In this document: piece after piece, positions 1 through 50,984 of the stretch
Numbering within the stretch: the first letter of the stretch is position 1
Layout of the letters: each line of letters opens with the position of its first letter
From: Candidatus Aquidulcis sp.
GTDB taxonomy: Bacteria > Chloroflexota > Limnocylindria > Limnocylindrales > Limnocylindraceae
Assembly (NCBI GenBank): GCA_009919005.1
Contig: RGCW01000004.1
Location: forward strand, 1-50,984
Direction of reading: 5' to 3'
DNA length: 50,984 nucleotides
Program-made: the position numbers and the translations under genes
The notes under the pieces: model-generated
Database searches by the model: none
Told to the model about the DNA's origin: nothing
Seen by the model: only the letters and a program-made list of their open reading frames with translations

Positions 1-831
1 GAGCAGCTCCTGCACATCATCGCGCTCCTCTTTGGTCATCAGTCGCAAGATCTCTTTGCGGCTGAGTGGTGAGAGCTCAGCGACAGCATCTGCCGCCTCG
101 TCCGGACTCATCTCTTCCAACAGATCGGCGGCACGCTCCGGCTCCAGGTCTTCCAACAGATCGGTTCGTGTCTCAGGCTCCAACTCTTCAAGTGCCTCCG
201 CTGCAACCTCTTCGTCGAGCGTGTTGAAGATGTCGGCACGGTCACGTGGAGTGAGCTGGTCAACAATCGTTGCCAAGTCGGCTGGATGTAACTCGGAGAG
301 GCCGGCGTGTGGCACGCGCAGGCGTACACTGGCGATCGTTGAACCGAGTGGGTCAACATCCTCCCAGTCGATGTATGACGCGACGCGAGACTGTTCGCCC
401 GAGAGTCGCTCCACCCAGGAATCGGGTAGGCCGAGTCGGCGCAGCAATCCAGCGGTCCCTACGTCGACGGCGACGAGACGCATCGCCCCCTCAACAAAGT
501 CGAGGATCACATCGTTCGCGCGCACCACTTTGCGACCGTCGATGTCGACGATCTGCTTATCGAGGAGGTCGCCCTTGAGCAGGATTTCGTCATCGCGGCG
601 GCGGAAGCGGCTGATATTGATACGGGTGGCCGAGATCGTGGCTCCAGCAGCATCCATTCGCTCCACGCTGCTCCAGCCCAGGTAGATGCGGCGGCGCCCT
701 GTACGCACCACGAGCCCAGTGATCGGAGGGTGGCTCGTCCCCACGGCGGCGATCAGGTCGTCGATGACGCCGATCGCGTCGGCACTATTGTCGCGGACTG
801 GTCGTCCGATCAGTCGAGAAAGGTGGAGCAT
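1..831 (-). CDS. mgtE: Magnesium transporter MgtE, N-terminal part (PRC-barrel-like + MgtE_N); runs off the left edge
   Basis: Not in the ORF track. My translation from ATG 831: MLHLSRLIGRPVRD...LLDKQIVDIDGRKVVRAND...LHPADLATIVDQL...AADLLEEMSPDEAADAVAEL. LHPAD and DEAAD are typical of MgtE_N. GGAGG lies upstream. Confidence 0.85.
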   Translation of the reverse strand, partial: MLHLSRLIGRPVRDNSADAIGVIDDLIAAVGTSHPPITGLVVRTGRRRIYLGWSSVERMDAAGATISATRINISRFRRRDDEILLKGDLLDKQIVDIDGRKVVRANDVILDFVEGAMRLVAVDVGTAGLLRRLGLPDSWVERLSGEQSRVASYIDWEDVDPLGSTIASVRLRVPHAGLSELHPADLATIVDQLTPRDRADIFNTLDEEVAAEALEELEPETRTDLLEDLEPERAADLLEEMSPDEAADAVAELSPLSRKEILRLMTKEERDDVQELL

Positions 832-912
832 GTTGCCCTCCATTACCCTGCGCCGGCTCCTGCGGTCACGAGGAGTCTACGCGGGAGCCCTTGCTCGCGC
901 TACCCTGACCCT

Positions 913-1809
913 ATGAGTCAATCGACATCGGCCCGTCGTCGCGCCCGTTCGCTCGCGACCACTCGCCTTACCGCCCTCACCGACACCGCCGCAGAGTTCG
1001 GAGAGGTTGAGGTGTCACGCCCCTGGGCCGAAACCATCGTCGCGGTCGCAGTCGCAGCCGGGGTCGCACACTTCGCCACAGGCCCCGGAACCGTCTTGGC
1101 GGGCGCCGCCGCGGCGCTGCTCGGCGCGGTCGGGGTGAACGCTGTCCGACGGTCGGAGGTCCGTGACCTACCGATCGGCTCGGAGGTGGTGCTCGGTGCC
1201 CTCGTCGCCCTCTCGATCGCGGGCATTGTGCGCCTTGTCCCCACGGGGATCGCGATGGTGATCGAGATCGTAGTCGGGATCGTGATCTTGCGAGCCGTGA
1301 TTGAGTGGCAGTTACGTCTCCGTCGGAGTAGTAATGGGTCACTCCATCGTGACCGTGTGGCCAGCTTGGCCCTCTTCACCCTTGTGCTGTTTGCCGCCTC
1401 CGTAGGGATCACCGCGCTAGTCCCTGGGATCGTGACGCTCCCTGGAACTCCGTCGGCACGTCCAGATCCCGTCGGACCACTAGCGATCCTGGCTGTCGGC
1501 ATCGGCAGCGCGGCCGTTGCCGCCGTTCTTGCTGCGAGCATGTCGAACCTTCGCCGCGAGCGCACCTCGGCGATCGTGCGCGATGCCTTGGGTGCCGCAG
1601 CACTGAATGGTGCCGCCTCCATTCTGTTCGCCACCGTCGGCGTTGCTCGACTTGCGGGACCAGCAGGGCTCGCGGTCCTCTTCTATGCCCGCGAGATCTG
1701 GGCTGCGACCCCGGACGGGGAGCGCCGCGACCCACGGTTGATCTTCGAAATCATTGCTCTCACGCTCGCGACGGGGGTCGCCCTGATCTGGATTGGGGTC
1801 GGTCGCTAG
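913..1809 (+). CDS. Uncharacterised multi-pass membrane protein
   Basis: About 9 hydrophobic segments. ATG 913 lies 6 nt after TACCCT (901-906), suggesting a leaderless start. The longer track ORF from 730 overlaps mgtE. Confidence 0.7.
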   Translation: MSQSTSARRRARSLATTRLTALTDTAAEFGEVEVSRPWAETIVAVAVAAGVAHFATGPGTVLAGAAAALLGAVGVNAVRRSEVRDLPIGSEVVLGALVALSIAGIVRLVPTGIAMVIEIVVGIVILRAVIEWQLRLRRSSNGSLHRDRVASLALFTLVLFAASVGITALVPGIVTLPGTPSARPDPVGPLAILAVGIGSAAVAAVLAASMSNLRRERTSAIVRDALGAAALNGAASILFATVGVARLAGPAGLAVLFYAREIWAATPDGERRDPRLIFEIIALTLATGVALIWIGVGR

Positions 1810-1878
1810 CGATCGGCTATCCTTCCGCCACGGCAGAGCGGGGGAATTGCCCGCATGCACCGCATTGAGGAGGAGCCT

Positions 1879-2754
1879 GTGACCCTCGCCAACGAGACCC
1901 CCACCACCCAGAAGCCGAGCCGCACCGCCAAGGAGCAGGCGGAGATCGCGCTGAAGGCGGCCGCCGAAGGGCGTTGGAAGGATGCGAGCGAAGCGAACGC
2001 CGCCATTCTCGCGCTGGGTGACGCCATAAAGGTTGAGGAGCGCGTTGAGGCGCAGAATCGACTCGCGAAATGCCTCTGGGAGCTAGGCGATCTTGCGGGT
2101 TCCAAAAAGGAGTACCAGACCACCCTTGCACTCGACCCACTGAACCGCATTGCTGAGCGCAACCTCGAGCGCCTGAAGGGCCTCATCAAGCAGGTGGGGA
2201 AGAAGACCTCTGCAAGCAGCGAGGGGGCAACCACCCCCGCTGGCATCTTTATTCAGGAGGCCGGCACCACCGGATTCGCCGCACTTACCCACGTCGCCGA
2301 CGCCGGGACGCTGGCACAGGTCAATCCTGGTGATGCGGTTGAGCTGATCGTGCTGGGAAATCGCTTGATCGCCAAGGCGAACGGCGTTGAGATCGGGCGT
2401 GTTGAGCCGCGAATCGCGGCGCGTCTCGTCAAGTTGATCGGTGATGGAAACACCTACACCTCAGGAATCACCTCAATCAGTGGCGGCGACATCCGCATCA
2501 TCATTCGAGAAGAGCACGTCAGCGCTGGGAACGTCGGGAAGGTTTCGTTCCCGACGGCCACCCGAACGAGCGATGAGCGTCCCTATACCAAGGGTTCCTT
2601 CTTCCGCGAAGATGAGGGCTTCAGTGATGATGACGAGGAATCCTACGAAGAGGAGACGCCGATTGTGGAGCGACCGAGCGTTGAGCCGCCAGAGAAGACA
2701 TCGGATGATGCCTTCTTGCCCGAAAGCGAAGAGGCAGGCAGCAACGACGAGTAG
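1879..2754 (+). CDS. TPR protein with HIRAN-like C-terminal domain and acidic tail
   Basis: TPR pattern AQNRLAKCLWELGDLAGSKKEYQTTLALDPLN; then PGDAVEL...GVEIGRVEPRIAARLVKLIGDGNTY; D/E-rich tail. GTG start after AGGAGG. Confidence 0.75.
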   Translation: MTLANETPTTQKPSRTAKEQAEIALKAAAEGRWKDASEANAAILALGDAIKVEERVEAQNRLAKCLWELGDLAGSKKEYQTTLALDPLNRIAERNLERLKGLIKQVGKKTSASSEGATTPAGIFIQEAGTTGFAALTHVADAGTLAQVNPGDAVELIVLGNRLIAKANGVEIGRVEPRIAARLVKLIGDGNTYTSGITSISGGDIRIIIREEHVSAGNVGKVSFPTATRTSDERPYTKGSFFREDEGFSDDDEESYEEETPIVERPSVEPPEKTSDDAFLPESEEAGSNDE

Positions 2755-2772
2755 CTGAGCGAGTCGGAGGGC

Positions 2773-5115
2773 GTGCACGTGGATCGTAGCGCCGCCCGAT
2801 TCGCCGCCGCACTCGCACCAGCCTCTCCAGCTGACCCTTCGTTTGCTGCAGGCAGTTTGACCGTCGACTTAACGGCCCAGAGCGCTGCGCTGGCACGTGC
2901 CAGCGTGCGATATCAGTACCGCACCCTCCTTCATGCGCGTGATGCCGTTGATGAGTGGGCGATCGCGACAGAACTGCGTCCACCAACGGTGCGGGCCTAC
3001 GAGGCTGCCACCGCCGCCCTTCTCGCCTCGGCCACACCAGCGCTTGAAGAGGGATGGCAGAGCACGTGTGCTGCGTGTGGGCAGTCCGTACGCGTCGCCG
3101 CCTGGCGATGGGAGGATCCTTTCGACGCGGATCGTGACCATGCCCAGCCAACGGCTCGTCGCGCCACCTGTGCCGCCTGTCGTGCCCTTGGGCGTCGTGG
3201 CGGCGACGCTGCCACGATCCCCTCTGGCGAGTCTGTTCGCGCGACCCCCTTGGAGCCAGAGGTGCGCGCTCAGGTGGAGGCTCGCTTTGCTGGAGCGACG
3301 GATGGTGCCGCCGAGCGTTGGAGCACCCGTCAGCTGCGCGCACTCCAGGCGATGAGTCGCGCACTGGAGGGTTCGACGGAGAGTGCCGTGATGCTCGCCG
3401 CACTCCGACTCACGCTGACCGAAGCGGCAGCAACCATGGCGCGACCGCAGCGATCAGGGCGCTCGTGGTGGGAGGTCGCCCCGTGGCAGGCGATGCTCGA
3501 AGCGATCGAAACCCGTCGACGAATCTATTTGACGGCGCAGTCGCTCCCTCCTCAGCTGACGATGAGCAGTGATCTCTCAGCGCTCTCGTACCCGGGAGCG
3601 GGCGCCATCCTCCTTCGCGGTGGTGCTTCATCACGCACTTCGCTTGCTTCGCTCATCGCTCGTACGCCGTCGGTAGCCGTTGCCTGCGTGCGGATCTGCG
3701 TTGGAGGGAGTTCGGAGGAGCGGATTGACCGCGCTGTTGCAGCACGCTGGGCCGGGGAGGTGAGTGAGGGTGACCCACTGCAGATCGCGCTGCAGTCCAA
3801 TGATGCCGCCACCATTGCCGCGGCGCTCGCACGGCTAATCGTGACCATGGATCCACTCATTCGACAGCGGCCACGACTGGTGATTGATCTTGATGATCAT
3901 CCAGAGCAGATCGCGGGCGTGTTGACCGCGGTGCGTCTCGCTGGTGCCGTTGGCGACGTTTCCCGTCGACGTGATGATGAGCGCCCCGGACTCACGATCT
4001 CCGTGCGCTTTGATGCGTCGCCCGAGCGCCCCTCGCGGACTTCAAGCCAGATTGCACTAATCAGCGATCTGGTTGTGGCCCATGGTGAGCCGGTGACGGC
4101 GCGACAACTGCTTCCCGCGTATGCGGCAGTGCGAGTTCGCGAAGCCCATGCCTCTGGTGAACTGCTTGATCCCGCAGCCTTTCTCGCTGACCTGCAGCGA
4201 TGTAGTGATATTCATGCGACGCTCCGCCCAACAGGATCATTTGATCAACTGATTGCGCTGGCGGAGGGTCGAATCTTCGTGGAGGCTCGCGCTGAGCGAG
4301 AGCGACTCGCCTCACCCGCCACGGATCGAGTCGATGCCGCCGTGTGGGCGCTCGTCGCCGATCTTGGGCGTGAAGATCGTGCCGACGAGGCGCTGGTCGC
4401 CCTCGATGCCGACCCGATCGGAGTCTCTTCCGAGATGCGATCTGCCTTGCTCGACGCCTACACCGTCGTCTCCGAAGAGGTGCGCACGCCGCGCGCATCG
4501 CAAGCTGATCTCGCCGACGAACGGCTGATGAATCTGGCGGGACTCCTTGAACTTGGGCCGCGCATGGGGCTCTATACCGCGGTCTCACCGTCGCTGGCCG
4601 ACCGTGTCGTTGCGGGCCGGTCGCTCGGAGCGCGCACCACCATTGACCCAATCGACGCATCGCCTCCATTGCGCACTCGCTCGGATCGAGGGGCCTTCGA
4701 TGCGGTTGATGTGATCCTGTATCGACGCGGTCGAGTCGTCTTGCTCTGCGAAGTGATTACGGGTCCACTCCCTCTTGGTGATCTCCTGCTCAACCAACAT
4801 GCGCGGATCGCGAGCGATCCTGAAGTTGTGCGCCTTCTTCTGCTCGCACCCGCGCTCGTTCCGCTGTTGCAAGCGCGCCTCGCAGCAGATGAGCGACTTG
4901 CCGCGGCGTGGGAGTCGGGAAATTGGCACCTGCTTGCCACTGATCGTATTGCGGCGTTGTCTCGCCTCCCGGCGCCGCGGCTCGCTGACCTAGAGGGTCA
5001 CCTTGGTGCTGAGCCACCACAGCGCCAGGCTGCGCAACTTGACCTCAGCTCGCTTGGTTGGGATGGTTCACAATCACGGCAGCATCAAGGGGGAGATCAT
5101 GAACCTACCGAATGA
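2773..5115 (+). CDS. Degenerate Zn-ribbon DNA-methyltransferase-like protein with C-terminal PD-(D/E)xK-like segment
   Basis: 780 aa with two CxxC motifs (TCAACG, TCAAC). No FxGxG or DPPY motif visible. C-terminal DVILY...LCEV. Family assignment is from remembered resemblance only. Confidence 0.5.
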   Translation: MHVDRSAARFAAALAPASPADPSFAAGSLTVDLTAQSAALARASVRYQYRTLLHARDAVDEWAIATELRPPTVRAYEAATAALLASATPALEEGWQSTCAACGQSVRVAAWRWEDPFDADRDHAQPTARRATCAACRALGRRGGDAATIPSGESVRATPLEPEVRAQVEARFAGATDGAAERWSTRQLRALQAMSRALEGSTESAVMLAALRLTLTEAAATMARPQRSGRSWWEVAPWQAMLEAIETRRRIYLTAQSLPPQLTMSSDLSALSYPGAGAILLRGGASSRTSLASLIARTPSVAVACVRICVGGSSEERIDRAVAARWAGEVSEGDPLQIALQSNDAATIAAALARLIVTMDPLIRQRPRLVIDLDDHPEQIAGVLTAVRLAGAVGDVSRRRDDERPGLTISVRFDASPERPSRTSSQIALISDLVVAHGEPVTARQLLPAYAAVRVREAHASGELLDPAAFLADLQRCSDIHATLRPTGSFDQLIALAEGRIFVEARAERERLASPATDRVDAAVWALVADLGREDRADEALVALDADPIGVSSEMRSALLDAYTVVSEEVRTPRASQADLADERLMNLAGLLELGPRMGLYTAVSPSLADRVVAGRSLGARTTIDPIDASPPLRTRSDRGAFDAVDVILYRRGRVVLLCEVITGPLPLGDLLLNQHARIASDPEVVRLLLLAPALVPLLQARLAADERLAAAWESGNWHLLATDRIAALSRLPAPRLADLEGHLGAEPPQRQAAQLDLSSLGWDGSQSRQHQGGDHEPTE

Positions 5116-5554
5116 GGTGCTCGAGGCACTCTTTTTCGCAGCCACCGTCGGCGTCGGACCATTCTGGATCCTGATGGCGTTGCGCCCTCACGCGACGGCA
5201 ACTCGGCGGGTGATGATCACGCCGTGGCCGGTGATCGCGCTTGCGCTGGTGTACGCCGTGCTCGTCCTTCCAAACCTTGGAGCGATCCTCGGCACGCTGG
5301 CGAATCCAACACTGAGCGCGATCGCCACGTCGCTGGCGACTCCAGCGGGGAGCCTTGCGGTGTGGCTCCACGTGCTTGCGTTTGACCTAATCGTCGGGCG
5401 CTTCATCTGGCTCGACGGCCTTGAGCGTGGAGTTGGTGCACCGCTGCGCATCGCCTCGTTGGCGCTCGCGTTACTCATTGGCCCGATCGGACTCCTCGTC
5501 CACCTCGCCCTGCGCCCCCGCGACCCCCGATCGGGCTCCCAGGCCGTATCCTGA
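5099..5554 (+). CDS. ABA4-like (DUF4281) membrane protein
   Basis: PFWILMAL.P and WLHVLAFDLIVGRFIWLDG motifs; GGGAG RBS. Confidence 0.85.
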   Translation: MNLPNEVLEALFFAATVGVGPFWILMALRPHATATRRVMITPWPVIALALVYAVLVLPNLGAILGTLANPTLSAIATSLATPAGSLAVWLHVLAFDLIVGRFIWLDGLERGVGAPLRIASLALALLIGPIGLLVHLALRPRDPRSGSQAVS

Positions 5555-5614
5555 GCGTGACGCGCTCAGCACTTGGGCGCACGAGTCCCGGGACCCCGGG
5601 GAGGAGCCATCACG

Positions 5615-7303
5615 ATGTCGAAGCCACTCTCAGTCAACGACCAGGCGGTGAAGACCCTCGCGGACGACCTGTGGAAGGAGATGCTCTCCCACTCGCCGAT
5701 CTGGGGAACCTTCCTTGGGATTGAGGTTGACGACGGAGCACTCGATGACACCTCTGATGCTGCTCGCCTGCGCGATCGCGCCATGTGGGAGAAGTATTCA
5801 AAGGCGGCGAAGGCGATCGGTGATGACGGGCTCGATGTTGAGTGGAAGATCACGCGTGACCTGATCGCCGTTGGTGGCTCCATCGCCATCGAGAAGGACG
5901 ATCACCGCATGGACCTCCTCGCCTCCGTTGATCACATGGACGGCGTCCAGACGTTGCTCCCACAGCTAGCCACCTTCCAAGACGCAAAGAGCCCCGAGAA
6001 GTTCGCCAAGCTCGTGAGCCGACTCAAGGCCTTCCCGAAGTTTATGGACGACGCGATCGCGCGCGTCCATGAGGCGGAGAAGCGCGGGCTAACCGCCTCC
6101 AAGATTTCAACGGAGCGACTCATCGCCCAGCTTGAAGGCTTGATGGCGATCCCTGCCGATCAGTCACCGATCGTTACCGCAGCGAACGTTGCGGGTGATG
6201 CGGAACGTGCGGAGCTCGCCACGATCGTCGCCGAGTACGTCGACCCACAGATCAAGCGCTATTACGAGGCGGTCAGCGGTAGCTACCGATCCAAGGCGCG
6301 GGAGGTGCCAGGACTCTGCTCCGCACCAAACGGCGCCGAACTCTATCGCGTCGCGATCCGCAGCTGGACGGGCCTGCAGCTCGACCCGAAAGAGCTCCAC
6401 GAGATTGGCCTTCAGGAGTGGGCCGACATTCAGGAGGAGATGAAGGTCATCTCCACAAAGCTCGGCTTCGGCGGCTCGATCGAAAAGTTGCGCGATGCCG
6501 CGGAGAGCGACCCGACCAACGTCGCACCTTCGAAAGAGGCGCTGATCGTCCGCATCAAGGAAGACATTGATCGCGGCTACGCTGCCGCCGGCAAGGTTTT
6601 CGGGCGGTTCCCAAAAGCGGGCTGTGATGTGAAGGCGGTAGAGGACTTCAAAGAGAAGGATGCGCCAGCGGCGTACTACTTCAGCCCGGCGGCCGATGGT
6701 TCGCGCCCTGGCACCTACTACGTGAACGGCTACGATCTGCCGTCGCGCTTCTTGCACGCCCTTGCACCAACGACCTATCACGAGGCCATCCCAGGCCACC
6801 ACTTCCAGATCGCGCTTGAGATGGAGCTGGAGTTCTTGCCAGACCTGCGCAAGCATGCCTCACACTTGGCGGGGAACGCCTATGTCGAGGGTTGGGGCCT
6901 CTATTCGGAGCGACTCGCCGACGAGCTCGGCCTCTATCGCAACGAGATGGAGCGCTTCGGCATGCTGCAGGGTCAGGCACACCGCGCGGCGCGTCTCGTC
7001 GTCGACACCGGCCTCCACGCCTTCGGCTGGAGCCGTGACAAGGGGGTCGAGTTCATGGAGTCCGTGGGGCTACCTCGAACCGACGCGGAGATCGAGACCG
7101 ATCGCTACATCGCCTGGCCGGCTCAGGCGCTCTGCTACAAGGTTGGGCAGCGTGCCATTCAGCGCACGCGCGCCGCGATCGAGAAGCGAGACGGCGACAA
7201 GTTCGACATCAAGTCATTCCACGATCACGCGATCGGTCACGGCCAGATTCCGCTCCCGGTCTTTGAAGCCGAGATGCCGAACTGGGTGAAGCCAAGGGCA
7301 TGA
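5615..7303 (+). CDS. DUF885 family protein (metallopeptidase-like)
   Basis: HEAIPGHHFQ, EGWGLYSE, RAARLVVDTGLH and PAQALCYKVG motifs; GGAGGAG RBS. Confidence 0.9.
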   Translation: MSKPLSVNDQAVKTLADDLWKEMLSHSPIWGTFLGIEVDDGALDDTSDAARLRDRAMWEKYSKAAKAIGDDGLDVEWKITRDLIAVGGSIAIEKDDHRMDLLASVDHMDGVQTLLPQLATFQDAKSPEKFAKLVSRLKAFPKFMDDAIARVHEAEKRGLTASKISTERLIAQLEGLMAIPADQSPIVTAANVAGDAERAELATIVAEYVDPQIKRYYEAVSGSYRSKAREVPGLCSAPNGAELYRVAIRSWTGLQLDPKELHEIGLQEWADIQEEMKVISTKLGFGGSIEKLRDAAESDPTNVAPSKEALIVRIKEDIDRGYAAAGKVFGRFPKAGCDVKAVEDFKEKDAPAAYYFSPAADGSRPGTYYVNGYDLPSRFLHALAPTTYHEAIPGHHFQIALEMELEFLPDLRKHASHLAGNAYVEGWGLYSERLADELGLYRNEMERFGMLQGQAHRAARLVVDTGLHAFGWSRDKGVEFMESVGLPRTDAEIETDRYIAWPAQALCYKVGQRAIQRTRAAIEKRDGDKFDIKSFHDHAIGHGQIPLPVFEAEMPNWVKPRA

Positions 7304-8232
7304 GTACCGCTGGGGGAACCGCGGGCGCGGCCCGCGGAACCTCCCGGCGAACGGTCGGCATCCTCTGCGCGATCGGTGCCTCAGTCGCCTGGGGCCTCGG
7401 TTCTACGACATCGGATTACGTCCTATCGGCGGGAGTAGGAAACGACACCTTCCTCGTGATCGAGTTGGGCGTCGGTTGCTTGGTGCTCCTCTTGCTCGGT
7501 GCCCTTCGTGGCGAGCTGGGCGGCTTTAGGCATCCTGGCCTGTTTCGTGCATCGTCCACGGGACTGATTGAGCCGTGGGGGGCGTATACCCTGGGTAATG
7601 TTGGGATCATCTTCTCTAGTGGGGCCTTTGTTGCCCTTGTCTCATCTCTGAATCCCGTTTTGGTCGCTCTGCTGGCCGCCCCATATCTTGGCGAGCGGGT
7701 GAGCCGTCGCGCTGCACTCCTCATGGTGATCTCAATCCTCGGCGTAAGCCTTGTCGTCGGCGGTGCAGGCGCGGCAGGAACGCTGCAACCGTTCGGCATC
7801 ATCTTTGCCATCCTCGGCCTCTTCTGCGGCGCCGCCTACGTGCTCATCTCGTCCAAGTTGGTGCGCACCGTGCCGATCTTGCCTCTTGTCGCCTCACAGC
7901 TGTTTGTCGCTGCACTGGCATCGCTCGCCGTCCTTGCCGTTCGAGTCACCGCGCTCAACGGAGATGTGCAGCTCCCGAGCACCACCCTGCAGTGGATCGT
8001 CTCGGTGGCGACCGGGATCTTTGGTGGTGCCGCGCCGTTCATCTTGTACCTCGAGGCGACACGACGAATCCCTACCACCACCGTCAGTCAATTCACCACG
8101 CTGGTTCCCGTGATCGCACTCATCGGTGGCGTGATCGTTTTGAACGATGTGACCACGCCGATCCAACTCGTAGGCACCGCCATCGTGGTGGCGGCACTCT
8201 CGCTGCTCGCCCGCTACGCTCGAGCGCATTGA
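7300..8232 (+). CDS. EamA/DMT family transporter
   Basis: About 10 TM segments in two repeats; LGERVS motif; ATGA overlap with the previous gene. Confidence 0.85.
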   Translation: MSTAGGTAGAARGTSRRTVGILCAIGASVAWGLGSTTSDYVLSAGVGNDTFLVIELGVGCLVLLLLGALRGELGGFRHPGLFRASSTGLIEPWGAYTLGNVGIIFSSGAFVALVSSLNPVLVALLAAPYLGERVSRRAALLMVISILGVSLVVGGAGAAGTLQPFGIIFAILGLFCGAAYVLISSKLVRTVPILPLVASQLFVAALASLAVLAVRVTALNGDVQLPSTTLQWIVSVATGIFGGAAPFILYLEATRRIPTTTVSQFTTLVPVIALIGGVIVLNDVTTPIQLVGTAIVVAALSLLARYARAH

Positions 8233-8233
8233 G

Positions 8234-8815
8234 ATGGACGCTTTTCTGCTCTCAGCAGGGGTGATCTTCATCGCTGAGCTGGGCGATAAGAGCCAGCTCA
8301 TGGCTATGGCATTCGCTGCTCGCTACCGATTCTGGCCGGTCATGATCGGGATCACAGGAGCGACCCTGCTTGTTCACGCGGGGTCTGTCTTCATCGGGCG
8401 ACTTGCTGCAAGTGCACTCCCGGTCGATGCCATCAACCTTGCAGCTGGGGCTTCGTATCTGGGGTTCGCGGTCTGGACGCTGCGCGGAGATGAGTTGGGC
8501 GATGACGATCAGGAGAGAGCCACACGGGGTGGGCGGTGGGCCATCCTGGCGATCGGCACCTCGTTCTTCCTCTCGGAGCTCGGTGACAAGACGATGTTGG
8601 CCACCGTCACCCTTGGCGCTACGAACGAGCCGATCGGTACCTGGCTCGGCTCCACGGCAGGGATGGTGCTCGCCGATGCCCTCGCAGTGGGAGCTGGAAC
8701 GCTGCTCGCTATGCGAATTGCCCCGCGCACGATCGCGCGTTTGGCCGCCGCGTCATTCGTGATCTTTGGCCTGCTCTTGCTCTATGAGGGGGTTCGCGGG
8801 CTTCTCGGCACTTAA
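8234..8815 (+). CDS. UPF0016/GDT1/TMEM165 family cation (Mn2+/Ca2+) transporter
   Basis: Two ExGDK(S/T) motifs: ELGDKSQ and ELGDKTM. Confidence 0.92.
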   Translation: MDAFLLSAGVIFIAELGDKSQLMAMAFAARYRFWPVMIGITGATLLVHAGSVFIGRLAASALPVDAINLAAGASYLGFAVWTLRGDELGDDDQERATRGGRWAILAIGTSFFLSELGDKTMLATVTLGATNEPIGTWLGSTAGMVLADALAVGAGTLLAMRIAPRTIARLAAASFVIFGLLLLYEGVRGLLGT

Positions 8816-9705
8816 CGCGCGATGATGGCGCGGAGGATCGCCGCGAACTTGTGACCGCGCTCGACCACCGGACGATGCGGCCGAAGGCGACCGAAGCCGT
8901 CGCGCTCAACCTGCCGCAGGATCTCTCGATAGAGGTAGGCCGCGACGCGAATGGCACGCCCGCCATGACGTAAGTATCGAATCCCGTCTATCCCGCGGGC
9001 ATAGGCGGCGTCCGCGAGTGCGATCTGCTCCACGAGCAGGGCGCGTCGATCTCCATCTCGCAGCGAGTTGGATCCAGTTGTCGCCGTTGGGCTGAGGCCC
9101 GAACGCATAAGTGCGGCGGCGGGGAGGTAGATCCGGCCGTTGGCAAGGTCCTCATCGATATCACGCACGATGTTAGTTCGCTGCATCGCCTCGCCAAGTG
9201 CTCGAGCCGCATCGTCGGCGGCCAGTTCATCACCCGTTCGCACTCCGAGCAGTGCAGCCATGAGCCTGCCCACGGTACCGGCCACCTGGTAGCAGTAGAG
9301 ATCAAGATCGGCGTCCGAGCTGAGTTGTGGGCCCGTGAGGTCTCGCTCCATCCCGTCCAAGAAGGCGCCAATTGCATCAATGGGGAGCTGCGGCGTACGT
9401 CGATGAAGGTCGGAGAGGATGGCCAGCTCATCACCGCCCGCGGGATCAAGCACCCCTGTGGTCGTCCATTGCCGAATGGCGGCGAGTCGTCGGTGTGCAT
9501 CATCGCGTTGCGCGGCGCCAGCACGCGCCTCTAGGTCGACGAGATCGTCAAGTCGTCGCAATGCGAGATAGAGGAGATTGATGTCGTCACGCACCTCAGC
9601 GGGGAGAAAGGTAGCGGCCCGCGAGAAACTGCGCGCTACGCGGTTGATGGTACGAGCGGCCTCGGGGAGGAGCGCTTCAACGCGCGGATCGCGCGGTATC
9701 GGCAT
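8812..9705 (-). CDS. crtB: Phytoene synthase
   Basis: ARSF, RRLDDLVD, YCYQVAGTVG and TNIVRDIDED...GRIYLP motifs. ATG 9705 lies 4 nt after the crtI stop; alternative GTG start at 9747. Confidence 0.9.
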   Translation of the reverse strand: MPIPRDPRVEALLPEAARTINRVARSFSRAATFLPAEVRDDINLLYLALRRLDDLVDLEARAGAAQRDDAHRRLAAIRQWTTTGVLDPAGGDELAILSDLHRRTPQLPIDAIGAFLDGMERDLTGPQLSSDADLDLYCYQVAGTVGRLMAALLGVRTGDELAADDAARALGEAMQRTNIVRDIDEDLANGRIYLPAAALMRSGLSPTATTGSNSLRDGDRRALLVEQIALADAAYARGIDGIRYLRHGGRAIRVAAYLYREILRQVERDGFGRLRPHRPVVERGHKFAAILRAIIAR

Positions 9706-9709
9706 CGCC

Positions 9710-11242
9710 CTACGGTCGAACGAGATTTCCGGTTGGGCCACTGGCACGAGAGGTGAATGGGGCCGGGTAGTCGCCGCGAATCAGATCCTGCGTGACTTGT
9801 GCGGTGAGCAGCGCCCCTGGCATTCCCGCGCCTGGGTGCGTGCCGCCGCCAACGTAGTAGAGCCCGGCGATCGCACGGTCCCTGTTTGGTTGGCGGAAAT
9901 ACGCTGATTGCTGCAGCGACGGTTCGACCGCGAAGGCGTTCCCATCAGGGGCGAGAAGTTCGTCGCGGAAGGTGAGCGGTGTCCACGATCGCTCAACGAC
10001 AATGGAGTCGCGGAGGCCAGGCAGCCCCCAGTCCTCAAGCCACTCCAGGGTGCGATCGCGCAGCCGCGGTGCGGCCTCGCTCCAATCATCACCAGAGGCA
10101 AGGTTTGGAACGGGGAGCAGGATGGCAATCGAGTCGCCGCCTGGAGCTGCCATCTCAGGCTCCGTTCGGGACGGGGCGTGAATGTAGACAGCGTTGCTGC
10201 GAGGCAGGCGTCGATCGCGGGTAACGTCCCGAATAAAGCCGTGATAGTCGTCACCTACGACCAGTGTGTGATGGAGAAGCTTCTCAAATTTCTTGTTCGT
10301 TCCCAGATAGAGCATGTGGGCGGACATCGTGGTTCGTAGTGGGCGAAGTCGCCATGGCATCGTGTCGGGAGCGTCAGGAAGCAGGGCGGCACGCGCGGTT
10401 ACATCGCCGTTATAGATGACGAGGTCAGCGCTGTGCACTGCACCATCTGCGGTGCGCACGCCGGTCGCCCGTCCGTTGCGGTGCAGGATTTGATCCACCT
10501 TCTGATCGGTATGGATCACGCCGCCCATCCCCCTGATGATCGTGCCGAAGGATTCAATGATGCTGTAGACGCCGCCCTCGGTGTACCAGATGCCATCAGC
10601 AACTTGAAGGTAGGCCAGCGCCGAATAGATTGCGGGGACTCGTGATGGATCACCACCGATGAATAGTGAGTGGAAGCCGAACGCCTGTTGCACGTGAGGC
10701 TCTTTAAAGTACTTTGCGACCCAGCCTTCAAGGAAACGAATCGCGTCGAGGCGTGCCATGGTGGGGAGCAGTTTCACGAAGTCTTTCAGGTTGAGGAAGT
10801 TTTGCCGACCTGAGACGAGGATTCCTTCACGGTGAATTGCACCCGATGCCGCGAGGAATGCCTCAAGCTGATTGGCATCTTCGTGGGAAAACTTGCGCAA
10901 CTCTGCTCGAAGGTGTTCAACATCACTGCCAAAGTCGAAGTGGCGATCCTCACCAGTCCAGAAGATCCGGTAGCCGGGTTGCAGCTGTCGAAGGGTGACG
11001 TGGTCCGACATCTTCTCGCCGGCCGCCGCATAGACCTCTTCGAAGAGCCAGGGCATGGTGATGAGCGACGGACCCGTGTCAAAGGTGTAGCCACTCTCGC
11101 GGATGCGCGAGGCGCGCCCACCGATCTCTGAGCGGGCCTCAAAGATGGTGACCTGCCAGCCGTCAGAGAGGAGCCGGATGGCCGTGGAGAGTCCACCGAA
11201 GCCGCTTCCGACGATGATCGCCTGCCGACCCCCGTGCGCCAT
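9710..11242 (-). CDS. crtI: Phytoene desaturase (CrtI family)
   Basis: IVGSGFGGL FAD motif, GYTFDTGPS, LYYVGGGTHPGAGMPG; adjacent to crtB. Confidence 0.92.
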   Translation of the reverse strand: MAHGGRQAIIVGSGFGGLSTAIRLLSDGWQVTIFEARSEIGGRASRIRESGYTFDTGPSLITMPWLFEEVYAAAGEKMSDHVTLRQLQPGYRIFWTGEDRHFDFGSDVEHLRAELRKFSHEDANQLEAFLAASGAIHREGILVSGRQNFLNLKDFVKLLPTMARLDAIRFLEGWVAKYFKEPHVQQAFGFHSLFIGGDPSRVPAIYSALAYLQVADGIWYTEGGVYSIIESFGTIIRGMGGVIHTDQKVDQILHRNGRATGVRTADGAVHSADLVIYNGDVTARAALLPDAPDTMPWRLRPLRTTMSAHMLYLGTNKKFEKLLHHTLVVGDDYHGFIRDVTRDRRLPRSNAVYIHAPSRTEPEMAAPGGDSIAILLPVPNLASGDDWSEAAPRLRDRTLEWLEDWGLPGLRDSIVVERSWTPLTFRDELLAPDGNAFAVEPSLQQSAYFRQPNRDRAIAGLYYVGGGTHPGAGMPGALLTAQVTQDLIRGDYPAPFTSRASGPTGNLVRP

Positions 11243-11337
11243 GGTCCCCCCAGTGTTGCTCAGCGGGGCAGCGCCCCGTATCCCCATCATCGTAGGCGGG
11301 ACGAGCGGGGGGCGCTGAGCACGAAATCCGCCTGCCA

Positions 11338-11371
11338 TTGACGACGACGCCGTACGGGCGGATCATCCGCC
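11338..11371 (+). promoter_or_regulatory. Promoter TTGACG-17-GATCAT overlapped by a perfect 7-1-7 palindrome (putative IclR operator)
   Basis: TTGACG 11338-11343; GATCAT 11361-11366; GGCGGAT-C-ATCCGCC 11357-11371. Confidence 0.6.
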
Positions 11372-11392
11372 ACCTAGGGAGGAGACCGATGA

Positions 11393-12333
11393 ATGAGTAG
11401 TGAGCAGGTACGCGCCCGCACGCCTGATGTCGCTGACGACCACCTCGATCACGGCGGTGGCGCCGGATCCCCAGGGGCCGATGATGCCGCGGTCCGTTCC
11501 GTTGACCGCGCCGCCGCCCTCCTCGTCTGCCTCGCCGACGCCGACGGATCGGCATCAGTCACCGACCTCTCGCACTCCCTAGATCTTCACAAGTCCACGG
11601 TCAGCCGCCTCCTCTCCACCCTTGAGCGTCGCGGACTCGTGGAACAGGATCGCGAGAGCGGGCACTTCCGCCTCGGCGTCGGCATCATTCGCTTGGCCCA
11701 GTCCGCAGAACGGACGCTCGATCTGAGGACGATAGCCCTCCCCGAGATGGAGGCGCTCGCCAAGACGACCCATGAGACCGTGAGCCTTGAGGTCTTTGAT
11801 GGTGTCGGCGCGGCCGTGGCCATCTGTCAGATAGACGGACCAAACCTCACGCCAATGCCCGACATCACGGGTCGTCCGGTTGCGATGCACGCCATCGCCT
11901 CGGGGAAGGTGCTGCTCGCCTCACTCCCAGAGCGAACCGTCCTTGCGATTGCACGGCGTGGTCTGGTTCGCTACACGCCACGAACCATCACCGATCCGCG
12001 TGCCTTACTTGAAGAGCTCGCAACCATTCGAAAACGCGGTTACGCGGTGGCGATTGGCGAGTGGGACGAACGCATCACTGCAGCCGCGGTACCAATCTGT
12101 GACGCACGTGGCAGCGTGATCGCGACCGTCGTCGTGTGGGGAGCATCGGCGCGGGTCACCCCAGGGACACTGCCATCGCTGGTCACCGCGGCCCGTGATG
12201 CGGCGCAGCTGATCAGCACCAAGTTGGGCTGGAGCGGCGGTCAACGTCGTGCTGGCATCGTGCCGCACCTAAAAGATGATGATGCCGACGAGCAAGAGCA
12301 CGAGGTGGCGGACGACGAAGAGGCCGCAGGTTA

Positions 12334-12334
<1 letters not shown>
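11393..12334 (+). CDS. IclR family transcriptional regulator
   Basis: HTH segment SVDRA...LHKSTVSRLLSTL; effector domain HAIASGKVLLA and ELATIRKRGYAV. Confidence 0.93.
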
Positions 12335-14304
<1,970 letters not shown>

Positions 14305-14309
14305 CGAGG

Positions 14310-14354
14310 ACTTTTCCACAACACGCCCAAATTGCTCGTGAATGGTGGAAAAGT
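14310..14354. repeat. 10-bp perfect inverted repeat with 25-nt spacer; left arm overlaps a DnaA-box match
   Basis: ACTTTTCCAC 14310-14319 / GTGGAAAAGT 14345-14354; TTTTCCACA at 14312-14320. Confidence 0.6.
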
Positions 14355-14390
14355 GCTGCGAGACTCAGCGATAGTTCGTTGATAAGTCCC

Positions 14391-14419
14391 TTCTCGTAGG
14401 GCGTGTGCGCAGCGATGCT
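14391..14419 (+). promoter_or_regulatory. Candidate promoter for the structured RNA
   Basis: TTCTCG (14391-14396), 17 nt, GATGCT (14414-14419), ending 7 nt before the RNA closing stem. Similar G-initial -10 boxes occur at 11361 and 16209. Confidence 0.4.
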
Positions 14420-14426
14420 TCTCGTA

Positions 14427-14681
14427 GCCCGAAGGGGCCAACGGTGACCCCGCCGACCGAGCAATCGGCCAGGCGGCACGGACTGTGGCGATGACGGGAT
14501 CGAGCCGGCAGGTAACTGACGGTGCTGGTGAATGACCACCAACGCGCGGGGCGACTCGCAGCGGCGGAGCGGAGGGTCACCTGGGAGCTCGGCTTTACGG
14601 CCAGAGCGACTCGATCCGATCTCACAGCGGAGGGGACTCGGCGTGTATGCGTCGCCCCCTCCATCGGATGGCCTCTCGGGC
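14427..14681 (+). ncRNA. Unassigned large structured ncRNA (multi-branched, pseudoknotted)
   Basis: Closing stem 14427-14440/14669-14681; GNRA loops GCAA, GTAA, GCGA; long helix 14483-14504/14610-14627; crossing 8-bp pairing GGTGACCC/GGGTCACC; lies between convergent genes. Confidence 0.7.
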
Positions 14682-14693
14682 GAACCCTTTTCA

Positions 14694-16202
14694 CTATGGA
14701 CTGGTGCTCTCTAGCACGCTGGATGATGCCTCGGGACTCGGCGATGGAGATTCAGTTGGCGAAGGCGAGGGCGATACAAGGGCCGGGAACGCGTTCGCGA
14801 TCGTGCTGCGAATCTTCGCGATCGTCGCTGGTGTCAGGTATGCGGGATACGCACTCGGTGCGAAGCGGTAGAGGCGCACAAGAGCGGTTGATGCTCGCGA
14901 GAAGAGATCGACAAGATTCGGCAGAGAACTTCGAGGCAGGTCGGTCCACACATACCCTTTTGCGGCTGAGGCGAGCCCTGGGGCGTTGAGAATGGTGGCA
15001 GCACCGAGTTGATCGCGTATAGCTAGTAGGAGCGCCTGTTGGCGTCGCATCCGTCCATAGTCTGAATCCTGATGCCGACTTCGGGCGTAGGCCAGCGCGA
15101 GACGACCATCAAAGTGATGTCTCCCAGTATCAATTCGAAGTTTGATTGAACCGAGTACTGGGTCGGGATAGTTCGCGTCAACAACAGACTCCGTCACATT
15201 CATATCAATGCCCCCCATCGCATCAACCACCTTGATCACCCCCCACAGGTCGGCGACGAGGACGGCATCGATCGGTCGTTGGGCCAACTCTGAGATCGTG
15301 GCGCGGACGGCGGCTATCCCGGAGACACTCCCATCTCCCGGCCAGAGCTGCGGATAGTAGAAGGTTGCATCGGTGTAGACCTCGTTGAGGAGCTTGGTGA
15401 AACAGCCGCAGGGGCTAGCGTTGCGTGCGGCACCCGGAGGGAGCGGCACGTTCACCATGTTGCGCGGAAAGCCGAACATTGCGACACGACCCGTTGCCAC
15501 ATCGACCTCAACGAGCAGCATGACGTCCATGCGTCGGCTCCAGCGATCGTTGCCAGCGTCGGATCCGAGGAGAAGCAGATCAAATTTTCCGTCATCGCCC
15601 CACGGGATCTCGCCGGGGCGTGTCCACGGCGTGGCGACGGTTAAGGGTGGCAGCGTCCCCGTCCCCGCTCGATTTGGCGTTGGTGTGCTCGGAGACTCTG
15701 CGGGGGAGGCTTCATCTGTGGGCGACACATCTGTGGGACCAGGGCTCGTCACCTGAGGTAGGGGACTCGGAGAAGCCTCAGAGAAGGTGCTGTTCAGTAG
15801 GTCATCGAATGCGGCCAGCGATCGTCCGATAGCGAGGTGAGGTCCAACGATGAGCAGGAGCGCCGCAGCAATGACCACGGCGCGGTCACGCACGGAGAGG
15901 CGCGTGCCACGTGCTGCATGCGCCGTTGCACCAAGTCGCCACACGGCAACGATGAGGTTGATGAGGCCGAGCGCGATCAAGGCCCCAGGCGTGACCATGA
16001 TGATGAGGAGCTGCCTGGTTCCACCGAACAAGGTCACGAGAACGAGGGCCGTGAGCAGTGCGAGCATCGGTGCCGCCCAAAAGAGAGCGATCCGACGGTT
16101 GCCGCGCAGCCAATGCCCGGCGCCTGGGGCCAGTACCGAGAGAAGCGCAGCGCGAACTGGCGAGGTCACACTGCGGCGGCGTGTTGGTCTGGCAGGCTTC
16201 AC
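14694..16202 (-). CDS. LCP (LytR-CpsA-Psr) family protein
   Basis: N-terminal TM segments, LLLGSD..RMD, FPRN, ALAYARSRHQDSDYGRMRRQQ; Ser/Pro-rich linker and tail. Confidence 0.9.
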   Translation of the reverse strand: MKPARPTRRRSVTSPVRAALLSVLAPGAGHWLRGNRRIALFWAAPMLALLTALVLVTLFGGTRQLLIIMVTPGALIALGLINLIVAVWRLGATAHAARGTRLSVRDRAVVIAAALLLIVGPHLAIGRSLAAFDDLLNSTFSEASPSPLPQVTSPGPTDVSPTDEASPAESPSTPTPNRAGTGTLPPLTVATPWTRPGEIPWGDDGKFDLLLLGSDAGNDRWSRRMDVMLLVEVDVATGRVAMFGFPRNMVNVPLPPGAARNASPCGCFTKLLNEVYTDATFYYPQLWPGDGSVSGIAAVRATISELAQRPIDAVLVADLWGVIKVVDAMGGIDMNVTESVVDANYPDPVLGSIKLRIDTGRHHFDGRLALAYARSRHQDSDYGRMRRQQALLLAIRDQLGAATILNAPGLASAAKGYVWTDLPRSSLPNLVDLFSRASTALVRLYRFAPSAYPAYLTPATIAKIRSTIANAFPALVSPSPSPTESPSPSPEASSSVLESTSP

Positions 16203-16245
16203 CTGCGCATTCTCACCGCTCTCAGAGAATCGTGTCGGAGGCTAC

Positions 16246-17091
16246 TTATTCTGCGATCGGAAGGGCACGCCCTTGTGCCTTCGCTGCGGCCGCCTTCGCC
16301 GCCCAGGCCCCGAGCACCTCATCTTTGTGGGGCCGGATCGGACAGTGGCCATCTTTATTGCCTGCCTCGTCGCAGTAGCCGAGCGGCACGCACTTCGGTG
16401 CCAAAAAGCTACCGAGGAAGGGGCTGACGGCAAAGATCTCGTGGCGGATGAGCTGGAAGAGTCGACGGATCTCCCACTGTGCCATGGTGCAGAGACGCAG
16501 CCCTGACATGTGAATAAGGGCGCGGAGGTTGACGGTCATGATCAGATTCGTGCGGGTCGCGTTTGGAAAAACAAACCGAGCATCTTCTGCCGGAATCCCA
16601 GCCGCAACGAGGTCACCGTAGAGGCCGAGCGCCCCCTGCGTCGCCTCCTCAAAACGGGCCCGAACCTCGTCGTCGGCCTCGGCGACGGAGCCAGGGAGCA
16701 TCGTCGCTGCCTTCTTAAAGGTCACATAGCGCTGCGATTGCTGATCAAACGCGACACCCGCTCGATGACGCACGAGTTGATGGCTAAGCGTTCTGGTCAC
16801 CCCCGTGATCGCGAAGGTAAAGACGATGTGTTCAATCGTGCTGCCGTGTCCGGATTCAATCACACGGCTCACCAGTTCACGTTGCTTGGTTGGGTCGATC
16901 TCGCCCGCTTCGGCGCGGCGGTAGATCTCCTCAGGTGGAAGTTCGGAGTAGCAGGTGCGACATGCCGTATAGATGATCGGAACATACGACCGCTCGACGA
17001 TCTCCCGATTGGGGAAGAGCAGCGTGGCCTTCATTCCCAGGTCGTGGCGACCTGGGTTCTTGGGAATGCCAGCTCGCTCCGTTCCACTCAT
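16246..17091 (-). CDS. thyX: FAD-dependent thymidylate synthase
   Basis: GHGSTIEH, RHR-x8-S (RHRAGVAFDQQS), EDARFVFP and AQWEIR motifs. Confidence 0.95.
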   Translation of the reverse strand: MSGTERAGIPKNPGRHDLGMKATLLFPNREIVERSYVPIIYTACRTCYSELPPEEIYRRAEAGEIDPTKQRELVSRVIESGHGSTIEHIVFTFAITGVTRTLSHQLVRHRAGVAFDQQSQRYVTFKKAATMLPGSVAEADDEVRARFEEATQGALGLYGDLVAAGIPAEDARFVFPNATRTNLIMTVNLRALIHMSGLRLCTMAQWEIRRLFQLIRHEIFAVSPFLGSFLAPKCVPLGYCDEAGNKDGHCPIRPHKDEVLGAWAAKAAAAKAQGRALPIAE

Positions 17092-17092
17092 G

Positions 17093-17281
17093 TCAGTAGT
17101 AGTCCGAGCAGGAGAGGAAGTAGCCACATTCACAGATCATCTTGCACTTGCGATCGATCAACTGCGCTCCGCAATTTGCGCAGCAGGTCATCACGAGCCC
17201 AGGGTCAACCTCTGTTGGTGCAGGTGATGATGGAGTGCTCAGTTCGTCGGTGGTGGTTACGGGAACTGGCTGCGTCAACAT
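17093..17281 (-). CDS. Small Cys-rich zinc-finger protein
   Basis: CANCG...[18 protein letters not shown]; leaderless-type TAGGAT 7 nt upstream; stop codon 1 nt before the thyX ATG. Confidence 0.75.
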
Positions 17282-17291
17282 CTCGGGAATC

Positions 17292-17891
17292 CTACCGCTC
17301 TGAAGGGGCTGCGGTGTGGCGCGATGCCTCCCAGGGGGCGCCGCTGGTGCGGCGTGCCGTCATGAGCTGGCGGGCCTCGGCCACGATCGCGCCCGGAGCG
17401 GTGCCGCTCGGCAACACGCGAATGATTGATAGGTCGTCTGGCCCAACCACGAGGCGTCGACGCACCAGGTCAACCAGTTCAACCCAGGCATCACCGACTA
17501 GGAGAAGTGGCCGGGCATCGCTCACCTGCAAGAGGTTCCAGGCGACGGCGATCTCGGCGAGGGTGCCGATCCCTCCATCGAGACCGATGAGCAGGTCGGC
17601 TCGCGAGAAGAGGCGTAATCGATCGAAGAGGTCAGCTGAATCAATCCGCTCTGTCACCGCCTCATTGGCCGGCAGGCCATCCCACGCGGTGACCGTGTAG
17701 CCGAGCACCTCTCCACCCGTAGAGCGCGCGCCCCGAGAGGCGGCGCCCATGATCCCCTCATAGCCGCCTGTCGCCACCGTGAAGCCTGCCTCGGCGAGGG
17801 CGGCCCCGAGGTTGAAGGCCGCGATCCAACGCGGATCACTGCTCGGGAGTCGTGCGGAGCCGTACACCCCCACGATGCGTTGTTCAGTCAT
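17292..17891 (-). CDS. LOG family nucleotide phosphoribohydrolase
   Basis: [22 protein letters not shown] and GGIGTLAE motifs. Confidence 0.88.
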
Positions 17892-19422
17892 TGCAGCGTG
17901 TCCCGTCTGCTGGCAGGGTCCCACTGACGAGGAAGGTGATCGCGGCGTCGTCGATGCAGGCACTCTTCCCGCCGACGCCGGTATGCCCCTCCCCCACATA
18001 GGTGAGGAGTGACGCACTCTCCAGTAGGTTCGCCATGCGCTCGGCCCAGGTGTATGGGGTCGCAGGATCACCCGTCGTTCCAACGACCATGATCGGTGCG
18101 GCTCCCGCACCATTGATGGGCTTCGGCAAAGGATCGGCACTCTTGTATGGCCATACGCCACAGAGGAGGCCACCAGAGGCCTGTCCCGCGGCAAAGTCTG
18201 GGGCACGATCAACAAACTTTTCATAGATCGCTTTGTACCGAGCGATCGACGGTGTCGTCGGCGAATCGATGCAGCTGATCGCGGGGAAGGCCTCCATGAT
18301 GTTGGACTTGTAGGAGCCGTCTTCGCTGCGGTCGTTGTAAGCATCGGCCAAAAGGCTCAGCAGGTAACCGTCACCCTCGCTCGCCCCAGCGAGGCCCTGA
18401 ACGGCGTAATCCCAATAGTCACGGTTGTAGAGCGTCATGATCACGCCCGTCCAGGCCAGTGTGGAGTTCAGCGAGCGCCCGTCCTGGAGCTCAAGCGGTC
18501 GATCATCAAGTCGATTCATGAGTGCATCAAACGCTTTGCGAGACGATCCGCCGCCGAACGGACAGGCAGAATCAGCGTCACACCAGGCGAAGAGTCGATT
18601 GAGTGCACCTTGAAGCGAGACCCCTTGTTCGCCGTATTCGGATTCGTCGGTGGGGGCCATATCGACGGCGCCGTCGAGAATGAGGTGACCCGTTGAGGCG
18701 GGGAAGAGGGTAGCGAATACGGCACCGAGCGCGGTGCCATAGCTGAAGCCGAGGTAGTCGAGCTTTGCGACTCCGAGCCCAACGCGAATGCTCTCCATAT
18801 CCCGGGCAGAAGCTGTGGTGCCGATGTAGGCGAGCAGGTCGCCAGAGCCCGCCTTGCACTTATCGGCAAACCATTGCGCGTCATTTAGAGCGGCGGTCCA
18901 ATCTTTTGTGGTTGGACGATCTGGAATTCCTGGCGTAGCGGCCCAGTCATCCATCTCAATGTCACTCAAGCAGTTGACTGGGGCACTGCGATTGACGCCG
19001 CGAGGATCCCAGGCCACCAGGTCAAACCGATTGCCGATCTCAGCGGGAACGACACCGCGCCCCGACTCGGCGAGGATGTTGATACCAGAGGCGCCAGGGC
19101 CGCCGAAGTTCAACAGGAGTGGCCCAACCTTATTCGCCTGGTCAGCGGCAGGAAGTAGGGCAACGGCGAGTTCAATCGTTGGACCATCGGGCGTTAGATA
19201 GTCACGAGGGACGGTAATGGTGGCGCAGAGGAGTTCTGGATTGCCACCCGTTACGGGGTCCGTGACAGGACAACTCTTCCAATCGATCGTTCCAGTGGGA
19301 ACAAAGCTCGCCGTCGGACTTGGTGATGTGATCGTCATGTCGCCACCACATGCCGCGACGGCCAACGTGGCGGCGAGGAGCATTGCCGTGAGACGTCGCC
19401 CTCGACCGAAGCCAGTGCCCAC
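17884..19422 (-). CDS. Lipoprotein alpha/beta hydrolase (TAP-like peptidase)
   Basis: Lipobox VAAC, NFGGPG, DPRGV, GFSYG nucleophile, DPATP, EGHT; GAGGAGG RBS. Confidence 0.9.
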   Translation of the reverse strand: MGTGFGRGRRLTAMLLAATLAVAACGGDMTITSPSPTASFVPTGTIDWKSCPVTDPVTGGNPELLCATITVPRDYLTPDGPTIELAVALLPAADQANKVGPLLLNFGGPGASGINILAESGRGVVPAEIGNRFDLVAWDPRGVNRSAPVNCLSDIEMDDWAATPGIPDRPTTKDWTAALNDAQWFADKCKAGSGDLLAYIGTTASARDMESIRVGLGVAKLDYLGFSYGTALGAVFATLFPASTGHLILDGAVDMAPTDESEYGEQGVSLQGALNRLFAWCDADSACPFGGGSSRKAFDALMNRLDDRPLELQDGRSLNSTLAWTGVIMTLYNRDYWDYAVQGLAGASEGDGYLLSLLADAYNDRSEDGSYKSNIMEAFPAISCIDSPTTPSIARYKAIYEKFVDRAPDFAAGQASGGLLCGVWPYKSADPLPKPINGAGAAPIMVVGTTGDPATPYTWAERMANLLESASLLTYVGEGHTGVGGKSACIDDAAITFLVSGTLPADGTRCND

Positions 19423-19450
19423 AGGTGCCTCCTCAGCGCTCGTGTGAATG

Positions 19451-19487
19451 TGAACGCCCCAGCCGCCAGAGGCGACCAGGGCGTTCA
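19451..19487 (-). terminator. Stem-loop downstream of nrdJ
   Basis: TGAACGCCC/GGGCGTTCA arms with inner CGCC/GGCG; no U-tract. Confidence 0.45.
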
Positions 19488-19507
19488 GTGTTCGGTGTTC
19501 TCTCTGA

Positions 19508-22432
19508 TCAGCTGCAGCCGCTGGTGGTGCCGCAGGTCATGCACTTGTAGCAGGCTGCGTTGCGCACCATGATCGCGCCGCACTCCGTGCACGCTGGTGC
19601 ATCGGACTGATTCTGGAAGCCGACCCCCGCGACCGCCAGCACGCCACCCGTTGCCGCGGGTGCGGCTGCGGCAGCAACTGGCGCTGGGGTGGAGACCGCC
19701 ACAGGAGCCGAGACGGTCCCCGTTGCGCTGCCGCCCTTGCCACAGGTGCAGTTTGGTCCGCATGACTCCACCGCACCCACGCGAACCGTGGCTGGGAGGG
19801 CGCCGAGGACCGGGCCGCCGTCGGTGCGCTCCTGTAGCCCGAGGATCTCGCGATCGCCGGCTGGCAGGAAGCGGCTACCGAGGTACCGGAAGACGTAGTC
19901 CACGATCGACTTCGCCAGCGGGATCTCGGCATTGCCGGTGAAGCCGCTTGGCTCAAATCGCACGTGGGCAAACTTGTTGACCAGGTCACGCAGCGGTACG
20001 CCGTATTGCAACGCCACACTGACCGAGGTCGCGAAGCTGTCGACGAGGCCGCTCACGGTGGAGCCCTCCTTCGCCATCTTCAAGAAGATCTCGCCTGGCT
20101 GGCCGTCCTCATAGAGACCGACCGTCAGGTAGCCCTCCTGGCCACCGATCTCAAACCGATGGGTGATCGCGGTGCGCTCCTTTGGCAGGCGTCGTCGTGC
20201 GGCGCCAGCACCCGGCAGGAAGGAGGTCACTACTTCGGCGGTTGCCGACTCATCCTTCTTCTTGCTGGTGTTGAGCGGCTGCGAGCGCTTCGAGCCGTCG
20301 CGATAGATCGCGATGGCCTTGAGCCCAAGCTTCCAGCCCTGCAGATAGACGCTCTCGATCTCTTCGGCGGTGGCAGCCTCAGGCATGTTCACCGTCTTGG
20401 AGATTGCTCCGGAGAGGAACGGCTGCGTCGCCGCCATCATTCGCACGTGGCCCATGTAATGGATGGAGCGCTGGCCGTTCTTGGCCTTGAAGGCGCAGTC
20501 GAATACCGAGAGGTGCTCGTCCTTGAGGCCTGGGGCACCCTCGATCGTCTCCTGCTCGTCGATGTACTTGAGGATCGCGGCGACCTGCTCGGCGTTGTAG
20601 CCGAGCTTGGCGAGCGCCTCTGGGACCGTCTGGTTGACGATCTTCAAGAAGCCTTCGCCCACGAGCTTCTTGTACTTGATCAGGGCGATGTCTGGCTCGA
20701 TGCCGGTCGTATCGCAGTCCATCATGAACGCGATCGTTCCCGTTGGTGCCAGCACCGTAACCTGAGCGTTGCGGAAGCCATGCTTGGTGCCGAGGTCAAG
20801 AGCTCGGTCCCATGCATCCGTCGCAGCCTTGGCCAGATCCTTCGGCAGCGTTGCCGTGGGGATCTGGTATGCAGCGTCACGGTGCTTACCAATCACGCGA
20901 AGGAATGGCTTCTCGTTCTTCTTGTACTCAATGAACGGGCCGCCATGCGCAGCTGCCGTTTCGGCGGACTGCACGTAGGCCTCGCCAGTCATGATCGAGG
21001 TGATCGCAGCGGCGAACGCCCGACCCTCATCCGAGTCGTAGGCGAGGCCACGGCTCATCAAGAGCGCGCCGAGATTGGCGTAGCCGAGTCCGAGCGGGCG
21101 GAACCGGTGGCTGTTCTCGTCGATCTTCGGCGTTGGATACGACGAGTTGTCCACGAGGATCTCCTGCGCCAGCAGGGTGAGCCGCGAGGCGTACTTGAAC
21201 GACTCCACGTCAAACTCGCCATCCGGTCGCACGAACTTCATGAGGTTCAGTGAGGCCAGGTTGCAGGCGGTGTCATTGAGGAACATGTACTCCGAGCACG
21301 GGTTTGACGCGTAGATGCGGTCCGTGTTCGACGACGTGTGCCAGTCATTGATCGCCGTGTCGTACTGAATGCCAGGATCGCCACAGACCCACGCCGCCTC
21401 TGCCATTTTTCGGAAGAGGTCGCGAGCCTTGAGCGTCTCCACAGGCTCTCCGGTGACGACCGCGCGGGTCTGCCACGTCCCGTCGCTTTCGACTGCGTGC
21501 ATGAACTCATCATTCACGCGCACTGAGTGATTCCCGTTCTGGAAGAAGATCGAGCCGTAGGCCTCGCCGGTGAAGCTGGCGTCGTAACCAGCCTCAATGA
21601 GTGCCCAGGCCTTCTTCTCTTCGCTCACTTTGGAATCGATGAACTGCTCGATGTCTGGGTGCTGCACATCGAGGATCACCATCTTTGCTGCGCGTCGCGT
21701 CTTGCCTCCAGACTTCACAACGCCAGCGAAGGCGTCAAAGCCTTTCATGAAGGAGACAGGGCCAGATGCGGTGCCGCCACCGCTCATCTTCTCTTTCGCG
21801 CTGCGGATTGGTGACAGGTTTGACCCTGCCCCCGAACCAAACTTGAAGAGCATCGCCTCCGTCTTCGCCAGGTCCATGATTGAAGACATCGAATCCTGCA
21901 CACCATTGATGAAGCAGGCCGAGCACTGCGGGCGCTTCTCAACGCCAACGTTGAACCACACTGGTGAATTGAAGGCCATCTTCTGGTTGACGAGCAGGTG
22001 GGTGAGCTCGGCAATGAAGGCGGCGCGATCCTCATCAGATTTGAAGTACTGCTGCTGTTCTGCCCATGCATCAATCTGACCGGCTACACGACCGATCAAC
22101 TGACGGACACTCGTCTCTCGCTCTGGAGTTCCGATGTGGCCACGGAAATACTTGGAGACAACAACATTTGTGGCGAGCTGGGACCAGGAGGCGGGCACCT
22201 CGACGTCCTTCTGCTCGAAGACACTCTTGCCACTCTCATTACCGATGGATGCGGTGCGGGTCTCCCACTGGATCTCGTCATAGGGGTGCACGCCGGCGGT
22301 GGTCCAGCGTCGTTCCCACGAGAGGCCTTTCGCCCCTTTGCCGTCAAAGCTCAGCGGTGGCAGTGGCTGGGCCGTTGCCTTCTCGTTCGTTGCTGTTGTT
22401 GTCGCTTTCCGTGCGTCGACTAAGCCCGCCAT
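19508..22432 (-). CDS. nrdJ: Vitamin B12-dependent (class II) ribonucleotide reductase
   Basis: FNSPVWFN, CSACFI, NPCSE, APTGTI, GAISKT and YRDGSK motifs; TSCPD domain; C-terminal Zn ribbon. Confidence 0.96.
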   Translation of the reverse strand: MAGLVDARKATTTATNEKATAQPLPPLSFDGKGAKGLSWERRWTTAGVHPYDEIQWETRTASIGNESGKSVFEQKDVEVPASWSQLATNVVVSKYFRGHIGTPERETSVRQLIGRVAGQIDAWAEQQQYFKSDEDRAAFIAELTHLLVNQKMAFNSPVWFNVGVEKRPQCSACFINGVQDSMSSIMDLAKTEAMLFKFGSGAGSNLSPIRSAKEKMSGGGTASGPVSFMKGFDAFAGVVKSGGKTRRAAKMVILDVQHPDIEQFIDSKVSEEKKAWALIEAGYDASFTGEAYGSIFFQNGNHSVRVNDEFMHAVESDGTWQTRAVVTGEPVETLKARDLFRKMAEAAWVCGDPGIQYDTAINDWHTSSNTDRIYASNPCSEYMFLNDTACNLASLNLMKFVRPDGEFDVESFKYASRLTLLAQEILVDNSSYPTPKIDENSHRFRPLGLGYANLGALLMSRGLAYDSDEGRAFAAAITSIMTGEAYVQSAETAAAHGGPFIEYKKNEKPFLRVIGKHRDAAYQIPTATLPKDLAKAATDAWDRALDLGTKHGFRNAQVTVLAPTGTIAFMMDCDTTGIEPDIALIKYKKLVGEGFLKIVNQTVPEALAKLGYNAEQVAAILKYIDEQETIEGAPGLKDEHLSVFDCAFKAKNGQRSIHYMGHVRMMAATQPFLSGAISKTVNMPEAATAEEIESVYLQGWKLGLKAIAIYRDGSKRSQPLNTSKKKDESATAEVVTSFLPGAGAARRRLPKERTAITHRFEIGGQEGYLTVGLYEDGQPGEIFLKMAKEGSTVSGLVDSFATSVSVALQYGVPLRDLVNKFAHVRFEPSGFTGNAEIPLAKSIVDYVFRYLGSRFLPAGDREILGLQERTDGGPVLGALPATVRVGAVESCGPNCTCGKGGSATGTVSAPVAVSTPAPVAAAAAPAATGGVLAVAGVGFQNQSDAPACTECGAIMVRNAACYKCMTCGTTSGCS

Positions 22433-22533
22433 GTCGCTCTCCCTCTTCTGCCTCGAGTCGTGAGGCCCACCATCTCTGATCCCAATCAACGAATGGGCAC
22501 GCAGAGCCCCTGCCGTGTAGCAGCGGGAGACGA

Positions 22534-22562
22534 ATCCTATGCTCCCCGAGGTGCCTCGTCAA
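22534..22562 (-). promoter_or_regulatory. nrdJ promoter TTGACG-17-TAGGAT
   Basis: On the minus strand, -35 at 22557-22562 and -10 at 22534-22539. Confidence 0.7.
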
Positions 22563-22570
22563 TCCCTCAA

Positions 22571-22619
22571 CCACAACATATGGTGGTGTAACAGACAACT
22601 GTTACCGCACATGTTGTGG
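22571..22619. promoter_or_regulatory. Tandem NrdR boxes
   Basis: CCACAACATATGGTGG (22571-22586) and ACCGCACATGTTGTGG (22604-22619) versus consensus acaCwAtATaTwGtgt; directly upstream of an RNR gene. Confidence 0.8.
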
Positions 22620-22640
22620 TTTGGAGACATTCTGCCTTTG

Positions 22641-23480
22641 TTACATGGTGAGACGAGCAGGTCGACCCTGCCAGCCGCGCTGGCTTCGCGCGTGGAGATA
22701 GACGGCATATACGAGCCAGGTCGCTAGGGCCGACGTCTCCTTCGGATCCCAGCCCCAGTACCGGCTCCAGGCGATCGAGGCCCAGATCGAACCGAGGATC
22801 AGCATTCCTGCGAAGAGCGGGAACGCCACGGATACGGCGCGAAAGGCGACGAGGTCCAGGCGCTTTGCAGGGGGTAGCCAACGGAATCGATCAGTGTCGC
22901 CCTGCATGAGGTAGGCGACGCCCGCTGCGAAGGCGAAGGCGAAGATGCCGTAGCTCAACATCGCCATGCCAACGTGAATCGTGAGGAGCAGCGGATGTTG
23001 AAGTGCCGGCACAAGATCCACAACGGCATTCGGCAGCGTTGTGGAGTACGCGAGTAGGGCGAGGGCAACTCCGTAGGCGATGGCGCTCAACGCTGGGAGG
23101 CGGCGCTGTCGATCGAAGAGGATCGCGGCGGCACAGATCCCGAATGCGAATGAGACGGTGAACTCATAGAGGTTTCCCCACGGTCCGCGTCCAACAACAA
23201 TCGCTCGCGTGATCAGCGCGATGCCGAGAGAACTCGTCGCAACGATCGCGAGCGCACCGCTGATGGCGCTTAGCGGGCTTGATGACTCTGCATCAGTCGG
23301 CGCGCCGCCATCAAGGTGGACCGCAAGGTTGCCGCGAAGCGCTGAAGAGCTTGGCGCCAGGCGCGGGGTCAGGAGTCGATCACCTTGGGCGACGAGGACG
23401 AGGTGGGCGACGACAAGGGCGAAGGCGCCGACGAGTGCGAGTCCGCCAACAACGACGAGGTAGAACGAGAGGGTAGCCAC
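22641..23480 (-). CDS. ccsB: Cytochrome c biogenesis protein CcsB/ResC (system II), C-terminally truncated, possibly a pseudogene
   Basis: PWGNLYEF, IHV and WASIAWSRYWGWDPKET (WWD) motifs. Ends GWQGRPARLTM* without the last TM helix or the GLHSY-type His. Confidence 0.8.
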   Translation of the reverse strand: MATLSFYLVVVGGLALVGAFALVVAHLVLVAQGDRLLTPRLAPSSSALRGNLAVHLDGGAPTDAESSSPLSAISGALAIVATSSLGIALITRAIVVGRGPWGNLYEFTVSFAFGICAAAILFDRQRRLPALSAIAYGVALALLAYSTTLPNAVVDLVPALQHPLLLTIHVGMAMLSYGIFAFAFAAGVAYLMQGDTDRFRWLPPAKRLDLVAFRAVSVAFPLFAGMLILGSIWASIAWSRYWGWDPKETSALATWLVYAVYLHARSQRGWQGRPARLTM

Positions 23481-23960
23481 TTATGCGCGCGCGGCACCGC
23501 CCGGTGGCGGAGGCGCTGGTGGCCCTACGCGGATCGGCGTACGGGCTCGTAGCTCAAGGCCGCAGGCGTCGCAGGCGCTTCGCTCGGCCAGGCGCACCGC
23601 GAGGCAGTTTGGACAGGCGATGAGCAGGGGTTCGCCTGCGAGTGAGCGCGTGCTGCCGCTGGGGTAGATGGCGGACTCAGCCGTTGAGTACGGGCGACCT
23701 GGGGGGAAGTGTGGTCGTCCATCAGCGCCCAGTGGCGCTGCGGTTGGAGCGGCCGCACCAAGTGTCAGCCGCGGCCCTGGTTTGGTGATGCCCAGCAGGG
23801 TCCAGATCCCGCCCGTTGATACCAGCCACAGCACCACCACTGGCGCGACGAAGAGGGGGAGCAGGCGAATCAGCGCCGCCCAATCTGGCGTCACGAGCGC
23901 GGGAACGATCGTGCTCAGCCAGGTGAAGAGGTCAGCGATGCGCGCGGCGATCTCACTCAT
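23481..23960 (-). CDS. Membrane-anchored protein with C-terminal Zn ribbon
   Basis: N-terminal hydrophobic helix; CPNC...CDAC; leaderless-type TAGGAT 6 nt upstream. Confidence 0.7.
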   Translation of the reverse strand: MSEIAARIADLFTWLSTIVPALVTPDWAALIRLLPLFVAPVVVLWLVSTGGIWTLLGITKPGPRLTLGAAAPTAAPLGADGRPHFPPGRPYSTAESAIYPSGSTRSLAGEPLLIACPNCLAVRLAERSACDACGLELRARTPIRVGPPAPPPPGGAARA

Positions 23961-23969
23961 ATGTGGATC

Positions 23970-24473
23970 CTAGCGGGGGCGAGGCGGACGCGTCGCTGGA
24001 CCGCGTTTCTTGGTTGCGCCTCGGCCTGGTCGCCACCGCCGATCCTCGTCACTGGCTAGATCTCGGTGAGCGGTAGGTCGCGGTCCTGTCCCACCGATGC
24101 TTGGTGGACGTACCCCCGTGCCCGCAACTGGGTGGCGAGGTCCAGCGCCAATTGCCTCGCGGAAGTGACTGGCGGTCACCACGGATACCCCACGGGCCCG
24201 ACAGCGTGCAGCGAGATCTCGGTCGTCGGTGATGACGACGATGCGGTCGGCGGTCGCCGGGTCTGGTGTGCCGATAGCCGCAACGATCTGGTCGTCGGCC
24301 GAGCGGGCACCCCCGTCGCGGAAGACCTCGATCACCACGCCAACTGCGATGACGCGGCGGAGTGCGGCCTCAAGGGAGTTGAGGCGACCGACGTCTCGCC
24401 CTCCGATCAGGTTGTTGCCGTCCACCAGCAGGCGCTTCGCATGGCGGAGGGTGACGCGTTCCTGCTCTACCAT
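23970..24473 (-). CDS. NYN/YacP-like PIN-fold ribonuclease
   Basis: LLVDGNNL, SADDQI and VITDDRDL acidic motifs; basic tail. Confidence 0.8.
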   Translation of the reverse strand: MVEQERVTLRHAKRLLVDGNNLIGGRDVGRLNSLEAALRRVIAVGVVIEVFRDGGARSADDQIVAAIGTPDPATADRIVVITDDRDLAARCRARGVSVVTASHFREAIGAGPRHPVAGTGVRPPSIGGTGPRPTAHRDLASDEDRRWRPGRGATKKRGPATRPPRPR

Positions 24474-24479
24474 CGCCTC

Positions 24480-25322
24480 ATGCTCCTTTGTGTTGATCTC
24501 GACGGGGTGGTGTATCGCGGCAGTGAGCCGGTTCCTGGCGTAGGACCACTCCTCACGGAGCGCGTCGCGAACGGCGACCGCGTGATCTATGTCACCAACA
24601 ACAGCTTCCTGCGTCGTGTTGAGTATCGCTCACGCATTGAAGCGTGTGGTGCACCACTCGCCGAAAATGGCATCGTCACTGCCGCCTCAGCCGTGGCGCA
24701 GCAACTGTTGGATCAAGGGTTCCGCCACATCTTGGTCTATGGGGCCGAGGGCCTCGCCGCCGAGCTGCGCGACGCCGGCCTCGACGCGTGTCGAACCGCC
24801 GAGTTCGACGGCCCTGAGTCACTCTCTCACTGGGGGGTTGATGCTGTAACCGTCGGGCTCGATCGTGAAGCGGACTGGCACGACCTTGCCATCGCCACTG
24901 ACGCGGTCCGCGCCGGGGCGCCGCTGATCGTCCCGAATCGCGATGCCAACTATCCAGACCCGGGTCGGCTGGTTCCAGGGACCGGAGCTGCGGTGGCCGC
25001 GCTTGAGGCAGCCACTGGGGTGCGTGCGATGGCAATCGGAAAGCCAGAGCCCACCCTCTTACTGCAGGCGGCGTCAATCGACGGGAGTGACGTTCGCGAT
25101 GCGATCATGATTGGCGACTCGCCGGCAACGGATATCGCCGCCGCAAACGCGGCGGGATGTCGATCGATCCTGCTCATGACGGGCGTCGGCGCGGGCGTTG
25201 GCGCGATGGCGATTGCGGACCTGCCTGCAGCGCAGCGACCGACATGGACGGCACGAACGGCCGCGGAGATGGGCGAGATCTTGATGGCCGTTACCGCGGA
25301 TGGAGCGACGAGTGGCAACTAG
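24480..25322 (+). CDS. HAD-IIA hydrolase (NagD-like)
   Basis: DLDGV, VTNNS, GKPEP and MIGDSPATDI motifs. Confidence 0.92.
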   Translation: MLLCVDLDGVVYRGSEPVPGVGPLLTERVANGDRVIYVTNNSFLRRVEYRSRIEACGAPLAENGIVTAASAVAQQLLDQGFRHILVYGAEGLAAELRDAGLDACRTAEFDGPESLSHWGVDAVTVGLDREADWHDLAIATDAVRAGAPLIVPNRDANYPDPGRLVPGTGAAVAALEAATGVRAMAIGKPEPTLLLQAASIDGSDVRDAIMIGDSPATDIAAANAAGCRSILLMTGVGAGVGAMAIADLPAAQRPTWTARTAAEMGEILMAVTADGATSGN

Positions 25323-25987
25323 CTACCTCAACCTGTGGCGAGAGGCGGGGCACGATCGTCAGCCCGGGAAGACGGGGTCGCTCCCAGCACCTCTCGATCG
25401 CCTTAACGGCGAGGCGCTTGCGGCGCGCAATGGCGCCCACCCGCTGGCCTTCTTGACCCCTACCGATCTGCTGACGCCAAGCACCGATGCCATCTCCGGA
25501 TCCATCACGGTAAAGCCGGGGAGCGTCGTTGGCGGTGAGGTCCATGCGACGCTTCGCATCCGCGCGTTGAAGGAGGTCGCTGCTCGTGGGACGCGCGTTG
25601 CCGTCAAAGGGTATCTCCTTTGGCCCCTCCGCCATGATGGGCGCCTGGACTGAAGGAGAGGTCACTCTTGATGTCGACCCGGCACCGCCAATCGCTCCTG
25701 GAGGACACCTACGCGTCAACGTTCATTGGCCGAGCGCTGCAGGTGGACGCGGCGCACGGGTTGAGCTCTACGCTGACCTGAAGGCTGCACCGCCGGTGCG
25801 CATCGCGTTCACAGAGCTACCAACCAGCGAGCTCGCACACGGGAGTCTGGTCACGCTCGAAGTTCCGCATGACGTGCCACCGGTATTTGATGGGGCGGGC
25901 CTCTCGCTGCGCTATCGCATTCGGGCCCTCATTGATCGACCGCTGCGCAGCGATCTCGCAGCGGAGCGGAACGTGGTGATCGGCTAA
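25312..25987 (+). pseudogene. Arrestin/SpoOM-like beta-sandwich protein split across two frames (+1) near 25620
   Basis: Frame 1 (GTG 25312) reads ...ARGTRVAVKGYLL; frame +1 continues FGPSAMMG...VPPVFDG..LSLRYRIRALIDRPLRSD. Confidence 0.5.
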
Positions 25988-26619
25988 GCAAATCCGTGCA
26001 ACGCGGTGACGGCGATGTTGGTGCCGAATCCAATGATCAACATCTGGCCGATTAAGCGCGTCGCGGTGATGGCACGTTCTGGCAGTAGCCGGCCCGCTGC
26101 AGCGCCGATCGCTCCAAGGAGGAGTTGCCACGAGAGGCTCGCCCCCGCCGCCCCGACGGTGAAGGCGACAGCGTTGAGAGGTTCGCTGCCGAGACCTGGG
26201 AGTCCGATCGCGAGCGCCAAGAAGTAGAGGATGGTCGCCGGATTCATGGCGGTGAGAGCGATGAATCGGAGGTAGAGCTGGCGTGCCCCTCCACGCACGC
26301 GAGGATCGGCGGTCTCCCGTGATGCGACCCGTGACGCTCGTAGGTCGAAGAGCCCGCGGACGCCGATGGAGATCAAGATCGCGCCTGAGAGCAGCTGGAG
26401 CGGGTGAAGGGCGACGGCGAGGATCTGGTTGAGCAGTCCACCCAGCGCAAGCGCAAGCGAACAGAAGAGAAGGTCAACGGTCGCAGCTCCGGCCCCTGCC
26501 GCAAACCCCCGTCGAAGCCCACCGATCATCCCCGTCTCAATGATGAGCACCGCGATCACGCCGACCGGTACCGCAATCGCATACCCTGCAACCATTCCCG
26601 CAAGCAGTGCGCCGAACAT
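25984..26619 (-). CDS. LysE family transporter
   Basis: AIAVPVG, GAGAATVD and LTAMNPATILYF motifs; leaderless TATGAT 6 nt upstream. Confidence 0.88.
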   Translation of the reverse strand: MFGALLAGMVAGYAIAVPVGVIAVLIIETGMIGGLRRGFAAGAGAATVDLLFCSLALALGGLLNQILAVALHPLQLLSGAILISIGVRGLFDLRASRVASRETADPRVRGGARQLYLRFIALTAMNPATILYFLALAIGLPGLGSEPLNAVAFTVGAAGASLSWQLLLGAIGAAAGRLLPERAITATRLIGQMLIIGFGTNIAVTALHGFA

Positions 26620-26680
26620 CGGAGCATCATAGAGTGGAGCGGTGACCTGACCAGGTCCCAAACGTCGGAGCGGAGGGTGT

Positions 26681-27613
26681 ATGGCACGAGTCTTTCTTAC
26701 AGGTGCAACCGGGTTCGTTGGGAGCCACGTGGTACCCGCCCTACTCAGCGCGGGCCACTCGGTCACGGCGTTGGTCCGGAGCCAGGTTCGAGCATCCGCA
26801 CTCCAGGCACGTGTGGCGGCATCTCCAGGCAAGCTTGAGACACGCATCGGGCATGTCAACGATCGGGCCTCAATTGATGCGGCTATTGCGGGGTGCGATG
26901 TGGTCGTGCACCTCGTGGCGCTGCCGCGTGATTGGAACGATGGTGCCGACCTCGAGCGCGTCAATGCGATCGGCACCGCGACGGTCGTCGCCGCAGCTGA
27001 GGCGGCGGGGATCACGCGATTTATTCATCTCGGTGCGCTCGGAGTGCAAGAGCGGCCAGAGCTTCACTATGCCAGCTCGAAGGCGCGCGGCGAGAGCATC
27101 GTTCGCGACTCTTCGCTCGATTGGACAATCCTCAAGCCGAGTCTGATCTGGGGTGAGCGCGATGGCTTCTTCAACATCGTCGCCGCGCTCGTCAAGGTTC
27201 CAGCCCCCGCGGTACCAGTACCCGGAAACGGTAAGAGTCGATTTCAGCCCGTTTGGGTTGGCGACGTAGCGCGCGCCATTGTTCAGGTGATCGACTCGTC
27301 GAAGGGAACGATCCACAGATCGTTTGAGCTCGGCGGTCCTCGTTATTGGACCTACGCCGAGATCACACGTGAGGTGGCGCGAGCGCTAGGGAAGCGACGC
27401 ATCATCATCCCGATGCCCGTGCCGCTCATCTCGCTCGTTGCGCGAATATCAGAAGCGATCCGTTTCCCATTCCCCGTTGCAACAGATCAGTTGCGCCAGT
27501 TGGCGCTGGATAACATTGGGGCAACCGACGCCGTTGAGCGAGAGCTTGGTTTTGCTCCGGTCGACATGGGAGGTCGACTCGGCTATCTCAAGCGTAAGGT
27601 AAGCAAGCAGTAA
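26681..27613 (+). CDS. NDUFA9-like atypical SDR (NAD(P)-binding)
   Basis: TGATGFVG, HYASSKARGE and FQPVWVGDVA motifs. Confidence 0.88.
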   Translation: MARVFLTGATGFVGSHVVPALLSAGHSVTALVRSQVRASALQARVAASPGKLETRIGHVNDRASIDAAIAGCDVVVHLVALPRDWNDGADLERVNAIGTATVVAAAEAAGITRFIHLGALGVQERPELHYASSKARGESIVRDSSLDWTILKPSLIWGERDGFFNIVAALVKVPAPAVPVPGNGKSRFQPVWVGDVARAIVQVIDSSKGTIHRSFELGGPRYWTYAEITREVARALGKRRIIIPMPVPLISLVARISEAIRFPFPVATDQLRQLALDNIGATDAVERELGFAPVDMGGRLGYLKRKVSKQ

Positions 27614-27638
27614 TCGCGCGTAGCGCAAGGGGGTTCGG

Positions 27639-29231
27639 ATGCGAATCATCGTCACCGCGAAGAGCGCTTCGGCTAACGCCGGCGTGTTCGTCGCCCCAGT
27701 ATTCAGCGATCAGCTCGACGCCCCCCACCTCAGCGAGGTCGATGCCAAGAGTGGTGGTCGTGTTGCCGCGTTGCGAGCGATTGGTGAGGTGACTGGAGGA
27801 CGCTACGTCAGCGTCCTGACCAGTGCTGGGCGGCTCCCCGCGGACCACCTCTTGCTCGTCGGAGCGGGGGCACGTGCCGACTTCGGTCGGCAAGAGTTGC
27901 AGCGATGGGCGGCGGCGGCGACACGCCGATTGGCGGGGCGTAGGGTTATCCGCATTGCCGTGGATGCCACGGGGATCATTGCCGCGCTCACCAGCACCGC
28001 GCCAGCCCTTCGGGCGGAGGGTGGTGCATCGTTTGGCCCGGGTCTCGCCGCCGATAGTGTTGGCCCGCGAGACGCGGCGATCACTGCCGTTGACTTCATC
28101 GTCCGCGGGGTGATCGACGGGTCATTCCATGAGGGAGTTGGGGGCAAGAGCGTCATCGAATCCAAGCCTGCGCCGCTCTCGGTGCTCGAGATCATCGTGC
28201 CAAACGGTACCGATCTTGCCGGGGCTCGTGAGGGCGCTCGTCGGGGAGAGATCATCGCAGGCGGAGTTGAGCGCACGCGGCGCTGGTCAAACTATCCGGC
28301 AAATGAGATGCCACCACTCGGCATCGCGGAGGAGGCGCGCGATCGTGCTCGAGCCGTTGGACTGCGAGCTACGATCATCACGGCGACCCAACTCAAGCGC
28401 ATGGGCGCCGGCATGTTGCTGGCCGTTGGCAAAGGTTCGAAGAATCCACCATGCCTCGTCGTGTTGTCGGGCGGAAAGCCCGGCGCAAAGGATCCGCTCG
28501 GTCGGCGGCTCGCGATGGTCGGCAAAGGGGTCTGCTTTGATACGGGCGGCATCTCACTCAAGCCACCCGCGGAGATGGAAGAGATGAAGCACGACAAGAA
28601 TGGGGCAATCGCCGTCCTTGAAGCGGCAGCTACGGTTGCACAGCTTGATCCGGGCCGTCCGATCCATGCCCTCGCTGCCTGTGTCGAGAACATGCCGGGC
28701 GGTAACGCGACACGACCCGGCGATGTTGTCACCGCACTGAATGGCAAGCGCGTGGAGATCACCAATACTGATGCAGAGGGACGTCTCATCCTGGGCGACG
28801 CGTTGCACTATGCAGAGCGAGAACTCTCAGCGACCCATCTTGTCGACGTGGCCACCCTAACGGGAATTGCCTACTCGGCCTTTGGTGGCGAGGTAGCAGC
28901 TACCTGCGGCACTGATGCGGCACTACTCGATGAATTCCACCTCGCCGCCCGTCGAGCCGGTGAGGTCTATTGGCCATACCCGCTCGCAGATGCATATGTG
29001 AAGAACATGTCGGCCTGGTCTGCCGATTTCCAGAATTCGGGTTCTCGTGAGGCATCCCTGATCCGCAGCGGCCTCTTCTTGCGCGAGTTTGTCACGGTCC
29101 CGTGGGTCCACCTCGACATTGCCGGGACGGCCTATCGTCGCAGCGCCACTCCGTTTGCGGGGCGAGGCTCTACGGGTGCCGCCCACACCTCGCTCGTCGA
29201 ACTCGCCATGGGGGGTGGCGTTCGCCGCTGA
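27639..29231 (+). CDS. pepA: Leucyl aminopeptidase (M17)
   Basis: VGKGVCFDTGG, NTDAEGRL and WVHLDIAG motifs. Confidence 0.93.
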   Translation: MRIIVTAKSASANAGVFVAPVFSDQLDAPHLSEVDAKSGGRVAALRAIGEVTGGRYVSVLTSAGRLPADHLLLVGAGARADFGRQELQRWAAAATRRLAGRRVIRIAVDATGIIAALTSTAPALRAEGGASFGPGLAADSVGPRDAAITAVDFIVRGVIDGSFHEGVGGKSVIESKPAPLSVLEIIVPNGTDLAGAREGARRGEIIAGGVERTRRWSNYPANEMPPLGIAEEARDRARAVGLRATIITATQLKRMGAGMLLAVGKGSKNPPCLVVLSGGKPGAKDPLGRRLAMVGKGVCFDTGGISLKPPAEMEEMKHDKNGAIAVLEAAATVAQLDPGRPIHALAACVENMPGGNATRPGDVVTALNGKRVEITNTDAEGRLILGDALHYAERELSATHLVDVATLTGIAYSAFGGEVAATCGTDAALLDEFHLAARRAGEVYWPYPLADAYVKNMSAWSADFQNSGSREASLIRSGLFLREFVTVPWVHLDIAGTAYRRSATPFAGRGSTGAAHTSLVELAMGGGVRR

Positions 29232-29271
29232 GGCTGATACTCTTTCCAGAGCGGAGGAGAGGAGGTCAAGG

Positions 29272-30720
29272 ATGGAGCACTCGCCTGCGCTAACGCATCG
29301 GTTTCGCACCTGGCGTGATCGACTGAGCCTCCTCCTCGCTGTCCCTCTTCTCGTTGTCGGACTCGGACTGGCAGAGGCGGGTCCCGTTCGCGGCGACCCA
29401 CTCGATGATGCGCTGGCGCAACAGAAGGCCCTCGCCGCTCAACTCGCCGCCCAGCAGAAGGCCCTCAATGCGCTGATCGCTCAGCAAGGTGCCCTGAGCG
29501 CCCAATTAGCTTCAACGACGGCCGCGCTTGCCAAGAACTCGGCGACGCTCACGAGCATTACTGCCCAGGTGGCTCAGCTCAGTACCGCCGTGCAGCAGGC
29601 TCAAATCGGATTGAACAAACTGAGCGCCGCAGTCAACGCGCTTGACGTCGAGATCAATCGACTCGTGAAAGAGCAACAGGCGAAGGCACGCGACCTTGCC
29701 GCTCGGGAGGCGATCCTGGCCTCCCGCATTCGGGAGGCCTACATCGCCGATCAAACCCCACCGCTCTGGATCTTGTTGTCGGGGCAAAGCTTTACCGACA
29801 TCCTGCTTGACATCGCTGGCTTCAACACGTTGGGCGCTGAAGATGTCAAGCTCGCCGATAGCATCAGTAGGGACGCAGCGCGCCTCGCTGCAATTGAGGA
29901 GCAGGTTCGCGCGAATCGTGCTGAAACAGAGCAACTCCGAGTCGCCGCTGCGAAGCAGAAGGCGGCGCTCGACAAGCAGGTGTCCCTCCTCAACGCTGCG
30001 AAGGCGCGACTCGCCGCGGCGATAGCCGCACAGAAGAAGGCGATTGCCGCACAGAAGGCGGCAATGGATAAGTTGATCGCAGATAAGAAGAAGCTTGCGG
30101 CTGCAGTCGCAGCCCTGAAGGCAGAGGAGGCACGCGTCACCGCAACTGTGAACGCGTTATTGAAGGGACAGTTCGGCTCAGGGCTCCCGACGGTGTACCA
30201 GGGCGGGTGGACGTGGCCGATCGTCCACAACGGTTCAGGCTTTGTGAAGCCGGTTGGCGGTACACGCCCGTACATCTCGCAAAAATTCGGCTGTGTCAGT
30301 TGGCCGATCTATCCGAAGAGCTCCGCCTGTCCAAAGTCGTACCCCTATCTCCATAACGGCGTGGATATCGCCGCCTCGCCAGGTACGCCGATCTATGCAG
30401 CGGCGGCCGGGAAGGTGATGATCGCGGGGATCTGTAGCTACTGCGTGGTGTGGCGAGGGATGCGGCCGCTCGCCTGGATCTGGATCGCTCATTCGAAGAG
30501 CATGGTGACCATTTACGGTCACATTGGCGATGGCAAGGTTTCAAGCCAACCGAAGTGGCGCGTCAAAGCTGGCGATATCGTGGCCGCCGGCCAGCTCATC
30601 GCCTTCGTCGGCTCAACCGGGAACGTCACAGGGCCGCACCTGCATCTCTCGCTCCTCGTCAACGGCAAATATGTCTGCCCGCAGAAGTATCTTCCTGGGG
30701 GAGTCTGCTCTGCGTACTGA
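29272..30720 (+). CDS. Secreted coiled-coil M23 family peptidase (murein hydrolase)
   Basis: Signal-like helix, long Ala/Gln/Lys coiled coil, intact HNGVD and GPHLH motifs. Confidence 0.88.
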   Translation: MEHSPALTHRFRTWRDRLSLLLAVPLLVVGLGLAEAGPVRGDPLDDALAQQKALAAQLAAQQKALNALIAQQGALSAQLASTTAALAKNSATLTSITAQVAQLSTAVQQAQIGLNKLSAAVNALDVEINRLVKEQQAKARDLAAREAILASRIREAYIADQTPPLWILLSGQSFTDILLDIAGFNTLGAEDVKLADSISRDAARLAAIEEQVRANRAETEQLRVAAAKQKAALDKQVSLLNAAKARLAAAIAAQKKAIAAQKAAMDKLIADKKKLAAAVAALKAEEARVTATVNALLKGQFGSGLPTVYQGGWTWPIVHNGSGFVKPVGGTRPYISQKFGCVSWPIYPKSSACPKSYPYLHNGVDIAASPGTPIYAAAAGKVMIAGICSYCVVWRGMRPLAWIWIAHSKSMVTIYGHIGDGKVSSQPKWRVKAGDIVAAGQLIAFVGSTGNVTGPHLHLSLLVNGKYVCPQKYLPGGVCSAY

Positions 30721-32005
30721 TCGCGCCGTTGCCGTCATCCTTGCGGGCGGCGAAGGGAATCGACTCGGCGTTCTCTCTGGCGTTCGTGCTAAGCCAGCCG
30801 TGCCATTCGGTGGCAAGTATCGAATCATTGACTTTACTCTCTCTAATTGCGTCAACAGTGGGATCGGCGACGTGCTTGTCTTAACGCAATACAACCCGAG
30901 ATCACTCAATGACCATATCGGCCGTGGGCGACCATGGGACCTCGACCGCACGATTGGCGGCGTGAGAATCCTTCAGCCCCAGGTTGGTCGCGGCAACACT
31001 GCCAACTGGTATCGAGGTACGGCCGATGCGGTGCTGCAAAACCTTCGCGAAATCGTCGCCAACGGTGCCGAGACCGTTCTCGTCCTTTCGGGCGACCATA
31101 TCTACAAGATGGACTATGAGCGATTCATCAGCGCACATCGCCGAAGCGGTGCTGACGTTACTGTGGCCGTTCGAGAGGTGAGCCTCGACGATGCACGGCG
31201 CATGGGGGTCGTTGCCGTTGATGGCCGGAAGCACATTACGGGCTTCCACGAGAAGCCGAAGCGCCCGACCAGCCGACTGGCCAGCATGGGGATCTACGCA
31301 TTCACCGCTGAGGCACTGGCAACGTGGCTCGATGAGAGTCGCCCCGACTTTGGAGCCAACGTGTTACCCGCGATGGTCGCGGGCGGTGCCAAGGTCATGG
31401 CTCATCGATTCCGCGGCTACTGGCAGGATGTGGGCACCCTCCCCGCCTACTTCGAGGCGAACATGGACCTACTTGCCTCGAAGCCGGAGCTTGATCTGTT
31501 TGACCGTGACTGGCTCATCCTGACGCGCTCGGAGGAGCGCTCACCAGCGCGGATCGGAGGAGAGGCGCGCGTGGAGCGATCCATGATCTCGCACGGCTGC
31601 GTGATCGAGGGAACGGTGGAGCGAAGCCTCCTGTCGCCAGGTGTTCGTGTGGGCCGCGGCGCGGTAGTGCGGGACAGTATCATCATGTTTGACGCCGAGA
31701 TCGGCGCTGGCGCCGTGATCGATCACGCCATCATCGACAAAGAGGTGAAGGTGGGGCGTGCCGCCAAAGTTGGGGTCGGCGAACTCCCTGGTGCGCCGAA
31801 CCGTGCCAACCCAGAGATGCTCGCGACAGGATTAGTGGTAATCGGTAAGCAGGCGCAGGTCCCTGACGGCGCCTCCGTGGCTCGCAATGTCCTCGTCGAC
31901 GCGGAGGCGAGCCTAAGCGATTGGCCAGATGGGGGTGTGGTCAAGGCTGGCACGACGATCAAGGCGGGAGGAGCATGGAACCCGCGTCGCGCTCTGGTTC
32001 GGTGA
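30710..32005 (+). CDS. glgC: Glucose-1-phosphate adenylyltransferase
   Basis: ILAGGEGNRL, RAKPAVPFGGKYRIIDF, GTADAV and GDHIYKMDY motifs. Start uncertain (CTG 30710 or ATG 30671). Confidence 0.92.
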   Translation: MRTDRAVAVILAGGEGNRLGVLSGVRAKPAVPFGGKYRIIDFTLSNCVNSGIGDVLVLTQYNPRSLNDHIGRGRPWDLDRTIGGVRILQPQVGRGNTANWYRGTADAVLQNLREIVANGAETVLVLSGDHIYKMDYERFISAHRRSGADVTVAVREVSLDDARRMGVVAVDGRKHITGFHEKPKRPTSRLASMGIYAFTAEALATWLDESRPDFGANVLPAMVAGGAKVMAHRFRGYWQDVGTLPAYFEANMDLLASKPELDLFDRDWLILTRSEERSPARIGGEARVERSMISHGCVIEGTVERSLLSPGVRVGRGAVVRDSIIMFDAEIGAGAVIDHAIIDKEVKVGRAAKVGVGELPGAPNRANPEMLATGLVVIGKQAQVPDGASVARNVLVDAEASLSDWPDGGVVKAGTTIKAGGAWNPRRALVR

Positions 32006-32511
32006 CACGGCTCAACGTCGCGAACATCCCCGCACTACTGGAGCGTCACGGCATTTCGTGTCCAGCACCGCATCAGCGCGATGAGGCGACGGTCTGGGAC
32101 CTTGAACTGGATGGCGAGCGTCGCCGGGGTGTGCGCGTGACACTGATCCATGATGCCCGCCCTGGTGGGGTCATCATCGTGTGGGCCCACCTCGCCCCGC
32201 CGCTCGGTGATGGACTACGAAAGGCCTATCGTCGCCTCTTGGAATGGAACGACAAGTATCTCTTTGCCAAGTTCGGCCTCGCCGAAGACGGACGCCCCAT
32301 CTTGAGCCTAGAGTTGCGCGCGGAAACTGCCACCGAAGCTGACCTTATTGAAGCCGTGGCTCGCGCAGTGTTGATTGCGGACCGCCTCCTGGATGAGACG
32401 GCGGCATGGATTTGGATCGGAGGCCGCGTCCCAGCGGACGACGGCGCCCCGCGCCGAAACCGAGAACTCCTTGCCGCTCACCCAGAACTCGCCGATCGGC
32501 TGGAGGGCTAG
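32002..32511 (+). CDS. YbjN-like domain protein
   Basis: YRRLLEWNDKYLFAKFGLAEDG pattern; GTGA overlap with glgC. Confidence 0.6.
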   Translation: MTRLNVANIPALLERHGISCPAPHQRDEATVWDLELDGERRRGVRVTLIHDARPGGVIIVWAHLAPPLGDGLRKAYRRLLEWNDKYLFAKFGLAEDGRPILSLELRAETATEADLIEAVARAVLIADRLLDETAAWIWIGGRVPADDGAPRRNRELLAAHPELADRLEG

Positions 32512-32546
32512 TCTCCGACGGTTCCGCGCAGGGCTATGCTTCTCAT

Positions 32547-33617
32547 ATGACTGAACGTGATCGGCCCACGCGCCCCGTACCGCAACCCCTCCCTGCGCTG
32601 CTCACAGGCGAGAACGCCGACGTCTATTTTTTGCGGACAGAGCGCGTGCTTGAGGGGGAGGGGCGCAATCCGATTGTCACTATGGAGGTCTTCTGCCGTC
32701 GGAGTGGGGCGACCCTCTGCGGCATCGATGAGGCGAAGGGACTCCTATCGATTGCACTTGAGGCCGATGCCGCCGCGGGCAAGGCGAGCCTATGGGCACT
32801 AAAAGATGGTGACCTAATTGAGGCGAAAGAGGTCGTCATGCGCATTCGAGCCCCATACCGGTCGATCGCGCGGCTGGAGACGGCCTACCTGGGCATGATG
32901 GCGCAGGGAACCGGCTGGGCAACCGCCGCTCGTGCCATCGTTGACGCAGCGGCACCGACACCTGTGATCGCATTCGGCGCACGGCATGTGCATCCCAATG
33001 TTGCGGACCGACTGGACTATGCGGCCATGATCGGCGGTGCAGCCGGCGCTTCAACGACGGCGGGCAGTGCCCGAGTCGCCCGCTTACCTGTTGGCACCAT
33101 GCCGCATGCGTTGGTGTTGATCTTTGGTGACACCGTTGAGGCGGCCCTCGCCTTCGATCGGCAGATTGATGAAGACCTTCCGCGCATCGTGCTCGTTGAC
33201 ACGTTTCGTGATGAGGCAGAAGAGTCTGCACGTGTTGCAGCTGCACTTGGAGCCAAGCTTTCAGGCGTTCGGCTCGACCGAGCGAGTGAGCTGGGCGGCG
33301 TCACTCCAGACCTTGTGACAGAGGTGCGAGGTGCACTTGACGCAGCGGGTGCCGCCTCAGCTCAGATCGTCGTTTCAGGAGGGCTCTCGCTGGAACGGAT
33401 TGCTGAATTCAAGGCCGCCGGCGCACACGTTGACACCTATGCCGTTGGGAGTGCCATCTCTGGCGTTCGCCCGATCGATTTCACCGCTGACATCCATGAG
33501 ATCGATGGGCGACCGATTGGCAAACGTGGTCGCCCATCGGGGGTGAGTCCGTCACCACGACTCCGCGAGGTAGATCTGGCTGCATGGCGCGCCGCCCTCG
33601 TCCCAGCGACGCGGTAG
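32547..33617 (+). CDS. pncB: Nicotinate phosphoribosyltransferase (short type)
   Basis: ADVYF, FGARH, GTMPHAL, LVDTF, VRLD, SGGL and DFTADI motifs; leaderless TATGCT. Confidence 0.88.
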   Translation: MTERDRPTRPVPQPLPALLTGENADVYFLRTERVLEGEGRNPIVTMEVFCRRSGATLCGIDEAKGLLSIALEADAAAGKASLWALKDGDLIEAKEVVMRIRAPYRSIARLETAYLGMMAQGTGWATAARAIVDAAAPTPVIAFGARHVHPNVADRLDYAAMIGGAAGASTTAGSARVARLPVGTMPHALVLIFGDTVEAALAFDRQIDEDLPRIVLVDTFRDEAEESARVAAALGAKLSGVRLDRASELGGVTPDLVTEVRGALDAAGAASAQIVVSGGLSLERIAEFKAAGAHVDTYAVGSAISGVRPIDFTADIHEIDGRPIGKRGRPSGVSPSPRLREVDLAAWRAALVPATR

Positions 33618-33626
33618 GATCTGACC

Positions 33627-36254
33627 ATGAGTTTAACGATTGAAACTCCAGCCGCGGATGCCCGCGATCTCCTGACGCAGAGCGAGGCCGCCGCACGTGC
33701 CACCGCGGTTCGTGAAGTGCGATACGCGCTCCAACTTGATCTTGCGCCGAACGCCGAAACCTTTCACGGCGCGATAACGGCACGGTTCATGCTCGAGGCG
33801 GGGCATGCTGGCTCGCTCTTCCTCTGCTTCCGCGGCCGAAGCATTCATCGGCTCTCGCTCAATGGCGTCGAGATCGCGGCACCCGATTGGAACGGCTATC
33901 GGCTTACCCTCCCCGCGAGGCAGTTGAAGCCTGGCGCTGAGAATCTCCTTGAAGTTGTCTACGAGAACGCGTATGACACGGGTGGGGACGGCGTCTTTCG
34001 CTTTATTGACCCCGAAGATCACGGCGAGTACATCTACACCAACTTTGAGCCCTATGAGGCCCATCGGATGGCGCCGCTCTTTGATCAGCCCGACATTAAG
34101 GCCAAGCTCTCGCTCTCTGTGACCGCCCCAGCGACATGGCGCGTCTTCGCCAATGGTGCAGAAACGTCGGCGCGCGCCGAAGGTTCTGACCGCACGCTGC
34201 ACACCTTTGCCGAGACCCCACCGCTGGCGAGCTATCTCTTCAGTTTCGCCGCTGGGCCCTTTGTTGGTCGACGGTTTGACGTGCCGATTCCGGGTCGTAC
34301 GGCCCCCGTGCAGGTAGGCCTCTGGTCACGAGGCTCGCTTGAGAAGCACCTGCCGTATGACCTGTTCCAGAAGATGACGAGCCAAGCCTTCACCTTCTAC
34401 GGCGAACTTTTCGGCCGCGAGTATCCATTCGAGAAGCTGGACCACGTTTACTGCCCCGAGTTCAATGTCGGGGCCATGGAGAACGTGGGACTGATCTCAT
34501 ATACCGAGCGCTACATCTTCTTGAGCCCACCGACACCGAGCGACATCACCGATCTTGCCGAGGTGGTCTTTCACGAGATCGCCCACATGTGGTTCGGCAA
34601 CCTAGTGACGATGCGGTGGTGGGATGACCTCTGGCTCAATGAGTCGTTTGCAACGTATGCAGCCGCCCTCTGCCTGACAGAGGGATCGGAGCACACCAGC
34701 GCCTGGCAGGAGTTCAATGTTCAGCTGAAGCGCTGGTCTCTTGTTGAGGATGACTCGCCAACCACCCATCCGATTGCGGGAACCGTGGCCGACACCGATC
34801 AGACGTTCCTGAACTTTGATGGCATCACGTATGGGAAGGGCGGAGCGGTGCTGAAGCAACTCGGAGCCCGGCTCGGTCGGAAGGGTTTTGCTGCGGGCCT
34901 TCGACTCCATTTCCAGCGACATGCGTTTGGCAACGCGACCCTTGCCGACTTCCTCGCCTCGCTTGAAGAGGGGAGCGGTGTGGCACTCGCGGACTGGTCA
35001 GCCCAGTGGTTGCGAACAAGTGGACCGAATCGACTCGGGGCCGTGATCACCCCAACTATGGACGGATCCATCGGCGCCCTCACGGTCACGCAGGAGGTGG
35101 TCTCCGGTGACAACGTCCTCCGCGAGCATCTCATGCGCATCGCCTTGCTGTATCCCGACAGCGGGAGCGCCGTCACCATTGAGTCGCATGAGGTCCTCGT
35201 GCGCGGCGCACGTACCGAAGTCGTGAGTGCGGTAGGACGACCTCTGCCGCTGGCGGTGATCCCCAATCATGACGATCTTGCTGTCGGGAAGCTCGCTTTT
35301 GATGAGCCGACGCTTCGCTTTGCCGAGGCGCGCCTAGAGGCGATTCCAGATGGGCTCTTGCGCCAGCTCACCTGGATGGGGATTTGGGAGCTCGTGCGCG
35401 ATGGTCGGTATTCAGCCGCGCGTTATGCACAACTCATCATTGACCGGTTGCCGCATGAGAGCGACTCCTCCATCGTGCAAGGGGTTGTTGAGTCGACCAT
35501 CGGTAGCCTTCTGCTGCGCTACCTCCCGGACGGTGAGCGTGAACGTTGGGGGAGCCGCATCGTTGATGCGGCGCGCGCTCGATTGGCTGAGGGCGGGAGT
35601 GAGGGAATGCGCATCGTTTGGTCCCGCGTCATGGTTCTCGCCTCCGTGACCCCGCGTGATGTCGAAGAGACCTGGCAGGTTGCGGTCGGCGAAACTCCAC
35701 TGGAGGGGGCCGAGATCGATCAGGATCATCGCTGGTCGCTGCTCGTGCGCGCTGCATCGTTTGGTGCCCCGAATACCGCTGAACGATTGTCGGCAGAGGC
35801 GCAACGCGATCCGAGTGATCGTGGCGCTCGTGCCCTCCTCGCTGCCGAGGTTGCGGCGCCGAGCGTCGCAGGAAAACGCATCGCATGGGAACGGATGTTG
35901 CGCGCAGACGGGTACGGGAGCGTTCGCAAGACCCTCGCCGCTGCCAGCGGTTTCGCCTGGCCTTGGCAGCGCGAGCTTCTCGCGCCGTATGTCGCGCAGA
36001 TCCCAACGGCACTCTTGGCTCTTGGATCTGCCGATGCTACGTTTGCTCGTGACCTGGTCACGCGAAGTGCATCACTCGGCCTGTGGGGCGCGCCCTCATC
36101 TATGCTCGCCGCCGTCGATGCGCTCTTACAAAACATCGCTGACCCGATCTACGGCATCCCGCCAGTTGACGCGGCACGCTTGCGTCGCTTCGCCCTGCTT
36201 GAACGTGATGGCATGGTGCGAGTCTTGCGGCAGCAGAGCAGCAGCGTGCAGTGA
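33627..36254 (+). CDS. pepN: Aminopeptidase N (M1)
   Basis: GAMEN, HEIAH..WLNES and NFDGITYGKG motifs. Confidence 0.95.
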   Translation: MSLTIETPAADARDLLTQSEAAARATAVREVRYALQLDLAPNAETFHGAITARFMLEAGHAGSLFLCFRGRSIHRLSLNGVEIAAPDWNGYRLTLPARQLKPGAENLLEVVYENAYDTGGDGVFRFIDPEDHGEYIYTNFEPYEAHRMAPLFDQPDIKAKLSLSVTAPATWRVFANGAETSARAEGSDRTLHTFAETPPLASYLFSFAAGPFVGRRFDVPIPGRTAPVQVGLWSRGSLEKHLPYDLFQKMTSQAFTFYGELFGREYPFEKLDHVYCPEFNVGAMENVGLISYTERYIFLSPPTPSDITDLAEVVFHEIAHMWFGNLVTMRWWDDLWLNESFATYAAALCLTEGSEHTSAWQEFNVQLKRWSLVEDDSPTTHPIAGTVADTDQTFLNFDGITYGKGGAVLKQLGARLGRKGFAAGLRLHFQRHAFGNATLADFLASLEEGSGVALADWSAQWLRTSGPNRLGAVITPTMDGSIGALTVTQEVVSGDNVLREHLMRIALLYPDSGSAVTIESHEVLVRGARTEVVSAVGRPLPLAVIPNHDDLAVGKLAFDEPTLRFAEARLEAIPDGLLRQLTWMGIWELVRDGRYSAARYAQLIIDRLPHESDSSIVQGVVESTIGSLLLRYLPDGERERWGSRIVDAARARLAEGGSEGMRIVWSRVMVLASVTPRDVEETWQVAVGETPLEGAEIDQDHRWSLLVRAASFGAPNTAERLSAEAQRDPSDRGARALLAAEVAAPSVAGKRIAWERMLRADGYGSVRKTLAAASGFAWPWQRELLAPYVAQIPTALLALGSADATFARDLVTRSASLGLWGAPSSMLAAVDALLQNIADPIYGIPPVDAARLRRFALLERDGMVRVLRQQSSSVQ

Positions 36255-36928
36255 ACCGATATCACTCCGCCGCGTCGAAGGCGGCACTAGCGCGACGAGC
36301 GCTCCTCCTGCTCGCGGTCCTCGCGCTCATCAGTGCGGGAACGGTGATGGGGTACTTCTCGGTCTTAGATCTTGTGGCGATCAATCGGGCAACGCCTGAC
36401 GATGCGACTCAGGCCTTCGGTACCGTCAGGGCGGCGAACACACTCCTCCTCATCGTGATCCCCGTGGTGTGGGTGGTGATCCTGCGTTGGTTGCGTGCCA
36501 GCCTTCAGAACGCTCACGCCCTTGATCTGCCACACCCAGTCGTGCCGTACGGCAAGATCAATCGGATAGTGGCACTCTGCGCGCTCCCAGGGCCGTTGAT
36601 CGGCCAGCCGGGGCGACTCTTGGCCATGCACACGGAGAGCCTTGCAGGCTCCTTTGGTGGAACGGGAGCGTCACGGCGGCGCGCGGATAGCGGATCAGCA
36701 CGATGGGCCGCCCGAATCTCCGTGGTTGTGGCGCCCCTCTGGGTGGGTGGGCTGATCACCTCTCACTCCGATCACCATGCGGTGATCTGGGTTGCCGCAG
36801 GATGGGTCTCGCTGAGCGCTGTCGCGATCCTGTTGCGCCAGGCAATCGCTGCCGTGCAGCTTGGTGAGGAGCTGCAGAGTGCCTTGCGCGCGGCGGAGCA
36901 GCGGGATCGCTCCCGCGCAACCAGGTAG
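36251..36928 (+). CDS. Membrane protein (DUF4328-like)
   Basis: Several TM segments; LRWLRASLQNAHAL; GTGA overlap with pepN. Confidence 0.55.
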   Translation: MNRYHSAASKAALARRALLLLAVLALISAGTVMGYFSVLDLVAINRATPDDATQAFGTVRAANTLLLIVIPVVWVVILRWLRASLQNAHALDLPHPVVPYGKINRIVALCALPGPLIGQPGRLLAMHTESLAGSFGGTGASRRRADSGSARWAARISVVVAPLWVGGLITSHSDHHAVIWVAAGWVSLSAVAILLRQAIAAVQLGEELQSALRAAEQRDRSRATR

Positions 36929-36936
36929 CGGCCACG

Positions 36937-37683
36937 GTGGCAACGCGGCGGCTCCTCCCGCGCAGCGAGACCGTGATGGTCGGCGCCATCCTGGCCAGTT
37001 CAATCGTCCTAGCGCTTCGCGGGTGGCTCCTCTTTCGAAGTGGTGACAACATCCTCGCCTACGCAGCGGACCCAGGTGCCGCTGCAGCGGGAATCCTCGG
37101 GGAGCAGTTGGCCCTCTCCGTTCTCCGACTTGTCGCGGTAATCCTTGACGTCGCCGCAGGGCTCGCGGTGCTAGGGTGGACATCACGGTTGCAGCACGAA
37201 GGCCTGCTCACCGTCGGTGAGCGACGACTTGCAATTCTCGCCGGTGTTCTGCCGTGGAGCCCACTCTTGCTCGCGCAGTCGATCGCGGCACCCCCTGTGG
37301 CGCTACTCGTCTTTCTCGGTCACGCCATTTGGGTCGGAGTAGCTGCCGTGCTCCTGCGACGCGCGCGCGACGCACAGCTCATCACCACCGGGCCATATCA
37401 CGCAGGCGGCGTAGTCGCTGTTCTCCTCCTCGGATCTTGGATCGTTGGCGGTGCCGCCGCACCCTGGGTGTACGCCCAACCGTCGCTGGGCATCACCGAG
37501 GCGTTAACCGCAAACGTTCAGGCGCAGATCAACGAGATCGTCATCGCACAGCGGGTACGTGGGCTCGTCATGATTGCCGGCGGGGCCTTCACCCTGATTG
37601 CCATAGAGCCACTCATGCGCAGCGTTCGTTCCGCCGTCACCCGTTTGGATGAGCGTCTGCAGCGACTCCGCGAGGAGGGTTAA
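36937..37683 (+). CDS. Uncharacterised membrane protein
   Basis: About 6 hydrophobic segments; fills the gap up to the convergent gene. Confidence 0.6.
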   Translation: MATRRLLPRSETVMVGAILASSIVLALRGWLLFRSGDNILAYAADPGAAAAGILGEQLALSVLRLVAVILDVAAGLAVLGWTSRLQHEGLLTVGERRLAILAGVLPWSPLLLAQSIAAPPVALLVFLGHAIWVGVAAVLLRRARDAQLITTGPYHAGGVVAVLLLGSWIVGGAAAPWVYAQPSLGITEALTANVQAQINEIVIAQRVRGLVMIAGGAFTLIAIEPLMRSVRSAVTRLDERLQRLREEG

Positions 37684-39134
37684 CGCGTCAGCTCGGCTGC
37701 CAATTCTTCAAAGACGCCTAGGTAGTGGTCGGCGTCCGCCGAGTTCATGGCGATTGAGAGTGTCCACTCCTCATCGCGACCAGGCGTGCTGAAAATCCCC
37801 CGATTCATGTTCCAGAGCCACACCAGATCGATTAGCTCTTTCTGTTGCGCCGACTTGTAGGTGTCATAGTCAACGACCTTTGATTGGGCAAAGGTGATCA
37901 CCCCTTTGGACTCAATCCCCACCGCATACGCTGCGAGCCTGTAGCGATTGATGATCCCCTGCGCCCCGTCAAGGAGTTGATCGTTCAGGCGACCGAGATG
38001 TGCGTAGGAGTCGGGGGTCATGACGCGCTCTAGGTTCGCGCGCGCTGCGGCCATGGCAAGCGGGTTTCCGTTGAAGGTGCCCACCATGTACACGTCACCT
38101 GAGTCAACCGCCGACCACATCTCATCGGTGCCACCGATCGCGCCCGTTGGGATTCCTGCGCCGAGCGCCTTGGCCAAGCAGACAAGGTCTGGCGTGATGG
38201 CAAAGAGTTCCGTTGCACCGCCAGCGGCAACGGTGAGGCCGGTCTTCACCTCGTCAACGATCCAGACGACGCCAAATTTCTTGGTGATGCGTCGAACTTC
38301 AGCGAGATAGCCTGGTTCTGGCAGGATCACGCCGCAATTCATCATCGCGGCCTCCATGATCAAGCAGGCGGGGAGCCGCCCCTCGTGCTGCAACGCCGTA
38401 AGTCGGCGCTCCAGAACTCCCGCGTCATTGAATGGGACCGCGGTCGTCATTTGCGTCACTGCGTCGGGGATCCCTTTGCCATAGGCGATCGACGGGTAGT
38501 GTTCGCGATCGGTACCCTCGTAGACCGAGAGACCGATGTCCACCATTACGTAGTCGTGGTGGCCGTGATAACTGCCAAAGATCTTCATCACACCATCGCG
38601 ACCCGTCACGGCGCGCGCCAACCGGATCGCGTCCATGGTCGCCTCGGAGCCCGAGTTGACGAATCGCCAGCGTGGGAGTTTCCAGCGGGCGGCGAGGTGT
38701 TCGGCCACGACGTACACATCTTCTGTCGGTGCGGCGAAGTGCGACCCGAGGCGAATTCGTCGCTCGACCGCCTCAGTGATGATCGGGTGCGCATGCCCTT
38801 GCACCATGCTGCCGATGCCATTGTGGACGTCGAGGTACTGGTGCCCATCAACATCCCAGACGTACTGTCCCTGGCCTCGCTCGAGATAGATCGGCCATGG
38901 CGCGCGCTTCTGGTAGCTCGAAGAGACGCCGCCGACCAGCGATTGCTTGGCACGAGCGTAGGCGGCCGCGGAGGCCTGGGTGCGAGCATCAAGTCGCTCA
39001 GTCTCGCGCGCCGTCAGTTCACGAACCCGTGCCGGGTCGATCTGCACGGTCGGCCCCGTGGAGGGTTCGGCGCGATGGGGGGCGGGCGTCGAGGTTGGTA
39101 CCAGGTGTCGAAGCGGTGCGATCGCCATATCCAT
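37680..39134 (-). CDS. Class III PLP aminotransferase (GSA-aminomutase-like)
   Basis: WDVDG, NSGSEAT, SYHG, DEVKTG, LAKALG and GTFNGNP motifs. Confidence 0.9.
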   Translation of the reverse strand: MDMAIAPLRHLVPTSTPAPHRAEPSTGPTVQIDPARVRELTARETERLDARTQASAAAYARAKQSLVGGVSSSYQKRAPWPIYLERGQGQYVWDVDGHQYLDVHNGIGSMVQGHAHPIITEAVERRIRLGSHFAAPTEDVYVVAEHLAARWKLPRWRFVNSGSEATMDAIRLARAVTGRDGVMKIFGSYHGHHDYVMVDIGLSVYEGTDREHYPSIAYGKGIPDAVTQMTTAVPFNDAGVLERRLTALQHEGRLPACLIMEAAMMNCGVILPEPGYLAEVRRITKKFGVVWIVDEVKTGLTVAAGGATELFAITPDLVCLAKALGAGIPTGAIGGTDEMWSAVDSGDVYMVGTFNGNPLAMAAARANLERVMTPDSYAHLGRLNDQLLDGAQGIINRYRLAAYAVGIESKGVITFAQSKVVDYDTYKSAQQKELIDLVWLWNMNRGIFSTPGRDEEWTLSIAMNSADADHYLGVFEELAAELTR

Positions 39135-39145
39135 ACATCCTTCTC

Positions 39146-39251
39146 TGCGGATTCCGCAGTGCGGACCGCTGTGGGGGCGATTCTAGCACCTATAGGGGGT
39201 CGAGGGTGCGGATATCGCAATCCACGAGGGATTTCCGCACGAATTGTGCGG
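39146..39251. promoter_or_regulatory. Array of 13-bp TGCGG-WWW-CCGCA sites around an extended -10 (TGCTAGAAT, minus strand)
   Basis: Sites at 39146, 39207 and 39227, half-site at 39247; -10 at 39180-39185. Confidence 0.6.
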
Positions 39252-39263
39252 GGGAGGGGCCTC

Positions 39264-39899
39264 CTAGCGGCCGGCCAGGCGCCCCGCCACGTCAATGGCG
39301 ATCAGGCTCTTGGCATCAACGACGGCACCCCGCCGAACCGCCTCAACCGCGTCTGCGATCGTCAATCGCACCGCCTCGATGGCCTCATCCTCATCGGGGC
39401 GAAGGGCGTTGGGACCGGCATCCGAGAGTTGGAGTGCCAGATACAACTCCATGCGCTCACTCGTGAAGCCGGGAGCCGTGTAGAAGCTCTGCAGATGCTG
39501 CCACTGAGCCGCTCGTAGCCCCGTCTCCTCTTCGAGCTCTCGCTGCGCAGCGGTCTTAGGTGCCTCGGGGACGCCAGCCCGGACGTCAAGGGTTCCAGCA
39601 GGTATCTCAAGCAAGAGCTGATTGGCCGGGGCACGGAACTGGCGTACGAAGAGCAGTTCGCTCTCGGGAGTGATCGCCTCACGAGTCGCCGCATCAATGG
39701 CGAGAATCGCGACGGCACCTGGGTGCCCCACGATGTACCGAACATGCTGATCGCCACCGTGGCGTTGCACCGTCGTGCGTCGCCACTCCATATAAGCCGC
39801 GTGCATCACCAGATCTGACGAGAGTACGACCTCGTTGAGATCACCCGGCTCCAAGAGTTGGGCGAGGCGCGCACCAAGCGCGTCAGTACCGAAGCGCAT
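39264..39899 (-). CDS. NUDIX hydrolase (ADP-ribose pyrophosphatase-like)
   Basis: HPGAV, VRQFR, EIPAG...AAQRELEEETG, APGF and DAKS motifs. Confidence 0.9.
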   Translation of the reverse strand: MRFGTDALGARLAQLLEPGDLNEVVLSSDLVMHAAYMEWRRTTVQRHGGDQHVRYIVGHPGAVAILAIDAATREAITPESELLFVRQFRAPANQLLLEIPAGTLDVRAGVPEAPKTAAQRELEEETGLRAAQWQHLQSFYTAPGFTSERMELYLALQLSDAGPNALRPDEDEAIEAVRLTIADAVEAVRRGAVVDAKSLIAIDVAGRLAGR

Positions 39900-39913
39900 C
39901 GTCGGTTGCGTGA

Positions 39914-40987
39914 TCAGCGAAGTGCGGCGCCGGTAGCCGAATCAAATAGATGCAACTTGCTATGTGCAAGTGCGAGCTTCACCGTGGCGCCACGCGGAGT
40001 CTTGTGCTCTGATCCGACGAGCGCAAGGATGTCACCGCTCGATGTTGAGAAGTGGAGCAGCTCTTGAGCACCGAGATACTCCACCACGTCTGCGGTGAGT
40101 TCTAGTTGCGAAGCGCCCGTGCCAGCAGGTCCGAGTTCAAGGTGCTCTGGCCGGAAGCCAAGCGTCACCGTCGTTCGACCCTTGAGCGCCGTTGCGCGGG
40201 CATCATCGATCTCTATCGTGATCTCGCCCGATTGAACCCGTCGCCCGTCAACCGTGGCTTCGAGGAGATTCATCGCTGGTGAGCCGATGAACCCTGCCAC
40301 AAAGCGATTGACCGGAAGGTCGTACAACTCCTGCGGGGTGCCGACCTGTTGCAGCCTCCCCTCGCTCATCACCGCGATTCGGGTACCCATCGTCATCGCT
40401 TCAACCTGGTCGTGGGTCACATAGACGACGGTGGTCTTGAGCCGCGCATGGAGGCGTAGGATCTCGGCGCGCGTCTGAACTCGTAGCTGTGCATCCAGGT
40501 TTGAGAGAGGCTCGTCCATGAGGAAGACCTCGGGCTCGCGTACGATCGCGCGACCGAGGGCGACGCGTTGGCGCTGGCCTCCGGAGAGCTCCTTCGGCTT
40601 GCGAGAGAGCAGCTTGGTGAGGTCAAGGATGGCTGCCGCCTCGTTGACCCGTCGCTCGATCTCACCCTTGTCGATCTTGCGCAGCTTCAGGCCAAAGGCG
40701 AGGTTCTCTCGAACGGTCATGTGCGGGTAAAGGGCGTAGCTCTGGAAGACCATGGCGATGTCGCGGTCTTTTGGTGCGATGTCGTTGACGACCTTGTCGC
40801 CGATCCGCAGCGTGCCGTCGCTGATGTCCTCCAGACCGGCGATCATTCGAAGTGAGGTGGTCTTCCCGCAGCCCGATGGGCCGACCAGCACCATGAACTC
40901 ACCGTCAGCGATCTCTAGGGAGAGATCCTCCACGGCGAGGACTTCGCCGTACCGTTTGGAAACGCCATCAAATGTGACCGTGGCCAT
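39914..40987 (-). CDS. Sugar ABC transporter ATPase (UgpC/MsmX family)
   Basis: GPSGCGKT, VFQSYALYPH, LSGGQRQR, DEPLSNLD motifs; TOBE-like tail. Confidence 0.93.
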   Translation of the reverse strand: MATVTFDGVSKRYGEVLAVEDLSLEIADGEFMVLVGPSGCGKTTSLRMIAGLEDISDGTLRIGDKVVNDIAPKDRDIAMVFQSYALYPHMTVRENLAFGLKLRKIDKGEIERRVNEAAAILDLTKLLSRKPKELSGGQRQRVALGRAIVREPEVFLMDEPLSNLDAQLRVQTRAEILRLHARLKTTVVYVTHDQVEAMTMGTRIAVMSEGRLQQVGTPQELYDLPVNRFVAGFIGSPAMNLLEATVDGRRVQSGEITIEIDDARATALKGRTTVTLGFRPEHLELGPAGTGASQLELTADVVEYLGAQELLHFSTSSGDILALVGSEHKTPRGATVKLALAHSKLHLFDSATGAALR

Positions 40988-41081
40988 CAATCGCCTCCTT
41001 GCTGGCTGGCCCCTCTATGGGGGCATCCCGCCGCTAGGCGAGTCTATCAGCGGCGTGGGGCCGGTGGCCGCGTGAGCCGAA

Positions 41082-42374
41082 TCAGGCGCGCTGCACCCCG
41101 GTGGGCATCTCTTTGATCCGCCAGACTGGGCCAAAGAGGAGTGGGATGAAGGCGAGTGACGCCCCAATCCCGCTGATGAGGAGGGTCTCCCGAAGGCCAA
41201 GGCTGACGCCGATGATCCCGCCGATGAGCGAGCCGATGGGCATCGTCCCCCAAACAAACCATCGCATCGTTGCATTCATGCGCCCCGCCATCTCGGGAGG
41301 GGTAAGTGCCTGGCGGAGGCTCACCTGATTGATGTTGTACAGGGTCCCTGAAGCCGCGCCCGCAAAGAAGCCACCCCCGATGACGAGGGCATTGAGAAGA
41401 TCGTTGCCAGGCTGACAGAAGGCGAGAAGCACGACGAGCGGCCCACTCCACGGGACCGTCAACACGATGGTGCGTCCAACCCCAAGACGCTTGGAGATCC
41501 GATCTGCCAGGAGTGCGCTGATCAGTCCGCCCGCGGAGCCGAGCGTGGCGGCAAAGCCGATGAACGCTACCGAGAGCCCCAGCACGCGATACGCAAAGAT
41601 CATGGTTACGGTGTTGCCGATGCTACTGAAGAGGTTTGAGGTTGCCGTGGCGCTGCCGATCGTCCGAAGGGCAGGATGTCCAAACACATATCTCACCCCT
41701 GCAGCGATCTCTGACCGCAGCGATCCTCGTGGCGTGGCGCTCTTTGGAGCGCTCGCATCATTCAACTCTGCAACTGACTCATGGTGTGGCTTGATCGAGA
41801 AGATGAAGAGTGCGGAGAAGACGTAGGAGACCGCATCGATGATCACCGCCATCGGTGCCTTCACAACGGCGATGAGCGCACCCGCGACGCTCGGGCCAAG
41901 GAGTCCAGCAGCTGAGCGACTTATCTCCAACTTGGAGTTCCCTTCAACAAGATCCTCCTTGGGTATCAGCGATGGCAGATATGCCTGATAGGCAACGTCG
42001 AAGAAAACGGTCAACGTACCGAGCAGCAGGCCGATGATGACCAGTTGCGGCACGGAGAGCACCCCCAAGACGTACGAGGCCGGGATCATCAAGAGCAGTG
42101 CGGCTCGCCCAAGGTCACCAGCGATCAAGACACCGCGGCGCGGGAGTCGATCGACGAGTGCCCCGACGAGAAGCCCCAGAAGAAGGAAGGGGAGCGTATC
42201 GGCCAGATTGATGGCGGCGATGTCGAGTGGGCTTGCGTTGAGCAGCTGAATCGCCACGATCGGCATGGCGAGGTTGCTGAAGTTCGAGCCGAGGTGGCTG
42301 ATCGTCTCCGCCGCCCAGAGTCGAAGGAATCCAGGATCGTTGATCAGACGGCGTCGGCCTTCGGTGACTGACAA
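41082..42374 (-). CDS. MFS transporter
   Basis: About 12 TM segments; GALVDRLPRR motif A. TTG start after AAAGGAG; the track start lies inside the tRNA. Confidence 0.88.
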   Translation of the reverse strand: MSVTEGRRRLINDPGFLRLWAAETISHLGSNFSNLAMPIVAIQLLNASPLDIAAINLADTLPFLLLGLLVGALVDRLPRRGVLIAGDLGRAALLLMIPASYVLGVLSVPQLVIIGLLLGTLTVFFDVAYQAYLPSLIPKEDLVEGNSKLEISRSAAGLLGPSVAGALIAVVKAPMAVIIDAVSYVFSALFIFSIKPHHESVAELNDASAPKSATPRGSLRSEIAAGVRYVFGHPALRTIGSATATSNLFSSIGNTVTMIFAYRVLGLSVAFIGFAATLGSAGGLISALLADRISKRLGVGRTIVLTVPWSGPLVVLLAFCQPGNDLLNALVIGGGFFAGAASGTLYNINQVSLRQALTPPEMAGRMNATMRWFVWGTMPIGSLIGGIIGVSLGLRETLLISGIGASLAFIPLLFGPVWRIKEMPTGVQRA

Positions 42375-42394
42375 GGGGCGCTCCTTTGGTGAGG

Positions 42395-42470
42395 TGGGGT
42401 GGCCAGAGGGAATTGAACCCTCATCTGCGGCTCCACAAACCGCGGTCCTAACCATTGAACGATGGCCACC
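42395..42470 (-). tRNA. tRNA-His (GTG)
   Basis: G-1 then GTGGCCA/TGGCCAC acceptor stem, C73 and encoded CCA; anticodon arm GCGGT-TTGTGGA-GCCGC; T loop GGTTCAATTCC. Confidence 0.97.
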
Positions 42471-42566
42471 AAGTGAGCCGCCATCTTACCCCGAGGCGAG
42501 GGGGGTGGGGCAGGGTAGACTGGAGGTGAGGGTTGACCGTTGATGGCGGCGCCCGAAGGGAGGGTC

Positions 42567-43256
42567 ATGATGCAGATTCGACGCGCGATGCCCGCAATGG
42601 GCCGCATTCCTGCCGCTGAATACGGCGTAACGCTCGGCGACTTCTTCTTTCCAGTCTTCCTCGGAGAGCGGCTCGGCTCGCGCCTCCAAGGGCTGGCACT
42701 GGCCGTCGTTGGCGCGGCGATCGTCGCCGCCTCCGCGCAGATCGTCATTCCAATCCCTGGCACGCCGGTGCCGATCACTGGTCAAACGTTCGGCGTCCTC
42801 CTCGTCGGTGCGGCGCTCGGCGCGCGACGCGGCCTCGCCTCGATGGCCCTCTATCTCGCCCTCGGCATCCTGGGCGCCCCCGTCTTCCGCGAGGGGAGCC
42901 ACGGTGTTGAAAAATTCTTCTCGATCACTGACGGCGGGGTATTCCAATTCGCTCCAACGGGCGGCTACCTGGTCGGCATGCTCTTTGCTGGATGGATCGT
43001 CGGACGCCTCGCCGATCTCGGTTGGGATCGCAGCGTGGTGGGGACGATCGGTGCCATGGCGATCGGCAGCATCGTGATCTACAGCGTCGGGGTGCCGTGG
43101 CTTGCCGCGGCCGCACAGCTTGATCTCGGCCTGGCGATTGAAAAGGGGGTCACCCCATTCCTTCTCGGTGACGCAATCAAACTTGCACTCGCAACAGCGG
43201 TCTTCCCTTCGGCCTGGTGGTACGTTAACCACGGTCGCAGCGACGGTCCGCGCTGA
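42567..43256 (+). CDS. bioY: Biotin transporter BioY
   Basis: PVPITGQTF, LYLALGILGAPVF, PTGGYLVG and PFLLGDAIK motifs. Confidence 0.92.
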   Translation: MMQIRRAMPAMGRIPAAEYGVTLGDFFFPVFLGERLGSRLQGLALAVVGAAIVAASAQIVIPIPGTPVPITGQTFGVLLVGAALGARRGLASMALYLALGILGAPVFREGSHGVEKFFSITDGGVFQFAPTGGYLVGMLFAGWIVGRLADLGWDRSVVGTIGAMAIGSIVIYSVGVPWLAAAAQLDLGLAIEKGVTPFLLGDAIKLALATAVFPSAWWYVNHGRSDGPR

Positions 43257-43275
43257 GTCGTCAACGACACACCTG

Positions 43276-44811
43276 ATGCGGCGGCCCATTCGCGCCGCAC
43301 TGCTCGCCATTGACCTCGGGAGCAGCTCAGTCAAGACCCTCCTGATCAGCGCGGAGAGTGGGGCACCGATCGCGATCGCTCGCCGCCCCACGGGCAGCGG
43401 TTCCGATAGCGTTGAGCAAGATCCCGAGCGTTGGTGGCGCGCCATCTGCGCAGCAACAGGTGAGGTTCTTACTGCCGCCACGATTGCAGGAGGCGAGCAG
43501 CTTGAAGTGGTAGCCATCGGCGTTGACGGACATGGACCATCCTTGGTTCCCGTGCGCGCTGACGGGAGGGCTGCGGGATTTGCCCTGATGTGGCGCGACC
43601 GCCGCTCCGCTGACGACGAGGTCGCCCTCGCTGCCGCGCTGCACCGAGGCGGATGGCTGCTCGGTGAACTTCCAAAGGCACGGTGGCTAATTCGGGAGCG
43701 CCGTGAAGTAGCGGCACAGTCCGCTTGGCTCCTCTCGTCCTGGGACGCGCTGACATACCGTCTTACTGGTGTGGCGGTGAGTTCGTTTTGGGATCCAGCG
43801 CGCCGCGTCTCGTTAGCGCAGCGCAGCGCACTCCTCGGGCTCGGTCTTGATGATCGAGCACTCCCACCAGAAGTCGCTCCTGGGACGAAGATCGGAAGCC
43901 TTCTGCCCGGTCCAGCCTCAGAGCTCGGACTACCGGCCGGAGTTCCCATTGCCGCTGGCACGAATGATGGCCTCGCCGCAGTCATCGGCGCTGGCTTGAC
44001 GGTGCCCGGAATCGGCGTTGATGTTGGTGGGACTGCGGGTGGCGTCGCCGTTTCAGCTACGCGAGCGGTTGCGACCCACATTGCTACGGCGCACCCTGGC
44101 CTCCTCTGGTCGGGACCAACCCCGACGCCGTTTGGCGACGAACGCATACTCGGCGGCGCATTCGCCGGCACTGGTCGCCTGCTGGAGTGGGTTGTCACCG
44201 ATCTGCTCGGACGGGATCCCGCCGCGGCGACCGATCGACGTGCAGACCTTTTTCGCGCGGCCGCAGCCCTACCGATCGGAGCACACGGCTTGGTCGCCAA
44301 GCCGATCCCCTCATCTGGGTTTGGGAGCCCGCACTCTGCTGACGAGGTATTTGTCGGCAGAGCGTCACATCACGGTCCAGAACACTTCGTGCGCGCGGCA
44401 ATCGAATGCGGCGCGATCGCCATCGCCAACCTACTTGCACCCGCACGTGCAGCGGGACTCCCAATTGATGAGATTCGACTCTCAGGGCCAGCGACTGGCG
44501 CCGCACCAGGTCCACTCTCGGGGGGCGAGCCAGTCCCTGCCGCGTTGGTCCAGCTTCGCGCCGATCTCTTTGAACTCCCGGTCGTGATCGGTCAGAACAC
44601 GGAAGCCTCCGCGGCCGGCGCCGCAGCCCTTGCCGGTGTCGCCGCAGGCGTGTTTGCCGACCTCCGTGAGGCGTCAGAGGCGGTCGCTGCACCAGTCGTC
44701 CGCATCGCGCCACAGGCGAATCTCCGTGACGAGGTGCATACCCTGCGAGAGCGCGTTCGCGCACTCGCGGTGGAAGAGGGAGCGAGAGGCGCGGGTCGCC
44801 GCGAGGACTAG
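43276..44811 (+). CDS. FGGY family carbohydrate kinase (xylulokinase-like, divergent)
   Basis: IDLGSSSVK, EQDPERWW, WRDRRS and EASAAGAAALAG motifs. Confidence 0.85.
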   Translation: MRRPIRAALLAIDLGSSSVKTLLISAESGAPIAIARRPTGSGSDSVEQDPERWWRAICAATGEVLTAATIAGGEQLEVVAIGVDGHGPSLVPVRADGRAAGFALMWRDRRSADDEVALAAALHRGGWLLGELPKARWLIRERREVAAQSAWLLSSWDALTYRLTGVAVSSFWDPARRVSLAQRSALLGLGLDDRALPPEVAPGTKIGSLLPGPASELGLPAGVPIAAGTNDGLAAVIGAGLTVPGIGVDVGGTAGGVAVSATRAVATHIATAHPGLLWSGPTPTPFGDERILGGAFAGTGRLLEWVVTDLLGRDPAAATDRRADLFRAAAALPIGAHGLVAKPIPSSGFGSPHSADEVFVGRASHHGPEHFVRAAIECGAIAIANLLAPARAAGLPIDEIRLSGPATGAAPGPLSGGEPVPAALVQLRADLFELPVVIGQNTEASAAGAAALAGVAAGVFADLREASEAVAAPVVRIAPQANLRDEVHTLRERVRALAVEEGARGAGRRED

Positions 44812-45947
44812 GCCTTGCGCTTCGCCTTCGCTTTTGACGTTGATGATGTGGCACCCCTTGGCTTCACCGCTGTGGCGGCCTGAACGGCACGGACGATCTC
44901 GGCCCGACCCGCGGCGGTGGTCGCGGCGGCACCATCGGCGAGTGGGAAGTGGCAGGCAACGTTGACGCTCACGTCTCGCGGCGTTGCGACAAGCTTCGGC
45001 TCCTCGGTAGAACACTTCTCGGGATTACCAAGTTGTTCGCGCAGCCAACAGCGTGTGCGGAAGCGGCAGCCAGAGGGCGGTGCGATCGGCGAAGGGATCT
45101 CGCCCGCTAGGATCAGTCGATCTTTCGCGTCGTGTGCATCAACCTTAGGCACAGCCGAGATCAGGGCGACCGTGTATGGATGTTGAGGCTTCGTGAAGAC
45201 GCGATCCACAGGTCCGACCTCTACGACTTTCCCGAGGTACATCACGGCCACGCGGTCTGAGAAGTAACCGACCACATCAAGGTTGTGGCTGATGAAGAGG
45301 TAGGTCAGCCCTTTCTCATTGCGCAGATCGGTCAGAAGATTCAAAACCTGGCTCTGAATGGATACATCTAGTGCGGAGACCGGTTCATCGAGCACGATGA
45401 ACTCGGGGTTCACGGCGAGGGCACGAGCAATGCCGACACGTTGCCGCTGACCACCCGAGAACTCATGGGGGTACCGAGACGCGTAGTTCGGGTCGAGCCC
45501 AACAAGGTCGAGTACCTCTCGCACTCGCCGCTCGCGCGTGCGAGGATCACCCAACTGGTGTGCAAGCAGCCCCTCCTCGATCTGATCTCCGATCGGGAGG
45601 CGTGGATTCAGCGAGCCAAACGGGTCTTGGAAGACGATCTGCATGCGCTTGCGCAGCGCTCGCCGGTCGGCGATGGAGAGCTTCTTGATCTCTTGGCCAT
45701 CAAAGGAGACGGTTCCTGAGGTGGCTGGCTGTAGCCCGAGTGCGACACGGCCGAGCGTTGTCTTGCCAGATCCGGATTCGCCGACGAGGCTGAGCGTTTC
45801 ACCCTTAGCGATCTCGAGGTCGACGCCATCCACTGCGCGGACTGCGAGCGGCTTGCGGATGAGTGGGATTCCACCGCGTACTTGGAAGTGGCGGGTGACA
45901 CCCACCAGCTTCAACAGGTCATGCTGATGTGCACCCTTGCTAGCCAT
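44808..45947 (-). CDS. oppF: Oligopeptide ABC transporter ATPase
   Basis: GESGSGKT, FSGGQRQR, HPYT and GCRFRTRC motifs. Confidence 0.92.
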   Translation of the reverse strand: MASKGAHQHDLLKLVGVTRHFQVRGGIPLIRKPLAVRAVDGVDLEIAKGETLSLVGESGSGKTTLGRVALGLQPATSGTVSFDGQEIKKLSIADRRALRKRMQIVFQDPFGSLNPRLPIGDQIEEGLLAHQLGDPRTRERRVREVLDLVGLDPNYASRYPHEFSGGQRQRVGIARALAVNPEFIVLDEPVSALDVSIQSQVLNLLTDLRNEKGLTYLFISHNLDVVGYFSDRVAVMYLGKVVEVGPVDRVFTKPQHPYTVALISAVPKVDAHDAKDRLILAGEIPSPIAPPSGCRFRTRCWLREQLGNPEKCSTEEPKLVATPRDVSVNVACHFPLADGAAATTAAGRAEIVRAVQAATAVKPRGATSSTSKAKAKRKA

Positions 45948-47020
45948 CAGGCTGCCCCCTTCGTGCGCGCTGGGGTCTTGCGCTTGGTTGCCGCCGATCC
46001 ATCAAGCACCTCTTTGGTGCGAATGCAGCGGACAAGGCGCCCCGCCGCGAGCGGTTCTAGCGGCGGCACATCGGTCGTGCAGGCCTCAATCGCGTACCGG
46101 CACCGAGGGGCGAACCGGCACCCCGCAGGGAAGGCATCTGGTGAGGGAACCATGCCGGTGATCGTGCTCAGCTTCTTACCTCGCGCAGCAAATGATGGGA
46201 TTGAGGTGACAAGGTCGCGCGTGTAGGGGCTCGCAGGACCGCGCAGCACATCGGCGGCGTTTCCGGTCTCCACGATCTGCCCTGCGTACATCACGGCGAT
46301 GCGGTCGGCGGTTTCGGCGACAACTCCAAGGTCGTGGGTGATGAGCAGTAGAGCGGCACCTCGTTCTGTTGTGGTGCGCCGAAGCAGGTCTAGCACCTGT
46401 GCCTGAATCGTGACATCGAGCGCCGTGGTTGGCTCGTCGGCGATGATCATTGACGGCTCACCCGCGAGCGCCATGGCGATCATGGCGCGTTGGCGCATTC
46501 CCCCCGAAAGTTGGTGGGGGAACTGCTTCGCGCGGCGGTCTGGCTGGGAGATTTCCACCTGCTCTAGGTAGCCGATCGCCAGCTTATGCGCCTCTCTCCA
46601 GCTGAGTTTGCGGTGGGCGACGATCACCTCGGCAACCTGTTCTCCAATCGTGATCACAGGGTTGAGCGCTGAAAGCGGCTCCTGGAAGATCACACCGATG
46701 CCGCCACCACGTACTGGTCGCAACTCATCTTCGCTGAGCCCAACGAGCTCGCGACCCTTGAACTTGACTGAGCCCTCGATGATTGCCTGCTTGCGGCTGA
46801 GGAGAGAGATGATTGCCATCGCGGAGACGGTCTTCCCAGAGCCCGATTCGCCAACGATCGCGAGGCATTCACCGGCGTTCAGAACAAAGGAGACCCCATC
46901 GACGACGCGGAGGATGCCGCGTTGCGTGCGAAAACTGATCCCGAGCCCGTTGACCTCAAGGAGTGGCGCAGCGGTCGCAGCGCCTCGCTTGCTGGTGGCA
47001 CCGCCCTTCACAGCGCTCAT
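45947..47020 (-). CDS. oppD: Oligopeptide ABC transporter ATPase
   Basis: GESGSGKT, LSGGMRQR and DEPTTALDVTIQAQ motifs. Confidence 0.92.
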   Translation of the reverse strand: MSAVKGGATSKRGAATAAPLLEVNGLGISFRTQRGILRVVDGVSFVLNAGECLAIVGESGSGKTVSAMAIISLLSRKQAIIEGSVKFKGRELVGLSEDELRPVRGGGIGVIFQEPLSALNPVITIGEQVAEVIVAHRKLSWREAHKLAIGYLEQVEISQPDRRAKQFPHQLSGGMRQRAMIAMALAGEPSMIIADEPTTALDVTIQAQVLDLLRRTTTERGAALLLITHDLGVVAETADRIAVMYAGQIVETGNAADVLRGPASPYTRDLVTSIPSFAARGKKLSTITGMVPSPDAFPAGCRFAPRCRYAIEACTTDVPPLEPLAAGRLVRCIRTKEVLDGSAATKRKTPARTKGAA

Positions 47021-47937
47021 GCGCGACGCCCCTCTGGCTCAAGGCTCTCACGTAGGGCATCACCAATCATGTTGACCGAGAGCGACGTCATGATGATGAA
47101 GAGGCCGGGGAAGCCGATCCACCACCAGTTACCTTGTAGCAAGAAGTCTTCGGCGTTCGACAACATATTCCCCCAGGTTGGGGTGAGGGGTGAGACGCCG
47201 AATCCAAGGTAGCTAATGAAGGCTTCGCCGATGATCGCTCCGCCCACGGCGAATGGGAACGAGACGACGACTGGGCCAACGGCGTTCGGCAGCACGTGTC
47301 GAATTGCGATCCGAATAGGACGCACGCCAAGCGCGCGCGCCGCTTCAATGAATTCCATTTCGCGCAAGGCGAGTACCTGACCGCGAACGAGGCGCGCTGT
47401 GCCCATCCAACCGAAGACCACGAAGACGATGATGACGGTCTGAAGCCCCGTGCCTCCGAGGGCGCTGAGGATCTTTGCACCAACGATGATCACGAAGAGG
47501 CTGGGGATCGCCAAGAAGATATCGACCACGCGCATCAGGAACGAGTCGAGTCGTCCACCGAAATAGCCGGCGATGATGCCGACGAGCGTGCCGATGGTAA
47601 TGGAGCCGACCGCTGCGGCAAATCCGATAAAGAGAGATGCACGCCCACCGTTAACGACAAGCATGAACACATCCAGCTGCAACTGTGCCGTCTCTCCAAA
47701 GATATGTTCAAGTGACGGACCGCGACCGAGGAAGACGTATTCGCTGGGCGTCGGAATCTCGCCAAGCTTGTATGGGGCGAAAAACGGTCCGACGACGACG
47801 AGTGCGAAGATGCATCCAAGGATGACGAGGCCCAACGGGCCTTGGCGACCCGAGAAGAAGCGACGACGCGCCTGTGCCCATGGGCTCTCGGCCTTCTGCA
47901 CGCGCGGGAGCTCCTTCGCGCTAGCGCTTGCGGTCAT
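47017..47937 (-). CDS. oppC: Oligopeptide ABC transporter permease
   Basis: EFIEAARALG..RHVLPN EAA loop; GDALR. Confidence 0.9.
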   Translation of the reverse strand: MTASASAKELPRVQKAESPWAQARRRFFSGRQGPLGLVILGCIFALVVVGPFFAPYKLGEIPTPSEYVFLGRGPSLEHIFGETAQLQLDVFMLVVNGGRASLFIGFAAAVGSITIGTLVGIIAGYFGGRLDSFLMRVVDIFLAIPSLFVIIVGAKILSALGGTGLQTVIIVFVVFGWMGTARLVRGQVLALREMEFIEAARALGVRPIRIAIRHVLPNAVGPVVVSFPFAVGGAIIGEAFISYLGFGVSPLTPTWGNMLSNAEDFLLQGNWWWIGFPGLFIIMTSLSVNMIGDALRESLEPEGRRA

Positions 47938-49028
47938 AGTCGCACCCGCGGGTCGAGAACGGCGTAGAGCAGGTCGGAGATGAGGTTGCCGATCACCACC
48001 ATGAGCGAACCGATGAGCAAGATCGCCATCAGGACTGGGTAGTCAAGTCCGTTCGTTGCTAGCAGCGTGAGCCGCCCAACACCAGGCCAGGAGAAGATCG
48101 TCTCAGTGATGAGCGCGCCGCCAAACAGGAACGGAAAGGCAAGACCAAGGTTCGTCGCGAAGGGGACGAGCGCGGTTCGCAGCGTGTGGCGGAAGATCAC
48201 GCGACGGAACGAGAGGCCCTTGGCACGAGCGGTACGCACGTGTTCGGCACTCAGCGCATCAATCACTGAGGCACGAACGTAGCGGGAGTCACCGGCAACG
48301 CTGATGATCACGAGGGTGGAGACCGGCAGGATCAAATGTCGCGCGAGGTCAACGATTGCGGTTAGCGGCGCGGAGGCAAAGTACTGCCAATAGGCCTCAC
48401 TGCCGAAGGCTGGGGAGAGTCGACCATCGGTCATGCCGCTCACCGGAGTGAGATCGAGCGTCACGGCGAAGATCCAAATCAACATGAACCCAAGAATGAA
48501 GGTCGGGAAGGTGGAGCTGACGTAGGTGACGGTTGTGACCGTGTTATCGAATTTGGAGCCCGCTCGGAGCCCTGTCCACACGCCCAAGATCACCGCCAGG
48601 GTGAGCCAGATCAGGATTGAGAGGCCGGCCAAGATCAGCGTTGGTAGCGCGGCCGAGGCGATCAGGTCGCCGACGGGCTCACCGTTTCCATACGAGTAGC
48701 CGAGCTCTCCATGAAGGATGCCGGTGTAGACGCCTGAGAGCGGGCTCGGCAAGAACGAGGGGAGACCTGTCGGTCCGACGAGGGCGTCGAGCCCGTCGGC
48801 ATCGCGTCGGCATGCACCCAGCCATCGGCAGTACTGCACAGGCACAGGCTTGTCGAGGCCGAGCGACTTGAGGTACCCCTCCTTTTGAGCGGCGGTGTAC
48901 TTCGGGTTTTCAGCGAATTTCTGCTCAGGCCCGCCTGGGGCGGCGAGGATCAGTGCGTAGATGAGCACACTCGATCCGAGCATGATCATGATGCCGAGCG
49001 CAATTCGTCGGAGCGCGTATTTGACCAT
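47934..49028 (-). CDS. oppB: Oligopeptide ABC transporter permease
   Basis: GLDKPVPVQY, RTARAKGL, ETIFSWPG and DPRVRL motifs. Confidence 0.9.
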   Translation of the reverse strand: MVKYALRRIALGIMIMLGSSVLIYALILAAPGGPEQKFAENPKYTAAQKEGYLKSLGLDKPVPVQYCRWLGACRRDADGLDALVGPTGLPSFLPSPLSGVYTGILHGELGYSYGNGEPVGDLIASAALPTLILAGLSILIWLTLAVILGVWTGLRAGSKFDNTVTTVTYVSSTFPTFILGFMLIWIFAVTLDLTPVSGMTDGRLSPAFGSEAYWQYFASAPLTAIVDLARHLILPVSTLVIISVAGDSRYVRASVIDALSAEHVRTARAKGLSFRRVIFRHTLRTALVPFATNLGLAFPFLFGGALITETIFSWPGVGRLTLLATNGLDYPVLMAILLIGSLMVVIGNLISDLLYAVLDPRVRL

Positions 49029-49103
49029 CAACCGACCTTTCTACGGGTCTGCGTTTTCAGGAGTGTAGCCCTCTACCTATTCGGATGCCACCAGGGCGAT
49101 AAA

Positions 49104-49150
49104 GCACTCGCCGCGAGTCCCTCCCGAAGGAGGACCCTCGCGGCGAGTGT
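49104..49150 (-). terminator. Long cUUCGg-capped hairpin between oppA and oppB (mRNA stabiliser or partial terminator)
   Basis: Minus strand ACACTCGCCGCGAGGGTCCTCC-TTCG-GGAGGGACTCGCGGCGAGTGC followed by TTT. Confidence 0.7.
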
Positions 49151-49182
49151 GGTTTCTACCGGAGTAGAACCCTTACGTGCTC

Positions 49183-50984
49183 TTAGTTCGCAGCCGCGAC
49201 GTCAAGCTCGTAGGCGTTCCAGATCGGGCCCCATGCCTGGTGGGCAAGGTAACCCGAGACATTGTTGGAGACCAACGTCACGTCGAGCCAGTAGTGCAAC
49301 GGGATCACGACGGTGTTGGCCGCCATGATGTCCTGCACCTGGTACATCAACGTCTTCTGCTCCTCGACATCCACCGAGGTCTTGATCGCCTCAAGGGCGG
49401 CATCAAGCTCTGGGATGTTGACGAACTGATCGTTGCCGCCACCGTTCGCCTCAGTCTGGCTCGAGTGGTACGTGTCGTACCCGCTCGGCTCGACCGAGGT
49501 GATGCCGAAGGCATGCAGCGCAACGTCGAAGCTACCGAGTGCAAGGTTGCACTTGGTGCCCGGCGTTACGTCGCTGAGGCCGGCGAACAGCTGGCCGCCA
49601 CCAGGAACCTGGTCAACGATGCCAGCGATACCGATCTTCTTCAGCTCGGCAACAAGCAGCTGGAGCTTCGCGCCACGGGTCGGCTTTAGCGTCGTGCAGA
49701 AGTCAATGATGGCTTCGGTCTTCTTGCCATCAATCACCTTGTCCACGATGCCGTTGCCGTTCGTGTCGGTCCAACCACCATCTGCAAGAACCTTGGCGGC
49801 CAACTCTGGGCTGTTGTCAGCCGGGATCTGGCTCGAAAGATCCTTGTAGAAGAAGAAGGCTGGAAGCTCCACGTTCGTCGCGATGAAGCCAGTGCCGCCC
49901 TCAATCTGATCGAGGTAGAGCTGGCGGTTCACCGTGTGGGCGATCGCCTGGCGAATCGCGAGGTCAGAGGCTGGGCAGCCACCACCACGCGCGTCGCGGG
50001 TCGGCAGAAGGCCCTCTGGGTCAGCCTCGGCGGGCGCGCCGTCGCTGCAGACCGTTGTTGAGAAGTTCGGGCGAAGGAACTCCACCGTGAACGATGGCAG
50101 CGTGCGCTGCTCATCGCCAAGGTCCTTGGTTGGAGCGTACTGGCTGCCGTCAAGGTCGGTGACCATGTCGAGCTCGCCAGCGCGGAACTTCGCCACGCAG
50201 GTCGACGGCGAACCGCAGACCACGTACTTCAGTCGCGCAAGCTTCGCCTGCTTGCCGTTGCGAGGATCCTTCCAGTATGGGTTGCGAACGATGACCGTCT
50301 CAACGCCCGTCGTGCGGCTCTCATACTTAAAGGCGCCGCTCGTTGGAACGTTTGGAAGATCCTTGGTGCGGTAGCCCGCGCCGAGGAGCATGTCGGTCGA
50401 TACGTCGGTGGCCGGATTGCCACCAACCTGCGTGCCGATCGTGAACTTGCTGTAGTAGTGCTTCGGCGCTACAGCAGGACCGTACTTCAAGTTCTGATAG
50501 ATCTTCGAGTAGTGCACGACCATGGTGTTGCCGTTGCAGTCGATCGCCGAGATGTCCTCGGTGCCAACCTTCGAAACGGCGGTGTTCTTTGGGTCCATGA
50601 TCCATTCGCGCGCAAACTGATAGTCGGCGCAGGTGAGATCAACTCCGTCTGACCACTTCCATGGGCGCAGCTTCCAGGTGACGGTGGCGGCATCGCCGTT
50701 CACACCAGGAACCTGAATGCCACCATTGGCCTTCGATGGAGCCTCTTCGGCCATCCATGGCTCGAGCTCAAGCTTCTCGTTGAGTCGAAGCAGGCCGTCG
50801 TGTGTCGCACCAACGATGTTCGATGACATCACGGTGCTGTAGTAGAAGGGGTTCAGCGAGTCCGCGTCCTGATAGTCACCGATGAGCAGCGTTGCTCCCG
50901 TGACCGTCGAACCGGTCGACCCGCCGCATGCCCCGGCAACGATTGCGGCAGCGACCGCAAAGGTTGCGAGTAGCGACCTCTTTC
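49183..50984 (-). CDS. oppA: Peptide ABC transporter substrate-binding lipoprotein (SBP family 5); start lies beyond the right edge
   Basis: Frame is open to the edge: KRSLLATFAVAAAIVAGACGG (lipobox), SLNP, WSDG and IRQAI motifs. Confidence 0.9.
   Translation of the reverse strand, partial: KRSLLATFAVAAAIVAGACGGSTGSTVTGATLLIGDYQDADSLNPFYYSTVMSSNIVGATHDGLLRLNEKLELEPWMAEEAPSKANGGIQVPGVNGDAATVTWKLRPWKWSDGVDLTCADYQFAREWIMDPKNTAVSKVGTEDISAIDCNGNTMVVHYSKIYQNLKYGPAVAPKHYYSKFTIGTQVGGNPATDVSTDMLLGAGYRTKDLPNVPTSGAFKYESRTTGVETVIVRNPYWKDPRNGKQAKLARLKYVVCGSPSTCVAKFRAGELDMVTDLDGSQYAPTKDLGDEQRTLPSFTVEFLRPNFSTTVCSDGAPAEADPEGLLPTRDARGGGCPASDLAIRQAIAHTVNRQLYLDQIEGGTGFIATNVELPAFFFYKDLSSQIPADNSPELAAKVLADGGWTDTNGNGIVDKVIDGKKTEAIIDFCTTLKPTRGAKLQLLVAELKKIGIAGIVDQVPGGGQLFAGLSDVTPGTKCNLALGSFDVALHAFGITSVEPSGYDTYHSSQTEANGGGNDQFVNIPELDAALEAIKTSVDVEEQKTLMYQVQDIMAANTVVIPLHYWLDVTLVSNNVSGYLAHQAWGPIWNAYELDVAAAN

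Follow-up and report, generated by a model that had tools for sequence, protein, structure and literature searches.

The gap between acs and a LytR_cpsA_psr (LCP) gene in the window, by which we mean the whole 50,984-nt stretch of DNA that was analysed, carries a previously undescribed, non-coding and intricately folded RNA gene of 256 nt on the + strand (14426-14681), which is conserved across its genus, is present in river RNA libraries, is preceded by a promoter and boxes that stand out as footprints at fixed positions, and belongs to an RNA family that, in the genomes searched, is limited to the order Limnocylindrales. Within this family the window RNA is an enlarged local form and the only member in its own streamlined genome, the host genus Candidatus Limnocylindrus (Chloroflexota, not Actinobacteria) being a small-genome freshwater planktonic lineage with genomes of ~1.1-1.4 Mb. 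We favour, at somewhat better than even confidence, the view that it is a stand-alone, stable and very abundant non-coding RNA whose transcription is tied to DnaA and which acts in trans by binding a partner. An earlier note on this DNA had proposed an independently transcribed, structured RNA gene on the + strand, and our analysis supports this; what the note missed is the large order-wide family with its common promoter, DnaA-box-like motifs and terminal clamp.

Boundaries, conservation and expression of the RNA gene

The acs stop codon lies at 14302-14304 and the LCP gene ends at 14694, the two genes converging across 389 nt, close to the ~390 bp first estimated. Conservation jumps at 14426 and drops past 14681, and a covariance model finds the RNA in its own genome, where it is single-copy, at 14426-14681 with 280.5 bits; both sequence and coordinates are as the earlier note had described them. 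A pyrimidine/U-rich tail GAACCCTTTTCA follows (14682-14693, + strand), with the LCP stop codon next at 14694; this tail is weaker than the GTTTTCGTGT-like tails of the sister family, and a simple scan of 14250-14800 called no terminator. We regard the RNA as non-coding because a 60-aa ORF at 14532 is broken by stops in 26 of 38 species and lacks its ATG in 18 of the 38. Across the genus acs or moaA precedes the RNA, and it is followed by LCP, thyX, a beta-helix protein or a DMFA2_C protein, every one of them convergent; among the neighbours seen in the genus no co-directional gene was found directly downstream of the RNA, which agrees with the earlier exclusion of a 5'-UTR riboswitch at this locus.

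A homologue search, which the earlier note had suggested as a check on conservation, recovers the RNA at the DNA level in 37 of the 41 species of this genus, the only one in its family, with covariance model scores of 224-299 bits. In the 21 closer species, where the RNA is at least 91% identical, it is 91-94.5% identical, versus 82-84.5% for the acs 3' coding DNA, 72-78% for LCP and ~70-81% for the spacer upstream of the RNA; the RNA is thus more conserved than the flanking acs and LCP genes. Invariant columns make up about half of the alignment of 38 species and conservation spans nearly all 256 nt, the species compared being related and the counts not independent. A metagenome scan returned 51 real loci out of 56, all close relatives, and gained no distant members, and genome contigs scanned with two G-rich junction motifs gave at least 16 real loci among the 80 matches listed.

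Part of the RNA is present in 20 river metatranscriptome runs, whose 18 study codes may belong to a single campaign. Contigs from four RNA libraries cover 14450-14675 at a summed word depth of 2,400-167,000, and exact-match contigs of run X3 have a depth of 3,843-4,548 inside the RNA versus 5.6 and 3 in the flanking genes, a difference inflated by RNA segments that are identical among many Limnocylindrus strains, whereas the flanks are strain-specific. The intervals 14208-14427 and 14692-15087 are uncovered in most runs, which is not to be read as silence, the coverage being that of contigs and the runs having been chosen for containing the RNA. The very high depth in river RNA libraries accords with the abundant transcript that had been predicted, while contigs of this kind give no strand, ends or true level.

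A GNRA-rich fold supported by covariation

The structure consensus, computed with RNAalifold on 23 and on 38 orthologues, contains all the helices first drawn from the single sequence, namely P1, the hairpins at 14450-76 and 14629-62, the long helix 14483-504/14610-27 and the hairpins inside it. P1 closes the RNA by pairing its 5' arm GCCCGAAGGGGCC (14427-14439, the 'clamp') with the 3' arm GGCCTCTCGGGC (14670-14681), in 10 of 13 pairs in a rigid register or in 12 pairs with one bulged A. Within it, P2 joins CGGTG (14442-14446) to CATCG (14662-14666) and is invariant in 60 of 60 sequences. Hairpin P3 (14450-14476) has a GCAA loop that is CUUG or CUCG in two species, and the P4 domain (14483-14627) consists of a long helix (14483-14503 with 14611-14627) around hairpins P5 (14505-22), P6 (14524-45), P7 (14546-59) and P8 (14587-607); the last hairpin, P9 (14632-14659), has the loop GUAU in the window, where most species have GNAA. 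The three GNRA loops noted earlier are present (GCAA 14461-64, GTAA 14512-15 and GCGA 14551-54), with a fourth in the last hairpin of most species. Between P7 and P8 runs a near-invariant, single-stranded junction strand GGAGCGGAGGG (14566-14576), whose 11 columns, compared in 38 species, do not vary apart from the fourth, which is G in 37 of them. A conserved purine-rich stretch CGGAGGGGACT (14628-14638) opens with the four bases of the P4/P9 junction and continues with GGGG (14632-35), the 5' strand of P9, and the motif CGGAG occurs three times in the (near-)invariant purine-rich junction strands of the Limnocylindrus RNA. All of these elements lie on the + strand.

Covariation, also proposed earlier as a check, was assessed on 84 orthologues (60 distinct rows). 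In a refined structure 97.2% of cells are paired versus 31-44% when the 3' partners are slid, 14 pairs are changed on both sides versus 1-4, and the covariation score is 0.158 versus at most 0.05; the covariance model's own structure gives 99.6% paired, 12 double-sided pairs and a score of 0.146, the slid controls over both structures ranging over 28-44% paired and 1-6 double-sided pairs. The compensatory pairs, 12-14 in all, include some in P4 (2), P5 (3), P6 (1), P7 (3) and P8 (2), and none within the genus falls in P1. Neither P1 nor P2 ever changes on both sides within the genus, and within-genus covariation is therefore uninformative on these two helices; in a sister genus, a counterpart of P2 does covary. 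All-against-all column covariation is swamped by phylogeny, the genus comprising only about five clades, and a long-range pair between alignment columns 94 and 157, Watson-Crick in 60 of 60 sequences with three pair types, was found post hoc. The single-sequence fold is less striking, with z-scores of -2.9 (+ strand) and -3.3 (- strand). The + strand is fixed by the G-U cells, which far outnumber A-C cells (468 versus 22), pairing being 98.7% when read on the + strand and 89.1% for the same helices on the - strand.

One element of the original fold stands only in part. The earlier note had described a perfect 8-bp pseudoknot across the long helix, of which a 5-bp core (14443-14447 with 14577-14581, TCACC) is kept across species with 99.3% of cells paired, whereas the full 8 bp are peculiar to this genome. 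The next two pairs beyond the core fail in 49 and 24 of 60 sequences, and the 5' base of the eighth also belongs to hairpin P3. Because P2 and the pseudoknot core both use the bases 14443-14446 they are mutually exclusive, and the alignment suggests a pseudoknot of at most 5 bp that would compete with the invariant helix P2.

Promoter, upstream boxes and an order-wide family

Upstream of the RNA lies a promoter (14391-14419, + strand) with a weak -35-like TTCTCG (14391-96), a 17-nt spacer and a -10-like GATGCT (14414-19), the last ending 7 nt before P1, as the earlier note had placed it. A simple consensus scan of 14250-14800 called no promoter. Across 23 species the -10 hexamer never varies at A2 or T6, and sister-family members have TTGACC and TAnnnT at equal spacing. 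Three DnaA-box-like 9-mers precede this promoter. Box 1, TTTTCCACA (14312-14320, - strand), is inverted, lies at about -114 from the RNA start and keeps its position in 32 of the 33 distinct upstream regions listed for the genus (it is unmarked in L022) while its surroundings vary. Box 2, GGTGGAAAA (14344-14352, + strand; genus pattern SGTGGANAA), is likewise footprinted at a fixed position, at about -82. Box 3, the proximal one, CGTTGATAA (14377-14385, + strand), lies 5 nt upstream of the -35 region and is replaced by CGTGGATAA or GGTGGATAA in other species as well as in the sister family; in distinct upstream regions of the window's own genus CGTTGATAA occurs 20 times, GGTGGATAA 9 times and CGTGGATAA 7 times, and the sister family has NGTGGATAA in 57 of 57 units. 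Scored against what we take to be the DnaA box consensus, box 1 matches at 8 of 9 positions in a scan of its own genome and box 3 at only 7 of 9 in the 20 nearest species, the window included.

Within 151 nt of the proximal box, on its upstream side, there are 72 extra boxes in 36 regions of the window's genus and 57 in 57 regions of the sister family, versus 20 in 186 control windows. Exact GTGGATAA-N5-TTGAC occurs six times in five sister-family genomes and never in the control; two of these matches lie at family RNAs and four upstream of rsmG/gidB, where the same box is clustered, in three cases with a copy in inverted orientation and in one with tandem copies (Pfam confirms one of these four rsmG/gidB ORFs). 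We read the boxes as DnaA-type because of the consensus and of this clustering near rsmG, and they may bind DnaA and control transcription of the RNA, tying it to replication or growth state. In the window's own genome a strong box cluster (at least 8 of 9 positions) was not found, and that scan did not locate the replication origin. Two other readings were considered: the box as the mark of a heat-shock regulon, since it precedes hspR-lon in the genus, which was dropped because the sister-family box clusters before rsmG point to DnaA, and a two-direct-repeat response-regulator operator, to which a genome scan gave no support.

A search with the promoter-plus-5'-arm pattern, whose reversed control gave one match in 401 genomes, reveals a family of more than 250 loci in more than 130 genomes. 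Members are found in 15 of 16 genomes of the window's own family, in 117 of 137 of the sister family, and in 0 of 92, 1 of 153 and 0 of 2 genomes of f3, f4 and f5, respectively. Common to the members are the box cluster and a sigma-70-type promoter, as well as a terminal clamp helix of 13 bp with a U-rich tail, and the conserved 5' arm GCCCGRAGGGGCC (pattern GCCCGRAGRGGCC) begins 1 nt after the predicted transcription start. The window's 5' arm GCCCGAAGGGGCC fits this pattern (match G000:C24:14381-14438); the window conforms to the family's layout of a NGTGGATAA-type box 4-5 nt before the -35, further boxes upstream and a -10 situated 6-7 nt before the start, and at the 3' end of its RNA a complementary arm closes the whole RNA and is followed by the U-rich tail. 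Of 62 distinct units, 59 have at least 11 of the 13 clamp pairs, and the sixth pair is A-U in 33 units, G-C in 15, G-U in 9 and A-C in 2. Units measure 73-86 nt (30 units), 112-186 nt (12) or 255-276 nt (17), and the interior, or 'cargo', 47-250 nt. There are up to four copies per genome, some in tandem arrays in which each unit has its own promoter.

Outside the window's genus, g5 has a 276-nt homologue with the same ends in 14 of 14 genomes, and g22 a 73-nt form between moaA and thyX, syntenic with that of Limnocylindrus. The Limnocylindrus covariance model gives only 17 bits on the g5 RNA, and of its five weak sister-family matches four were junk, the fifth leading to the g5 homologue. The cargo is not detectably homologous between genera, so that the members may or may not have one function in common. 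Five pattern matches elsewhere in the phylum lacked the promoter hallmarks when judged by eye, and the 5'-arm pattern with two mismatches was of no use, its matches being as frequent as those of the control.

Possible functions and likeness to known RNAs

The earlier note had left the RNA unassigned, and a cmscan of the whole window against Rfam 15 (4227 families) at gathering score returned only a tRNA, while for the RNA region at E up to 10 there were two chance-level matches and no riboswitch, ribozyme or raiA; ten sister-family loci likewise gave no match. The note's view that this is not RNase P, SRP or tmRNA is borne out, with no match in the region and those genes found elsewhere: RNase P RNA (RF00010) and SRP RNA (RF00169) each occur outside the RNA locus in five of five genomes and full-length tmRNA (RF00023) in four of the five, the window's own, incomplete genome having only sub-threshold tmRNA matches and none reported by aragorn. 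In these five genomes, of which the window's own is only ~83% complete, we found neither CsrA (PF02599; control matched) nor Ro60/TROVE (PF05731; control matched Deinococcus) nor Hfq. The titles and abstracts of the literature searched describe no RNA of this kind in Limnocylindria; supplements may hold unnamed candidates.

In the reading that we favour, the cluster of DnaA-box-like 9-mers, the last of which abuts the -35, would place transcription under DnaA, and the sigma-70-type promoter would start it 1 nt before the conserved 5' arm GCCCGRAGGGGCC. The complementary 3' arm then closes the RNA in its 13-bp clamp, with the U-rich tail next, around a variable cargo of 47-250 nt that in Limnocylindrus is a conserved structure of many helices (seven, P3-P9, beyond P1 and P2, with 3-4 GNRA loops). 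The mature RNA would bind a protein or other macromolecule in trans through its invariant junctions and loops, and would not be a cis regulator of a downstream gene. A bolder extension, which we hold to be doubtful, is that DnaA directly drives a new system of clamped RNAs with freely evolving cargo, and that in the globally abundant Limnocylindrus this has collapsed to one hyper-abundant, tertiary-folded 256-nt RNA. Such an RNA would be a new RNA machine or RNP that links a core process of the cell to its replication or growth state, maybe by a GGUGA switch.

Several other readings have to be weighed against this one. It seems to us rather unlikely that the RNA is a small RNA pairing with mRNAs through exposed loops and junctions such as the GGAGG strands and the AAKGAC loop of P6. 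Its own promoter and terminator-like end, its (near-)invariant single-stranded stretches and the existence of paralogues with a common promoter, as in known sRNA regulons, are consistent with such a role; however, seed-based sRNAs less often show conservation over nearly all of the 256 nt together with covarying helices, a pattern better known from RNAs with a tertiary fold or in RNPs, and Hfq is among the proteins not found in the five genomes. The clamp and U-rich tail could also form a regulated terminator, with read-through setting the expression of the gene that comes next. Every member finishes with a GC-rich helix and a U-rich tail after it, and in the sister family a crude test of reading frame by GC3 could assess 44 units, 12 more having too little flank. 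It put a gene on the same strand 60-170 nt downstream in 32 of the 44 and on the opposite strand in 7, with 5 unclear, which would suit such a role in those members; downstream genes seen there include a PNP_UDP_1 phosphorylase and a GT2 glycosyltransferase. Yet 14 of the 32 same-strand cases are orthologues within one genus, every Limnocylindrus downstream neighbour seen lies on the opposite strand, tandem units each have their own promoter, and a 13-bp GC-rich clamp around unrelated cargoes of 47-250 nt is hard to fit to one sensing mechanism, and we judge such a cis leader or attenuator distinctly unlikely.

Improbable in our estimation is a ribozyme or a ligand-sensing RNA acting in trans: the ornate fold with 3-4 GNRA loops, the (near-)invariant junction nucleotides, the post hoc pair of columns 94-157 and the exclusive GGUGA pairings (P2 versus the pseudoknot core), which could be a conformational switch, all suit it, but there is no likeness to Rfam ribozyme or riboswitch families and no conserved gene context hinting at a ligand, and the cargo differs wholly between genera. 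The earlier note's analogy to 6S or Ms1, that is a regulator binding RNA polymerase, found no support and strikes us as very improbable. Such RNAs are likewise very abundant and stand-alone with paired ends, and the niche looks open, the 6S model (RF00013) having matched in 0 of 5 and 0 of 151 genomes of the class; this failure is weak evidence because the model is insensitive, matching only 4-5 of 14 reference genomes in the control. Against the analogy, the RNA has a multi-branched junction in place of a rod with an open-promoter-like central bubble and no Rfam 6S match at E up to 10, and family members differ in length between 73 and 276 nt and reach four copies per genome. That the locus is a selfish, MITE-like repeat with terminal inverted repeats is hardly credible, despite its 13-nt inverted terminal arms and the several, sometimes tandem, copies in sister-family genomes: there is a single copy in the window's genome, synteny of the locus extends across genera, promoter and boxes stand at a fixed distance, helix changes are compensatory, the RNA is more conserved than the adjoining coding DNA and reaches high depth in RNA libraries, and the 3' arm is absent from all 80 family-pattern matches in viral contigs, a count that we estimate to be about that expected by chance.

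Constraint above that of the acs and LCP coding DNA, combined with high depth, is what one typically sees in core RNAs, RNase P, SRP and tmRNA among them. To this the family adds a new architecture, in which a box cluster and promoter precede a terminal clamp around free cargo, and it offers a testable link between DnaA and non-coding RNA. For structural biology the RNA is a compact, GNRA-rich target backed by covariation, and for microbial ecology an unannotated transcript that may dominate the non-rRNA reads of this group.

Comparison with known systems places the RNA near several classes. 6S RNA folds as a rod of closing stem, central bubble and terminal stem, and 6S (RF00013) and Ms1 resemble the window RNA in being abundant, stand-alone and a few hundred nt long with paired 5' and 3' ends; the window RNA differs in its multi-branched junction and in belonging to a multi-copy family of 73-276 nt. 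With the CsrB/RsmZ sponges it has in common its high abundance and the repetition of GGA motifs in single-stranded stretches, where CGGAG occurs three times, but its motifs lie in the junctions of a compact fold and not in a string of hairpin loops, and CsrA was not found in the five genomes. Y RNAs, of 70-220 nt, have a terminal stem formed from both ends, a variable interior and paralogues that are sometimes in tandem; the clamp RNA family is like them in terminal stem, variable interior and paralogues, and unlike them in the lack of a Ro60/TROVE gene in the five genomes. CcnA of Caulobacter is a non-coding RNA tied to cell-cycle master regulators (PMC8959179). The window RNA differs from it in phylum, sequence and size, and its candidate regulator would be DnaA, as the boxes suggest; the mechanism of CcnA is mRNA pairing. 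For the 'ornate' orphan RNAs raiA, OLE, ROOL and GOLLD we know of no modular clamp with variable cargo and a common promoter, and the window RNA is further set apart from these by its lack of an Rfam match and its narrower range of one order. Like these RNAs, of which raiA is described as a conserved structured RNA (PMC11706538), it has a large, strongly conserved, tertiary-looking fold with GNRA loops and is restricted to a lineage.

Conservation and fold of the RNA between acs and the LCP gene

The acetyl-CoA synthetase gene acs (12334-14304, +; Pfam ACAS_N, AMP-binding and AMP-binding_C) and the convergent LytR_cpsA_psr (LCP) gene (14694-16202, -) are separated by 389 nt from the acs stop to the LCP gene end, matching the gap of about 390 bp described in the earlier note, and this gap holds the window RNA (14426-14681, +). 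Upstream, an IclR-type regulator gene (11393-12334) shares base 12334 with the start of the acs ORF, which suggests an iclR-acs operon. The genome comprises 1.1 Mb in 96 contigs and is 83% complete; its NCBI lineage (Chloroflexota; Ca. Limnocylindria; Limnocylindrales; Limnocylindraceae) shows the actinobacterial framing of that note to be wrong, leaving its observation of the RNA unaffected. The RNA is single-copy in its own genome, and the anticipated homologues were recovered by DNA search, at 76-94% identity, from 37 of 41 further species of Limnocylindrus, the sole genus of its family; the four genomes without a match are 78-90% complete. A motif scan of genome records with a covariance-model filter gave at least 16 true matches (80 loci), all from Candidatus Limnocylindrus sp. 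or Chloroflexota/Chloroflexi, and the covariance model R1, built from 38 sequences, scores the genus orthologues at 224-299 bits.

The conserved block has a sharp start at 14426 and stops at 14681. Among 21 closer species, defined by an RNA identity of at least 91%, identity is 91-94.5% for the RNA, 82-84.5% for the last 600 nt of acs, 72-78% for the LCP end and, in partial alignments, about 70-81% for the spacer upstream; nothing else at the locus is under as strong a constraint as the RNA. In more distant Limnocylindrus species moaA is placed between acs and the orthologue. The downstream gene varies (LCP, thyX, or one for a beta-helix or DMFA2_C protein) and is always convergent. Since these neighbours swap while the RNA persists, it is neither the acs 3' UTR nor the leader of any gene, and the earlier rejection of a 5'-UTR riboswitch holds throughout the genus. 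The element is also not coding, in that the largest + ORF starting inside it (14532-14714) is interrupted by stops in 26 of 38 species, its ATG is missing from 18, and the alignment contains 1-nt indels.

All of the helices proposed previously are present in the sequence at their coordinates. Folded singly, the RNA is only moderately better than its shuffles (z = -2.9 on + and -3.3 on -), and therefore the case rests on comparison with relatives. RNAalifold on 23 sequences recovered the proposed architecture with 14 compensatory pairs. In a larger alignment of 84 sequences, 38 from genomes and 46 from full-length metagenome copies (60 distinct rows), the R1 structure has 99.6% of cells paired versus 28-44% after sliding the partners by 1-3 columns, 12 double-sided pairs versus 1-6, and a covariation score of 0.146 versus at most 0.054. 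A refined structure, with the base of the long helix P4 in its originally proposed register and P8 re-registered, has 97.2% of cells paired, 14 double-sided pairs and a score of 0.158. Compensatory pairs occur in P3 (1), P4 (3; two in the base, one in the upper part), P5 (3), P6 (1), P7 (3), P8 (2) and P9 (1). Within the genus the terminal helix P1 (14427-39/14670-81) varies only from G-C to G-U and P2 (CGGUG/CAUCG; 14442-46/14662-66) is invariant, and neither permits a within-genus covariation test. The three GNRA loops reported initially cap P3, P5 and P7, with a further one on P9 in most species and CUUG-type loops as substitutes in a few. The + orientation is likewise borne out, with 468 G-U versus 22 A-C among helix cells and 98.7% pairing read on + versus 89.1% on -.

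The proposed 8-bp pseudoknot (14443-50/14574-81) survives in part. Its first five pairs are paired in 99.3% of cells across the 60 distinct sequences, three 3'-strand changes staying paired via G-U and one breaking a pair in 2 sequences. Among pairs 1-7 (the 5' base of pair 8 is part of P3), pairs 6 and 7 fail in 49/60 and 24/60, and the perfect 8 bp is found only in the window's genome. The same GGUG of the 5' strand also pairs with CAUCG (14662-66) as P2, which lies at the equivalent place, with covariation, in the homologous RNA of the sister-family genus g5. P2 and the pseudoknot core are mutually exclusive, each is compatible with all data, and the two may alternate. A bulged base of P5 (alignment column 94) matches column 157, just 3' of the pseudoknot strand, as A-U (35 sequences), U-A (23) or C-G (2), without exception; this possible long-range pair, noticed post hoc among many scanned column pairs and in few clades, is only a lead.

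Abundance and comparison with known RNA families

Part of the stretch is contained in 20 river metatranscriptome runs (18 study codes, possibly one campaign), and we mapped the contigs of four of these onto 13900-15200. Contigs from all four cover 14450-14675 at a summed word depth of ~2,400 to 167,000 per bin, a depth inflated because RNA segments identical among many Limnocylindrus strains are summed while the flanks are strain-specific. Run X3 contains the organism itself, and its exact-match contigs have a depth of 5.6 (13966-14154) and 3 (15093-15200) in the flanking genes, as opposed to 3,843-4,548 within the RNA. As DNA carry-over would cover the flanks too, this contrast argues for a very abundant RNA. 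The abundant + transcript expected earlier is matched by high depth over its region, in contigs that carry neither strand, ends nor true level and whose uncovered parts prove nothing.

A cmscan of the whole window against Rfam 15 (4227 families) returned as its sole match a tRNA gene at 42398-42469 (-; 59.1 bits, the only one at gathering score), and a permissive scan of 14250-14800 gave two chance-level matches and nothing else. Rfam 15 is thus without a family that fits the RNA, and the titles and opening parts of abstracts found in our literature search describe no such RNA in Limnocylindria. The earlier exclusion of RNase P, SRP RNA and tmRNA agrees with the presence of RNase P and SRP RNA genes on other contigs in 5/5 genomes examined and of full-length tmRNA elsewhere in 4/5, the window's own 83% complete genome having only sub-threshold tmRNA matches.

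A clamp family in Limnocylindrales

The RNA, unassigned in the earlier note, belongs to a family of RNA genes with boxes, a promoter, a 5' arm, a variable interior ('cargo') and a complementary 3' arm. The entry point was one of five weak R1 matches in the sister family (genome G032, 17 bits), a 276-nt element with the same first 17 nt as the window RNA and a matching 3' arm at its end. In the genus of G032, g5, this RNA is kept in 14/14 genomes at 73-92% identity with a well-supported fold of its own (88 predicted pairs, 20 compensatory). In another genus, g22, the interval from moaA to thyX, which is the slot of the window RNA orthologue in more distant Limnocylindrus species, contains a 73-nt RNA that shares these ends. 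The upstream regions of all three are alignable. Within the class, the clamp-family pattern (an upstream GATAA joined to the 5' arm) occurs in 15/16 genomes of f1, to which the window belongs, 117/137 of the sister family f2, 0/92 of f3, 1/153 of f4 and 0/2 of f5; the negative tallies of f3 and f4, which take in genomes flagged unpublished, underlie no positive claim. A reversed control gave 1 match in 401 genomes. Elsewhere in the phylum 5/180 genomes contain it, none with promoter hallmarks by eye.

Sister-family genomes have 1-4 copies each, some in tandem arrays of 2-3 units spaced by 260-530 nt, every unit having a box and promoter of its own (e.g. G401:C3:1570367-1571311, G399:C80:18335-19010 and G107:C7:10771-11446). 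We extracted 62 distinct units from the available loci, with lengths of 73-86 nt (30), 112-186 nt (12) and 255-276 nt (17). The clamp forms at least 11 of 13 pairs in 59 of them, and the remaining three are two from Limnocylindrus at 10 (rigid register; bulged A) and one cut by the locus end. Its sixth pair is A-U in 33 units, G-C in 15, G-U in 9 and A-C in 2. The cargo is unalignable between genera, barring short purine-rich motifs such as GCGGAGG(G)UCA (by eye), and ten sister-family loci had no match in Rfam.

In g5 a GT2 glycosyltransferase gene has a family member on each side, one of 275 nt and one of 82 nt, ~1.3 kb apart (L276:1501-2925; equivalents L277-L288). Separately, several sister-family genera share a ~40-nt conserved element (core GATCGGCATCCCGGTGTCGATACTCC; L295:~1625-1665, also L296, L328, L345, L351, L353 and L354), which follows the short family RNAs at a distance of 90-130 nt and immediately precedes a gene for a PNP_UDP_1 protein (purine nucleoside phosphorylase). 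L295 has no Rfam gathering match, and the element may be an undescribed cis-regulatory leader.

Promoter, DnaA-type boxes and candidate roles

The -10 candidate noted just before P1 is a hexamer (GATGCT in the window) that every Limnocylindrus species has 6 nt before the RNA start, with A2 and T6 invariant; the sister family shows the same spacing with TTGACC-N17-TAnnnT. Beyond the promoter, three 9-mers recur at fixed positions in variable surroundings in 32 of 33 distinct Limnocylindrus upstream regions inspected: box 1 (TTTTCCACA, about -114, inverted; not marked in locus L022), box 2 (SGTGGANAA, about -82) and box 3 (CGTKGATAA, about -49). The three 9-mers match the DnaA-box consensus, which reads TTATCCACA / TTWTNCACA for E. 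coli and, for Gram-positive bacteria of high GC content, TTGTCCACA. In the sister family the proximal site is NGTGGATAA in 57/57 units, usually with 1-3 GTGGAC-type boxes 40-70 nt above it. In the 151-nt stretch preceding the proximal box, extra boxes (9-mers matching at 7 or more of 9 positions) number 72 in 36 regions from Limnocylindrus and 57 in 57 from the sister family, versus 20 in 186 same-locus control windows.

Five sister-family genomes together contain six copies of the exact GTGGATAA-N5-TTGAC arrangement (reversed control 0). Two are at family RNAs, and the other four sit among clustered copies of that box (an inverted copy in three clusters, tandem copies in one), each cluster preceding an ORF that is GidB/RsmG by Pfam in one case, alike by eye in two and unclear in one. 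The rsmG gene classically lies near the replication origin. In L446-L449, from four sister-family genomes, 2-4 DnaA-box-like 9-mers and a TTGAC promoter lie ~100-330 nt in, upstream of rsmG/gidB (Pfam-confirmed in L448), with boxes in both orientations in three loci and tandem in L447, followed by a conserved GC-rich leader (GCGAGGGGNCCGGGGARACCCGG); this may be the origin-proximal region of those genomes. The only other promoter of this design in the window's genome is that of the hspR (MerR-type)-lon operon (C8:16950-17010; L324:1451-1510), where a perfect TGTGGATAA box precedes TTGACA by 4 nt, an arrangement kept in two further species of the genus. From these sequences we infer that DnaA, or a protein of the same specificity, controls the clamp-family RNA genes.

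Our data establish a stand-alone, strongly constrained, tertiary-looking and very abundant RNA. Near-invariant single-stranded purine-rich strands (GGAGCGGAGGG at 14566-76; CGGAGGGGA from 14628) accompany a near-invariant P6 loop, and such conservation is typical of protein-binding or machine-folding RNAs and not of seed-type sRNAs; our best guess is therefore that the RNA would act in trans by binding a partner, and that its synthesis would follow DnaA status. The usual partners CsrA, Hfq and Ro60 were not found in any of the 5 genomes searched. For the clamp family as a whole the main rival is a leader or attenuator role, considering that, in a crude GC3 test, 32 of the 44 sister-family units that could be assessed are followed by a co-directional gene, examples being genes for a PNP-type phosphorylase and a GT2 glycosyltransferase; such a role is inapplicable to the window RNA, all of whose downstream neighbours are convergent. 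We regard as weaker a base-pairing sRNA, a ribozyme or sensor, a selfish repeat, and a 6S/Ms1-like regulator, the 6S model having no match in the 5 genomes or in 151 genomes of the class, an absence that is weak evidence as the control matched only 4-5 of 14 reference genomes. Set against known systems, the window RNA is rated as an orphan structured bacterial ncRNA, a kind already known, while the clamp-family architecture with its putative DnaA link could be categorically new.
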